NCBI GenBank assembly: GCA_965197525.1
Contig: OZ240211.1
Span: 736,001 to 800,000 of the forward strand
Source: Nitrosopumilus sp.
GTDB lineage: Archaea; Thermoproteota; Nitrososphaeria; Nitrososphaerales; Nitrosopumilaceae
Direction: 5' to 3'
DNA length: 64,000 nt
Part shown: positions 1 through 64,000 of the stretch, piece by piece
Layout of the letters: every line of letters starts with the position of its first letter
Numbering within the stretch: the first letter of the stretch is position 1
The notes under the pieces: model-generated
The model's database searches: none
What the model was told of the DNA's origin: nothing
Seen by the model: the letters and a program-made list of their open reading frames with translations, nothing else
Made by a program: the position numbers and the translations under genes

Positions 1-9648: not shown

Positions 9649-10254
9649 TTAGAAATGATTCTCAAATACAACATCACTCAATGGCAGTTGCCCTCCTCTA
9701 GGTAATGCATCTTTGATTTTCTTTCCAACCACTACCATCATGGTGACCACATGATCATCAGGCAGACAGATAGCCTTACTGACAGCATCATAGTCAAATC
9801 CTTTCATGGGACATGTGTCATACCCCATAGATTTTGCTGCAAGCATGATGGTTTGTGCAGCCATGCCACAAGAACGCATTGCCTCATCTCGCTGTAGTTG
9901 GGATTTGCCAGCATATGACTTTCTTATGGATTCAACATAGGCATTTCGTGATGCTTCTGGTATTATGTTTGCCCAGTATCTTTGTGGCTCTTTGTCCCAA
10001 GAGTTCAAGTCAGCACACAAAACAATAACTAGTGAGGCATCAGATACTTGTGTTTGATTGTGGGAGAGTTCAGATAATCTGTCTTTGAGTGCACGGTCAG
10101 TAATGACTACAAATCTCCAGTTTTGTATATTGTACGATGTAGGAGAGAGTACTGCCAACTCTAAGAGATTAGTAATCTCTTGTTTTGTCATACTGTGTTC
10201 TTTATCAAAACGTTTGATAGAACGCCGTGTCCTTATAGCTTCAAGAGTATCCAT
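9649..10254 (-). CDS. Nitroreductase family protein
   Basis: AIRTRRSIKRF, LAVLSPTSYNIQNWRF, AAKSMGYDTCPMKGFD. Confidence 0.92.
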   Translation of the reverse strand: MDTLEAIRTRRSIKRFDKEHSMTKQEITNLLELAVLSPTSYNIQNWRFVVITDRALKDRLSELSHNQTQVSDASLVIVLCADLNSWDKEPQRYWANIIPEASRNAYVESIRKSYAGKSQLQRDEAMRSCGMAAQTIMLAAKSMGYDTCPMKGFDYDAVSKAICLPDDHVVTMMVVVGKKIKDALPRGGQLPLSDVVFENHF

Positions 10255-10299
10255 GCTAGAGTAAAAACATAGTCAAATTTAATTCATAAAGGCAGACGA

Positions 10300-10381
10300 G
10301 CTTAAGACCAGCTCCGTAGAGGATGCTGATGAGAGCTCTTCGCTTAAGACCAGTGCACGGCGCAGTGCTACTGATGACAGC
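10300..10381 (-). other. Tandem duplicated structured motif in the putative leader of the nitroreductase gene
   Basis: GCTTAAGACCAG at 10300-10311 and 10342-10353; CTGATGASAGC at 10326-10336 and 10371-10381; variable hairpins lie between them. Confidence 0.5.
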
Positions 10382-10585
10382 GATTATCATCATATCTGAA
10401 ACTAGTATCGACAGATACGAGACTACCTTTACAATATAATTATGCAATACTGATATTTAACTAACACTATTGTGGGTTCTGTGTAATCTTCGTGATATGG
10501 AATAGAGTTGTTGGGACATGAAATTATGATTCTGTTCTGCAAAGTTATGACCTAATTAGAGAAGATCTACCCTTACATCTAAATC

Positions 10586-10768
10586 TTAACGTACCCTTTC
10601 TTTGTTCCAATACGGAGACTTGCATTTCTTGTTGTTGCAGTTTTTAGGGGATTCATTCCTACTGTACCAAATCTCATTACACCTGTTGCACTCGTGTCGC
10701 CAATATGCACCATCAACTTTCATGCTCATACACTCTATACCAATTAGTAGTATATAATTTATTCCCAT
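10586..10768 (-). CDS. Small Zn-finger protein, IS passenger
   Basis: HECNRC...CNNKKCKSPYW cysteine pattern. The true start may be the internal Met at ~10723. Confidence 0.6.
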   Translation of the reverse strand: MGINYILLIGIECMSMKVDGAYWRHECNRCNEIWYSRNESPKNCNNKKCKSPYWNKERVR

Positions 10769-10825
10769 ATCTACTTAAAACCCATACTAATATATATGGG
10801 TAATAGGTATAGTATAAATCAAGTA

Positions 10826-10919
10826 AAAGTGATTGGCGATGATGAAGCCGTGACAATCATATCTGAGGAAAGCAGAGATGATGTTAAATTACCTACAAGG
10901 TATCTGAGCCAATCACTTT
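10826..10919 (+). ncRNA. Box C/D-like sRNA
   Basis: 12-bp terminal stem (10826-10837/10908-10919), box C ATGATGA 10839-10845, D' CTGA 10863-10866, C' ATGATGT 10878-10884, D CTGA 10904-10907. TATATA at 10791-10796 and a T-rich tail. Confidence 0.75.
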
Positions 10920-10962
10920 CTTTCCTACTTGGTTCTATATTAATTTTCGAGGGGTCTTACAC

Positions 10963-12099
10963 ATGAACGCAAGAGCACAAAGAGCAAGACAGATTATGGA
11001 GATGGATAACCACGCATCCCAAATCGTAGGCGAGAACAAATACAAGGTTAGATCACAAACCATCCCAGACAAGTATTACATCATAACCAAAACTGATGAT
11101 GGATTGGTATGTGATTGTCCAGACCACATCAAAAGACAATCTGACTGCAAACATATCAAAGTGGTATTAGAATATTGCAAGAAGAATGTCTTTGACCATG
11201 ACGGATTTAGAATCATGGAAAGGGCACAGCTCAAATTATGCAAGTACTGCGATTCTGGTAATGTTGTAAAGAGAGGGATTAGAAAAACCAAGAAAGGACA
11301 AAATCAATTATTCAAATGCACAGATTGCAAAAGAACATTTACAGCCAACTTTGGGTTTGAGAAGAAACAGTTTGACGAGAATGTTATAACTGGAGCTTTG
11401 CAGATGTACTACTCGGGAATGTCGGTAAGGGATATTTCAAATCATTATGAGATGATGGGAACTGAGGTTAGTTTCAAGACTATCTACAACTGGATTGATA
11501 GATATTCCAAGATGGCATCTAACTATCTAAACGAAATAACTCCACGTGTAGGGGACTGGCTCAGGGCTGACGAGGTATGGGTAAAGATTGCAGGAAATCA
11601 AAATTATGTTTTTTTAAGTATGGATGATGATACAAGGTATTGGTTAGCTAGTGATATAGCAGACAACAAGTTCCAACACAACGCAGACAATTTACTACAC
11701 CTAACCAAAACACAAGCTGGCAAAACCCCCAAGCACTTCATTACAGACAAGTTACCAGCTTATATGAAATCATCCAAAAAGATATTTGGCAAAAAGACAC
11801 ACCACACTGCAAATGCAGGAATCAGAAGCAAGAGAACGGGTCAGAATTTCCACCCCTCAAATAACAAGATGGAACGCCTGAATGGCGAGATCAGGGATCG
11901 TGAGAAAGTGTTCAGAGGACTCAAAAAGATGGATACTCCTGTATTGGATGGTATGCGTGTATACTACAACTACACAGAGAAACACGGTGCACTCGAAGGA
12001 CAAACTCCAGCAGAATCAGCCAAGATTACAGTAGATGGTAAAAACAAGTGGAAGACTATCATACAGAATGCGAGTTTGTATAAGAATAATTCAGTCTGA
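10963..12099 (+). CDS. IS6-family-like DDE transposase with N-terminal SWIM-type and Zn-ribbon domains
   Basis: CDCPDH...CKH, CKYC...CTDC; catalytic ADEVW, ITDKL, KMERLNG. Confidence 0.9.
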   Translation: MNARAQRARQIMEMDNHASQIVGENKYKVRSQTIPDKYYIITKTDDGLVCDCPDHIKRQSDCKHIKVVLEYCKKNVFDHDGFRIMERAQLKLCKYCDSGNVVKRGIRKTKKGQNQLFKCTDCKRTFTANFGFEKKQFDENVITGALQMYYSGMSVRDISNHYEMMGTEVSFKTIYNWIDRYSKMASNYLNEITPRVGDWLRADEVWVKIAGNQNYVFLSMDDDTRYWLASDIADNKFQHNADNLLHLTKTQAGKTPKHFITDKLPAYMKSSKKIFGKKTHHTANAGIRSKRTGQNFHPSNNKMERLNGEIRDREKVFRGLKKMDTPVLDGMRVYYNYTEKHGALEGQTPAESAKITVDGKNKWKTIIQNASLYKNNSV

Positions 12100-12345
12100 T
12101 TATTTTTGGTTTTGAATGTCTTTTTTGATTTCTGTCATATCATCTTGCAGTTTGTTGAGTTTTTGACAGTTAATTTGAGTTTGTTCTTTCAGTGCTTTAA
12201 TATCCTTCTTGACATCAGTTCTTAATCCTTTAATATCCTTCTTGACATCAGTTCTTAGTTTTTTAAACTCATCATGAAGGCTGTCCTGTTTTTTGTCAGA
12301 TTTCTTAATTGCACGTAATACATCAACTATGGTTTTATCAGTCAT
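12100..12345 (-). CDS. Small coiled-coil repeat protein, IS passenger
   Basis: Heptad-like LRTDVKKDIK x2 (29-bp direct repeat, period 33, at 12196-12224 and 12229-12257). Abuts the transposase stop. Confidence 0.6.
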   Translation of the reverse strand: MTDKTIVDVLRAIKKSDKKQDSLHDEFKKLRTDVKKDIKGLRTDVKKDIKALKEQTQINCQKLNKLQDDMTEIKKDIQNQK

Positions 12346-12453
12346 ATCAACATGATATTGTATATCAGATATTAAACCTATCTTTAGTCTAATGATTCAG
12401 CCTACGACTTTATTCATTCCATATCACGAAGATTACACAGAACCCTATTGTGT

Positions 12454-12469
12454 TGCTCTGTCAGATAAC
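12454..12469 (+). repeat. IS6-like left-end sequence
   Basis: TGCTCTGTCAGATAAC; core CTCTGTCAGATAAC recurs at 13886-13899. Confidence 0.55.
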
Positions 12470-12565
12470 CCTGACTAAAATTTCCTAAAACCGCGGTTGT
12501 GTAAACAAAATTTGAATTACAGAACATGAAATGGGGTGGCTGCTTATGATCGTAGTGTGCTTGAA

Positions 12566-13771
12566 TCAAACGTTGATGGTTTCTTCGATTTCTTCTGCCA
12601 TGAAAACTTTGCTTTTGTAGCGTATATCAGTCTGTTTTAATATGCCTGTCTCTACCAGCATCATGACTGCATTTTTTGCAGACGGATATGTGACGTTAAG
12701 AAACTGCATTGCTCTGGGAATTGTAATGTACGGATTCGAGAATAAATGCTCCATCAGAAGAACCACGTTACTACTGGTGTTTTTTTTACGCAGGATCTCT
12801 TTGTACGTTCTCATAAGAGTTACCAAGGTCTGGATGTTGTCTATTGTCTCACTTGCTTGCTCTATGAAAGCCCTCAAGAAAAATTTTATCCAATCTTTCC
12901 ATCTGGACTTCTGGCTTACCTCTAGCAGACCGCCATAATACTGCTCACGATGTCTGTCAAAATAAGCACTCATGTATAACAATGGTTCTGGTAAAATTCC
13001 TTTCTCATACAGTACTAGTGGAAGCATCAGTCTTCCGATTCTCCCGTTCCCATCAAGGAACGGATGTATAGCCTCAAACTGGTAATGCATTATGGCGCAC
13101 TGGATCAGAACTGGCAGGTTTTCATAGTCAGCTTGAAAGAATTTTTCAAGATTTTCAAGTAGTACGGAAACTCTTTCCGGTGGTGGGGGGGTATAAATGA
13201 TTTCCCGCTTTGTTCCCTGTGTTTTTATGATCCAGTTCTGTTGGTCGCGAAATTCTCCAGGATTTTTATCGTAACCCCTGACTCCTTCCATCAGTTTCTT
13301 ATGAGCCTCTTTTAGAATATCCAAGCCCACACGCTGTTTGGAATTCCGTAATGCGTCCAATGATTTTTCTAGGGCGTTGACGTAGTTGATTACTTCTCTC
13401 AATCTCAGACTCTCTACATCCTTTCTGCCAATGTTGCCTACAGCTTCCTGCTTGTTCAAATCTTCCAGCGATGCCAGTGTTCCTTCGATTTTGGAACTCA
13501 GTACGGCTTCTTTTTTTAGATATGCCCTGATCAGAATATGCGGATTTTCCAGCTCGCTTCCCTTTCCCTTCAATTCTCCTACCTTTCTCTCTGCCTTTGC
13601 AAGTAGCATGACAGCCTCTTGGTCATAGGTAACTTTTGGCGGTAAATCACGAGGAATAAACGTAAGTTGATTATTCTTGTCGGTCTCGATTTTTCCATTG
13701 GGCTTGGTAAACCTGTCTAAATTATTCCAAGACGGTTCACTATGCCCATCTTTAATAGTTCTAGTTGACAT
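12566..13771 (-). CDS. Fic-domain protein (class II, Fic_N + Fic + C-terminal HTH-like)
   Basis: Canonical HPFLDGNGRIGR active site; N-terminal inhibitory motif SSKIEG. Confidence 0.93.
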   Translation of the reverse strand: MSTRTIKDGHSEPSWNNLDRFTKPNGKIETDKNNQLTFIPRDLPPKVTYDQEAVMLLAKAERKVGELKGKGSELENPHILIRAYLKKEAVLSSKIEGTLASLEDLNKQEAVGNIGRKDVESLRLREVINYVNALEKSLDALRNSKQRVGLDILKEAHKKLMEGVRGYDKNPGEFRDQQNWIIKTQGTKREIIYTPPPPERVSVLLENLEKFFQADYENLPVLIQCAIMHYQFEAIHPFLDGNGRIGRLMLPLVLYEKGILPEPLLYMSAYFDRHREQYYGGLLEVSQKSRWKDWIKFFLRAFIEQASETIDNIQTLVTLMRTYKEILRKKNTSSNVVLLMEHLFSNPYITIPRAMQFLNVTYPSAKNAVMMLVETGILKQTDIRYKSKVFMAEEIEETINV

Positions 13772-13883
13772 TAAAGAAAATCACCAATTACTTTAATTGA
13801 AGTAGTAATAATATTTAAATTTTGTTAACATTTTTCATTAATGTAACAAAATAGTAAGGATCAATGTTATGAAGTACTGGTAC

Positions 13884-14820
13884 TACTCTGTCAGATAACT
13901 TTCACTCCCATGATCCCAACAATGGTAGCGGAGGTGGCAGTTTTGATTTCCATGTTCTGTATTGACCACCATATACAGTCAAATATGTTACCCCCATCAG
14001 TTCTGTCTGGTTATCAAGGGATCAGATTTGTTTAGAAGTGGAACTTTAGATTTGACTTGATTGTGTGGCATTTTTAGGCTCCACACGTATGTCAAGAAGT
14101 GAGCAGGTTGAACTTGTAGAATATTTGAAAGCAAACTGCAGTTACGACTGTATTGAAGACATGAATGACCAAAAATCAGTTTGGGAATAATCATACCAAA
14201 AATAATCGATAAAAAATTTGAAGAGAGAAAAAATGTAGATACCACTGTTCAGTCCACGCTAGTTAGTGACAAGTTGTTTATGACTATACGAAATTACGGA
14301 GTGCACCAAGTTGTATCGTATAGCTGTCCAAAATGTCGAACAAAAAAACAACACCACAAACAAGGAATTTTGGAGTGGGGTGTGTATGAGTGGCTACGTA
14401 AGAATTATGACAACAAAGAACAGATGTGGAAGAATCTTCACATCGATGAATCAGGGTATGATCAATCGTTTCTTGTTGGTAACATGAATCTTCATAGGAG
14501 CAAGTTTATGATTATTAGTGTGTTTAGGTACAAACTTGGTATGCGCTCAGGTCTGGTGTCTGCGTAGGCACAAAAAAATGTAGCATCCTGTAAAATCATG
14601 CCTAGAAACGAATGAGGCCTGAGTGTATACTACGAACTCTGTTTATATTGTACAAAAAGTAGTTTGTTCCCCATCTAAAAGTGCAAAGATACTAAGAAGT
14701 AAAGTAAACGTCTCGCTTAGTGGAAATGCAAGTGTATGGGTTTGATCAAGATATTCCAAGCAATGGCATCATGTTTTGAATGTTCTCATTATTTGACATG
14801 TAAAGTTATCTGGCAGGATG
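13884..14820 (+). mobile_element. Degenerate IS remnant with IS6-like ends
   Basis: CTG(T/C)CAGATAACTTT inverted pair at 13888-13902 and 14802-14816. A further end-like sequence lies at 13999-14020. The broken ORF 14181-14567 has CPKC and LHIDES. Confidence 0.45.
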
Positions 14821-14823
14821 TAA

Positions 14824-17800
14824 TTATGGCGTAATGGCAGTAACAGTATAGGATTGATCATCTCCTGTGGTAGGAGTAAGACTAGATAGCGAGTTGGAGG
14901 CAGAGTCCACAATGTTGTTGTCTGAGGAGACGTCCAAGTTGTATGTGCCCGCCTCTGGTGCTGAAACGGTAACTAGGTATTGGCTGCCAGACCCGGTTAC
15001 GGATGTGATGGGGCCAGAGCTAGCACCGTCACCGAGTGTAAGAGTCCAAGAGTTGAGGATGCCAGAGTCTAGATAATAGTTGTCATTCATGCGTAGTTGC
15101 CAGTCGCCGTTAATTGAGACGTCATCACCGTATTCAAGCGTGTATGTTTCTGTGATGTCGTCTGCAGAGCCACCGACACGGTTGTGCAGTGTTACTATCT
15201 GGTTGTCAGGCGAGACGAGTTGTACCAAGAGATCGCCCCTCCATGTATGGGTGATGTCTACTGTAACTGATACATCAGAGACTGTGCCTGATGCAGTAAC
15301 GGTAATGGTGTCTGTCTTGTCTGTGTCGTGGGGTACGATATCAAGGGATGGCGTACTGGTGTACACAAATGCTTGAGTGGTATTATACACAGGACTGTCA
15401 GGGGATAACTCAAAGTCATCTGTGCTGACGCCTGTTACTGCCTCATTGAATAGTACTGCAAATTCAAGGGTGTTGCTATTGGTAGAGGGGGTTGCAGGGC
15501 TGGATCTAGTAATAGAGGTAACAGTTGGTGGCGTGTCTATGACGTTGACTGTTCTAGTTACCGGTACGGCGGGGTTTCCGGCACTGTCGTCACATGTAAA
15601 GGTTACAGTATATGTTCCAGCTATGTCGGTGTTTACCAGATTGCTAATCTGGATTTGAGATGTGATATCGCCGTCGACTGCATCAGTACATGTTGCGCCT
15701 GCATCAACGTATGGAGTGCCAAGAACTGTATCTGCAGGGGATTGGCCTACCAGTTGAATTGTTGGCGGAGTTCTGTCAATTGAAGAGGTGACAGTATAGG
15801 ATTGATCATCTCCTGTGGTAGGAGTAAGACTAGATAGCGAGTTGGAGGCAGAGTCCACAATGTTGTTGTCTGAGGAGACGTCCAAGTTGTATGTGCCCGC
15901 CTCTGGTGCTGAAACGGTAACTAGGTATTGGCTGCCAGACCCGGTTACGGATGTGATGGGGCCAGAGCTAGCACCGTCACCGAGTGTAAGAGTCCAAGAG
16001 TTGAGGATGCCAGAGTCTAGATAATAGTTGTCATTCATGCGTAGTTGCCAGTCGCCGTTAATTGAGACGTCATCACCGTATTCAAGCGTGTATGTTTCTG
16101 TGATGTCGTCTGCAGAGCCACCGACACGGTTGTGCAGTGTTACTATCTGGTTGTCAGGCGAGACGAGTTGTACCAAGAGATCGCCCCTCCATGTATGGGT
16201 GATGTCTACTGTAACTGATACATCAGAGACTGTGCCTGATGCAGTAACGGTAATGGTGTCTGTCTTGTCTGTGTCGTGGGGTACGATATCAAGGGATGGC
16301 GTACTGGTGTACACAAATGCTTGAGTGGTATTATACACAGGACTGTCAGGGGATAACTCAAAGTCATCTGTGCTGACGCCTGTTACTGCCTCATTGAATA
16401 GTACTGCAAATTCAAGGGTGTTGCTATTGGTAGAGGGGGTTGCAGGGCTGGATCTAGTAATAGAGGTAACAGTTGGTGGCGTGTCTATGACGTTGACTGT
16501 TCTAGTTACCGGTACGGCGGGGTTTCCGGCACTGTCGTCACATGTAAAGGTTACAGTATATGTTCCAGCTATGTCGGTGTTTACCAGATTGCTAATCTGG
16601 ATTTGAGATGTGATATCGCCGTCGACTGCATCAGTACATGTTGCGCCTGCATCAACGTATGGAGTGCCAAGAACTGTATCTGCAGGGGATTGGCCTACCA
16701 GTTGAATTGTTGGCGGAGTTCTGTCAATTGAAGAGGTGACAGTATAGGATTGATCATCTCCTGTGGTAGGAGTAAGACTAGATAGCGAGTTGGAGGCAGA
16801 GTCCACAATGTTGTTGTCTGAGGAGACGTCCAAGTTGTATGTGCCCGCCTCTGGTGCTGAAACGGTAACTAGGTATTGGCTGCCAGACCCGGTTACGGAT
16901 GTGATGGGGCCAGAGCTAGCACCGTCACCGAGTGTAAGAGTCCAAGAGTTGAGGATGCCAGAGTCTAGATAATAGTTGTCATTCATGCGTAGTTGCCAGT
17001 CGCCGTTAATTGAGACGTCATCACCGTATTCAAGCGTGTATGTTTCTGTGATGTCGTCTGCAGAGCCACCGACACGGTTGTGCAGTGTTACTATCTGGTT
17101 GTCAGGCGAGACGAGTTGTACCAAGAGATCGCCCCTCCATGTATGGGTGATGTCTACTGTAACTGATACATCAGAGACTGTGCCTGATTCAGAGACTGTG
17201 ATGGTGTCTGTCTTGTCTGTGTCGTGGGGTACGATATCAAGGGATGGCGTACTGGTGTACACAAATGCTTGAGTGGTATTATACACAGGACTGTCAGGGG
17301 ATAACTCAAAGTCATCTGTGCTGACGCCTGTTACTGCCTCATTGAATAGTACTGCAAATTCAAGGGTGTTGCTATTGGTAGAGGGGGTTGCAGGGCTGGA
17401 TCTAGTAATAGAGGTAACAGTTGGTGGCGTGTCTATGACGTTGACTGTTCTAGTTACCGGTACGGCGGGGTTTCCGGCACTGTCGTCACATGTAAAGGTT
17501 ACAGTATATGTTCCAGCTATGTCGGTGTTTACCAGATTGCTAATCTGGATTTGAGATGTGATATCGCCGTCGACTGCATCAGTACATGTTGCGCCTGCAT
17601 CAACGTATGGAGTGCCAAGAACTGTATCTGCAGGGGATTGGCCTACCAGTTGAATTGTTGGCGGAGTTCTGTCAATTGAAGAGGTGACAGTATAGGATTG
17701 ATCATCTCCTGTGGTAGGAGTAAGACTAGATAGCGAGTTGGAGGCAGAGTCCACAATGTTGTTGTCTGAGGAGACGTCCAAGTTGTATGTGCCCGCCTCT

Positions 17801-20800
17801 GGTGCTGAAACGGTAACTAGGTATTGGCTGCCAGACCCGGTTACGGATGTGATGGGGCCAGAGCTAGCACCGTCACCGAGTGTAAGAGTCCAAGAGTTGA
17901 GGATGCCAGAGTCTAGATAATAGTTGTCATTCATGCGTAGTTGCCAGTCGCCGTTAATTGAGACGTCATCACCGTATTCAAGCGTGTATGTTTCTGTGAT
18001 GTCGTCTGCAGAGCCACCGACACGGTTGTGCAGTGTTACTATCTGGTTGTCAGGCGAGACGAGTTGTACCAAGAGATCGCCCCTCCATGTATGGGTGATG
18101 TCTACTGTAACTGATACATCAGAGACTGTGCCTGATTCAGAGACTGTGATGGTATCTGTCTTGTCTGTGTCGTGGGGTACGATATCAAGGGATGGCGTAC
18201 TGGTGTACACAAATGCTTGAGTGGTATTATACACAGGACTGTCAGGGGATAACTCAAAGTCATCTGTACTGACGCCTGTTACTGCCTCATTGAATAGTAC
18301 TGCAAATTCAAGGGTGTTGCTATTGGTAGAGGGGGTTGCAGGGCTGGATCTAGTAATAGAGGTAACAGTTGGTGGCGTGTCTATGACGTTGACTGTTCTA
18401 GTTACCGGTACGGCGGGGTTTCCGGCACTGTCGTCACATGTAAAGGTTACAGTATATGTTCCAGCTATGTCGGTGTTGACAGGATTATCAACTTGAATGT
18501 GAGATTGAGAGATATCGCCATCGGTGTCGTCAATACATGTTGCGCCTGCATCAACGTATGGAGTGCCAAGAGTCGTATCCACAGTAGAATCTGTTAATGT
18601 GATTACTGGTTTAACATTATCAACTGTGATGGTGACATTATAGGAATGATCCTGATTAGCAGGAACAAGACTAGTCAAAGGAATGTTTGCAGAATTGACA
18701 ATGTCGGTATCTTGTGCTATGTCCAAATTGTATATTCCCGATGTAATTGCCATGATTGTTACATAGTATTGGCTGCCAGACCCAGTTACTGATGAAATAG
18801 GATTGATGGCAGTAGTGCCGTCACCGAGTGTAAGAGTCCAAGAGTTGAGGATGCCAGAGTCCAGAGGATAGTTGTCATTCATGCGCAACTGCCAGTCGCC
18901 GTTAATTGAGACGTCATCACCGTATTCAAGCGTGTATGTTTCTGTGATGTCGTCTGCAGAGCCACCGACACGGTTGTGCAGTGTTACTATCTGGTTGTCA
19001 GGCGAGACGAGTTGTACCAAGAGATCGCCCCTCCATGTATGGGTGATGTCTACTGTAACTGATACATCAGATACTGTGCCTGATGCAGTAACGGTAATGG
19101 TGTCTGTCTTGTCTGTGTTGTGGGGTACGATATCAAGGGATGGCGTACTGGTATACTTAAATGTCTGTGAATAACCATCAGTTGGACTATCCGGTGACAA
19201 TTCAAAGTCGTTTTGATCAACATTTTGCACATCAGTGTTGAATTCGACTAAGAATACAGGAGTAGCATCAGATGTAGTCTCTATAGCTGGTGAACTTCTA
19301 GTTATGGACGTTACGTAAAGTGATGTACTGCCAACCTCGATTGTAACGGTGTTTGAGATTAGATTATTGTTTTCGGCGAGATCGTGTACAGAATCTGCGG
19401 GAATGAAGACAGTAAGGGTGCCTGCACCCAGTCCTGTTATTGTGAATTCAAATGTTTGGTTGTCATCTGTGGTTGGTTCAGAGACAGTACCGCTTGATGC
19501 AGATATGTCAGATGTAGTAAATGTGTCAGGATCAATTGGTTCGCCAAAGTCAACTGTAAATGTTATTGACTGTTGGTTTGTAGGTGATGTGACGTTAGCG
19601 TTGATTGATGGTGTAAACTGGGTAGTGTCAACTGTAAATGATTCATCTGGGTTAGGTGCAGTAGCAGTTGTCAGGGGATTGCCTGCAGTATCGGTTATAT
19701 CGTGATTTGACGCAACATCCAAGTTGATGGTGCCTGCAGTGGCATCTGCAACTGTGACCACATAAGATGATGCATTGATAGTAGAGACGGTTATGGTGCC
19801 TGTACCTGCGCCTGCGTCAGTGGATAATACAAAGTCAGCTGAACCAACATTGGTTACTGATTCGCTGAAAGTAACTGCAAAGTCAAGTGATGTGAGGGAG
19901 GTTAGTTCTGATGCAGGCGAGCTTCTGGTTATCGATGAGAGTGATGGAGGTGTGGTATCAATGGTGATGGTAACTGTGTTTGAGACCAAGTTCTTGTTTT
20001 GCGCAAGATCGTCTACAGAGTCGGCAGGAATGAAGACGGTAAGGGTACCTGTAGTCAGTCCTGTTATTGTGAATTCAAATGTTTGGTTGTTATCTGTGGT
20101 TGGTTCAGAGACGGTGCCTTTAGATGCAGATACATCAGATGCAGTAAATGTGGCAGGATCAATTGGTTCATCAAAGTCAACTTTGAATGTTATTGATTGT
20201 TGGTTTGTAGGTGATGGGGTGTTAGTATTAACTGATAGTGTAAACTGTGCAGTATCAACTGTGAATGATTCATCTGGATTGGGTGCAGTATCTGTCAAGT
20301 CGTTGCCTGCAGTATCGGTTATATCGTGATTTGATGCAACATCCAAGTTGATGATACCTGTAGTAGTAACTGTAACTGAAACTACATAAGATGATGCACT
20401 GACAGGAGAGACGGTTATGGTGCCTGTACCTGCGCCTGCGTCAGTGGATAATACAAAGTCAGTTGGACCAACGTTGGTTACTGGTTCGCTGAATGTTGCT
20501 GTAAAGTTAAGGCTGGTTTCAGACGTGGTTTCAGTTGCAGGTGAGTTTCTAGTTATGGATGTCAATGAGGGAGAGATAGCGTCAATCGTGTAGGTTTCAT
20601 CAGGGTCAGAACTAGTATCAGTTAGCGCAGTACCTGCAGAATCAATGATGTCATGGTTGGTTGCTACAAGATCCAATCCTATTGTACCACTGTTTGATGT
20701 TACATCCACTGTGATGATGTAGATAGAACCAGAGCCTGAGATGTCAGATACAGAACCTGTACCGGTGCCTGATATGGCAAAGTCAGATGTATCAACTCCA

Positions 20801-23800
20801 GTCACTGATTCGCTAAAGGTGATTGCAAAGTCAAGTGATGTGAGGGAGGTTAGTTCTGATGTAGGTGTGCTTCTGGTTATGGATGTCAGCGAGGGGGCAG
20901 TGGTATCAATGGTGATTGTGAGTGTTTCAGATACCAAGTTCTTGTTTTGTGCAAGATCGTCTACAGAGTCAGCAGGAATGGAGACGGTAAGGGTGCCGGC
21001 AGTCAGTCCTGTTATTGTGAATTCAAATGTTTGGTTGTTAACTGTGGTTGGTTCAGAGACGGTGCCGTATGATGCAGATATGTCAGATGCTATGAATGTG
21101 GTAGGATCAATTGGTTCGCCAAAGTCAACTGCAAATGTTATTGACTGTTGGTTTGTAGGTGACGTGGTGTTGAAACTAATTAACGGTGTAAACTGGGTAG
21201 TGTCGACTGTAAAGGATTCATCTGGGTTAGGTGCAGTAGCAGTTGCCAGGGGATTGCCTGCAGTATCGGTTATATCGTGATTTGACGCAACATCCAAGTT
21301 GATGATACCTGCAGTGTCAACTGCAACTGTTACCACGTAAGATGATGCATTGACAGTAGAGACGGTTATGGTGCCTGCGCCTGCGTCAGTGGATAATACA
21401 AAGTCAGCTGAACCAACATTGGTTACTGATTCGCTGAAAGTAACTGCAAAGTCAAGTGATGTAAGGGAGGTTAGTTCTGATGTAGGTGAGCTTCTGGTTA
21501 TGGATGTCAGTGAGGGGGCAGTGGTATCAATGATGATTGTGAGTGTTTCAGATACCAAGTTCTTGTTTTGTGCAAGATCGTCTACAGAGTCAGCAGGAAT
21601 GGAGACAGTAAGGGTACCTGCAGTCAGTCCTGTTATTGTGAATTCAAATGTTTGGTTGTTATCTGTGGTTGGTTCAGAGACGGTGCCGTCTGATGCAGAT
21701 ATGTCAGATTCTATGAATGTGGTAGGATCAATTGGTTCGCCAAAGTCAACTGTAAATGTTATTGACTGTTGGTTTGTAGGTGACGTGGTGTTGAAACTAA
21801 TTAACGGTGTAAACTGGGTAGTGTCAACTGTAAATGATTCATCTGGGTCAGGTGCAGTAGCAGTTGCCAGGGGATTGCCTGCAGTATCGGTTATATCGTG
21901 ATTTGATGCAACATCCAAGTTGATGATACCTGCAGTGTCAACTGCAACTGTTACCACGTAAGATGATGCATTGACAGTAGAGACGGTTATGTCGCCTGTA
22001 CCTGCGCCTGCGTCAGTGGATAATACAAAGTCAGCTGAACCAACATTGGTTACTGATTCGCTGAATATGACTGCAAATTCAAGTGATGTAAGGGAGGTTA
22101 GTTCTGATGTAGGTGAGCTTCGGGTTATGGATGAGAGTGATGGGGCAGTGGTATCAATGGTGATTGTGAGTGTGTCAGATACCAAGTTCTTGTTTTGTGC
22201 AAGATCGTCTACAGAGTCAGCAGGAATGGAGACAGTAAGGGTACCTGCAGTCAGTCCTGTTATTGTGAATTCAAACGTTTGGTTGTCATTTGTAGTAGGT
22301 GTAGAGACGGTGCCGTCTGATGCAGATATGTCAGATTCTATGAATGTGTCAGGATCAATTTCCTCAGTAAAGTCAACTGTGAACGTTATTGACTGTTGGT
22401 TTGTAGGTGATGTGACGTTAGCACTGATTAACGGTGTAAACTGGGTAGTGTCGACTGTAAAGGATTCATCTGGGTTAGGTGCAGTAGCAGTTGTCAAGGG
22501 ATTGCCTGCAGTATCGGTTATGCCATGGCCTGATGCAACATCCAAGTTGATGATACCATCAGTGGTAACTTCAACTGAAACTACATATGATGATGTATCG
22601 ACAGGAGAGACGGTTATGGTGCCTGCACCTGCGCCTGCGTCAGTGGATAATACAAAGTCAGTTGGACCAACGTTGGTTACTGGTTCGCTGAATGTTGCTG
22701 TAAAGTTAAGGCTGGTTTCAGACGTGGTTTCAGTTGCAGGTGAGTTTCTAGTTATGGATGTCAATGAGGGAGAGATAGCGTCAATCGTGTAGGTTTCATC
22801 AGGGTCAGAACTAGTATCAGTTAGCGCAGTACCTGCAGAATCAATGATGTCATGGTTGGTTGCTACAAGATCCAATCCTATTGTACCACTGTTTGATGTT
22901 ACATCCACTGTGATGATGTAGATAGAACCAGAGCCTGAGATGTCAGATACAGAACCTGTACCGGTGCCTGATATGGCAAAGTCAGATGTATCAACTCCAG
23001 TCACTGATTCGCTAAAGGTGATTGCAAAGTCAAGTGATGTGAGGGAGGTTAGTTCTGATGTAGGTGTGCTTCTGGTTATCGATGAGAGTGATGGAGGTGT
23101 GGTATCAATGATGATTGTGAGTGTTTCAGATACCAAGTTCTTGTTTTGTGCAAGATCGTCTACAGAGTCAGCAGGAATGGAGACAGTAAGGGTACCTGCA
23201 GTCAATCCCGTTATTGTGAATTCAAATGTTTGGTTGTCAATTGTAGTAGGTGCAGAGATAGTGCCGTCTGATGCAGATATGTCAGATTCTATGAATGTGG
23301 TAGGATCAATTGGTTCGCCAAAGTCAACTGTGAATGTTATTGACTGTTGGTTTGTAGGTGATGTGACGTTAGCGCTGATTAATGGTGTAAACTGGGTAGT
23401 GTCAACTGTAAATGATTCATCTGGGTCAGGTGCAGTAGCAGTTGCCAGGGGATTGCCTGCAGTATCGGTTATATCGTGATTTGATGCAACATCCAAGTTG
23501 ATGATACCTGCAGTGTCAACTGCAACTGTTACCACGTAAGATGATGCATTGACAGTAGAGACGGTTATGTCGCCTGTACCTGCGCCTGCGTCAGTGGATA
23601 ATACAAAGTCAGCTGAACCAACATTGGTTACTGATTCGCTGAATATGACTGCAAATTCAAGTGATGTAAGGGAGGTTAGTTCTGATGTAGGTGAGCTTCG
23701 GGTTATGGATGTCAGCGAGGGGGCAGTGGTATCAATGGTGATTGTGAGTGTGTCAGATACCAAGTTCTTGTTTTGTGCAAGATCGTCTACAGAGTCAGCA

Positions 23801-26800
23801 GGAATGGAGACAGTCAGGGTGCCGGCAGTCAGTCCCGTTATTGTGAATTCAAACGTTTGGTTGTCATTTGTAGTAGGTGCAGAGGTAGTGCCGTCTGATG
23901 CAGATATGTCAGATGCTATGAATGTGTCAGGATCAATTTCCTCAGTAAAGTCAACTGTGAACGTTATTGACTGTTGGTTTGTAGGTGACGTGGTGTTGGA
24001 ACTAATTAACGGTGTAAACTGGGTAGTGTCGACTGTAAAGGATTCATCTGGGTTAGGTGCAGTAGCAGTTGCCAGGGGATTGCCTGCAGTATCGGTTATG
24101 CCATGGCCTGATGCAACATCCAAGTTGATGATACCATCAGTGGTAACTTCAACTGAAACTACATATGATGATGTATCGACAGGAGAGACGGTTATGGTGC
24201 CTGTACCTGCGCCTGCGTCAGTGGATAATACAAAGTCAGTTGGACCAACGTTGGTTACTGGTTCGCTGAATGTTGCTGTAAAGTTAAGGTTGGTTTCAGA
24301 CGTGGTTTCAGTTGCAGGTGAGTTTCTAGTTATGGATGTCAATGAGGGAGAGATAGCGTCAATCGTGTAGGTTTCATCAGGGTCAGAACTAGTATCAGTT
24401 AGCGCAGTACCAGCAGAATCAATGATGTCGTGGTTGGTTGCTACAAGACTCAATCCTATTGTACCACTGTTTGATGTTACATCCACTGTGACGGTGTAAC
24501 TAGACCCGGAACCTGAGATGTCAGATACAGAACCTGTGCCGGTGCCTGATACGGCAAAGTCAGATGCATCAACTCCAGTCACTGATTCGCTGAATGTGAC
24601 TGCAAAGTCAAGTGATGTAAGGGAGGTTAGTTCTGATGCAGGTGAGCTTCTGGTTACGGATGTCAACGAGGGGGCTGTAGTATCAATGGTGATTGTGAGT
24701 GTTTCAGATACCAAGTTCTTGTTTTGTGCAAGATCGTCTACAGAGTCAGCAGGAATGGAGACGGTAAGGAGACCTGCAGTCAGTCCTGTTATTGTGAATT
24801 CAAATGTTTGGTTGTCATTTGTAGTAGGTGCAGAGACGGTGCCGTATGATGCAGATATGTCAGATATAGTAAATGTGGAAGCGTTAATCTCCTCAGTAAA
24901 GTCAACTGTAAATGTTATTGATTGCTGGTTTGTAGGTGATGTGACGTTAGCGTTGATTGATGGTGTAAACTGGGTAGTGTCAACTGTGAATGATTCATCT
25001 GGGTCAGGTGCAGTAGCAGTTGCCAGGGGATTGCCTGCAGTATCGGTTATATCGTGATTTGATGCAACATCCAAGTTGATGATACCTGCAGTGTCAACTG
25101 CAACTGTTACCACGTAAGATGATGCATTGACAGTAGAGACGGTTATGTCGCCTGTACCTGCGCCTGCGTCAGTGGATAATACAAAGTCAGCTGAACCAAC
25201 ATTGGTTACTGATTCGCTGAATATGACTGCAAATTCAAGTGATGTAAGGGAGGTTAGTTCTGATGTAGGTGAGCTTCGGGTTATGGATGAGAGTGATGGG
25301 GCAGTGGTATCAATGGTGATTGTGAGTGTGTCAGATACCAAGTTCTTGTTTTGTGCAAGATCGTCTACAGAGTCAGCAGGAATGGAGACAGTAAGGGTAC
25401 CTGCAGTCAGTCCTGTTATTGTGAATTCAAACGTTTGGTTGTCATTTGTAGTAGGTGTAGAGACGGTGCCGTCTGATGCAGATATGTCAGATTCTATGAA
25501 TGTGTCAGGATCAATTTCCTCAGTAAAGTCAACTGTGAACGTTATTGACTGTTGGTTTGTAGGTGATGTGACGTTAGCACTGATTAACGGTGTAAACTGG
25601 GTAGTGTCGACTGTAAAGGATTCATCTGGGTTAGGTGCAGTAGCAGTTGTCAAGGGATTGCCTGCAGTATCGGTTATGCCATGGCCTGATGCAACATCCA
25701 AGTTGATGATACCATCAGTGGTAACTTCAACTGAAACTACATATGATGATGTATCGACAGGAGAGACGGTTATGGTGCCTGTACCTGCGCCAGTGGATAA
25801 TACAAAGTCAGTTGGACCAACGTTGGTTACTGGTTCGCTGAATGTTGCTGTAAAGTTAAGGCTGGTTTCAGACGTGGTTTCAGTTGCAGGTGAGTTTCTA
25901 GTTATGGATGTCAATGAGGGAGAGATAGCGTCAATCGTGTAGGTTTCATCAGGGTCAGAACTAGTATCAGTTAGCGCAGTACCTGCAGAATCAATGATGT
26001 CGTGGTTGGTTGCCACAAGACTCAATCCTATTGTACCACTGTTTGATGTTACATCCACTGTGACGGTGTAACTAGACCCGGAACCTGAGATGTCAGATAC
26101 AGAACCTGTGCCGGTGCCTGATACGGCAAAGTCAGATGCATCAACTCCAGTCACTGATTCGCTGAATGTGACTGCAAAGTCAAGTGATGTGTTGGAGGTC
26201 AGCTCTGTTGTGGGTGAGCTTCTGGTTATGGATGTCAGCGAGGGGGCAGTGGTATCAATGATGATTGTGAGTGTTTCAGATACCAAGTTCTTGTTTTGTG
26301 CAAGATCGTCTACAGAGTCAGCAGGAATGGAGACGGTAAGGAGACCTGCAGTCAGTCCCGTTATTGTGAATTCAAATGTTTGGTTGTCAATTGTAGTAGG
26401 TGCAGAGATAGTGCCGTATGATGCAGATATGTCAGATATAGTAAATGTGGAAGCGTTAATCTCCTCAGTAAAGTCAACTGTGAATGTTATTGACTGTTGG
26501 TTTGTAGGTGATGTGACGTTAGCGCTGATTGATGGTGTAAACTGGGTAGTGTCAACTGTAAATGATTCATCTGGGTCAGGTGCAGTAGCAGTTGCCAGGG
26601 GATTGCCTGCAGTATCGGTTATGCCATAGCCTGATGCAACATCCAAGTTTATGATACCAGTAGTAGTAACTGCAACTGTTACCACGTAAGATGATGCATT
26701 GACAGTAGAGACGGTTATGTCGCCGGTACCTGCGCCTGCGTCAGTGGATAATACAAAGTCAGTTGGACCAACATTGGTTACTGATTCGCTGAATATGACT

Positions 26801-28503
26801 GCAAATTCAAGTGATGTAAGGGAGGTTAGTTCTGATGTAGGTGAGCTTCTGGTTATGGATGTCAGCGAGGGGGCAGTGGTATCAATGGTGATTGTGAGTG
26901 TTTCAGATACCAAGTTCTTGTTTTGTGCAAGATCGTCTACAGAGTCAGCAGGAATGGAGACAGTCAGGGTGCCGGCAGTCAGTCCCGTTATTGTGAATTC
27001 AAACGTTTGGTTGTCATTTGTAGTAGGTGCAGAGGTAGTGCCGTCTGATGTAGATATGTCAGATGCTATGAATGTGTCAGGATCAATTTCCTCAGTAAAG
27101 TCAACTGTAAATGTTATTGATTGTTGGTTTGTAGGCGACGTGGTGTTGAAACTAATTAACGGTATAAACTGGGTAGTGTCAACTGTGAAGGATTCGTCTG
27201 GGTCAGGTGCAGTAGCAGTTGCCAGGGGGTTGCCTGCAGTATCGGTTATGCCATGGCCTGATGCAATATCCAAGTTGATGATACCATCAGCGGTAACTTC
27301 AACTGAAACTACATAAGATGATGCACTGACAGGAGAGACGGTTATGGTGCCTGTGCCTGCGTCAGTGGATAATACAAAGTCAGTTGGACCAACGTTGGTT
27401 ACTGGTTCGCTGAATGTTGCTGTAAAGTTAAGGTTGGTTTCAGACGTGGTTTCAGTTGCAGGTGAGTTTCTAGTTATGGATGTCAATGAGGGAGAGATAG
27501 CGTCAATCGTGTAGGTTTCATCAGGGTCAGAACTAGTATCAGTTAGCGCAGTACCTGCAGAATCAATGATGTCATGGTTGGTTGCCACAAGACTCAATCC
27601 TATTGTACCACTGTTTGATGTTACATCCACTGTGACGGTGTAACTAGACCCGGAACCTGAGATGTCAGATACAGAACCTGTGCCGGTGCCTGATACGGCA
27701 AAGTCAGATGCATCAACTCCAGTCACTGATTCGCTGAATGTGACTGCAAAGTCAAGTGATGTAAGGGAGGTTAGTTCTGATGCAGGTGAGCTTCTGGTTA
27801 CGGATGTCAACGAGGGGGCTGTAGTATCAATGGTGATTGTGAGTGTGTCAGATATCAAGTTCTTGTTTTGTGCAAGATCATCTACAGAGTCAGCAGGAAT
27901 GGAGACGGTAAGGGTGCCGGCAGTCAGTCCCGTTATTGTGAATTCAAATGTTTGGTTGTCAATTGTAGTAGGTGCAGAGATAGTGCCGTATGATGCAGAT
28001 ATGTCAGATATAGTAAATGTGGAAGCGTTAATCTCCTCAGTAAAGTCAACTGTGAATGTTATTGACTGTTGGTTTGTAGGTGATGTGACGTTAGCGCTGA
28101 TTAATGGTGTAAACTGGGTAGTGTCAACTGTGAATGATTCATCTGGGTCAGGTGCAGTAGCAGTTGCCAGGGGGTTGCCTGCAGTGTCGGTTATATCGTG
28201 ATTTGATGCAATATCCAAGTTGATGATACCTGCAGTGTCAACTGCAACTGTTACCACGTAAGATGATGCATTGACAGTAGAGACGGTTATGGTGCCTGCG
28301 CCTGCGCCTGCGTCAGTGGATAACACAAAGTCAGCTGAACCAACATTGGTTACTGATTCGCTGAAAATAACTGCAAAGTCAAGTGATGTAAGAGAGGTTA
28401 GTTCTGATGTAGGCAAGCTTCTGGTTATCGATGAGAGTGATGGAGGTGTGGTATCAATGGTGATTGTGAGTGTGTTCAGAGGCCAAGTTCTTGTTTTGTG
28501 CAA
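14824..28503 (-). CDS. Giant repeat surface protein, C-terminal segment (Ig-like repeats, 5 proprotein-convertase P domains, 4 DUF5011/HYR-like domains)
   Basis: 4559-aa Thr/Ser/Asp-rich ORF. P domain DITHTWRGDLLVQLVSP...LNSWTL; DUF5011-like PYVDAGATCTDAVDGD...GTYTVTFTCDDSAGN. Confidence 0.88.
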   Translation of the reverse strand: MHKTRTWPLNTLTITIDTTPPSLSSITRSLPTSELTSLTSLDFAVIFSESVTNVGSADFVLSTDAGAGAGTITVSTVNASSYVVTVAVDTAGIINLDIASNHDITDTAGNPLATATAPDPDESFTVDTTQFTPLISANVTSPTNQQSITFTVDFTEEINASTFTISDISASYGTISAPTTIDNQTFEFTITGLTAGTLTVSIPADSVDDLAQNKNLISDTLTITIDTTAPSLTSVTRSSPASELTSLTSLDFAVTFSESVTGVDASDFAVSGTGTGSVSDISGSGSSYTVTVDVTSNSGTIGLSLVATNHDIIDSAGTALTDTSSDPDETYTIDAISPSLTSITRNSPATETTSETNLNFTATFSEPVTNVGPTDFVLSTDAGTGTITVSPVSASSYVVSVEVTADGIINLDIASGHGITDTAGNPLATATAPDPDESFTVDTTQFIPLISFNTTSPTNQQSITFTVDFTEEIDPDTFIASDISTSDGTTSAPTTNDNQTFEFTITGLTAGTLTVSIPADSVDDLAQNKNLVSETLTITIDTTAPSLTSITRSSPTSELTSLTSLEFAVIFSESVTNVGPTDFVLSTDAGAGTGDITVSTVNASSYVVTVAVTTTGIINLDVASGYGITDTAGNPLATATAPDPDESFTVDTTQFTPSISANVTSPTNQQSITFTVDFTEEINASTFTISDISASYGTISAPTTIDNQTFEFTITGLTAGLLTVSIPADSVDDLAQNKNLVSETLTIIIDTTAPSLTSITRSSPTTELTSNTSLDFAVTFSESVTGVDASDFAVSGTGTGSVSDISGSGSSYTVTVDVTSNSGTIGLSLVATNHDIIDSAGTALTDTSSDPDETYTIDAISPSLTSITRNSPATETTSETSLNFTATFSEPVTNVGPTDFVLSTGAGTGTITVSPVDTSSYVVSVEVTTDGIINLDVASGHGITDTAGNPLTTATAPNPDESFTVDTTQFTPLISANVTSPTNQQSITFTVDFTEEIDPDTFIESDISASDGTVSTPTTNDNQTFEFTITGLTAGTLTVSIPADSVDDLAQNKNLVSDTLTITIDTTAPSLSSITRSSPTSELTSLTSLEFAVIFSESVTNVGSADFVLSTDAGAGTGDITVSTVNASSYVVTVAVDTAGIINLDVASNHDITDTAGNPLATATAPDPDESFTVDTTQFTPSINANVTSPTNQQSITFTVDFTEEINASTFTISDISASYGTVSAPTTNDNQTFEFTITGLTAGLLTVSIPADSVDDLAQNKNLVSETLTITIDTTAPSLTSVTRSSPASELTSLTSLDFAVTFSESVTGVDASDFAVSGTGTGSVSDISGSGSSYTVTVDVTSNSGTIGLSLVATNHDIIDSAGTALTDTSSDPDETYTIDAISPSLTSITRNSPATETTSETNLNFTATFSEPVTNVGPTDFVLSTDAGAGTGTITVSPVDTSSYVVSVEVTTDGIINLDVASGHGITDTAGNPLATATAPNPDESFTVDTTQFTPLISSNTTSPTNQQSITFTVDFTEEIDPDTFIASDISASDGTTSAPTTNDNQTFEFTITGLTAGTLTVSIPADSVDDLAQNKNLVSDTLTITIDTTAPSLTSITRSSPTSELTSLTSLEFAVIFSESVTNVGSADFVLSTDAGAGTGDITVSTVNASSYVVTVAVDTAGIINLDVASNHDITDTAGNPLATATAPDPDESFTVDTTQFTPLISANVTSPTNQQSITFTVDFGEPIDPTTFIESDISASDGTISAPTTIDNQTFEFTITGLTAGTLTVSIPADSVDDLAQNKNLVSETLTIIIDTTPPSLSSITRSTPTSELTSLTSLDFAITFSESVTGVDTSDFAISGTGTGSVSDISGSGSIYIITVDVTSNSGTIGLDLVATNHDIIDSAGTALTDTSSDPDETYTIDAISPSLTSITRNSPATETTSETSLNFTATFSEPVTNVGPTDFVLSTDAGAGAGTITVSPVDTSSYVVSVEVTTDGIINLDVASGHGITDTAGNPLTTATAPNPDESFTVDTTQFTPLISANVTSPTNQQSITFTVDFTEEIDPDTFIESDISASDGTVSTPTTNDNQTFEFTITGLTAGTLTVSIPADSVDDLAQNKNLVSDTLTITIDTTAPSLSSITRSSPTSELTSLTSLEFAVIFSESVTNVGSADFVLSTDAGAGTGDITVSTVNASSYVVTVAVDTAGIINLDVASNHDITDTAGNPLATATAPDPDESFTVDTTQFTPLISFNTTSPTNQQSITFTVDFGEPIDPTTFIESDISASDGTVSEPTTDNNQTFEFTITGLTAGTLTVSIPADSVDDLAQNKNLVSETLTIIIDTTAPSLTSITRSSPTSELTSLTSLDFAVTFSESVTNVGSADFVLSTDAGAGTITVSTVNASSYVVTVAVDTAGIINLDVASNHDITDTAGNPLATATAPNPDESFTVDTTQFTPLISFNTTSPTNQQSITFAVDFGEPIDPTTFIASDISASYGTVSEPTTVNNQTFEFTITGLTAGTLTVSIPADSVDDLAQNKNLVSETLTITIDTTAPSLTSITRSTPTSELTSLTSLDFAITFSESVTGVDTSDFAISGTGTGSVSDISGSGSIYIITVDVTSNSGTIGLDLVATNHDIIDSAGTALTDTSSDPDETYTIDAISPSLTSITRNSPATETTSETSLNFTATFSEPVTNVGPTDFVLSTDAGAGTGTITVSPVSASSYVVSVTVTTTGIINLDVASNHDITDTAGNDLTDTAPNPDESFTVDTAQFTLSVNTNTPSPTNQQSITFKVDFDEPIDPATFTASDVSASKGTVSEPTTDNNQTFEFTITGLTTGTLTVFIPADSVDDLAQNKNLVSNTVTITIDTTPPSLSSITRSSPASELTSLTSLDFAVTFSESVTNVGSADFVLSTDAGAGTGTITVSTINASSYVVTVADATAGTINLDVASNHDITDTAGNPLTTATAPNPDESFTVDTTQFTPSINANVTSPTNQQSITFTVDFGEPIDPDTFTTSDISASSGTVSEPTTDDNQTFEFTITGLGAGTLTVFIPADSVHDLAENNNLISNTVTIEVGSTSLYVTSITRSSPAIETTSDATPVFLVEFNTDVQNVDQNDFELSPDSPTDGYSQTFKYTSTPSLDIVPHNTDKTDTITVTASGTVSDVSVTVDITHTWRGDLLVQLVSPDNQIVTLHNRVGGSADDITETYTLEYGDDVSINGDWQLRMNDNYPLDSGILNSWTLTLGDGTTAINPISSVTGSGSQYYVTIMAITSGIYNLDIAQDTDIVNSANIPLTSLVPANQDHSYNVTITVDNVKPVITLTDSTVDTTLGTPYVDAGATCIDDTDGDISQSHIQVDNPVNTDIAGTYTVTFTCDDSAGNPAVPVTRTVNVIDTPPTVTSITRSSPATPSTNSNTLEFAVLFNEAVTGVSTDDFELSPDSPVYNTTQAFVYTSTPSLDIVPHDTDKTDTITVSESGTVSDVSVTVDITHTWRGDLLVQLVSPDNQIVTLHNRVGGSADDITETYTLEYGDDVSINGDWQLRMNDNYYLDSGILNSWTLTLGDGASSGPITSVTGSGSQYLVTVSAPEAGTYNLDVSSDNNIVDSASNSLSSLTPTTGDDQSYTVTSSIDRTPPTIQLVGQSPADTVLGTPYVDAGATCTDAVDGDITSQIQISNLVNTDIAGTYTVTFTCDDSAGNPAVPVTRTVNVIDTPPTVTSITRSSPATPSTNSNTLEFAVLFNEAVTGVSTDDFELSPDSPVYNTTQAFVYTSTPSLDIVPHDTDKTDTITVSESGTVSDVSVTVDITHTWRGDLLVQLVSPDNQIVTLHNRVGGSADDITETYTLEYGDDVSINGDWQLRMNDNYYLDSGILNSWTLTLGDGASSGPITSVTGSGSQYLVTVSAPEAGTYNLDVSSDNNIVDSASNSLSSLTPTTGDDQSYTVTSSIDRTPPTIQLVGQSPADTVLGTPYVDAGATCTDAVDGDITSQIQISNLVNTDIAGTYTVTFTCDDSAGNPAVPVTRTVNVIDTPPTVTSITRSSPATPSTNSNTLEFAVLFNEAVTGVSTDDFELSPDSPVYNTTQAFVYTSTPSLDIVPHDTDKTDTITVTASGTVSDVSVTVDITHTWRGDLLVQLVSPDNQIVTLHNRVGGSADDITETYTLEYGDDVSINGDWQLRMNDNYYLDSGILNSWTLTLGDGASSGPITSVTGSGSQYLVTVSAPEAGTYNLDVSSDNNIVDSASNSLSSLTPTTGDDQSYTVTSSIDRTPPTIQLVGQSPADTVLGTPYVDAGATCTDAVDGDITSQIQISNLVNTDIAGTYTVTFTCDDSAGNPAVPVTRTVNVIDTPPTVTSITRSSPATPSTNSNTLEFAVLFNEAVTGVSTDDFELSPDSPVYNTTQAFVYTSTPSLDIVPHDTDKTDTITVTASGTVSDVSVTVDITHTWRGDLLVQLVSPDNQIVTLHNRVGGSADDITETYTLEYGDDVSINGDWQLRMNDNYYLDSGILNSWTLTLGDGASSGPITSVTGSGSQYLVTVSAPEAGTYNLDVSSDNNIVDSASNSLSSLTPTTGDDQSYTVTAITP
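14843..18477. repeat. Near-identical 948-bp tandem repeat, ~3.8 copies plus a diverged fifth
   Basis: Same sequence at 14843, 15791, 16739 and 17687; ATCGCCCCT recurs at 15232, 16180, 17128, 18076 and 19024. Confidence 0.95.
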
Positions 28504-31500
28504 GATCGTCTACAGAGTCAGCAGGAATGGAGACGGTAAGGGTACCGGCAGTCAGTTCTATTATTGCGAATTCAAACGTTTGGTTGTCATCTGTGGTTGG
28601 TGTAGAGACAATGCCGCTTGATCTAGATATGTCAGATATAGTAAATGTGTCAGCGTCAATTGGTTCGCCAAATTCAACTGTGAATGTTATTGACTGTTGG
28701 TTTGTAGGTGACGTGGTGTCAGTACTGATTAATGGTATAAACTGTGTATTGTCAACTGTGAATGATTCATCTGGGTCAGGTGCAGTAGCAGTTGTCAGGG
28801 AGTTGCCTGCAGTATCGATTATATCGTGATTTGATGCAACATCCAAGTTGATGATACCTGCAGTGTCAACTGCAACTGTTACCACGTAAGATGATGCATT
28901 GACAGTAGAGACGGTTATGGTGCCTGTACCCGCACCTGCGTCAGTGGATAACACAAAGTCAGCTGAACCAACATTGGTTACTGATTCGCTGAAAATAACT
29001 GCAAAGTCAAGTGATGTAAGGGAGGTTAGTTCTGATGTAGGCAAGCTTCTGGTTATCGATGAGAGTGATGGAGGTGTGGTATCAATGGTGATTGTGAGTG
29101 TGTTTGAGACCAAGTTCTTGTTTTGTGCAAGATCGTCTACAGAGTCAGCAGGAATGGAGACAGTAAGGGTGCCTGCAGTCAGTGCTGTTATGTCAAATGT
29201 GAATGTTTGGTTGTCATTTGTAGTAGGTGTAGAGACAGTGCCACTTGATCTAGATATGTCAGATATAGTAAATGTGTCAGCGTCAATTGGTTCACCAAAG
29301 TCAACTGTGAATGTTATGGACTGTTGGTTTGTAGGTGATGTGACGTTAGCGCTGATTAATGGTGTAAACTGGGTAGTGTCGACTGTGAAGGATTCATCTG
29401 GATTAGGTGCAGTAGCAGTTGTCAGGGGGTTGCCTATAGTATCGGTTATGTCGTTGTCTTGCGCAACATCCAAGTTGATGATACCATCAGTAAGGGGTAA
29501 CTTCAACTGAAACTACATAAGATGATGCACTGACAGTGGGAGACTGTGAAGGATTCATCTGGATTAGGTGCAGTAGCAGTTGTCAGGGGGTTGCCTATAG
29601 TATCGGTTATGTCGTTGTCTTGCGCAACATCCAAGTTGAGTGGATAACACAAAGTCAGTTGGACCAACGTTGGTTACGTTGGTTACTGATTCGCTGAATG
29701 TTGCTGTAAAGTTAAGGCTGGTTTCAGACGTGGTTTCAGTTGTAGGTGAGTTTCTAGTTATGGATATCAATGAGGGAGAGATAGCGTCAATCGTGTAGGT
29801 TTCATCAGGGTCAGGACTAGTATCAGTTAGCGCAGTACCAGCAGAATCAATGATGCCATGGTTGGTTGCCACAAGACTCAATCCTATTGTACCACTGTTT
29901 GATGTTACATCTACTGTGACGGTGTAACTAGACCCGGAACCTGAGATGTTAGATGCAGAACCTGTGCCGGTGCCTGATATGGCAAAGTCAGATGTATCAA
30001 CTCCAGTCACTGATTCGCTAAAGGTGACTGCAAAGTCAAGTGATGTGTTGGAGGTCAGCTCTGTTGTGGGTGAGCTTCTGGTTATCGATGAGAGTGATGG
30101 GGGGGTGGTATCAATGATGATTGTGAGTGTGTTTGAGACCAAGTTCTTGTTTTGTGCAAGATCATCTACAGAGTCAGCAGGAATGGAGACAGTAAGGGTG
30201 CCGGCAGTCAGCCCTGTTATTTCAAATTCAAACGTTTGGTTGTCATTTGTAGTAGGTGCAGAGACGGTGCCGTATGATGCCGATATGTCAGATGTAATAA
30301 ATGTGGAAGCGTCAATTGGTTCGCCAAAGTCAACTGTGAATGTTATTGACTGCTGGTTTGTAGGCGATGTGGTGTTGAAACTAATTAACGGTGTAAACTG
30401 TGCAGTATCAACTGTGAAGGATTCATCTGGGTTAGGTGCAGTAGCAGTTGTCAGGGGGTTGCCTGCAGTATCGGTTATATCGTGATTTGATGCAACATCC
30501 AAGTTGATGGTGCCTGCAGTGGCATCTGCAACTGTTACCACGTAAGATGACGCACTGACAGTAGAGACGGTTATGGTGCCTGTACCTGCGCCTGCGTCAG
30601 TGGATAATACAAAGTCAGTTGGACTAACATTGGTTACTGATTCACTGAAAGTAACTGCAAAGTCAAGTGATGTAAGGGAGGTTTGTTCTGATGTAGGTGA
30701 GCTTCTGGTTATGGATGAGAGTGATGGGGGTGTGGTATCAATGGTGATTGTGAGTGTGTTTGAGACCAAGTTCGTGTTTTGTATACGACTATTTACAGAA
30801 CCAGCAGGAATGTGGACGGTAAGATCACCAGCAGTCAGATCTGTTATTTCAAACGTGGATGTTTGGGCGTGATGTATAGGTGTAGAAACAGTGCCTTGAG
30901 ATACAGATACATCAGATGCAATGAATGTGGCAGTGTCAATTAGTTTGCCAAAGTCAACTGTGAATGTTATTGATTGCTGGTTTGTAGGTGATGTGGTGGT
31001 AGTACGGATGAATGATGTAAACGGTGCAGTGTCAACTGTGAAGGATTCATCTCGGTTAGGCGTGGTAGTTGTCAGGGGGTTGCCTGCAATATCGGTTATG
31101 TCGTTGTCTTGCGCAACATCCAAGTTTATGATACCATCGGTGGTAACTTCAACTGAAACTACATAAGATGATGCACTGACAGTGGAGAGGGTTATGGTGC
31201 CAGTACCTGCACCATCGACAGTGGATAATACAAAGTCAGTTGGACCAACATTGGTTACTGGTTCGCTGAATGTTGCTGTAAAGTTAAGTGATGTGCTGGA
31301 GGTTATTGGGAATGCAGTGTTTCTGGTTATGGACGTCAATGAGGGAGCCGTAGTATCAATGGTGATGTTAACTGTGTTTGAGACCAAGTTTTTGTTTCGT
31401 GCAAGATCATCTACATTGTCATGATTAATGGAGACATCAAGGATGCCGGTAGTTAGTTCTGTTATGTCAAATGTGAATGTTTGGTTGTTAGCTGTGGTTG

Positions 31501-33000
31501 GTGCAGAGACGGTGCCGTCTGATGCAGTTATGTCAGATTCTATGAATGTGTCAGGATCAATTTCCTCAGTAAAGTCAACTGTAAATGTTATTGATTGCTG
31601 GTTTGTAGGTGATGTGACGTTAGCGCTGATTAATGGTGTAAACTGGGTAGTGTCAACTGTGAAGGATTCATCTGGGTTAGGTGCAGTAGCAGTTGTCATG
31701 GGGTTGCCTACAAGATCGGTTATGTCGTTGTCTTGTGCAACATCCAAGTTTATGGTACCATCAGTGGTAACTTCAACTGAAACTACATATGATGATGTAT
31801 CGACAGGAGAGACGGTTATGGTACCTACTCCAGTAGATAACACAAAGTCAGATGAATCCACAGGGGTTACTGGTTCGCTGAAAGTAACTAAAAATATAGG
31901 GATTGTATTGGAGGTGTGTTCTGATGTAGGTGAGCTTCGGGTTATGGACGTCAATGAGGGAGCCGTAGTATCAATGGTGATGGTAACTGTGTTTGAGACC
32001 AAGTTTTTGTTTTGTGCAAGATCATCTACAGAGTCAGCAGGAATGGAGACTGTAAGATCGCCTGTAGTCAGTCCTGTTATGTCAAATGTGAATGTTTGGT
32101 TGAAATTCGAGGTTGGTTCAGAGACAATGCCTTGAGATACAACTACATCTGATGCAGTAAATGTGGTAGCGTTAATTTTCACACCAAAGTTAACTGTGAA
32201 TGTTATGGAACGTTGGTTTGTAAGTAATGGGGTGTCAGTGCGGATTAATGGGGGAACTTGTGTAACCTCTACTGTGAAATATTCGTCGGTACCAGGTGCA
32301 GTATCTGTCAAGTCGTTGCCTGCAGTATCGGTTATGTTGTTGTCTTGCGCAACATCCAAGTTTATGATACCGACAGTGGTAACTTTAACTGAAACTATAT
32401 AAGATGATGCACTGACAGTGGAGAGGGTTATGGTGCCTGTACCTGCGCCTACGTCAGTGGATAATACAAAGTCAGTTGAATCCACATTGGTTACGTCTTC
32501 GTTAAAGTTAACTGCAAAGTCAAGTGATGTGTCGGAGGTGTGTTCTGATGCAGGTGAGTCTCTGGTTATAGATGAGAGTGATGGAGATGTGGTATCAATG
32601 ATGATTGTGAGTGTTTCAGATGCCAAGTTCTTGTTTTGTGCAAGATCATCTACAGAGTCAGCAGGAATGGAGACGGTAAGGGTGCCGGCAGTCAGTCCTG
32701 TTATGTCAAATGTGAATGTTTGGTCGTCATCTGTGGTTGGTGTAGAGACAGTGCCGCTTGATGCAGATATGTCAGATGCTATGAATGTATCAGGGTCAAT
32801 TGGTTTACCAAAGTCAACTGTGAATGTTATTGATTGCTGGTTTGTAGGTGATTGGATGTCAGTACTGATTGATGGTGTAAACCGTGTATTGTCAACTGTG
32901 AATGATTCATTTGGGTTAGGGGGAGGATGAGTTTTCAAGGCGTTGCCTGCAAGATCGGTTATGTTGTTGGCGAAGGGTTTAACATACAAGCTGATGGTAC
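19350..33000. repeat. Mosaic array of ~300-330 bp Ig-like modules with a higher-order ~1575-bp period
   Basis: Equivalent positions at 22940, 24518, 26090 and 27662 (spacings 1578, 1572, 1572). Confidence 0.9.
28454..29506 (-). CDS. Giant surface protein, middle segment (frameshift-bounded)
   Basis: Same Ig-like modules; out of frame with both neighbours. Confidence 0.75.
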   Translation of the reverse strand: MKLPLTDGIINLDVAQDNDITDTIGNPLTTATAPNPDESFTVDTTQFTPLISANVTSPTNQQSITFTVDFGEPIDADTFTISDISRSSGTVSTPTTNDNQTFTFDITALTAGTLTVSIPADSVDDLAQNKNLVSNTLTITIDTTPPSLSSITRSLPTSELTSLTSLDFAVIFSESVTNVGSADFVLSTDAGAGTGTITVSTVNASSYVVTVAVDTAGIINLDVASNHDIIDTAGNSLTTATAPDPDESFTVDNTQFIPLISTDTTSPTNQQSITFTVEFGEPIDADTFTISDISRSSGIVSTPTTDDNQTFEFAIIELTAGTLTVSIPADSVDDLAQNKNLASEHTHNHH

Positions 33001-36000
33001 CTGCAGTGGCATCTGTAACTGTTACCACGTAAGATGATGCGTTAATAGGAGTAACAGTAGAGATACTAGCAGTATTACCGCTATTTGAATCCAAGTCAAA
33101 GTCAGATGCATCCACATTTTTCACATCTTCACTGAAATTAACTGCAAAAGCAATACTAGTCTCAGATGTAGTCTCTGTTGTAGGTGAATGTCTAGATATG
33201 GATGTTATACTTGGGTGTGTTGTATCTAGTGTGATTTTGACTGTGTTGGAGACCAGATTTGGGTTGCCTTCAGGATCAGTTACAGCAGATGCAGGAATGT
33301 GTAGTGTATGAGTGCCTTGATTAATAATGTAGACAGTGAATGTATATATCTGATTGTCAGTTGAGGTCAGGCTAACTGGAAAAGTAGCACTAGATATAAT
33401 TATATCAGACGTAGTGAACGAGTTAGGGTTAATTGGTTTTCCAAAATCTATTTTAACGTTCAGGTAGTTATTACTGGTGAGATAGGCATCAAGAGTAATC
33501 GTTGGTACAAATAGAGGTAATTCCAATGTGTAGGATTCGTTTTCAGAGGGAGCACTGTTTGATAACGCATTGCCTGCAGTATCCGTGATGTCGTAATTTG
33601 CATTCAGAGCTAATCCAAGAGTACCATCAGACGTACCTCGTACAGTGACAGTATAACTTGAACCAGTGCCCAAAACATTAGATATGGTACCTGTACCGTT
33701 ACCTGATACTATAAAATCAGATGAATCAACACCAGATACGTTTTCACTAAAAGCGACTGTAAAGTCAAGAGTGCTACTAGATGTGGATTCTGATGCAGAT
33801 GAACTTCTAGTTATGGATGTAATTGATGGTGCCGTATTATCTATTGTAATTGTTACAGTATTTGAGACCAGATTTTTATTCCCATTAGGATCCTCTACGG
33901 CATCTGCAGGAATCGATACTGTTAGTACACCGTCATCATTTAATCCAGTTACACTAAATGTAAATATCTTGTTGTTAGTGGTGGCAGGTGTAGAAACAGT
34001 ACCGTAAGATGCAACTACATCAGATGCTATGAATGTCGTAGCATTTATCTGTTTTTGAAAATCTACCTGAAATGATACAGTCTGCTGATTGGTTGGAGAT
34101 GTGGTGATGCCAGTAATTTCTGGTGTAAACTCGGTCCTCACCACCGTATACGAATCATCTGATACCGGGGCAGGAGTACTTGCAAGTGCATTATCAACAG
34201 AATCTACTATGTTGTTGTCAGATATGATATCCAAGTTGAAGGTACCGTCAGACAAAGCATCTACTGTAACAAAGTAAGAGTCTCCAGAACCAGTAACACG
34301 AGTTATTGTGCCAGTACCAGTACTCTCAGAAGACAATACAAAGTCATCAGAATCCACCACACCGTAAACATCCTCGCTAAAGGTAACTGCAAATTCAAGG
34401 ATGGATTCTGATGTAGATTCTGATGTAGGTGTGCTCCTAGATATAGATGCCAGGTACGGTGCTGTGCCATCAACTTTAATGCTTACTGTGTTGGAGATCA
34501 GATTCTTGTGCTCATCAGGATCATCTACAGCATCTGCTGGAATGGAGACTGTCAGGGTACCATCAGCGATTTCACTGATAGTGAAATCAAATATTTGGTT
34601 ACTATTGCTATCTGTAGCACTAGGACTAGAGACATTGCCACTGGATACAGATATGTCAGTATCGGTAAATGTGTCAGGGTCAATGGATCTTCCAAAATCT
34701 ACGGTAAACGATATAACCCGCTGATTGGTAGGCGATGTGGTAGTGGTAGTAATGACTGGCGTATACGGTAATTGTGAAGCATAAGCAATCTGGACTATTG
34801 AGATGCTACTGCTAGAATATCCTGATGAAGCAACGATTGCATACGTGCCAGATTCCGTTGTGAATGTTTTAACAGCACTATGAGCTGCAAATACATCAGA
34901 GTCATCAGCAGTTAGATTACCTAATGCTATAGGGGTAGATGGATTGTTTATATTTATCAGTTGTATTCCGTGTTCATAGGGAGAGGTAACTAACGCATAG
35001 GTAACAGAATCCATCACAAAAGTATCCACAGCAAACGACCCATCTAATACAGTGGCACTATCATCATACAAACTGCCAACAGAACTTAGCATAGAAGGAT
35101 CGGTCACGTTTAGCAGATGTATACCGTTACTATATGTCAAGGCGACTATCGCATAAGAGGTGGAGTTTATAGTAAAAACATCTGCATCTGATGGGCCAGA
35201 GAAATGATCAATATTATCGGAAGATAGATTACTAGAAAGAGTTGGTACAGAGGGATTGCTCATATTTATCAGTTGCACACCATTATCCCATTGAGCACTA
35301 ACTAATGCATAATTGTCATTATCTATATTAAATGTGGCCACATCTGTTGCGTGGTACAAGAAAGCATCAGAGTCAGTAATGCTACTGATGAGATTAGGTT
35401 CAGAAGGGGTATTTAAATTTATCAACTGGACGTCATTGCCAGAGGAAGTAGTTACTATTGCATATGTATCAGAATTTACCGTAAAGACATCCACGCCTCG
35501 TGCATCACCAATATAGATATCATCATCATTATCAGTCAGATTACCAACAATGAGAGGTGCAGACGGAGTGCTCAAATCCATCACATAAACCTCACCAGGA
35601 TACTCTACTGTAACTATTGCATATGGGGTGGAATCTATTTCAAAGGTATCTACACCATATGCATCATATAACGATATAGAATCATTACCAACCAAACTAC
35701 CAGCAATGTGAGGTGCAGATAGATCACTTAGATCTATTGTTAAAACTGCGTTACCGTTTTTTGTAGTGGTTATTGCATAGAGGGTTGAATCTACCGTAAA
35801 AGTAGCCACATTAGTAGGATAATCAAGTAATATAGTATTATCGTCAATCAGACTGCCAATTTGTACAAGTGCAACCTCATCATCATCAGATTCTGCATAT
35901 ACATCATCAACTACATCGATAAATGGGACGTACATATCAACACCGACTATTTGAAATTGAATTGCAAGACCAAGCACAAGACTGACTAGCACCACAAGTA

Positions 36001-36112
36001 ACACAAAAAACAATACAGTCGTTGATAATGCCCTTTTTGAAATCTTGGTATAGTGTAGATTCCTCGTTGTTATATCACTTACAACATGATTCAAGCGTAT
36101 CACAATCGACAC
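29564..36112 (-). CDS. Giant surface protein, N-terminal segment (hydrophobic signal/anchor, LVIVD-like propeller repeats, Ig-like repeats)
   Basis: Hydrophobic VLFFVLLVVLVSLVLGLAI; ~8 repeats of the type YAIVT...GVQLINxSxPSxP; then Ig-like modules. Confidence 0.85.
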   Translation of the reverse strand: MSIVIRLNHVVSDITTRNLHYTKISKRALSTTVLFFVLLVVLVSLVLGLAIQFQIVGVDMYVPFIDVVDDVYAESDDDEVALVQIGSLIDDNTILLDYPTNVATFTVDSTLYAITTTKNGNAVLTIDLSDLSAPHIAGSLVGNDSISLYDAYGVDTFEIDSTPYAIVTVEYPGEVYVMDLSTPSAPLIVGNLTDNDDDIYIGDARGVDVFTVNSDTYAIVTTSSGNDVQLINLNTPSEPNLISSITDSDAFLYHATDVATFNIDNDNYALVSAQWDNGVQLINMSNPSVPTLSSNLSSDNIDHFSGPSDADVFTINSTSYAIVALTYSNGIHLLNVTDPSMLSSVGSLYDDSATVLDGSFAVDTFVMDSVTYALVTSPYEHGIQLININNPSTPIALGNLTADDSDVFAAHSAVKTFTTESGTYAIVASSGYSSSSISIVQIAYASQLPYTPVITTTTTSPTNQRVISFTVDFGRSIDPDTFTDTDISVSSGNVSSPSATDSNSNQIFDFTISEIADGTLTVSIPADAVDDPDEHKNLISNTVSIKVDGTAPYLASISRSTPTSESTSESILEFAVTFSEDVYGVVDSDDFVLSSESTGTGTITRVTGSGDSYFVTVDALSDGTFNLDIISDNNIVDSVDNALASTPAPVSDDSYTVVRTEFTPEITGITTSPTNQQTVSFQVDFQKQINATTFIASDVVASYGTVSTPATTNNKIFTFSVTGLNDDGVLTVSIPADAVEDPNGNKNLVSNTVTITIDNTAPSITSITRSSSASESTSSSTLDFTVAFSENVSGVDSSDFIVSGNGTGTISNVLGTGSSYTVTVRGTSDGTLGLALNANYDITDTAGNALSNSAPSENESYTLELPLFVPTITLDAYLTSNNYLNVKIDFGKPINPNSFTTSDIIISSATFPVSLTSTDNQIYTFTVYIINQGTHTLHIPASAVTDPEGNPNLVSNTVKITLDTTHPSITSISRHSPTTETTSETSIAFAVNFSEDVKNVDASDFDLDSNSGNTASISTVTPINASSYVVTVTDATAGTISLYVKPFANNITDLAGNALKTHPPPNPNESFTVDNTRFTPSISTDIQSPTNQQSITFTVDFGKPIDPDTFIASDISASSGTVSTPTTDDDQTFTFDITGLTAGTLTVSIPADSVDDLAQNKNLASETLTIIIDTTSPSLSSITRDSPASEHTSDTSLDFAVNFNEDVTNVDSTDFVLSTDVGAGTGTITLSTVSASSYIVSVKVTTVGIINLDVAQDNNITDTAGNDLTDTAPGTDEYFTVEVTQVPPLIRTDTPLLTNQRSITFTVNFGVKINATTFTASDVVVSQGIVSEPTSNFNQTFTFDITGLTTGDLTVSIPADSVDDLAQNKNLVSNTVTITIDTTAPSLTSITRSSPTSEHTSNTIPIFLVTFSEPVTPVDSSDFVLSTGVGTITVSPVDTSSYVVSVEVTTDGTINLDVAQDNDITDLVGNPMTTATAPNPDESFTVDTTQFTPLISANVTSPTNQQSITFTVDFTEEIDPDTFIESDITASDGTVSAPTTANNQTFTFDITELTTGILDVSINHDNVDDLARNKNLVSNTVNITIDTTAPSLTSITRNTAFPITSSTSLNFTATFSEPVTNVGPTDFVLSTVDGAGTGTITLSTVSASSYVVSVEVTTDGIINLDVAQDNDITDIAGNPLTTTTPNRDESFTVDTAPFTSFIRTTTTSPTNQQSITFTVDFGKLIDTATFIASDVSVSQGTVSTPIHHAQTSTFEITDLTAGDLTVHIPAGSVNSRIQNTNLVSNTLTITIDTTPPSLSSITRSSPTSEQTSLTSLDFAVTFSESVTNVSPTDFVLSTDAGAGTGTITVSTVSASSYVVTVADATAGTINLDVASNHDITDTAGNPLTTATAPNPDESFTVDTAQFTPLISFNTTSPTNQQSITFTVDFGEPIDASTFITSDISASYGTVSAPTTNDNQTFEFEITGLTAGTLTVSIPADSVDDLAQNKNLVSNTLTIIIDTTPPSLSSITRSSPTTELTSNTSLDFAVTFSESVTGVDTSDFAISGTGTGSASNISGSGSSYTVTVDVTSNSGTIGLSLVATNHGIIDSAGTALTDTSPDPDETYTIDAISPSLISITRNSPTTETTSETSLNFTATFSESVTNVTNVGPTDFVLSTQLGCCARQRHNRYYRQPPDNCYCT

Positions 36113-36149
36113 AAATTTGCATGCATATAAATGATTAAAATAATCTAAT

Positions 36150-36780
36150 CCTCCCTACTCCCCCCCCCCCCCCGACACCTGCCAGGATCTGTTTTATTCC
36201 AAGATTTGCCCGCCTTTTCTCAAATACTGATGCCTCCTCTCTTTGTCTCTGAGGCATTGGCGTAGAACTGGACGCCCATACCGGGCATCCCACCCATACC
36301 GGGCATGTCTCTCTCTTTGCCTCTGAGGCATTGACGTAGAACTGGGATCCGCAGTAAGTCATCAAGGATACAGGCTTGCCGTGGTTTTTTATGGCCTCCT
36401 CAAGTACGGTCAGCGCATTTTCGGTAGTGGTATGCTCAAACATGCCGTACCCTGTGACAAAACGTGATGCATCATCCTCGCAGCACAGGAACAGCCTGCA
36501 GTCATCGAGCAGCTTGTAGTCTGCGTGCCATATAGAGTTTGAATAGGGCGCTAAGAGCGCATCCATGCCCCTCTTGCTCTTCTTTGGAGGCCCTGATAAA
36601 GTTCTCGTCTCTTAATATCTGATGTATCTTGTTGTAGATGATATTTATTCAGGTATTGTCCCTGATGATTTCGTGCAGTGTACAACATCGAGGTGGTCCT
36701 TCATCCTAGCAGTCAGCACTGCAGAATACTCCCAGCGCCCCAGAATGCCGTCCTATGGCTTTCCTAAGATAGGGCATTAA
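36150..36780 (-). pseudogene. IS481-like integrase-core transposase remnant
   Basis: NSIWHADYKLLDD...EDDASRFVTGYG...EAIKNHGKP...GSQFY; frameshifted and truncated at a poly-C run. Confidence 0.75.
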
Positions 36781-36944
36781 GAAGGTAATAGATTCTCCAA
36801 AAGTCCGCACACGAGGTATTCTTAGATATTTACATATCAGCCAAGAACGCAGCCCCCACAGTGCACTGATTGGCAGGTGGAAATCTCAGGTCAGCCTCTT
36901 CTCAGATAGTGTATTTATTAGGTAGAAAGAATTTGCAGAGTATC

Positions 36945-37958
36945 TTGAAGATAGCGGTAATGGGAATGGGTGTTGCAGGTTCTTATCTGATGGCAAGGCT
37001 AAAAGATTCAGAACATACGGTCGTCGGATATGAGAGAATGGTAGAGGAGAAACACGACTCAATTTGTGCGTGGGGAACGATAAAGTCAGAGTTGACAGAG
37101 TTCTGTAAAAAGACAGAGAGAGATTTTAATGACTTTTTGATTCATGACGGCAAGAACATGCATGTCAAGATGAACAACGACATCAAATTTGATATTAAAC
37201 TAAAGGGATTATGCACGTATGACAAGTTGGGATTAATCAAGGATTTTATCAAGGATTGTAATGTAATGTATGGCAAAGCCCCAAAGCTAGAAGAACTAGA
37301 AAAAGAGTACGACATGATAGTTGATTGTACCGGATTTCACAGAATGTATCTTCCAAAGCTAAAAGAGGATTTCTTTTTACCAACATACGAATACAAAGTA
37401 GAGTATGAAAAAAAAGTTCCTTTCAATGACTTTTACATAGAACCATTTCCAGGAATGTCGGGATACTTTTGGTATTTTCCACTGGGTGAAAAATGGGCAC
37501 ATGTTGGTGCAGGAGATTACAATAAAAATCACATAAAGGCAACTGATGGATTCCTAGAGAAATACGGGGGAAAGGTAGTTGCGACCAAAGGACGACCCAT
37601 ACGACTTGCAACGCCGGATAGATGTAAACCGTACTATTCAGGCAAAGTAGTAGGTGTAGGTGAATCAATAGGCACAGTATACGCGTTGTTAGGAGAGGGA
37701 ATCATCCCATCCATGCAGTGCGTTGAGATATTTTTAGAAAACATGCATGACTTTAAAGCGTATGAAAAGGCAATAGAGAACCATTACAGAGTATATGCAA
37801 AAGTATTCAAATTTGTAAGAGCTAAAATTCACAAAGACTTTAATTTTGTTAAAGCGCTACCTGATTTTTTGTCAATATTTAGATATATGAAGAAGAATGA
37901 GGACAGGTTTGGAATGGATATAAAGATAGCAGATTTGATAAAGGTTGCAAAAGCCTGA
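36945..37958 (+). CDS. FAD-dependent oxidoreductase (geranylgeranyl reductase-like)
   Basis: KIAVMGMGVAG dinucleotide-binding motif, GYFWYFP, VGESIG...GEGI. TTG start at 36945 preferred over 36870. Confidence 0.85.
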   Translation: MKIAVMGMGVAGSYLMARLKDSEHTVVGYERMVEEKHDSICAWGTIKSELTEFCKKTERDFNDFLIHDGKNMHVKMNNDIKFDIKLKGLCTYDKLGLIKDFIKDCNVMYGKAPKLEELEKEYDMIVDCTGFHRMYLPKLKEDFFLPTYEYKVEYEKKVPFNDFYIEPFPGMSGYFWYFPLGEKWAHVGAGDYNKNHIKATDGFLEKYGGKVVATKGRPIRLATPDRCKPYYSGKVVGVGESIGTVYALLGEGIIPSMQCVEIFLENMHDFKAYEKAIENHYRVYAKVFKFVRAKIHKDFNFVKALPDFLSIFRYMKKNEDRFGMDIKIADLIKVAKA

Positions 37959-38006
37959 CTTGTATCCAAGATATATGCAATCAATTATAGACTAACCCCA
38001 GTGAGA

Positions 38007-38714
38007 TTATTTGGAAAGACTGATTGATCCGAATCCTTCTCGATTGGTTCTGCCGGATGCCATGGTATAGTCATAGATTGTCTTAGAATAAGATTGAAAT
38101 TCATCCTTCATAGAGTCAAGACTGTCTGCAAGATAGAACCCGGGACAGTCACCTGTGAATTGGTAGGTGGCATGTACACGTGCTCTGCCTTTTTCATTTT
38201 CAAGCCAGCTTGAAAACGGGTACATGTAACACACACCCGGTCTTGCAGGATGCATGCTACAGCCTCCATTATCGTCAAGAAACCTACATGATATATGAGT
38301 ACCATCATCAGCAGGTGTCTCATCGTCTCTTCGCTTTAGATTAATTGTAGTCAGGGTAGTGCTCTGGCCTGCAGGACCACTGTCTTGATAAGTTACAGTT
38401 AACGTCTCTTTTCTTATAAAATCCGAGGGTTTGCGATACTTCAAGCCTTGTCCGATAGTTATCAGATCATCTGAAGTTAATGGAAGCCTGCCCTGTCTAT
38501 CACAGCAGTTATGACAGTCAGGCCAAAAGCATCTCCACAGAATGTATTTTTTTATGGAGCGGAGATACGGCACATGAAAGATAACACCATCGACTCTGAG
38601 GGCATAATCAGATACGTCAGTAATCCCACCTAACATAAATTCGCGTAATACAGGATCCACATCCCAATCCTTCTCCAACAGATTCAGGGATTCTTCAATC
38701 TCTTTTTGGGACAA
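38007..38714 (-). CDS. YkgJ/CxxCxxCC cysteine-cluster protein
   Basis: CFWPDCHNCC and CRFL...CSMHPARPGVCYMYPF. Confidence 0.82.
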   Translation of the reverse strand: MSQKEIEESLNLLEKDWDVDPVLREFMLGGITDVSDYALRVDGVIFHVPYLRSIKKYILWRCFWPDCHNCCDRQGRLPLTSDDLITIGQGLKYRKPSDFIRKETLTVTYQDSGPAGQSTTLTTINLKRRDDETPADDGTHISCRFLDDNGGCSMHPARPGVCYMYPFSSWLENEKGRARVHATYQFTGDCPGFYLADSLDSMKDEFQSYSKTIYDYTMASGRTNREGFGSISLSK

Positions 38715-38737
38715 CTAAGTTATAAGATCATTGTAAG

Positions 38738-39070
38738 ATGTTATTAGTGTTGGGCGGGAAAGGAAAGCATGCATCAGCTACAGAAAATAGGAGATTTGTG
38801 TGGCGTGAGATTATTTGGCCGTTAGTACTAGAGGTTAATGACGTTGAATTTTCATTAAAACAATTTCAAAATAAACGCCAACAGATATGCGAAGAGAAGA
38901 ATTTGACAATCACAATACCATCAAGAGGACTAGCGTCGCTAATCCATAAAGGAATCATCAGAAAAGAGAATAATGGTTATTATTCCATACATTACAGACT
39001 GATTCCGTATATGAGGTTAAAAGCAGAATGCGGCTATGGGACTGCCATTCATGAAGTCAAAATCAAATAA
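38738..39070 (+). CDS. Hypothetical protein, possibly winged-helix
   Basis: 110-aa ORF; SRGLASLIHKGII...YSIHY pattern. Confidence 0.6.
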   Translation: MLLVLGGKGKHASATENRRFVWREIIWPLVLEVNDVEFSLKQFQNKRQQICEEKNLTITIPSRGLASLIHKGIIRKENNGYYSIHYRLIPYMRLKAECGYGTAIHEVKIK

Positions 39071-39124
39071 GAGCAACGACGACAGCAAATGATTATATGC
39101 TAAAACATTCGAATTGCATATGGT

Positions 39125-39229
39125 AGCCCGATAGTCTAGCGGTCAAATAATATTTTAGATCAAGGATTCTGCCCTCTGGATCTCAAGAGTGGATAGGCAG
39201 AGACGGCAGTTCGAATCTGCCTCGGGCTA
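39125..39229 (+). tRNA. tRNA-Gln(CTG) with two introns
   Basis: Acceptor stem AGCCCGA/TCGGGCT, T arm GGCAG-TTCGAAT-CTGCC, anticodon CTG 39176-39178. Introns at 39147-39163 (D loop) and ~39181-39195 (anticodon loop). Confidence 0.9.
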
Positions 39230-39366
39230 CTAGAAAATATTGTAGTTCTTCACGTCTTTTTTTGATTTAGGTCTACAAACAATCGTGGTGAAAAATGAAT
39301 AAGTATGAGACAGATAACCTGAGTAGTTAAAAAGTATATCAATGACGCCTGTCTAAAAACAACATA

Positions 39367-40096
39367 TTGTATTTAATGTATGTTGATGAATCAGGTGTTG
39401 CAGAATTGACTGATCAGACAAATTTTTTGTAGTCGCTGGTGTTATCATACATGAAGATAGCTTGCAAAATATACAAAATGCTGTAGAGAAACTAAAGAAT
39501 AAAATTTTTCGTAATCAATTACAGGGATCGGAGATACACATTCATGATATTTACAAAGCGAAAAAAGATTTTTACGGAATTTCATATAATGAACGGGATT
39601 ACATTTTAAACGAAATATACAATTCTTTTAACGAGATGGAATTTGATACCATCACTATTGCAATAGACAAATGCAAGCTACGAAACTCAAAATTCAAAAA
39701 TTGGAATATACTTAGAACAGCATATACGTTTCTTGTAGAACGGTTTGATCTCTTTTTAACGAGAAAAGAAAACAAAGGAATGTTACGAATAGATTTAACA
39801 TCAAATAAACCCGGATCTTTAAATGCAAAGGACTGTGAAATCTTAGAACACATAAACACAATTAGGAAGAAGGGTACGTCTTGGCAGGTAATAAAAACAT
39901 TGTCGAAGAGCCAGTTTTTTATGATTCTTCTACACAGTTTGGCTTGCAGATTGCGGATGCTGTCTGCTATTGCACGTATAAACATTTGACTACAACTCGT
40001 GACTTTGGTGAGTACTGGAACTTGGTTTCAGAGAAGGCACAAAGAAACACACGTGGAGATATTCATGGTTATGACCTTACTGTATTTCCAAAATAG
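39367..40096 (+). pseudogene. DUF3800-family gene with two -1 homopolymer frameshifts
   Basis: MYVDESG N-terminus and GLQIADAVCY C-terminus; frame breaks at T6 (39423-39428) and A5 (39893-39897). Confidence 0.75.
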
Positions 40097-40155
40097 GTGT
40101 ATGATCGCAATATCCGCCACCAATACACCATACAGATGCGCTCATCCGCACCTAT
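40093..40155 (-). ncRNA. Candidate structured RNA convergent with the DUF3800 gene
   Basis: Closing stem ATAGGTG/CACCTAT, inner stems CGGATG/CATCTG and GTATG/CATAC; TTTATA on the minus strand at 40182-40177. Confidence 0.5.
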
Positions 40156-40275
40156 ACCTAGTATGACATTATATCATATAAATAATTATGGAGCCATTCG
40201 GGGATTTATGCCTCCAAACAGTATGGTAAAAAACGAGCGGGTAGGAGACAGATAAACTAGACAGTTACAAAATGT

Positions 40276-40875
40276 TTATCGCGATGCTTGAGCAATGCGT
40301 TCTAACTCGTGCTTCTTCTTCACAGAAGGCGCATTTGAGTCGTTGGCTGCTGCAAGGATCAACTGTTCTGCCATATGTTCTTCGATGGGTTTTGGGTTTG
40401 AGAATGTTGCCTCCTTGATTGCATCTGCAATAAACTTGAGTGCCAAATCGACACGTCTAATTGGTGCAACATCTACTGATACATGATAAACCGTTCCACC
40501 ATACACAATTCTTGTGGTGTCCTCATTTGGGGCAGAGAACTCTATTGCCCGCACTAGAACCTCAACAGGGTTCTGTCCCGTCTTCAAGGCAATAATGTCA
40601 AATGCGGTCTTTACAGTGTTCAATAACTTTGTCTTTTTACCAGTCATTCTACCGGTGTTTTTTGCATATTTTTTACCAAAGTGCATGGTCTTGTTGATTA
40701 ATCGTTCCACAATGTTGACGTCTGCTTTGTTGAATCTCTTCAGAGCTGAACGTCCATATGTGTAGGGCAGTATCTGCTTCTTTAATGATATTGCAGTTTT
40801 TAATCCAGGATCACGAACTTCAATTTTTGATAAATCCCATTTTCTAAATAATAACAAATTCTGTGTTTGAGCCAT
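40276..40875 (-). CDS. rps7: 30S ribosomal protein S7
   Basis: FNKADVNIVERL, VDVAPIRRVDLAL, ERIAQASR. Confidence 0.97.
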   Translation of the reverse strand: MAQTQNLLLFRKWDLSKIEVRDPGLKTAISLKKQILPYTYGRSALKRFNKADVNIVERLINKTMHFGKKYAKNTGRMTGKKTKLLNTVKTAFDIIALKTGQNPVEVLVRAIEFSAPNEDTTRIVYGGTVYHVSVDVAPIRRVDLALKFIADAIKEATFSNPKPIEEHMAEQLILAAANDSNAPSVKKKHELERIAQASR

Positions 40876-40883
40876 GTGTATAT

Positions 40884-41321
40884 CTATCTCCTTGGTTTCT
40901 CCTTTTTGCCAATGACCAGTTCATGAAGTGACGTGCCATTAACCTTGAAGACTTTGAATCGAACCCCGGGAATATCACCCATTGCACCACCTTGTGTAGC
41001 ACCCATACCTTGAATGTGTACTTCGTCGTGTTCATCAATAAAGTTCATCGCACCATCTCTTGGCAGGAATGCTGTAACTGTCTTTCCATTTTTAATTAGT
41101 TGAACACGAATACATTTTCGGATAGCGGAGTTTGGCTGTTTTGCTGCAATACCAACTTTTTCTAAGACAATACCGCGAGCTTGTGGCGAGCCTCCCAGAG
41201 GATCGGATTTTTTATCAATACCTAGCTTTCTTCTCTTATAAGTAGAGATTGCCCATCTCTGCTTTTTCTTTTTATTGGTAAGTACTCTACCTGCAAATAG
41301 TCCAAGTGGCGATTTTCTCAT
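40884..41321 (-). CDS. rps12: 30S ribosomal protein S12
   Basis: [21 protein letters not shown]. Confidence 0.98.
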
Positions 41322-41324
41322 CTA

Positions 41325-41789
41325 TTACATCTCCATTGTTGCGCGTTCAGGGCTATTTATTAATACACTGCTAATATCAAAATATCGTTTGGCAAGCAGG
41401 CGTGCTTTCTCGGCATTTCTACCGTCTCTTCCAACAACAATTCCTTTCTTTCTTGGGTCTACCATAACAACTGCCTGCTTTGATCCATCAAGACGTGTAT
41501 TTATTTTTACTTCTGATACTAGTTTTGCATTAAGTAGTGTGGTCAGAAATTTGGCAGGATCTTCATAGAATTCTACTAGCTCTATGTTTCGTTTAACAAT
41601 ATTTTGTAAGGATTTTATATGAACACCACCTTTCCCAATAGCAAGACCCATCTTTCCATTATTTACAACAAAGATTACACGGTTCTGCTTCTCATCCTCT
41701 ACACAATCACGTGCAGTGGCGCCTGTAACATTTTGGAATAACGACATCATGCGCATCTGATCGGTTGTAAGTTTGATTGATTGCACCAT
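41325..41789 (-). CDS. nusA: Archaeal NusA (KH domains)
   Basis: GLAIGKGG and GIVVGRDGRN KH motifs; operon position. Confidence 0.93.
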   Translation of the reverse strand: MVQSIKLTTDQMRMMSLFQNVTGATARDCVEDEKQNRVIFVVNNGKMGLAIGKGGVHIKSLQNIVKRNIELVEFYEDPAKFLTTLLNAKLVSEVKINTRLDGSKQAVVMVDPRKKGIVVGRDGRNAEKARLLAKRYFDISSVLINSPERATMEM

Positions 41790-41852
41790 TAGAAACCCTT
41801 TTTGCCCCAGAATAGAATTTTAGTATTCAGATTTTGGTTAGATATATTCCAA

Positions 41853-42176
41853 TCAAACATGTTTTATCCCGTCCTCTGCGTCTTTTAAAATTGATTTAAT
41901 GATTGCGTCGTCTAGCGATGTAAATGAAATTGTTGAAATTCTAAATTGTAAGCCGCATAACCTGCCTAATGCGACTGAGGTTCCTTGAAAGTTTACCAAC
42001 GGTACCTTTTCTTTCTTTGCTACAGATTCAATCTGTTCAACCATATCTCCTTTAATTGACTGAGACAGGACAACTAGTTTGGAACGTTGCATAGAGTTCA
42101 AAACTTGCTTTGTGCCCATTGTTAGTTTATTCTCCTTGCGGGCATCCCTTAATGATTTCTCAAGTAATTTACTCAT
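41853..42176 (-). CDS. rpl30e: 50S ribosomal protein L30e (L7Ae family)
   Basis: GTKQVL...GTSVALGRLCGLQFRIS; position upstream of nusA. Confidence 0.88.
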   Translation of the reverse strand: MSKLLEKSLRDARKENKLTMGTKQVLNSMQRSKLVVLSQSIKGDMVEQIESVAKKEKVPLVNFQGTSVALGRLCGLQFRISTISFTSLDDAIIKSILKDAEDGIKHV

Positions 42177-42263
42177 GTGTTTACCTTATCACATTGTCTT
42201 GACGGGGTTTTATAGGTTTATGTAAAAAATTGATTTTAGACACATACAAATAGTACAAAAACG

Positions 42264-43569
42264 GGCGCTGTCAAGTTATAGAGACCTTATTTATGAGGAT
42301 AGGCGTACATAAATGCCCCAAAATCATAGAATATTTGTTGAAGGCAGTAAAGTCAATAGCACAAAAATATACGCCAAACTCTGACCTAATGGATATGATG
42401 GCCACATTCACAGAAATGGTTAACCGTTGCATCAAGATAGGGTTAAAAGAAGACACACACAATATGAAAAGGCTATCATGTCTATGCTATCACGAATTGA
42501 GAGACTATGACGTTTTATCGTCATACAAACTAAATGCAATATCAAGGGCTGCTGGCATATTGGCAAACAGAAAACAGTCAATAAAACGTGGTGTTAAGGT
42601 TAGATACCCAAAGGTAACAAAGCCGTTTATCACTAATTGTTACGGTATAAAACACAATGGTGCACTACTCACAATCCCATACAAGAGTAGAAATCCAATC
42701 AACATCTTGTTAAACCCGCATACCCAAAAAATCCTGTCAAATCCTGCCTTGACAGTACGCTCGTTTTCATTGACTGCCTTTAGCATCAATCTTTGCGTTT
42801 CCAAGGAAACTGAAAGGATAAAATGCACCAAGACAGTGGGAATCGATAGAAATTTGAGGAATGTTACATGTGGCAATGAGGAGCAAGTAACATTTTACAA
42901 GACAAACAAACTGCTATCCATAAAAGAGAACACCATGCACGCCAGAGCCGGATTCCACAGAAATGATCGCAGAAAGAAAGGTCAATTCTGGAAGATAAAA
43001 CAGCGAAGAATGACCAATAGAACAAAACAATACATACACAGAATATCAAAAGATATTGTGGATAATGCCGTCAAAGAAAAGGCTGTAATCGTTCTAGAAA
43101 ACCTAAAAGGAATTAAAAAACTCTACAAAAAAGGAAATGGTCAAGGCAACAAATACAGGCGCAGATTAAACGGATGGCAATTCTACGAGTTACAACGCCA
43201 AATAGAATACAAAGCCCAATGGGTCGGGCTCCCGCCAGTCGAATATGTAGACCCAAAAAACACGAGCACGCAGTGTCCAAGATGCGGAAAGAAACTCCAA
43301 GAGGACATGCAACACAGTCGTAAAATGTCGTGTAATAATTGCGGATTGTACATGGACAGAGACATTGTAGCTGCCATGAACATATCGCGCAAACCGTCCC
43401 CTAGGTTTAGGGATAGTAGAGATGACATAGGTGAAGCGCAGTCCGGTGTTTTTGAACCGGTGATGATGGAACCCTGCATACCGGTAATCCAGATAGTCGA
43501 TATGTCAAAGTCGAGTGATAGGAGGATGTAACTTGTTAAATCAACAGGTACCTATGACTTCACAGAACC
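42264..43569 (+). mobile_element. IS6-ended TnpB cassette with intact ORF (copy E3)
   Basis: Imperfect TIRs (18/24): GGCGCTGTCAAGTTATAGAGACCT 42264-42287 and the reverse complement of GGTTCTGTGAAGTCATAGGTACCT 43546-43569. No TSD. Confidence 0.82.
42338..43531 (+). CDS. tnpB: RNA-guided endonuclease TnpB, 397 aa from the homologous TTG start
   Basis: VGIDRN, IVLENL, CPRC/CNNC, MDRDIVAAMNI; colinear with 2527-3720. Confidence 0.93.
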   Translation: MKAVKSIAQKYTPNSDLMDMMATFTEMVNRCIKIGLKEDTHNMKRLSCLCYHELRDYDVLSSYKLNAISRAAGILANRKQSIKRGVKVRYPKVTKPFITNCYGIKHNGALLTIPYKSRNPINILLNPHTQKILSNPALTVRSFSLTAFSINLCVSKETERIKCTKTVGIDRNLRNVTCGNEEQVTFYKTNKLLSIKENTMHARAGFHRNDRRKKGQFWKIKQRRMTNRTKQYIHRISKDIVDNAVKEKAVIVLENLKGIKKLYKKGNGQGNKYRRRLNGWQFYELQRQIEYKAQWVGLPPVEYVDPKNTSTQCPRCGKKLQEDMQHSRKMSCNNCGLYMDRDIVAAMNISRKPSPRFRDSRDDIGEAQSGVFEPVMMEPCIPVIQIVDMSKSSDRRM

Positions 43570-44808
43570 GTTAACAGTGACTAGAACAGAGTCAGGCTCA
43601 GATAATGGTAAAAAATTATCAAGAGACTTCCATACAAAGGTCTCAATTGTGTATGTTCCAGAGGTTTTAGGAATCCAGGACTGCGATACGTCAATACGCT
43701 GCTCAGGTGGAACTTTACTTTGGAACCACGATAAAAACTCAATGGTCCCATCAGAGGCCTTTACTTGAAAGATGTAGGCAAATGGTTGTGATGCAACGAT
43801 GTCAGGGTTTGTTACAGAGCCAACCATCTGAAAGGGAGTATCCACAGATAAAGGTACGGTTATCGGTTCACCAAAACTATTAGACATTACAACAGGAGAG
43901 CTCTCAAGTTTGTTAAGATACAATGATTCGACTCTGATTGATGATTCAACAGATAAAGTATTAGACGAGTAAACGTTGGAGTCAGGTAAAGTGTGATCAT
44001 GATATCTTGCATATAGATGATCACCTGATTGCACATAGAGTCTATTGCCATTAGATGGCAGATGTTCAGACAGAGATACGGCAACAGTAAAAGAGCCAGA
44101 ATCAGCGGTTGTCTCAACTGCGCGTCCTATGATTCCTGCAACATCAGAATCTGTGTACATATGCACCATAACGGTATCAGGGAATTGAGGATTCAGATTC
44201 ATGTCAGGGTCAATGACACGAACTGTGATAGAATCAGCATTACTGCCATCTAAAAAAAAGACACCGTCATCATTATCATTATTATTATTATGATTATCCA
44301 TATTGCCATGCAAAAGTTCAATGATGCCAGTATTCCAAGCAACATTTACAGTATGTAAGAGCAAAACATCGTCTGCGAATTCAAATGATATGGTTATGCC
44401 TGAATCAGGCTCAACTTCTAGATAACCATTAGTTGGTCCGGTGCCACCGGTACGAGGTGTCGTATCATCAACACCATCACCATCAACATCATATGCAAAT
44501 CCAGTCAGGGTAACTTCTGCTGTAAAGATTCCAGAGTTTGCATCAGTTTCAACAAACCGGTAAGGCATAAGAGAGTGATCAGATGTTGCAATCTTGATTG
44601 GATGTGTGTCAGTATCCCCAATGGTATCAATCAGATATCGGTCAGTATTCCAGCTAGGTGATACGATCGTCATGTAGATTTTATCAGTCCAAGTATAGAT
44701 TGATTTGTCAGTAAGGATAGGAGCATAGGGATTGTAGTAATCAGGTATAGGCTCACCCTCATCTCCGAAGGCAGTAAAGAGAATAATCAGCGGAAGAGAC
44801 AAAAACAC
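43552..44808 (-). CDS. Putative secreted/surface hypothetical protein
   Basis: Hydrophobic N-terminus, repeated ETxxxSGxFT motifs; the last codons and stop lie inside the E3 right TIR. Confidence 0.75.
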   Translation of the reverse strand: MFLSLPLIILFTAFGDEGEPIPDYYNPYAPILTDKSIYTWTDKIYMTIVSPSWNTDRYLIDTIGDTDTHPIKIATSDHSLMPYRFVETDANSGIFTAEVTLTGFAYDVDGDGVDDTTPRTGGTGPTNGYLEVEPDSGITISFEFADDVLLLHTVNVAWNTGIIELLHGNMDNHNNNNDNDDGVFFLDGSNADSITVRVIDPDMNLNPQFPDTVMVHMYTDSDVAGIIGRAVETTADSGSFTVAVSLSEHLPSNGNRLYVQSGDHLYARYHDHTLPDSNVYSSNTLSVESSIRVESLYLNKLESSPVVMSNSFGEPITVPLSVDTPFQMVGSVTNPDIVASQPFAYIFQVKASDGTIEFLSWFQSKVPPEQRIDVSQSWIPKTSGTYTIETFVWKSLDNFLPLSEPDSVLVTVNGSVKS

Positions 44809-44850
44809 GATATGTGTTAGAAGATATGAGATTTAACGTTTAGGAGACTA

Positions 44851-45645
44851 GGCTATGTTGTGTTATCGAGGGACAAGAGTAGAAATAAAGGTTCTGTTAA
44901 CCTATCGGAGCTTGGTTCATAATCTTATCGGTGTTAACTGTCGGGGCTTTTGGGCACAATCACTTCTGCTATTAAAGATATAAAGTAAAGGGTTCTGTTA
45001 ACTTATTGAGGAGTAATTCTTGCTGTTAACTGTCGAGAGGTCAAACCGTACCAAACCTAACACAAAATCCTGATTTTATTAAATGTAGAATATTTCTAGA
45101 TTCTGTTAAGTTACCGTCGCCTGATTCTTCCTGTTAACTATCGTCACCCGTCCTAAAAGGAATAAGAAAGTTGTACAAAAAAAAAGGAAATGGCCATGAT
45201 GCAGGCAGGATTTTGATGGAATGGTTTTTAATCCATAGGAAATAAATACAGACGCAGATTAAACAGCTGGCAATTCTACGAGCTACAACACCAAATACAA
45301 TACAAAGCCCAATGGGCAGGACTATCAGTCGAATTTATAGATCAAAAACACGAGCTCGCAATGTCCAAAATGCGGAAAGAAACTCCAATAGGACATCAAT
45401 ACAAACGAAAAATATCGTGTAATAATTGGGGATTGTTCGTGGACATAGATGTTATAGATGACATGAACATATCACACAAACTGTTCCCTAGGTTTAGGGA
45501 TAGTAGAGGTGACGTATATGAAGCGCAGTCTGGCACTTTGGTGCCGGTAATGTTGGAACCTGGTATAACACCACCAGTAATCCAAATAGTCGATATGTCA
45601 AAGTCGTGCAATCGTGGTTATGTCCCTCGATAACACAACAGAACC
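44851..45645 (+). mobile_element. Decayed IS6-ended tnpB element (copy E4)
   Basis: TIRs 23/25 (GGCTATGTTGTGTTATCGAGGGACA 44851-44875; 45621-45645). Decayed TSD GGAGACTA/GGAAATTA (6/8). tnpB 3' remnant ~45150-45610. Confidence 0.82.
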
Positions 45646-45650
45646 GGAAA

Positions 45651-45875
45651 TTATTCAGACAATGAGATAGCTAAAATATTATCTCCACGCAGTAAAATCT
45701 TGCCAAACGGTATAGGATTCTTCTCATCAGATACATCCTTGGCATCATTCAAAGTCAGATTCATATGAATATCAAAATCTTTTAGGATGCCTTGTACTAT
45801 AGTAGTGTTGCGCAGTCGTAACGTAACTGTCTTGTCCATGTAAGCGCCCATCAAAGTAGAAATCTCGTCTGCCAA
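45651..45875 (-). CDS. Sm-like (Lsm/SmAP) protein
   Basis: GILKDFDIHMNLTL (Sm1) and LLRGDNI (Sm2). Confidence 0.92.
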   Translation of the reverse strand: MADEISTLMGAYMDKTVTLRLRNTTIVQGILKDFDIHMNLTLNDAKDVSDEKNPIPFGKILLRGDNILAISLSE

Positions 45876-45884
45876 ATATTATCA

Positions 45885-48800
45885 CTATTTATCCTTCTTC
45901 TTTCTACTGACCTGCATGTACAAGTCGACGGTTCCGCTGCCAATTGGTATGTTACTGCCAACAATAACATTCTCAGTAATTCCTTTGAGCTGTTCTACCT
46001 CACCTGCAAGGGCTGCATGTGCAATTGTGGGAACGGTAATCTCAAATGCAGCTCGTGCAAGAACGCTATCTTTGGTACCTGCAATACCATGTCGTCCTAT
46101 CTGCTGCATATAGCCTCTAGAGCACATTAAATCTGATACCAGCATAATATACCTGTTATCAACCTCTAGCCCTTGGTCACCTAGCGTGTGATTCAATTCG
46201 TTAATCAATGCGTTTCGGGCAGCCTCAATACCCAAGGTGCCTGCAATCTCAAATACGTTGTTTGTACGTACGTTTTGTTTGTCAATACCTTTGACCTCTA
46301 ACAGTTTAGCGATGTTTGAGCCTGTGGTTTGAATGATCCATTGATCGTCTTTTTGAACCAGTGTCACTCGCTCAATATCTGGAACACCACTTACAGTGGT
46401 GTTAAAGACCTTGTTTCTAATAGCAATTGCAGTTGCAGTATCAGTCTCTTCTACTAGATTCAGAGTCAATAGCTCTCCTGTTACCTCTATCTTGAATTTT
46501 TTGTTAGAGGACAATACATCTACAACGTCAGCTACTGTACACCCCCTCTCACGTAATCTTGCTTCACTGAGTGATATCTTGATATTTGTGGAATAGTCAG
46601 TCTGAGTATCAGCAACTAGCGCACTTACCTTTGTTTGTAGTACGTTTTTTGCAATTTGGATGGCCTTCTCTCTTGACCGCTTTGACTCTTCATCAAGATA
46701 GATATCCATAGTTGGTGTGACAGGTTTCTTTCTGGCATCAACTAACTCTATGAGTCTTGGAAGACCTAATGTGACGTTTCGTTCTTTAATTCCGGCAAAA
46801 TGGAATGTCCTAAGCGTCATCTGGGTACCCGGTTCACCGATGGATTGGGCAGTAATGATACCTACTGCCTGACCTGGTTCCACCTTGGCATTGTTGTAAA
46901 GCGATAGTCCTTTTTTACACACAGCCTCGATACCGTTCTTACTAAGATTGGAATTTTGTAGTGCTTCAGTGACAAGTCTAGTTAATCTAGGATTAAACGT
47001 CTTTGTGTACTTTTTAATCAAAGTCGCAATCGCATCTTTTGTTGCCTTGGAACCAGAATCACTGATGGTTTGAGATTCAGCTAATCGGCTTGCATTAAAT
47101 GCCTCTCCATGATCACTCTTTGCCACATCAATTCCGTCTTCACCGTAAAGGAATTGTATGATATGACCGTGTGGATCCCTGACAGTTCCGTCATACTCTA
47201 GTCGGATATGCTCTAATGCGTTTATCAATCTGCGTTGCATGTAACCACTCTGCTGAGTTCTAACTGCAGTGTCAACTAACCCTTCACGACCGCCCATTGC
47301 GTGGAAAAAGAACTCTAATGCAGACAGACCTTCCCTGTAATTTGATTTTACAAATCCGTGGGCATCAGGGTTGTTATCATGTTCTTTGTAGTGGGTTAAT
47401 GCACGATTACTATACCCATCGTTCATTCTGTTTCCTCTTCTTGATTGTTGACCTAATGCACCTGCCATTTGACCTACATTCAATGATGAACCCCTAGCAC
47501 CGGTAGTTGCCATAATCTTTCCAGCATTATTATTGTCAAGTGAGTCATTTGCAGTAGAACCTGCCTTATCTCTTGCCTTGCCTAGCTCATTTACAACGTA
47601 CGCCTCTAACGCTTCTTCTGGTTTCATACCTCTTGTAAGTTTGAGAGTTCCATCCTCGTACTGACTGATAAGATTAGAGACTTGATCGTAAGTTTTTTGT
47701 ATGTCATTTAGTATCTGCTGTCGGTTCTTTTCAGGTACCTCAAGGTCACCATACCCATAACTAAAACCATAATGAGTGATAAATTGTTTAACCATGATAA
47801 GAATAGAGTTCAAGAAATTCTTTCCTACTGCATTGCCATAGTCCTTGGTAATTCTGTGTAGTACACTTTCTGGCTCTTCAGCACCAATGGATGTCTTGTC
47901 AATAACTCCACTGATTAACTGACCATTCTTAATGACCACATCTTTTTGTGCACCTGTTGTTCCTTTAGACCACTTTGAGGTAAGGACATAGGTAAAGTCA
48001 TTTGGAAGAAACAGTGAAAATAACTGTTTGCCAGTATACATTGGTACGCCGTTTTTTGTTGTTGCAGGTTTAGGAAGTGAGTCAGTATATCCACCGAGCA
48101 TTGCATAGTTGGAGAATTCTTGTACGGTTAGAACAGTGTCGTCTTTGGTAAGCAGATATGCGCCAGTCACAAAGTCACGTAGTGCTCCAATAATTGGACC
48201 TCCATATCTTGGAGAGATCAGTTGATCTTGAACCCTCATTAATAAAATTGCCTCTGCTCTTGCCTCTTCGCTTTGAGGAACATGAAGATTCATCTCATCG
48301 CCATCAAAATCTGCATTATAAGGTGGACATACAGAAGGGTGCAATCTAAAGGTTTTACCCGGTAGCACTCTGACATAATGAGCCATAATTGACATCTGGT
48401 GAAGTGATGGTTGTCTGTTAAACATAACAATGTCACCGTCAGATAGATGTCGCTCAATGAGATATCCTATCTCAAGGGTATCAGCTATTGTAGAGCGGTC
48501 CTCTACAAAATCCAGTCGGATCTTTACACCGTCAGGTCGAACAATATAGTTGACACCGGGAAACACGTCAGGACCGTTAATTACTAGTCTCTTCATTCTG
48601 TCAATATTCCATTCAGTAACAATCTCAGGTATAGTTAACTTCATTGCAACTTGTTCAGGCACGCCAACCTCTGATAGATCCAAGTTTGGATCAGGGGAGA
48701 TTACAGTCCTGCTTGAAAAATCGACCCTCTTTCCAGATAATGAGCCTCTGAATCGACCCTCCTTTCCTTTGAGTCTTTGTGTCAGCGTCTTTAGAGGACG

Positions 48801-49685
48801 TCCTGAACGATGATGGGCTTGGGGAATGCCAGATACCTCGTTATCAAAATAAGTTGTAGAGTGATATTGTAATAGATCAACTAGATCTTGAACAATCAAT
48901 GGAGGGGTTCCAGCCTCTTTGCTCTCCTTTAATCGCTGATTGACTCGAATAATATCAACCATCTTGTGTGTTAGATCGTCTTCTGAGCGTATACCAGTCT
49001 CTAGTATGATTGAAGGTCTTACAGTGACAGGAGGAACAGGGAGTGCTTGCAGAACAAACCATTCAGGTCTTGCAGTGCCTGGATCATATGAGAGTAACTC
49101 TAGGTCCTCATCAAGAATGTGGGAGAATCTTTCCCTTATTGTAATTGGTAACAGCCTATGCTCACCGATCTCAGTTTTTTCTACAAATATGGTAGGTTTT
49201 GTAAAGACCAGCTCGTATTGGGCCTTTCCGCAATGAGGACACTCTTTTGCTTTTTTGGCTTTCTCTATAATTTGATCAGGTATGCGTTTTTGTGATATTA
49301 TGGTATATGCAGCCTGTTTTGCTTTTATTCTCTTGAGGGACTCTAAGTCCTCTTGAGGTACTTTGAGTCTCATACAATAACGACATGTTGACTGCAATAG
49401 TTTGTAGATATTGTCAATAAATGCAATATGCAAGATTGGTTCTGCTAGCTCTATATGCCCAAAATGTCCTGGACATCTTGCAGCAGTATTTCCACAGGTA
49501 AGACATTTTTGTCCCGGTTCCAAAGTACCCAATCTTCCGTCCATAAGACCACCTTGAACAGGCATACCGTCTTCATCATATGTCTCAGGAGCAGTAATTT
49601 CAGCAACAGAATATTTTCTGATCTCTGTAGGTGACCACACAGAGAAACGAATGCCATCTATTGCTTTGATTGCTTGAACAGACAT
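45885..49685 (-). CDS. rpoA1: RNA polymerase largest subunit Rpo1 (unsplit A'A'')
   Basis: YNADFDGDEMN catalytic motif, CPGHFGH clamp, GEPGTQMTLRTFH in the same ORF. Confidence 0.98.
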   Translation of the reverse strand: MSVQAIKAIDGIRFSVWSPTEIRKYSVAEITAPETYDEDGMPVQGGLMDGRLGTLEPGQKCLTCGNTAARCPGHFGHIELAEPILHIAFIDNIYKLLQSTCRYCMRLKVPQEDLESLKRIKAKQAAYTIISQKRIPDQIIEKAKKAKECPHCGKAQYELVFTKPTIFVEKTEIGEHRLLPITIRERFSHILDEDLELLSYDPGTARPEWFVLQALPVPPVTVRPSIILETGIRSEDDLTHKMVDIIRVNQRLKESKEAGTPPLIVQDLVDLLQYHSTTYFDNEVSGIPQAHHRSGRPLKTLTQRLKGKEGRFRGSLSGKRVDFSSRTVISPDPNLDLSEVGVPEQVAMKLTIPEIVTEWNIDRMKRLVINGPDVFPGVNYIVRPDGVKIRLDFVEDRSTIADTLEIGYLIERHLSDGDIVMFNRQPSLHQMSIMAHYVRVLPGKTFRLHPSVCPPYNADFDGDEMNLHVPQSEEARAEAILLMRVQDQLISPRYGGPIIGALRDFVTGAYLLTKDDTVLTVQEFSNYAMLGGYTDSLPKPATTKNGVPMYTGKQLFSLFLPNDFTYVLTSKWSKGTTGAQKDVVIKNGQLISGVIDKTSIGAEEPESVLHRITKDYGNAVGKNFLNSILIMVKQFITHYGFSYGYGDLEVPEKNRQQILNDIQKTYDQVSNLISQYEDGTLKLTRGMKPEEALEAYVVNELGKARDKAGSTANDSLDNNNAGKIMATTGARGSSLNVGQMAGALGQQSRRGNRMNDGYSNRALTHYKEHDNNPDAHGFVKSNYREGLSALEFFFHAMGGREGLVDTAVRTQQSGYMQRRLINALEHIRLEYDGTVRDPHGHIIQFLYGEDGIDVAKSDHGEAFNASRLAESQTISDSGSKATKDAIATLIKKYTKTFNPRLTRLVTEALQNSNLSKNGIEAVCKKGLSLYNNAKVEPGQAVGIITAQSIGEPGTQMTLRTFHFAGIKERNVTLGLPRLIELVDARKKPVTPTMDIYLDEESKRSREKAIQIAKNVLQTKVSALVADTQTDYSTNIKISLSEARLRERGCTVADVVDVLSSNKKFKIEVTGELLTLNLVEETDTATAIAIRNKVFNTTVSGVPDIERVTLVQKDDQWIIQTTGSNIAKLLEVKGIDKQNVRTNNVFEIAGTLGIEAARNALINELNHTLGDQGLEVDNRYIMLVSDLMCSRGYMQQIGRHGIAGTKDSVLARAAFEITVPTIAHAALAGEVEQLKGITENVIVGSNIPIGSGTVDLYMQVSRKKKDK

Positions 49686-52600
49686 CTAAATTCGCTCCTT
49701 GATTAATAGACGTGGTGCCACATTAAGACTCTGCATCTCTTGTAATAGTAATTTAAATGCATAAGCTACTGATACAGATGAGACTTTGGCTTTATCACCA
49801 CATACACGACAGACGTATTTTCTCTGCTTAACATCATGATACGCAACAAGACCACATCTTTCACAGACAAAGATATCAGACTTGTCAGACTCGTCTAGCA
49901 ACCTGTCTTTGAGTATCATAGATGCGCCATATGCAATAAGGCAATCACGTTCCATCTCACCGAATCTTAAGCCGCCACCACGTGCCCGTCCCTCAGTTGG
50001 TTGTTTAGTTAACATTTGAACTTGGCCACGTGCCCTTGCATGAATCTTATCGGCTACCATATGATGTAATTTTTGATAGTACACTACACCAATAAAGACC
50101 TCTACTGGAAACGATTTACCTGTTCTTCCATCATACATTATCTCTTTACCAGAATACTCAAAGTTGTGAGCGCTCATTACCTCTTTGACTTCGTCCATCT
50201 TCTCTCCAACAAATGCAGAGCCATCAAAGCGTTTTCCACGAAATGCTGCAGCTTTGCCACATATGGATTCCATCATCATCCCAACTGTCATTCTTGAGGG
50301 GAATGCGTGAGGATTAATCAATACGTCAGGGGACATACCCTCTGCAGTGTAGGGCAAGTCTTCTGCTTTTGCCAATATTCCTAATACACCTTTCTGGCCA
50401 TGTCGTGATGCAAACTTGTCACCAATCTCAGGTATCCTCATATCTCTTGCACGAATCTTGTACATCTTTCCACCTTCGTTTGATTGAGTCATAACGACAG
50501 TATCAATAACTCCAGTCTCAGAGGGTCTGACACCGATAGATGTATCTCGCCTGTATGGTCCTGATGACTCAAACTCTCTGTACTCTTCCATGAATCGTGG
50601 CGGACTAGTCTTGCCAATCAGTATATCACCACCTTTCACAGGTACCTCTGATGCAACTACACCGTCATCCTCCAATAGCCTATATGCACGCTCACCTTTG
50701 TAACCTCGAATATTGTCATCTGCATTTGGAATCTCAAATGTATCGCGCATTCCACCTGGGTATTGTTTTGCTTCGGCGTCATAAATTCTATAAAAGAATG
50801 TTCTTCCAAGACCTCTATCAACTGACGCTTTGCTTAACACTATAGCGTCCTCAATATTGTAGCCATCAAACGGTAATACTGCAACAACACAATTTTGTCC
50901 TGCAGGTCTGTCTTCGAGTCCCAAAAGTTTCATAGCTTTAGTATTAACAATTGGAACTTGAGGATACAGCATAAAATGTTGTCTGACATATGTACTAGTA
51001 TTCATCATAGGTGTAGAAAAGCCCAAGCTCTGTTTTGCCATGGCCGACTCGTATGTATTTCTAGGAGATTGATTGTGTTCAGGATATGGAATGATTGAAG
51101 CGCCTGCCCCAAGAATTGCTGGCGGAAAGACTTCCAGATGGGTGTGCTGGTTTACAACATTCTCATCTAAAGTAATGTAACAGTTCTCTTCTTCGTTTGC
51201 ATCTATCATCTCAAGGATACCCATCCTCAGAAGATCAGTCCAAGAGAGTAATTTTTTGGAGATCTTGTCTAAATGATCACTAGTTAACAACGGTTTACCG
51301 TCTTTGATGATAATTAACGGACGCAAGACCCGGCCTGCATTACAGTTAGCGTATAATCTTTTTGTAGAGCCGTCAATTCCAGATTGGTGAAATGACACTC
51401 CAACATGAGGATGAATCTTCGATGATCTCCTCAAAGTCCTCAAAGATTCAGCTAGTTCGTTACCATCTTTGTAATATCCGATGAGGCGACCGTCTACGAA
51501 TATCCTAGCACCGTCTTGTTTTAGGTCTTCTTTGGCATCAAAAAAGTGAACCGTTCCAAGCTCGTAGAGTTTTTCTACTATCTCTTCTGAAGGCACATTA
51601 ACTGAGATTATTCCAGATAATGCTAGATTCTTTACCAGACCACAATTGGAGCCTTCAGGCGTCTCACTTGGGCATATTCTTCCAAAGTGAGTGGCATGTA
51701 AGTCCCTTGCCTCAAAGTTTGGCTGGGTTCTACTCAAAGGAGATTGAATTCTTCTCAAATGACTTATAGTTGAGAGATAGTTGGTTCTATCCAACAGTTG
51801 GGTAACGCCTACACGACCTCTTCCCCAGTTACCTGTAGCGATAGCATTGTTTAGTTTATCAGTAATAATACCAGGACGAATTGCAGCAGCAACCGCATTT
51901 ATTCCACGCTTCTGCCCAGATCTCTCAAGCTGATACTTCATATCTCGTACTAAATTTCTAAAAGCAGTTCTAAACAGATCTGCAAGCATCTGTCCTGCAA
52001 ATTTAATTACTTTGTTGCCATAGTGGTCCTTGTCATCAGGAGTTATCCAACCAAGTTTTAACTCTAATAGTTTACAGGCAGCCTCACCTAAGAATTGTGC
52101 CTTTTCTTTTCTATTTTCAGGATGTTTGCCCAGATGTGGTAGCAGCCCCCAGTCAAGTAAAGTCTCAGCGCGTTTTATCTGGAACTCTTCTAGCATTCCT
52201 GGCGCAATTCTTTTACTGATATACACAATAGCATCTTTTGAGGTAGGTACATCACCTGCTTTTTCAAATGATCCCTCCAATTCATCTTGTATCATAGATA
52301 CTAGTGAAACAACAGATGCGATCTCCCTATCAGATTCCAATCCCAGAGCTCGTATCAACGTAACTACAGGTATATCAACCGGAGAACCTGGAATTCGTGC
52401 AACAATCAACCCATCATTTTTCATGACTAGTTCCAACTTTGCGCGATATCCAACGATTGAAGAGTACACTTTAGCCTTAAATACACTGTTTCCACTTACA
52501 TTCTCTTTATCAACAATAATTTTGTTATAAGAGAGATCCTCTAACCCTACAATTACACGCTCTGAACCATTAATGATAAAGTAGCCACCGGGATCGTTTG

Positions 52601-53033
52601 AATCTTCACCGTGCTCAACTAGCTTTTGAACAGAAAAGTTATGCAATATACATGCATTGGATTTCACCATAACCGGAACATCTCCAATATGCACAAATCG
52701 TGATTCTAACACCTTCCCATCTTCAACAACACTGGCCTCCATCAAGATAGGTGCCGAGTAAGATACATTTCGCAACCGAGCTTCAGCTGGCGTGATATGA
52801 GTAATTGAGCCATCAAGCTCCATCATTCTTGGTTGCTGTCGTTTAATCTTACCTAGCTGAATTTTATAAGGATACTCTGCATTTTCAATATCAATCTGTG
52901 CGACTTCGTTAATTATACTTTGTAGCCCTCTATCTAAAAATTCATCAAAAGAGTTCAAATGCTGACGTGCAATACCTTCACGTTTTAGAATATCTTGGAT
53001 TACAGGCCAACGTTTAGTAGAAGGATCAGCCAT
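49686..53033 (-). CDS. rpoB: RNA polymerase subunit Rpo2 (B)
   Basis: GDKFASRHGQKG, GLRFGEMERD, CERC...CRVC. Confidence 0.98.
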   Translation of the reverse strand: MADPSTKRWPVIQDILKREGIARQHLNSFDEFLDRGLQSIINEVAQIDIENAEYPYKIQLGKIKRQQPRMMELDGSITHITPAEARLRNVSYSAPILMEASVVEDGKVLESRFVHIGDVPVMVKSNACILHNFSVQKLVEHGEDSNDPGGYFIINGSERVIVGLEDLSYNKIIVDKENVSGNSVFKAKVYSSIVGYRAKLELVMKNDGLIVARIPGSPVDIPVVTLIRALGLESDREIASVVSLVSMIQDELEGSFEKAGDVPTSKDAIVYISKRIAPGMLEEFQIKRAETLLDWGLLPHLGKHPENRKEKAQFLGEAACKLLELKLGWITPDDKDHYGNKVIKFAGQMLADLFRTAFRNLVRDMKYQLERSGQKRGINAVAAAIRPGIITDKLNNAIATGNWGRGRVGVTQLLDRTNYLSTISHLRRIQSPLSRTQPNFEARDLHATHFGRICPSETPEGSNCGLVKNLALSGIISVNVPSEEIVEKLYELGTVHFFDAKEDLKQDGARIFVDGRLIGYYKDGNELAESLRTLRRSSKIHPHVGVSFHQSGIDGSTKRLYANCNAGRVLRPLIIIKDGKPLLTSDHLDKISKKLLSWTDLLRMGILEMIDANEEENCYITLDENVVNQHTHLEVFPPAILGAGASIIPYPEHNQSPRNTYESAMAKQSLGFSTPMMNTSTYVRQHFMLYPQVPIVNTKAMKLLGLEDRPAGQNCVVAVLPFDGYNIEDAIVLSKASVDRGLGRTFFYRIYDAEAKQYPGGMRDTFEIPNADDNIRGYKGERAYRLLEDDGVVASEVPVKGGDILIGKTSPPRFMEEYREFESSGPYRRDTSIGVRPSETGVIDTVVMTQSNEGGKMYKIRARDMRIPEIGDKFASRHGQKGVLGILAKAEDLPYTAEGMSPDVLINPHAFPSRMTVGMMMESICGKAAAFRGKRFDGSAFVGEKMDEVKEVMSAHNFEYSGKEIMYDGRTGKSFPVEVFIGVVYYQKLHHMVADKIHARARGQVQMLTKQPTEGRARGGGLRFGEMERDCLIAYGASMILKDRLLDESDKSDIFVCERCGLVAYHDVKQRKYVCRVCGDKAKVSSVSVAYAFKLLLQEMQSLNVAPRLLIKERI

Positions 53034-53285
53034 TTAGAATTCCACCACGTATCGATAGTATAGACTCTCACCGGCAGTTGGACTTTGTCGTGTGATTTTA
53101 ATCATATCGCCTGGCTTGACACCAAGACCCAATATTGCAGGATCGTTTACGTAGATTAACGGTAGTTCTGTTGGTTTACAGTTGTATTTTTTCAGAATGG
53201 ACTCTGCTTCTGCCTTTATAATAATTTCATGTTTTGGGACGTAGATGTGGTCTGGCACTAGTACCTGATTCTTCTTAATAGCCAA
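53034..53285 (-). CDS. rpoH: RNA polymerase subunit Rpo5 (H)
   Basis: HIYVPKHEII...LP...DP...GDMIKITR; TTG start at 53285 preferred. Confidence 0.95.
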   Translation of the reverse strand: MAIKKNQVLVPDHIYVPKHEIIIKAEAESILKKYNCKPTELPLIYVNDPAILGLGVKPGDMIKITRQSPTAGESLYYRYVVEF

Positions 53286-53467
53286 CTGTAACCCCCCTTT
53301 TACGTTCAAATTTAGATAAAATAGCGAATAATATACACAAACTGTCCAAAATTTAAATGCAGGTTAATATATATCTAATCAGAAGACCGCCCAAAATTAA
53401 GGTTTTTCCCCTTTTGTCAACATTGTTTTACGTAACCTTAAATAAGATAAGTCTAAGGCTAAGAATA

Positions 53468-54307
53468 ATGAAAGAACGTCTAACGGTGTTTGCAGTACTT
53501 GCAGTTTTAGTTGTAAGTATAGGCATGACACCAGCATTTGGACAGACACAAGGCGCCATTGTTGTTAGTACTGATAAACCATCTTATGCCGATGGGGAGG
53601 TAATACTGGTAACAGGCGAAGTCAGAGATAGATATTCGGGATTGCAAGTAAGCATAGTCATGATAGCTCCTAACGAAAATAGAGTAGGGCTTGCTCAAGT
53701 TGATGTAAATAATGACAAAACATTCAGTCATGAATTTAGAGCAGGCGGACTAATGACAGTTGACGGAATGTATACAGTTGCAGTTCAGTACGGAGGAGCA
53801 AGTAATTCAGCAGAAACGACGTTTGAGTTCGGAGGAGCAATGGAAATCAAACCAGTGAAAGACTACCCTCCAGGAATAAATGCAACACATGTAATGATTG
53901 AAGGTGCCAGTGATCTGATATTATATGAGATCACAAACGGTAGAATACTAGGTGTTACACCTATAGTAGACGACAATTCATTGGTAGTATCTATTGAGAC
54001 TACAGGTGATGGGTCACTGCAACTTACAATACCTAGAACTGTACTTGAATCAGTTACAGACGGTAGTGATGACGATGTGTTTATCCTAGCTGATGGCGAA
54101 GAGTATGACGACTATGAGATAACTGTGACAGACACTGATAGAACGATCACTATACAGTTCAAAGAAGGGACTGAAGAGATTGAGATAATCGGTACATGGG
54201 TAATCCCAGAGTTCGGCACAATCGCAGCAATGATTTTAGCAATCGCAATTATATCAATAATTGCAATTTCTGCAAGATCAAAACTTAGTATTATACCAAG
54301 ATACTAA
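53468..54307 (+). CDS. PEFG-CTERM surface protein 1
   Basis: Signal peptide from the ATG at 53468; C-terminal PEFGTIAAMIL...TM...PRY. Confidence 0.9.
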   Translation: MKERLTVFAVLAVLVVSIGMTPAFGQTQGAIVVSTDKPSYADGEVILVTGEVRDRYSGLQVSIVMIAPNENRVGLAQVDVNNDKTFSHEFRAGGLMTVDGMYTVAVQYGGASNSAETTFEFGGAMEIKPVKDYPPGINATHVMIEGASDLILYEITNGRILGVTPIVDDNSLVVSIETTGDGSLQLTIPRTVLESVTDGSDDDVFILADGEEYDDYEITVTDTDRTITIQFKEGTEEIEIIGTWVIPEFGTIAAMILAIAIISIIAISARSKLSIIPRY

Positions 54308-55579
54308 ATTTTATTTTTTTTATATTTTTTAAGACAGATATAGACAATATGCTCATCACTGTAAAATTAGATAAATGCACACATACAACAAGAACAGCAT
54401 GATGCGATATATTATTAATTAAAATTATTACAATAATACAAAGCAGATTTTCTATAAACAGCATACTTGTGTAAAATCACTCAAAAGTAAATAATTCACA
54501 TTGTATCACTAAATATGACTACAATATGTGATGAAAATCACATACGTCTACACAAACAATACATTGCTAGACGGATTTTGGCATGAAATCAAAGCTGTGG
54601 AATGTCAGTAAAGTCACATGTGACAAACATGACAAGACAGAAAAAATGAACAAGATACACTAGTTGAAGAGGGTAAGAAACCGTAAATGACGGCATGGTG
54701 CTATATTAATAATATATAACATATCAAAGTATGCAATAGCAAGATTAACAAAATATAACTATGGATAATAAATAATACGCCTAATAATAAATATAAACAG
54801 TTAAAAGTGTATATTGTTATATCGATAAATAATGACTTGATACGTATTATAATCTAATTAAAAACAATAAACAGAGTATAAAACAGTATATGATTTGTAA
54901 AGTTATCAGAGACTATTAAAACATGACATGGGACAGGTTATACATGAAGACAGCTTGTAGATTTTAGAATTTGTGAAAAAGAGTATCTATATTGTTGTAA
55001 AATCTAATCACATACAAAAGGATAAGTGCAGAATATTATATAATAAACAAAATTAATAATGCAAAATCAATGATGATGGAAAATCTGATACGTGTATTGG
55101 TGCGTATAAAAACAATTCATCAAGCATGCATTTTATCATGTGTAGGTAAATGTTGGCATGTAACAAGCTATGGTTTTAAAATAAAGCATATTTGATGGGC
55201 ACATTACAAGTTTGGCAATAATTTAAAGTGTTATAAACATAGCAGACAATGACAGCATGGTAGACAGAGACCCAAATTATCAAAAACGTTGATTTGATTG
55301 AGTAGCACACGATAGAATAAATCAAAGTACAAGAAATTTAGTAGACGGCGACTAATGAGGTCAGAAGAGACAAAAATGCATAAAATCCAAGAGATAAAAA
55401 CAAATGTCAATTGTTTGTAAGATACGAACGAATATCAGAGAAGCGAGAGTTATCCTTTTAAAAACAGATGGTGTAAAGTATAACATATTCTGTAAAAAAA
55501 ATCAGACATAATTCTACAAAATTTCAGATAGAATCATTTTTAAACATACATAAATAACAGTATAATGTGATAAAACAGG

Positions 55580-56443
55580 ATGAGTTTTAAACGTACGATG
55601 ACATCAATGACAATACTAGTAATGTCGCTATCGTTAATCTCAATGGCGTCAGTGCAGCAAGATGCTTTTGCTGCAGGTACGGGAATAGCCATTACTGCTA
55701 CGGCTGATAAGGGCTCAGATACAATAACTGTTAATGGTAGAACATTATCAGATATTTCAGATGTTACATTCAAGATAACATCTCCGACAGGAAACAATAT
55801 TGTTGCAATCGAGCAGTTATCGCCTGATGAGAATGGTGAGTTTATGGTAGAATTTAAGATTGGTCCAACATGGACAGAGGATGGATACTATCAGATTACA
55901 GCTAAACAAGGCACGGGAGCAAATTCATTTTATACGCTAAATGTCTTCGCCGAAGTGATTGATGGCAGAGCCATGCAGACTGTGGCGACGGAATCGAATC
56001 TAGAGACAGGAATCTTTACACCACGTGGGACTAACGTTGCAACAAATGCAGGAATAACACTTGATCCAATAGACGCCGTACAAGGTTCAACAACGTTTAC
56101 AGTTACGGGAACAACTGACAGGGTAAGTCAGGATGTTACGATAACTGTGAATGCGCCAAACGGAAATGTAGTAACAGTTGGCCAAGTATCACCAACAATT
56201 GATGGAGATTTTACCACTGAGATTACAGTAGGAGGATCACTGTGGAAGCAAGATGGTATTTATACGGTAACTGTGACACAGTTAGATGACCCAAGCTATT
56301 CAGCATCCGCTGAAATAGATATCAAAGAGGGTGTCGTGGTGCCAGAATTCGGTACAATTGCAGCCATGATTCTAGCAGTAGCAATCATCTCAATAATTGC
56401 AATATCTGCAAGATCAAGACTAAGTATCATACCAAGATACTAG
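55580..56443 (+). CDS. PEFG-CTERM surface protein 2
   Basis: Signal peptide; PEFGTIAAMILAVAIISIIAISARSRLSIIPRY. Confidence 0.92.
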   Translation: MSFKRTMTSMTILVMSLSLISMASVQQDAFAAGTGIAITATADKGSDTITVNGRTLSDISDVTFKITSPTGNNIVAIEQLSPDENGEFMVEFKIGPTWTEDGYYQITAKQGTGANSFYTLNVFAEVIDGRAMQTVATESNLETGIFTPRGTNVATNAGITLDPIDAVQGSTTFTVTGTTDRVSQDVTITVNAPNGNVVTVGQVSPTIDGDFTTEITVGGSLWKQDGIYTVTVTQLDDPSYSASAEIDIKEGVVVPEFGTIAAMILAVAIISIIAISARSRLSIIPRY

Positions 56444-56504
56444 GATCACAATTTTTTTCTATGTTTAAATATACATAAATAGAGCGGATATAAAATACAA
56501 TTAG

Positions 56505-57389
56505 ATGAACAGTCGTACGTCGTTCGCACTACTAGCTCTTTTGACAGTAATTAGTACACTAACTGTCACATCGGCATATGCCCAAGGTGATCTTCCTCCT
56601 GCATGTGCAGGTTGCGGCGAAATAGATCCACGAATGGCAGCAGAACAATTCTTGGCTGCAGATATTCCAATATCTATTTGGACCGATAAAACAGAGTACG
56701 ACCACGATGATGTAATTGTGGTAACAGGCAAAGTGGCAAATGTAATTTCTGGAGTTCCAGCTACATTGACAATCACAAGTCCATTAAACAACATCGTCAA
56801 TGTTGCCCAACTTGACATTACAGAAGATGGTAGTTTTGAGACTACAATATCAACAGCAGGTCAATCGTGGAAGTACAATGGTGCCTATAAAATTACAGCA
56901 AATTACGGCAGTAATGAAAGATCCAATAGTGCGCAAATCAAAATAACTGGTCTATATGAAGGTCCAGGCGGTACAATGCAAAAAGACAACATCCAATGTG
57001 ATGCAGGTAGTCTAGCAGTAGATGACCAATGTGTGCCTTTTAGTATTTCAGGCGGAATGGTAACTAGTGCAACACTCAACATAGATGACAAGTCAATTGT
57101 CATTAACATCGATTCTGAAGATGATGGAACATTAACAATAAATCCATCAAAAGCAGTTCAAGATGGCATATTTTTGGTGTTAGTTGACGGAGAAGAATGG
57201 GACGATGCTGAAATTGTTGACAACAACGTAACAGTAATGTTCCCAGCAGGTACTGAACAAATCGAAATATTTGGTACCTTCTTGATTCCAGAGTTTGGTA
57301 CAATCGCAGCCATGATTCTAGCAGTAGCAATCATCTCAATAATTGCAATATCTGCAAGATCAAGACTAAGCATTATGCCAAAATACTAA
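56505..57389 (+). CDS. PEFG-CTERM surface protein 3
   Basis: Signal peptide, CAGC motif, PEFG tail. Confidence 0.92.
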   Translation: MNSRTSFALLALLTVISTLTVTSAYAQGDLPPACAGCGEIDPRMAAEQFLAADIPISIWTDKTEYDHDDVIVVTGKVANVISGVPATLTITSPLNNIVNVAQLDITEDGSFETTISTAGQSWKYNGAYKITANYGSNERSNSAQIKITGLYEGPGGTMQKDNIQCDAGSLAVDDQCVPFSISGGMVTSATLNIDDKSIVINIDSEDDGTLTINPSKAVQDGIFLVLVDGEEWDDAEIVDNNVTVMFPAGTEQIEIFGTFLIPEFGTIAAMILAVAIISIIAISARSRLSIMPKY

Positions 57390-57447
57390 AATCATACAAC
57401 TTTTTCATTTTTTCATTTTGAATAGTAAAGAAAATATAGAAATAGAC

Positions 57448-58320
57448 ATGATAAAGACTGTGAATAGTAATGCAATGATGTATTGTTTTTCAGTATTACT
57501 AATAATAATAATAACAGCAGCAGCAGCAGCTGTAGCAGTAATCCCCACCCCAACAGTATTTGCCCAAGAATCGATAGTATCTGTCCAAACAGACGATAAC
57601 CATTATGATGAAGGAGACACCATTGTAATTTCAGGAGTTGTAACTACAATCATTAGTAATACACCTGTAACATTACAAGTATATTTTGAAGGCAACATAC
57701 AAGATATTGCACAGATCACAGTAGCGCAAGATGGAAGTTATTCCCACACAATACTTGCCGAAGGAGCACGTTGGGGTAACCAAGGCAAATATTCTGTCAC
57801 AGTAGCATACGGAAAGGGAAACACTGCAGAGACTGTCTTTACTTATTCACCAAAATCAGAAATAATTACAACTAGCAATCACTTTGAGGTGAGTGCCGGA
57901 AGTCATGGAACATTTGATGTAGATTATACAATTGTAGGAGGAGCGGTTGACAATATGGAGATAGAGTATAGCAGTCTTGCATTAAAAGTAGAGATAACAG
58001 CAACAGCTGATGAGGGATCAATCACATTAGATCTTCCAAGAGATTTCATAGGTGCAGAAAATGAGAACGGAAGAGATGAGATCTGGATAGTCCTAATAGA
58101 CAATATACCAGTATCATATTCAGAGTCAGGACTGCAAGAAGATTCAAGAATTATAACAATTAGTTTTGAGGAAGGAGATTCTGATATTTTGATAATTGGG
58201 ACATATGTTGTTCCCGAGTTTGGAACAGTTGCCATGATGGTAATATTGGTAATAGGAGTTACTGCTACTGTTTTAGTTTTGAATAGTAATAATAAATTTC
58301 AAATAATAACCAAGTTTTAA
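57448..58320 (+). CDS. PEFG-CTERM surface protein 4 (divergent tail)
   Basis: Signal peptide; VPEFGTVAMMVILVIGV...; start uncertain (57418-57475). Confidence 0.85.
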   Translation: MIKTVNSNAMMYCFSVLLIIIITAAAAAVAVIPTPTVFAQESIVSVQTDDNHYDEGDTIVISGVVTTIISNTPVTLQVYFEGNIQDIAQITVAQDGSYSHTILAEGARWGNQGKYSVTVAYGKGNTAETVFTYSPKSEIITTSNHFEVSAGSHGTFDVDYTIVGGAVDNMEIEYSSLALKVEITATADEGSITLDLPRDFIGAENENGRDEIWIVLIDNIPVSYSESGLQEDSRIITISFEEGDSDILIIGTYVVPEFGTVAMMVILVIGVTATVLVLNSNNKFQIITKF

Positions 58321-58369
58321 TGACTGCTAGAGGCCACAAATAAATCCCAAAATAATGGTCTGTTAAGTT

Positions 58370-58720
58370 AGGTTCTTGACAGGTTTGTACGATACGTTGA
58401 TGTCATCAATGACGATGATTCGATCAGGATCATTCCAAAAACCTGAATGCCAAAAAAGTCATGACGTGGAATTGATAATATCCTAAAGAATAGCGGATTC
58501 TCATTGGTATCATTCAACAGATTTGAAGCTGCTGGGTCAGGGTCTGAACTATTTCCCACTCTTAGACTTCATGCGTATTTTTTAGATACAGACAGGTTTT
58601 CGAATTCTGCTAGGATTTTTTTTTTTTGCATGTTTTGGGAGAAGAGCCCGAAAACATCCCAAGTTTACAGTCACATAAAAATATCAACTAACTTACCAGT
58701 GCACAAAATAACACTTGTTC
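58370..58720 (-). pseudogene. Possible decayed small gene downstream of the desulfurase
   Basis: Coding-like fragments with stops and shifts (NKCY.../LCTGKLVDIF); family not established. Confidence 0.25.
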
Positions 58721-59909
58721 AAGTATCAGATCTAAAAGAATATTTTGTTTTAAACGGAGAAAATGATCGCAATTCTTTTACTATTTGTTTAAGAGAAGAT
58801 ACAGTCTGGATTATCTCTTTTTCATGATTAAAAATTCCAACAGTTAATCGTAAAGAACCGGTAATCTGCTCGTGAGAAAATCCCATAGCCTGTAAAACAT
58901 GAGATGCTTTTTGAGTATTGACAGAGCATGCAGAGCCTGTAGATGCAGCAATACCATGCTCATCAAGTTTGAGAATGAGATCCTCCCCATTTACACCAAG
59001 AAAGGTAAAATGAGCGTTATGTGGCAATCGGTGTTTAGGATCACCATTAAGAGTTGCCTGAGGAATATCGTGTAGCACTTTATCAACTAGGGTATCCCTA
59101 AGCGTAGTCATAAAACTAGTATTCATAGACAGGTTATTTCGTGCCAGTTCGCACGCTCTGCCGAATCCAACAATACTGGCAACATTTTCAGTTCCAGAAC
59201 GCAACCCACGTTCTTGTCCACCGCCTAAAATTATTGGGTTCATATCAATACCATTTTTTATGTATAATGCACCAACCCCTTTAGGACCGTAAAGTTTGTG
59301 AGAGGATATCGACATCAGATCAATTCCTAATTCTTTTACATCAATAGGAACCTTACCTACGGCTTGAATAGCATCAGTATGAAAAAGGATTTTATGTTTA
59401 TTGCATATTGTAGAAATATCAGAGATTGGCTGAATGGTACCTACCTCATTATTACCAAACATTATCGAAACAATACATGTGCGATTCGAAATCTTGGATT
59501 CTAATTCAGAGGGATCAACCATGCCAAATGAGTCAACTGGTAGATGAATAACATTGAATCCGTCTTGAGCCAATTTTTTACAGGGCTCTAAAATTGCATC
59601 ATGCTCAATTTGGGATGTAATAACATCATGACAAGAATTATTTTTTGACGTTTTAGATGCCATTGCAGTCATACCCATCAATACGGTATTGTTTGATTCT
59701 GTACCTCCAGAAGTTATTAAGATTTCAGATGGATCAGCATTGATTAATAACGCAATCTGTTTTTTTGCTTTTTCTATAGCTCTACGTGCAAATCTGCCAT
59801 ACCTATGGAGCGATGACGGATTTCCGTACTCCTCTTTGAGGTAAGGTAGCATTGCAGTCAGGACGTCTTGGTGTATAGGAGTAGACGCGGCATTGTCAAG
59901 ATATATCAA
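58719..59909 (-). CDS. iscS: Cysteine desulfurase (IscS/NifS group I)
   Basis: IYLDNAASTP, SSHKLYGPKG (PLP Lys), ASTGSACS (catalytic Cys). Confidence 0.95.
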   Translation of the reverse strand: MIYLDNAASTPIHQDVLTAMLPYLKEEYGNPSSLHRYGRFARRAIEKAKKQIALLINADPSEILITSGGTESNNTVLMGMTAMASKTSKNNSCHDVITSQIEHDAILEPCKKLAQDGFNVIHLPVDSFGMVDPSELESKISNRTCIVSIMFGNNEVGTIQPISDISTICNKHKILFHTDAIQAVGKVPIDVKELGIDLMSISSHKLYGPKGVGALYIKNGIDMNPIILGGGQERGLRSGTENVASIVGFGRACELARNNLSMNTSFMTTLRDTLVDKVLHDIPQATLNGDPKHRLPHNAHFTFLGVNGEDLILKLDEHGIAASTGSACSVNTQKASHVLQAMGFSHEQITGSLRLTVGIFNHEKEIIQTVSSLKQIVKELRSFSPFKTKYSFRSDT

Positions 59910-60703
59910 TCGGCCATCACGTTAATTTTTCCTGGTCTGTATCCTTCTGCATCGATTTTGACTGTATTGAAGCCAATCAATTTTAATTTTTCAGTGATCT
60001 GCTGTAATGTGACACCATCAATGGCAGGTATCATTTTTTTATCTACTTCGATCTTGGCAGAACCGTCAATGTCACGAACTCGAACCTGTTTGATGTTTGT
60101 TAGTTGTTTGATGATGGTCTCACCTAACTCTATACGAGTTAGTCTCTCAGCAGTAACTTTGGTGCCCCAAGGGATTCTAGACGCTAGGCATGAATTTGAT
60201 GGCTTGTCATATACAGACAGACCAACCATCTCTGCTGCTTCTCTAACCTGAGATTTGGAAAAACGGGTATCAACTAGAGGACTTTGGATTCCATTCTGCC
60301 TTAATGCTTGAATGCCAGGCCTATAGTCACGGAGGTCGTCAAGATTGGTACCATCGACGATAACTGTAATGTTGTGCTGTTTTGCTAGCTGAACTAGTTT
60401 ACTTCCCAGCTCCATCCTACAATGGAAGCACCTGTTTGAATCGTTTTTTGTAAACTCGTCGTTCTCAAGTTCGTTATAGTTTAAGACGAGTTGTGTGATG
60501 CCAATCTCAGAACAGACGTGTTTGGCAGTAGCAAGTTCTTCTTCTGACAGAGTCTTATAGTCAGCAGTTACAGCAATAGACGCATTACCTAGTTTTTGAA
60601 ATGCAGCGTATGCTACAAGTGCACTATCAACACCTCCTGAAAGCGCAATCATTACTCTTTCTTTGCCCTCAAACCAATTTACAAGATCATCAAGGGCAGT
60701 CAT
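59906..60703 (-). CDS. larE: LarE sulfur transferase (NPN cofactor)
   Basis: SGGVDS PP-loop, RCFHCR, DGTNLDD...RPG, SCLASRIP. Confidence 0.92.
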   Translation of the reverse strand: MTALDDLVNWFEGKERVMIALSGGVDSALVAYAAFQKLGNASIAVTADYKTLSEEELATAKHVCSEIGITQLVLNYNELENDEFTKNDSNRCFHCRMELGSKLVQLAKQHNITVIVDGTNLDDLRDYRPGIQALRQNGIQSPLVDTRFSKSQVREAAEMVGLSVYDKPSNSCLASRIPWGTKVTAERLTRIELGETIIKQLTNIKQVRVRDIDGSAKIEVDKKMIPAIDGVTLQQITEKLKLIGFNTVKIDAEGYRPGKINVMAD

Positions 60704-62003
60704 TGCTACTCTCCAATTTTTCAATCTCTCGTCTAAGTAATGATTCTGTCTCCCTTATTGATTTACCAAGAATGTCAGATATTCTCTTTAGATCATCAAA
60801 CTCTATCTTCAAGCTAACGTTTCCCTTAAAAAAAGAACGCTTGTAATTTACATGAAATGTTTGATCATTTAAGGTCAGAGAGGCATTATGAGAAGAACGA
60901 GAGACGATAAATCGTGTTGAATCAGATACGCGAATTCCCAATGTTCCAGTCTCAGATATCAAAGTGTCGACTATTCCATCGATGGTATCACCAGTACAGA
61001 TAACAGATACAAGATTTGTAGGTCTTCCTTTTTTTGTAATTCCGTGATAGATGGAGATGTCTAGTGCGCCTCGGCTCATGACTTTTTCAACAAGGTTTCC
61101 CAGGATCTCACCTGAGACGTCATCAAGATTTGTTTCAAGAATCTTCACAGAATCGGTTTTAAGAGCATCATCGCAGTTGTGGTTATTGTTAGAGGTATTG
61201 TGATTGTCTTCTTTTTCATATTTGTTATTGTTATCAGCTCCAACTACAGATCCACGAATAACTTTCAAAACGTTTGCAAAGCTATCAAAATCATTCTGTC
61301 CAGCGCCATACCCAACTGAATCAACTTGCATTAATGGGCAATACCTTGCAGATTCATTTACCAGGTTTACTAGTATACATGCACCAGTAGGAGTTGTAAG
61401 CTCTTGATCCGCATCGCTACCTTGAATAATTAAATCAGAGTTCTTAAAGATCTCAAGAATTGCACTTGCGGGATTAGACATCGTGCCATGGGAAAAAGTT
61501 ACAGATCCACTGCCAACTGAAACAGGAAGGCAGAGAATCCTTTCATCAAATAGATCTAAATCTTCTAACGCAATTGTAACGCCTACGATATCAATGAGTG
61601 TATCAATGCTTGATGCTTCGTGAAGATGAACAGACTCCCTTGCAACACCGTGAATCTTTGATTCAGAGGAGATCAGAGTATCAATGCAAGAGTCTGCAAA
61701 AATTTGTGCCTTCTGGGACAGTCCGAGTTCCAAGACAGAGTGAGCAATCGCTTCTTTGATTGCAGTACCGCTACGTTGACTAACAGAATCTTCGACTAGT
61801 CCTAATGCTAGTTGGAGAGAACTAATACCATGTTTTTGAATCCTCTCAAGAGCAATATGTGATATTGTAGATTCCGGAAGGAATTGAGCCGATCTTTTGA
61901 CTCCTTGGATAACTTTGTCTTTGTCAGCACCTAGATCGACTAGGGAACACAATAACATATCACCTGACACTCCTGCAATCTGAGGATCAATAACAACGAC
62001 CAT
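60690..62003 (-). CDS. larC: LarC nickel insertase
   Basis: AGVSGDM, HLHE...D...DIVG, ELTTPTGA, ETNLDD. Confidence 0.92.
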   Translation of the reverse strand: MVVVIDPQIAGVSGDMLLCSLVDLGADKDKVIQGVKRSAQFLPESTISHIALERIQKHGISSLQLALGLVEDSVSQRSGTAIKEAIAHSVLELGLSQKAQIFADSCIDTLISSESKIHGVARESVHLHEASSIDTLIDIVGVTIALEDLDLFDERILCLPVSVGSGSVTFSHGTMSNPASAILEIFKNSDLIIQGSDADQELTTPTGACILVNLVNESARYCPLMQVDSVGYGAGQNDFDSFANVLKVIRGSVVGADNNNKYEKEDNHNTSNNNHNCDDALKTDSVKILETNLDDVSGEILGNLVEKVMSRGALDISIYHGITKKGRPTNLVSVICTGDTIDGIVDTLISETGTLGIRVSDSTRFIVSRSSHNASLTLNDQTFHVNYKRSFFKGNVSLKIEFDDLKRISDILGKSIRETESLLRREIEKLESSNDCP

Positions 62004-62086
62004 GATTGGAAATTATCAAAAATACTTATAAATTCGACTATAACCCAGCCATTAGATTTAATTATCAACGTTCAAGACAAAATTTC

Positions 62087-63001
62087 ATGATTACAATAAT
62101 TGGTTCTGGAAAAGTAGGCGGAGATGCTGCACTATTCTCGGCATTAAAAAAGATAGATAACGAAATTTTACTGCTAGATGTAGTAAAAGGGCTCCCACAA
62201 GGAGAGGCAATGGATATTAATCACATGCTATCAGAGCAAGGAATCGATGTAGAAGTAAGAGGTTCAAATGATTTTTCAGACATGAAAGGATCAAATGCTG
62301 TTGTGGTAGTAGCAGGGTCAGGAAGAAAACCAGGAATGACAAGGATGGATCTATTGAAGATTAACTCATCGATTGTAAAGAGCGTTGTAGAGAATATCAA
62401 AAAATACGCAGACGACTCTATAATAATACCAGTTACAAACCCACTTGACCCCATGACATACATCACTTACAAAGTATCAGGATTTGACAAGAGTAGAGTA
62501 TTTGGGATGGGAGGAATGCTTGATTTATCAAGATTTAAACAATTCATTCATCAGGCAACGGGATACTCGCGTGACTCTATCAGAGCACTAGTGATCGGAG
62601 AGCATGGAGAGAACATGTTGCCACTTCCGAGATTTTCAACAGTTTCAGGCATCCAACTATCATCATTTCTCTCAAAAGAAAAGCTAGATCAACTAGTTCA
62701 GGATACAAGACAAGTTGCAGCCAAAGTAATCGAATTGAAAGGATCCACAGTCCATGCACCAGGAAATGCAATATCGGCAATTCTAGAATCGATTCTAAGA
62801 GACAGGAAACAAGTAATACCGGTTGCAGCATATCTTGATGGCCAATATGGTCACTCAGATGTTACAATAGGCGTTCCTGCAGTTATTGGAAAAAACGGCA
62901 TAGACAGGATTGTAGAGTTGGATTTAGATGAGAATGAGAGGCAGGTATTTGATAAAGCAGTCACGGTTGTAAAAAGCGCGATTACAAGCATAAAGATCTA
63001 A
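62087..63001 (+). CDS. mdh: Malate dehydrogenase (LDH-like)
   Basis: [27 protein letters not shown]; ATG at 62087. Confidence 0.93.
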
Positions 63002-63105
63002 TCTGTTTTTATACTGCTTGAATCTGTACGCATTAAAAAGACTGTAGATATTATTATAACTATATGATCTAAGCATTTTTTTATGCTATCAAGTAAAAGA
63101 TATCA

Positions 63106-63894
63106 TTGGAAATCGATGATATTTTAGAATCATTACGAGATGGAAAGATAACATCAGACAAAGCAAAAAAGCTTCTGTCATTGTATAGTATTGAAGAGAT
63201 AGAAGGATTTGCAAAAATTGACATAAACCGAAGAGACAGACGAGGGATACCAGAAGTAGTTTTTGCAGAAACAAAACAGCTAGATGAGATTAAAAAAATT
63301 ACAAAGCGAATTTTAGAGAAGACAAACTCAGTAATCATATCAAGAATAAACAAAGAGGATCAACCAAAGATCATAACATATGCGAAGAGATTAAAAGTCA
63401 AGATAAAGACTGGCAAGAACGCATCATCACTGCTGTTGTTTAAAAAACCTATCAAGTTTCAGGGAGGAGTAGTAGGAATCATTACTGCAGGTACATCAGA
63501 TATCAAGATAGCAGAAGAGTCAAGGCTGATGTGTGAGGCAATGAATTGCAGATGCATTACAAGTTATGATGTAGGGGTTGCAGGAATTCAAAGAGTGCTT
63601 CCAGTTTTAAAAGAGATGACAGAACATGACGTAGACTGTATAATAGTAGCAGCAGGAATGGAAGGGGCTTTAGCCACTCTAGTATCCACGCTAGTAGACA
63701 TACCGATCATAGGAGTCCCAACATCTGTAGGATATGGATACGGAGAGAAAGGAATTGCAGCACTTGCGTCAATGCTTCAGAGCTGTTCTTTGGGACTGTC
63801 AGTTGTGAATATTGATAACGGAATTGCAGCAGGTGCAATAGCTGCAAATATTGCAAATAGAGCAGTTAAGAAAAATAACTCCAAGAGAATATAG
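63106..63894 (+). CDS. larB: LarB carboxylase/hydrolase (PurE-like)
   Basis: RRGIPEVVF, AGTSD, DVGVAG, AGMEGAL, VPTSVGYG, VVNIDNG. Confidence 0.93.
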   Translation: MEIDDILESLRDGKITSDKAKKLLSLYSIEEIEGFAKIDINRRDRRGIPEVVFAETKQLDEIKKITKRILEKTNSVIISRINKEDQPKIITYAKRLKVKIKTGKNASSLLLFKKPIKFQGGVVGIITAGTSDIKIAEESRLMCEAMNCRCITSYDVGVAGIQRVLPVLKEMTEHDVDCIIVAAGMEGALATLVSTLVDIPIIGVPTSVGYGYGEKGIAALASMLQSCSLGLSVVNIDNGIAAGAIAANIANRAVKKNNSKRI

Positions 63895-63983
63895 CACCAA
63901 TGCTGCAAGATGAAATCTGACAAATTTTTGTATTTACTTGTACGCAGATTCAAGTACAGTCAGTAGAGACAACATCAAGCACG

Positions 63984-64000
63984 GGTTCTGTGAAGTTATC
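63984..64000 (+). repeat. IS6-type end truncated by the window edge (copy E5)
   Basis: GGTTCTGTGAAGTTATC is identical to the first 17 nt of the E2 TIR. Confidence 0.75.

Follow-up and report, generated by a model that had tools for sequence, protein, structure and literature searches.

A putative box C/D RNA inside an IS6 element of Nitrosopumilus lies within a leader reading frame that overlaps the transposase start

The window, a stretch of 64,000 nucleotides from Nitrosopumilus sp. (assembly GCA_965197525.1, contig OZ240211.1, positions 736,001 to 800,000), contains an IS6 element of 1970 bp at positions 10475-12444. Its ends are marked by 29-bp inverted repeats (left, GGTTCTGTGTAATC..., 10475-10503, + strand; right, 12416-12444, - strand), outside which an 8-bp target-site duplication, CTATTGTG, stands on both flanks (10467-10474 and 12445-12452). 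Counted with its outermost base pair, which is shared with the duplication, the inverted repeat is perfect over 30 nt. The terminal repeats start GGTTCTGTG and fit the GG...CTGT consensus of the IS6 family (PMC7986276). Within the element, an IS6-family DDE transposase of 378 aa (10963-12099, + strand) matches Pfam DDE_Tnp_IS240 (PF13610) with 42.1 bits at a cut-off of 27, and has a cysteine/histidine-rich, zinc-finger-like stretch at its N-terminus. Two small passenger genes accompany it: a divergent 60-aa four-cysteine zinc-ribbon ORF (10586-10768, - strand), a possible regulator for which Pfam holds no family, and a convergent 81-aa charged, repetitive ORF (12100-12345, - strand) with no Pfam match above cut-off.

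The region between the zinc-ribbon ORF and the RNA described below (10735-10815) contains a repeated word that includes the TATA-like motif, here CCCATA-N8-TATGGG. Element-specific direct or inverted repeats of such a word, 10-20 nt long and likewise including the TATA-like motif, are present in the equivalent promoter regions of eight other loci (L021, L022, L025, L026, L032, L037, L050 and L084). These divergent-promoter repeats look like operators, perhaps for the zinc-ribbon protein.

Directly upstream of the transposase gene lies the sequence at the centre of this analysis. The original prediction was of a canonical box C/D RNA carried inside an IS6 element, with a 12-bp perfect terminal stem enclosing four boxes in the right order, and we confirmed the boxes and the stem at their coordinates on the + strand, along with the inverted repeats and the duplication of the surrounding element. 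The core RNA (10826-10919) begins with the 5' stem arm AAAGTGATTGGC (10826-10837), followed after one spacer base by the C box ATGATGA (10839-10845), the D' box CTGA (10863-10866), the C' box ATGATGT (10878-10884, with a final T where the consensus has A) and the D box CTGA (10904-10907), which abuts the 3' stem arm GCCAATCACTTT (10908-10919); all 12 bp of the stem are complementary. C (RUGAUGA) and D (CUGA) boxes joined by a terminal stem form a kink-turn, and archaeal box C/D sRNAs, which are bound by L7Ae, Nop5 and fibrillarin and accumulate as stable small RNAs, normally have C separated from D', and C' from D, by about 12 nt. Box order and stem are canonical here, but the spacers measure 17 and 19 nt instead of 12.

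How readily might such a pattern arise by chance? A regular expression for the four boxes matched ten times on both strands of the 2.21-Mb genome (39.6% G+C): twice in copies of this element, with 12-bp stems, seven times in one tandem repeat array and once with a 2-bp stem. Because a long stem occurs among these ten matches only in the two IS copies, chance can be excluded for the focal pattern. The tandem repeat (genome 1403970-1404288) has a 42-bp period containing ATGATGA...CTGA and so imitates the four-box pattern seven times, a trap for pattern-based sRNA searches. The fold of the 122-nt region surrounding the focal RNA reaches -37.2 kcal/mol, compared to -22.3 +/- 3.5 for shuffled sequences (z = -4.2), and includes an outer 6-bp helix (10820-10825 with 10926-10931) that prolongs the stem, giving an extended RNA at 10820-10931. 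Across eight focal-type homologues, four of the 12 stem pairs change on both sides with 94.7% of cells paired, and in the outer helix 95.8% of cells are paired. Searching Rfam with the focal RNA yielded only sub-threshold matches to generic C/D snoRNAs (at most 22.8 bits where gathering thresholds are 44-50), and no sister RNA reached a gathering threshold either; since Rfam C/D families are guide-specific, a missing match is no argument against membership in the C/D class. Genes for fibrillarin and Nop5 are present in the genome. On this evidence we regard the focal sequence as a true archaeal box C/D RNA of the double kink-turn kind.

The RNA has moved with its element. A second copy of the element (copy B, genome 1956394-1960520, 4.1 kb) has the same inverted repeats at its ends as the focal copy (copy A) and its own 8-bp duplication, TTTAATAG, and carries an RNA 96% identical to the focal one. 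The two copies, with CTATTGTG and TTTAATAG as their respective duplications, represent two independent insertions, so the element has carried the RNA to a new site on at least two occasions. Copy B itself has a frameshifted transposase and about 2.3 kb of extra DNA between its left end and the zinc-ribbon ORF. That ORF is kept in copy B and in a fragment at genome 1395080-1395336. In a third copy (copy C) the transposase is intact (89% amino-acid identity) and the RNA at the same position is a different, C/D-like one, and one remnant in the genome consists of the zinc-ribbon ORF together with copy C's kind of RNA. Four 1.3-kb elements without an IS6 transposase agree with the inverted repeat over its first 18-19 nt (genome 724290-725621, 838811-840158, 919007-920321 and 1567235-1568566). 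Inverted repeats were also sought around the elements of relatives, at six loci with a 10-nt seed, and not found; a location of the RNA inside the transposed element is proven for copies A and B only.

When species-representative genomes were scanned with the transposase, 69 loci emerged; one belongs to a Candidatus Methanoperedens MAG and the other 68 to Nitrosopumilaceae or related Thaumarchaeota. C/D RNAs occupy the equivalent position in at least 17 of the 69, and about half of the loci are empty there. The RNAs fall into several types. Two loci (L031 and L050) carry textbook C/D RNAs with spacers of exactly 12 and 12 nt and 7-8-bp stems. In a larger, hairpin type the C box is followed by an A-rich spacer, a degenerate D', a closing hairpin and a C' box resembling AATGACGA; a D guide of 12 nt and the D box come next, and the stem has 5 bp. 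Some further loci have homologues of the focal RNA. Pairing in the hairpin type covaries: over 12 RNAs, 91.7% of cells are paired (70.2% in shuffles), seven of nine pairs change on both sides, and the score of 0.678 compares with 0.26 in shuffles, none of 500 of which reached it.

A covariance model built from the hairpin type and run on 151 genomes of the family found matches in 12. Leaving out three genomes in which the match is a different, host-type sRNA (G077, G093, unpublished, and G149) and one with a weak match (G098), IS-type RNAs occur in eight published genomes from six genera, and nearly all strong matches lie 25-35 nt upstream of an IS6 transposase. None of the main conclusions depends on the unpublished genomes. 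The host-type sRNA (L094:1501-1590 in G149, L096 in G093 and L097 in G077) spans three genera and adjoins no transposase. It is laid out as CTGATGATGA, a 13-nt spacer, CTGA, ATGATGA and a spacer of 12 nt, after which TTGA replaces the canonical D box, with near-identical guides and a GGATGC/GCATCC stem; the model found none in the focal genome.

The position of the C/D RNA can also be taken by a tRNA-like gene, as seen at four related loci (L013:2375-2460, L015:2373-2460, L024:2366-2452 and L028:2366-2452) and in one paralogue of the focal genome (L082, near 701120-701300). ARAGORN labels the genes in this position as Ile-tat (86-88 nt) or Leu-cag (87 nt). At L013, L024 and P701 the reading frame that leads up to the transposase start opens with an ATG whose G seems also to be the first base of the tRNA-like sequence. 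In copies B and C the site of the focal 81-aa ORF, just after the transposase stop, is occupied by further tRNA-like genes convergent with the transposase (L002:2909-2995 (-) and L003:1409-1496 (+); ARAGORN calls Asp-atc and Leu-taa, 87-88 nt). It seems that small structured RNA genes accumulate to either side of the transposase in this IS lineage.

How is the RNA placed with respect to the signals that might express it? A TATATA motif had been noted about 30 nt upstream; it belongs to an A/T-only octamer, ATATATAT (10790-10797, + strand), 29 nt before the stem, which is a likely TATA box for a transcript comprising RNA and leader. In RNA-bearing relatives such octamers begin 28-31 nt before the ATG of a leader reading frame, and in RNA-less relatives 28-33 nt before the ATG of the transposase. 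This spacing would place the transcript start at the leader ATG. The RNA itself lies within the leader frame, in the position expected of a kink-turn operator.

Downstream of the RNA, a conserved tail (10936-10954, + strand) comprises an A/T-rich T-tract, TATATTAATTTT, in accordance with the T-rich tract predicted there, and then a Shine-Dalgarno-like GAGGGG 8 nt before the transposase ATG, which at 10963 stands 43 nt beyond the stem, likewise as predicted. This tail follows every RNA type as well as the tRNA-like variants and is missing from RNA-less relatives; its purine core is kept as GAGGTG, GAGGGG, GAGGAG or AAGGGG. It also includes an A/T octamer, at a distance of 27-29 nt from the transposase ATG, which could serve as an internal promoter for a leaderless, RNA-independent transposase mRNA.

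The original prediction made no mention of a reading frame that overlaps the RNA. In the focal copy this frame (10796-10966, + strand) runs for 56 codons from an ATG at 10796, or 45 from a GTG at 10829, spans the whole RNA and ends on a TGA that overlaps the transposase ATG (ATGA). In all 11 elements tested, the frame ending in ATGA spans the RNA and is the sole open one upstream of the transposase, with an open length of 120-300 nt as against 6-78 nt for the other two frames. It is open in each of the eight elements with an intact transposase, where it begins at the ATG nearest the promoter and either overlaps the transposase ATG or is fused to it in frame, and closed only among decayed copies, in three of nine. 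Fusion is seen in genome G100, where the RNA lies within the transposase ORF (419 and 414 aa), inside the first 45 or so codons. We also considered a programmed frameshift that would fuse leader and transposase upstream of the Shine-Dalgarno-like site; this is excluded, since the transposase frame closes within 78 nt upstream of its ATG in every copy, and at 9-12 nt in most of those of type 3 and type 4. The leader ATG seen in other copies has been lost from the focal one, where a 5-bp deletion leaves ATA in its stead; translation there would need to begin at GTG 10829 or at an ATG that is probably upstream of the transcript start.

One might argue that the leader peptide, or N-terminal extension, is all there is, and that Met-Met, Pro-Met-Thr and Ser-Glu codons merely happen to spell the boxes without any functional RNA. 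The frame is open and its start codon kept; one copy (L092), with degraded C and C' boxes, still retains a peptide-like frame; and changes in two close pairs fall mostly at third positions, although codon-position substitution bias as a test for coding gave a weak, mixed and underpowered signal overall. What this account struggles with is that the boxes are retained in homologous copies even where these read them in different frames: the C box encodes Met-Met (ATG ATG A) in some copies and Asp-Asp-Glu (GAT GAT GAA) in others, and both versions are found within G100. The peptide sequence, in turn, is poorly conserved, both helices change on both sides of their pairs, and L031 and L050 hold textbook C/D RNAs. 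We therefore consider a peptide-only explanation extremely improbable. At the same time, the distance from C to D in the hairpin type mostly varies by multiples of three (59, 65, 68), and in copies with a frame-shifting indel, another frame simply takes over the upstream part. With boxes kept as nucleotides, the peptide not kept and the frame nevertheless open, the pattern fits a need to translate through the RNA and not a need for a functional peptide.

At two loci (L046:2384-2470 and L070) the leader frame starts MNQRARKQMIE, which resembles the usual N-terminus of the transposase, and the "C box" ATGATTGA coincides with the Gln-Met-Ile-Glu codons. This likeness hints that the 5' part of the module may derive from a duplicated transposase start.

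If the RNA is a methylation guide, as the original prediction also entertained, its spacers should pair with rRNA or tRNA over about 9 bp or more, flush with the box. For the focal RNA no convincing target emerges: the D guide forms nine pairs with 23S rRNA, one of them G-U, and the D' guide eight, but 23% of shuffled guides also reach nine, and on 16S, 23S and tRNAs the focal guides are no better than chance. A genome-wide search with the 12-mers of the focal guides, allowing at most one mismatch, found nothing in stable RNAs. One cluster of matches to the guide complement (GTGTGGCGTTAT) turned out to be another repeated element and not a set of RNA genes.

The sister RNAs present a different picture, some of them having canonical 12-nt D guides that match conserved sites in 16S and 23S. 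A hairpin-type RNA at genome 1092327-1092425 pairs through its D guide at 12 of 12 positions (one G-U) with 23S GGAUAACAGGCU, which probably corresponds to the peptidyl-transferase-centre strand of the E. coli sequence, and a register-shifted relative pairs at ten of ten positions with the same site. Five RNAs from four genomes form 10-11 pairs with 16S GUCGUAACAAGG, and the three of these that we checked against the 16S of their own genomes pair equally well there. Guides with at least 11 pairs number two, compared to 0.18 expected from shuffles. Guide words also recur across different reading frames, and among carrier copies there is no synonymous change in TTG TTA CGA; constancy of this kind, irrespective of frame, shows constraint at the nucleotide level. 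The commonest guide word of the hairpin type, GAATTGCAC, has a 23S site with one central mismatch and no perfect rRNA target, own genomes included. The idea of a mobile methylation guide is thus backed by the 12-nt guides of sister RNAs and not by the focal guides, whose pairing equals that of shuffled ones.

The locus at 1092327-1092425 (L085:1501-1599) consists of the hairpin-type RNA and its tail without a transposase, the sequence stopping at the former ATG. This RNA may be a domesticated, IS-derived methylation guide.

These rRNA matches invite a view of the RNA as independent cargo: a free-standing methylation-guide sRNA with its own promoter and a T-tract terminator, spread by the IS and possibly of benefit to the host, over which the open frame has no function. 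Besides the matching guides and their constancy across frames, runs of 6-7 T directly after the 3' stem in focal-type homologues agree with this view, as does the fact that a tRNA-like gene can take the same place. It leaves unexplained, however, why the frame is open in every element with an intact transposase, why it ends on the transposase ATG or is fused to it and why indels keep it open; the focal RNA has spacers of 17 and 19 nt and guides that score like shuffled ones; and the hairpin-type RNA, which turned up in only a minority of the genomes scanned, does not serve a core function of the host. On balance we think cargo of this kind possible but rather unlikely as the main explanation.

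Might the guides serve the element itself, choosing targets or recognising ends in the manner of a bridge RNA or omega RNA? A spacer match that could suggest so exists: the D' guide of copy A forms 11 pairs (one G-U) with its own transposase mRNA at 11109-11119. We dismiss self-targeting as chance, since the pairing is gone in copy B, where the guide is identical, and absent at other loci. At no locus do guides show consistent complementarity to their own element or its flanks, and a tRNA-like gene or nothing at all can fill the position; IS6 DDE transposases, moreover, are not known to need an RNA. A guide for an element function, the third possibility raised by the original prediction, found no support and seems to us hardly credible.

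Comparison of close relatives is informative about how the module comes and goes. Loci L032 and L034 are near-identical and differ by one 123-bp block, which in L032 follows an ATGAAC and is succeeded by a second ATGAAC. Such near relatives without the module demonstrate that it is dispensable for transposition. On the simplest reading, transposases of this lineage are normally leaderless, and the module, placed between transcript start and transposase, supplies a Shine-Dalgarno-like site and a restart codon of its own. In a quick maximum-likelihood tree built from 53 transposases, RNA-bearing elements occupy all three deep clades. RNA type or presence is patchy between sister elements in the largest of these, and the tree requires 17 changes of RNA label where the minimum would be four. 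The module behaves as an exchangeable cassette at a fixed position.

Such exchangeability could mean that block and tail are a selfish or neutral cassette, which inserts or recombines at the first codons of leaderless IS6 transposase genes and survives, without any regulation, by restoring the transposase start site. The discrete 123-bp difference flanked by the direct repeat ATGAAC, the patchy RNA types and the 3' tail common to all variants are what one would look for under this scenario. Yet no insertion mechanism is known or visible, and recombination between copies, or deletion across the ATGAAC repeat, would produce the same pattern. In the P922/G100 clade all seven elements carry the RNA despite their deep divergence, which suggests retention by selection. 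We regard a cassette without regulatory function as improbable.

Our preferred explanation is that the RNA acts as a gate, that is, as a host-coupled attenuator of transposase synthesis embedded in a coupled leader, and among the possibilities raised by the original prediction the one that fits best is its L7Ae-bound leader or attenuator, with the RNA at the expected transcript start and the leader frame coupled or fused to the transposase. We hold the balance between this model being right and being wrong to be about even. It starts from the boxes, the covarying helices, the location in the transposed unit, the recurrent position, the open frame, coupled or fused, and the spacing of the promoter; transcription, protein binding and a competition between folding and translation are what we infer. 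The box C/D RNA is a mobile, built-in module of an IS6 lineage of Nitrosopumilaceae, and a promoter within the element would produce it as the very beginning of the transposase transcript. As the leader stop overlaps the transposase start (AUGA), each transcript would therefore have two possible fates. In one, the 5' end would fold, bind L7Ae, Nop5 and fibrillarin and end, or be trimmed, as a small stable RNP, and no transposase would be made. In the other, a ribosome starting at a 5'-proximal codon would translate through the RNA, melt its fold and then reach the Shine-Dalgarno-like site and the transposase ATG. The box C/D sRNA would be a by-product of the gate. The candidate internal promoter in the tail counts against this model, as do the lost leader ATG of the focal copy, the close relatives that manage without the module and the weak, mixed codon-position bias. 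Gate and cargo guide, its main rival, are not mutually exclusive. A broader proposition would unite them: that the merger of guide RNA and leader makes assembly of the methylation machinery and synthesis of transposase mutually exclusive, and that these IS6 elements of ammonia-oxidising archaea spread accessory guides for 2'-O-methylation of rRNA from genome to genome, among them guides directed at the 23S peptidyl-transferase centre and at the 16S 3' end. This we put forward tentatively, with more doubt than belief.

Elements of the proposed gate have counterparts elsewhere. In Pyrobaculum, C/D sRNAs that overlap the 5' ends of ORFs are thought to be co-transcribed with the mRNA, 88% of the overlapping guides are orphans, and the authors proposed that assembly of L7Ae, Nop5 and fibrillarin could interfere with translation initiation (PMC6009581). 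In our case, by contrast, a dedicated leader ORF, or else an N-terminal extension, takes in the entire sRNA and is coupled or fused to what follows, and the gene concerned is the transposase of a mobile element in a mesophilic Nitrosopumilaceae archaeon. Experiments in Sulfolobus established that L7Ae represses translation at kink-turns in the 5' UTR or just after the start codon (Daume et al. 2017, PMC5539422; see also Huang et al. 2019, PMC6298567). The IS6 leader resembles these operators in having a kink-turn in the leader or after the start codon, but the operators are single kink-turns without guides in cellular genes, whereas here a complete C/D plus C'/D' RNA resides in an IS and binding is predicted.

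Among bacterial insertion sequences, a short upstream frame can overlap the transposase start, so that expression is low and dependent on upstream translation. The frame described here overlaps the transposase start likewise, but it additionally contains a structured, putatively RNP-forming RNA and its peptide is not conserved. The element shares with the IS6/IS26 family (Varani et al. 2021, PMC7986276) the IS240-type DDE transposase, the GG...CTGT ends and the 8-bp duplications, and differs in its greater length (1970 bp), its two small passenger ORFs and its RNA module; the family review records one member with a passenger gene and no RNA cargo. A literature search turned up no description of C/D RNAs within IS6 or another autonomous IS. 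The nearest precedent is provided by MITE-like sRNA copies in Pyrobaculum: elements of P. calidifontis resemble C/D sRNAs, multiplied transposon-fashion with orphan or poorly conserved guides as here (Lui et al. 2018, PMC6009581). Those elements are short and non-autonomous, with inverted repeats flanking the sRNA, whereas the present RNA is carried internally by an autonomous IS6.

Box C/D RNAs usually count among the housekeeping genes of the host, while IS6 elements pass for minimal transposons that lack RNA components. In the present case they are interlocked both physically and through translation, an arrangement that recurs in several genera of ecologically dominant archaea and for which the evidence is comparative throughout. 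If the gate model holds, a mobile element would tie its activity to the ribosome-biogenesis machinery of its host, a natural counterpart of the L7Ae/kink-turn switches of synthetic biology. Should the sister RNAs indeed direct rRNA methylation, ribosome modifications would spread horizontally with insertion sequences as their vectors, with concrete sites open to RiboMeth-seq in mesophilic archaea, where few guides are known. The system is also relevant to the origin of C/D guide genes, their movement and the way in which their guides change.
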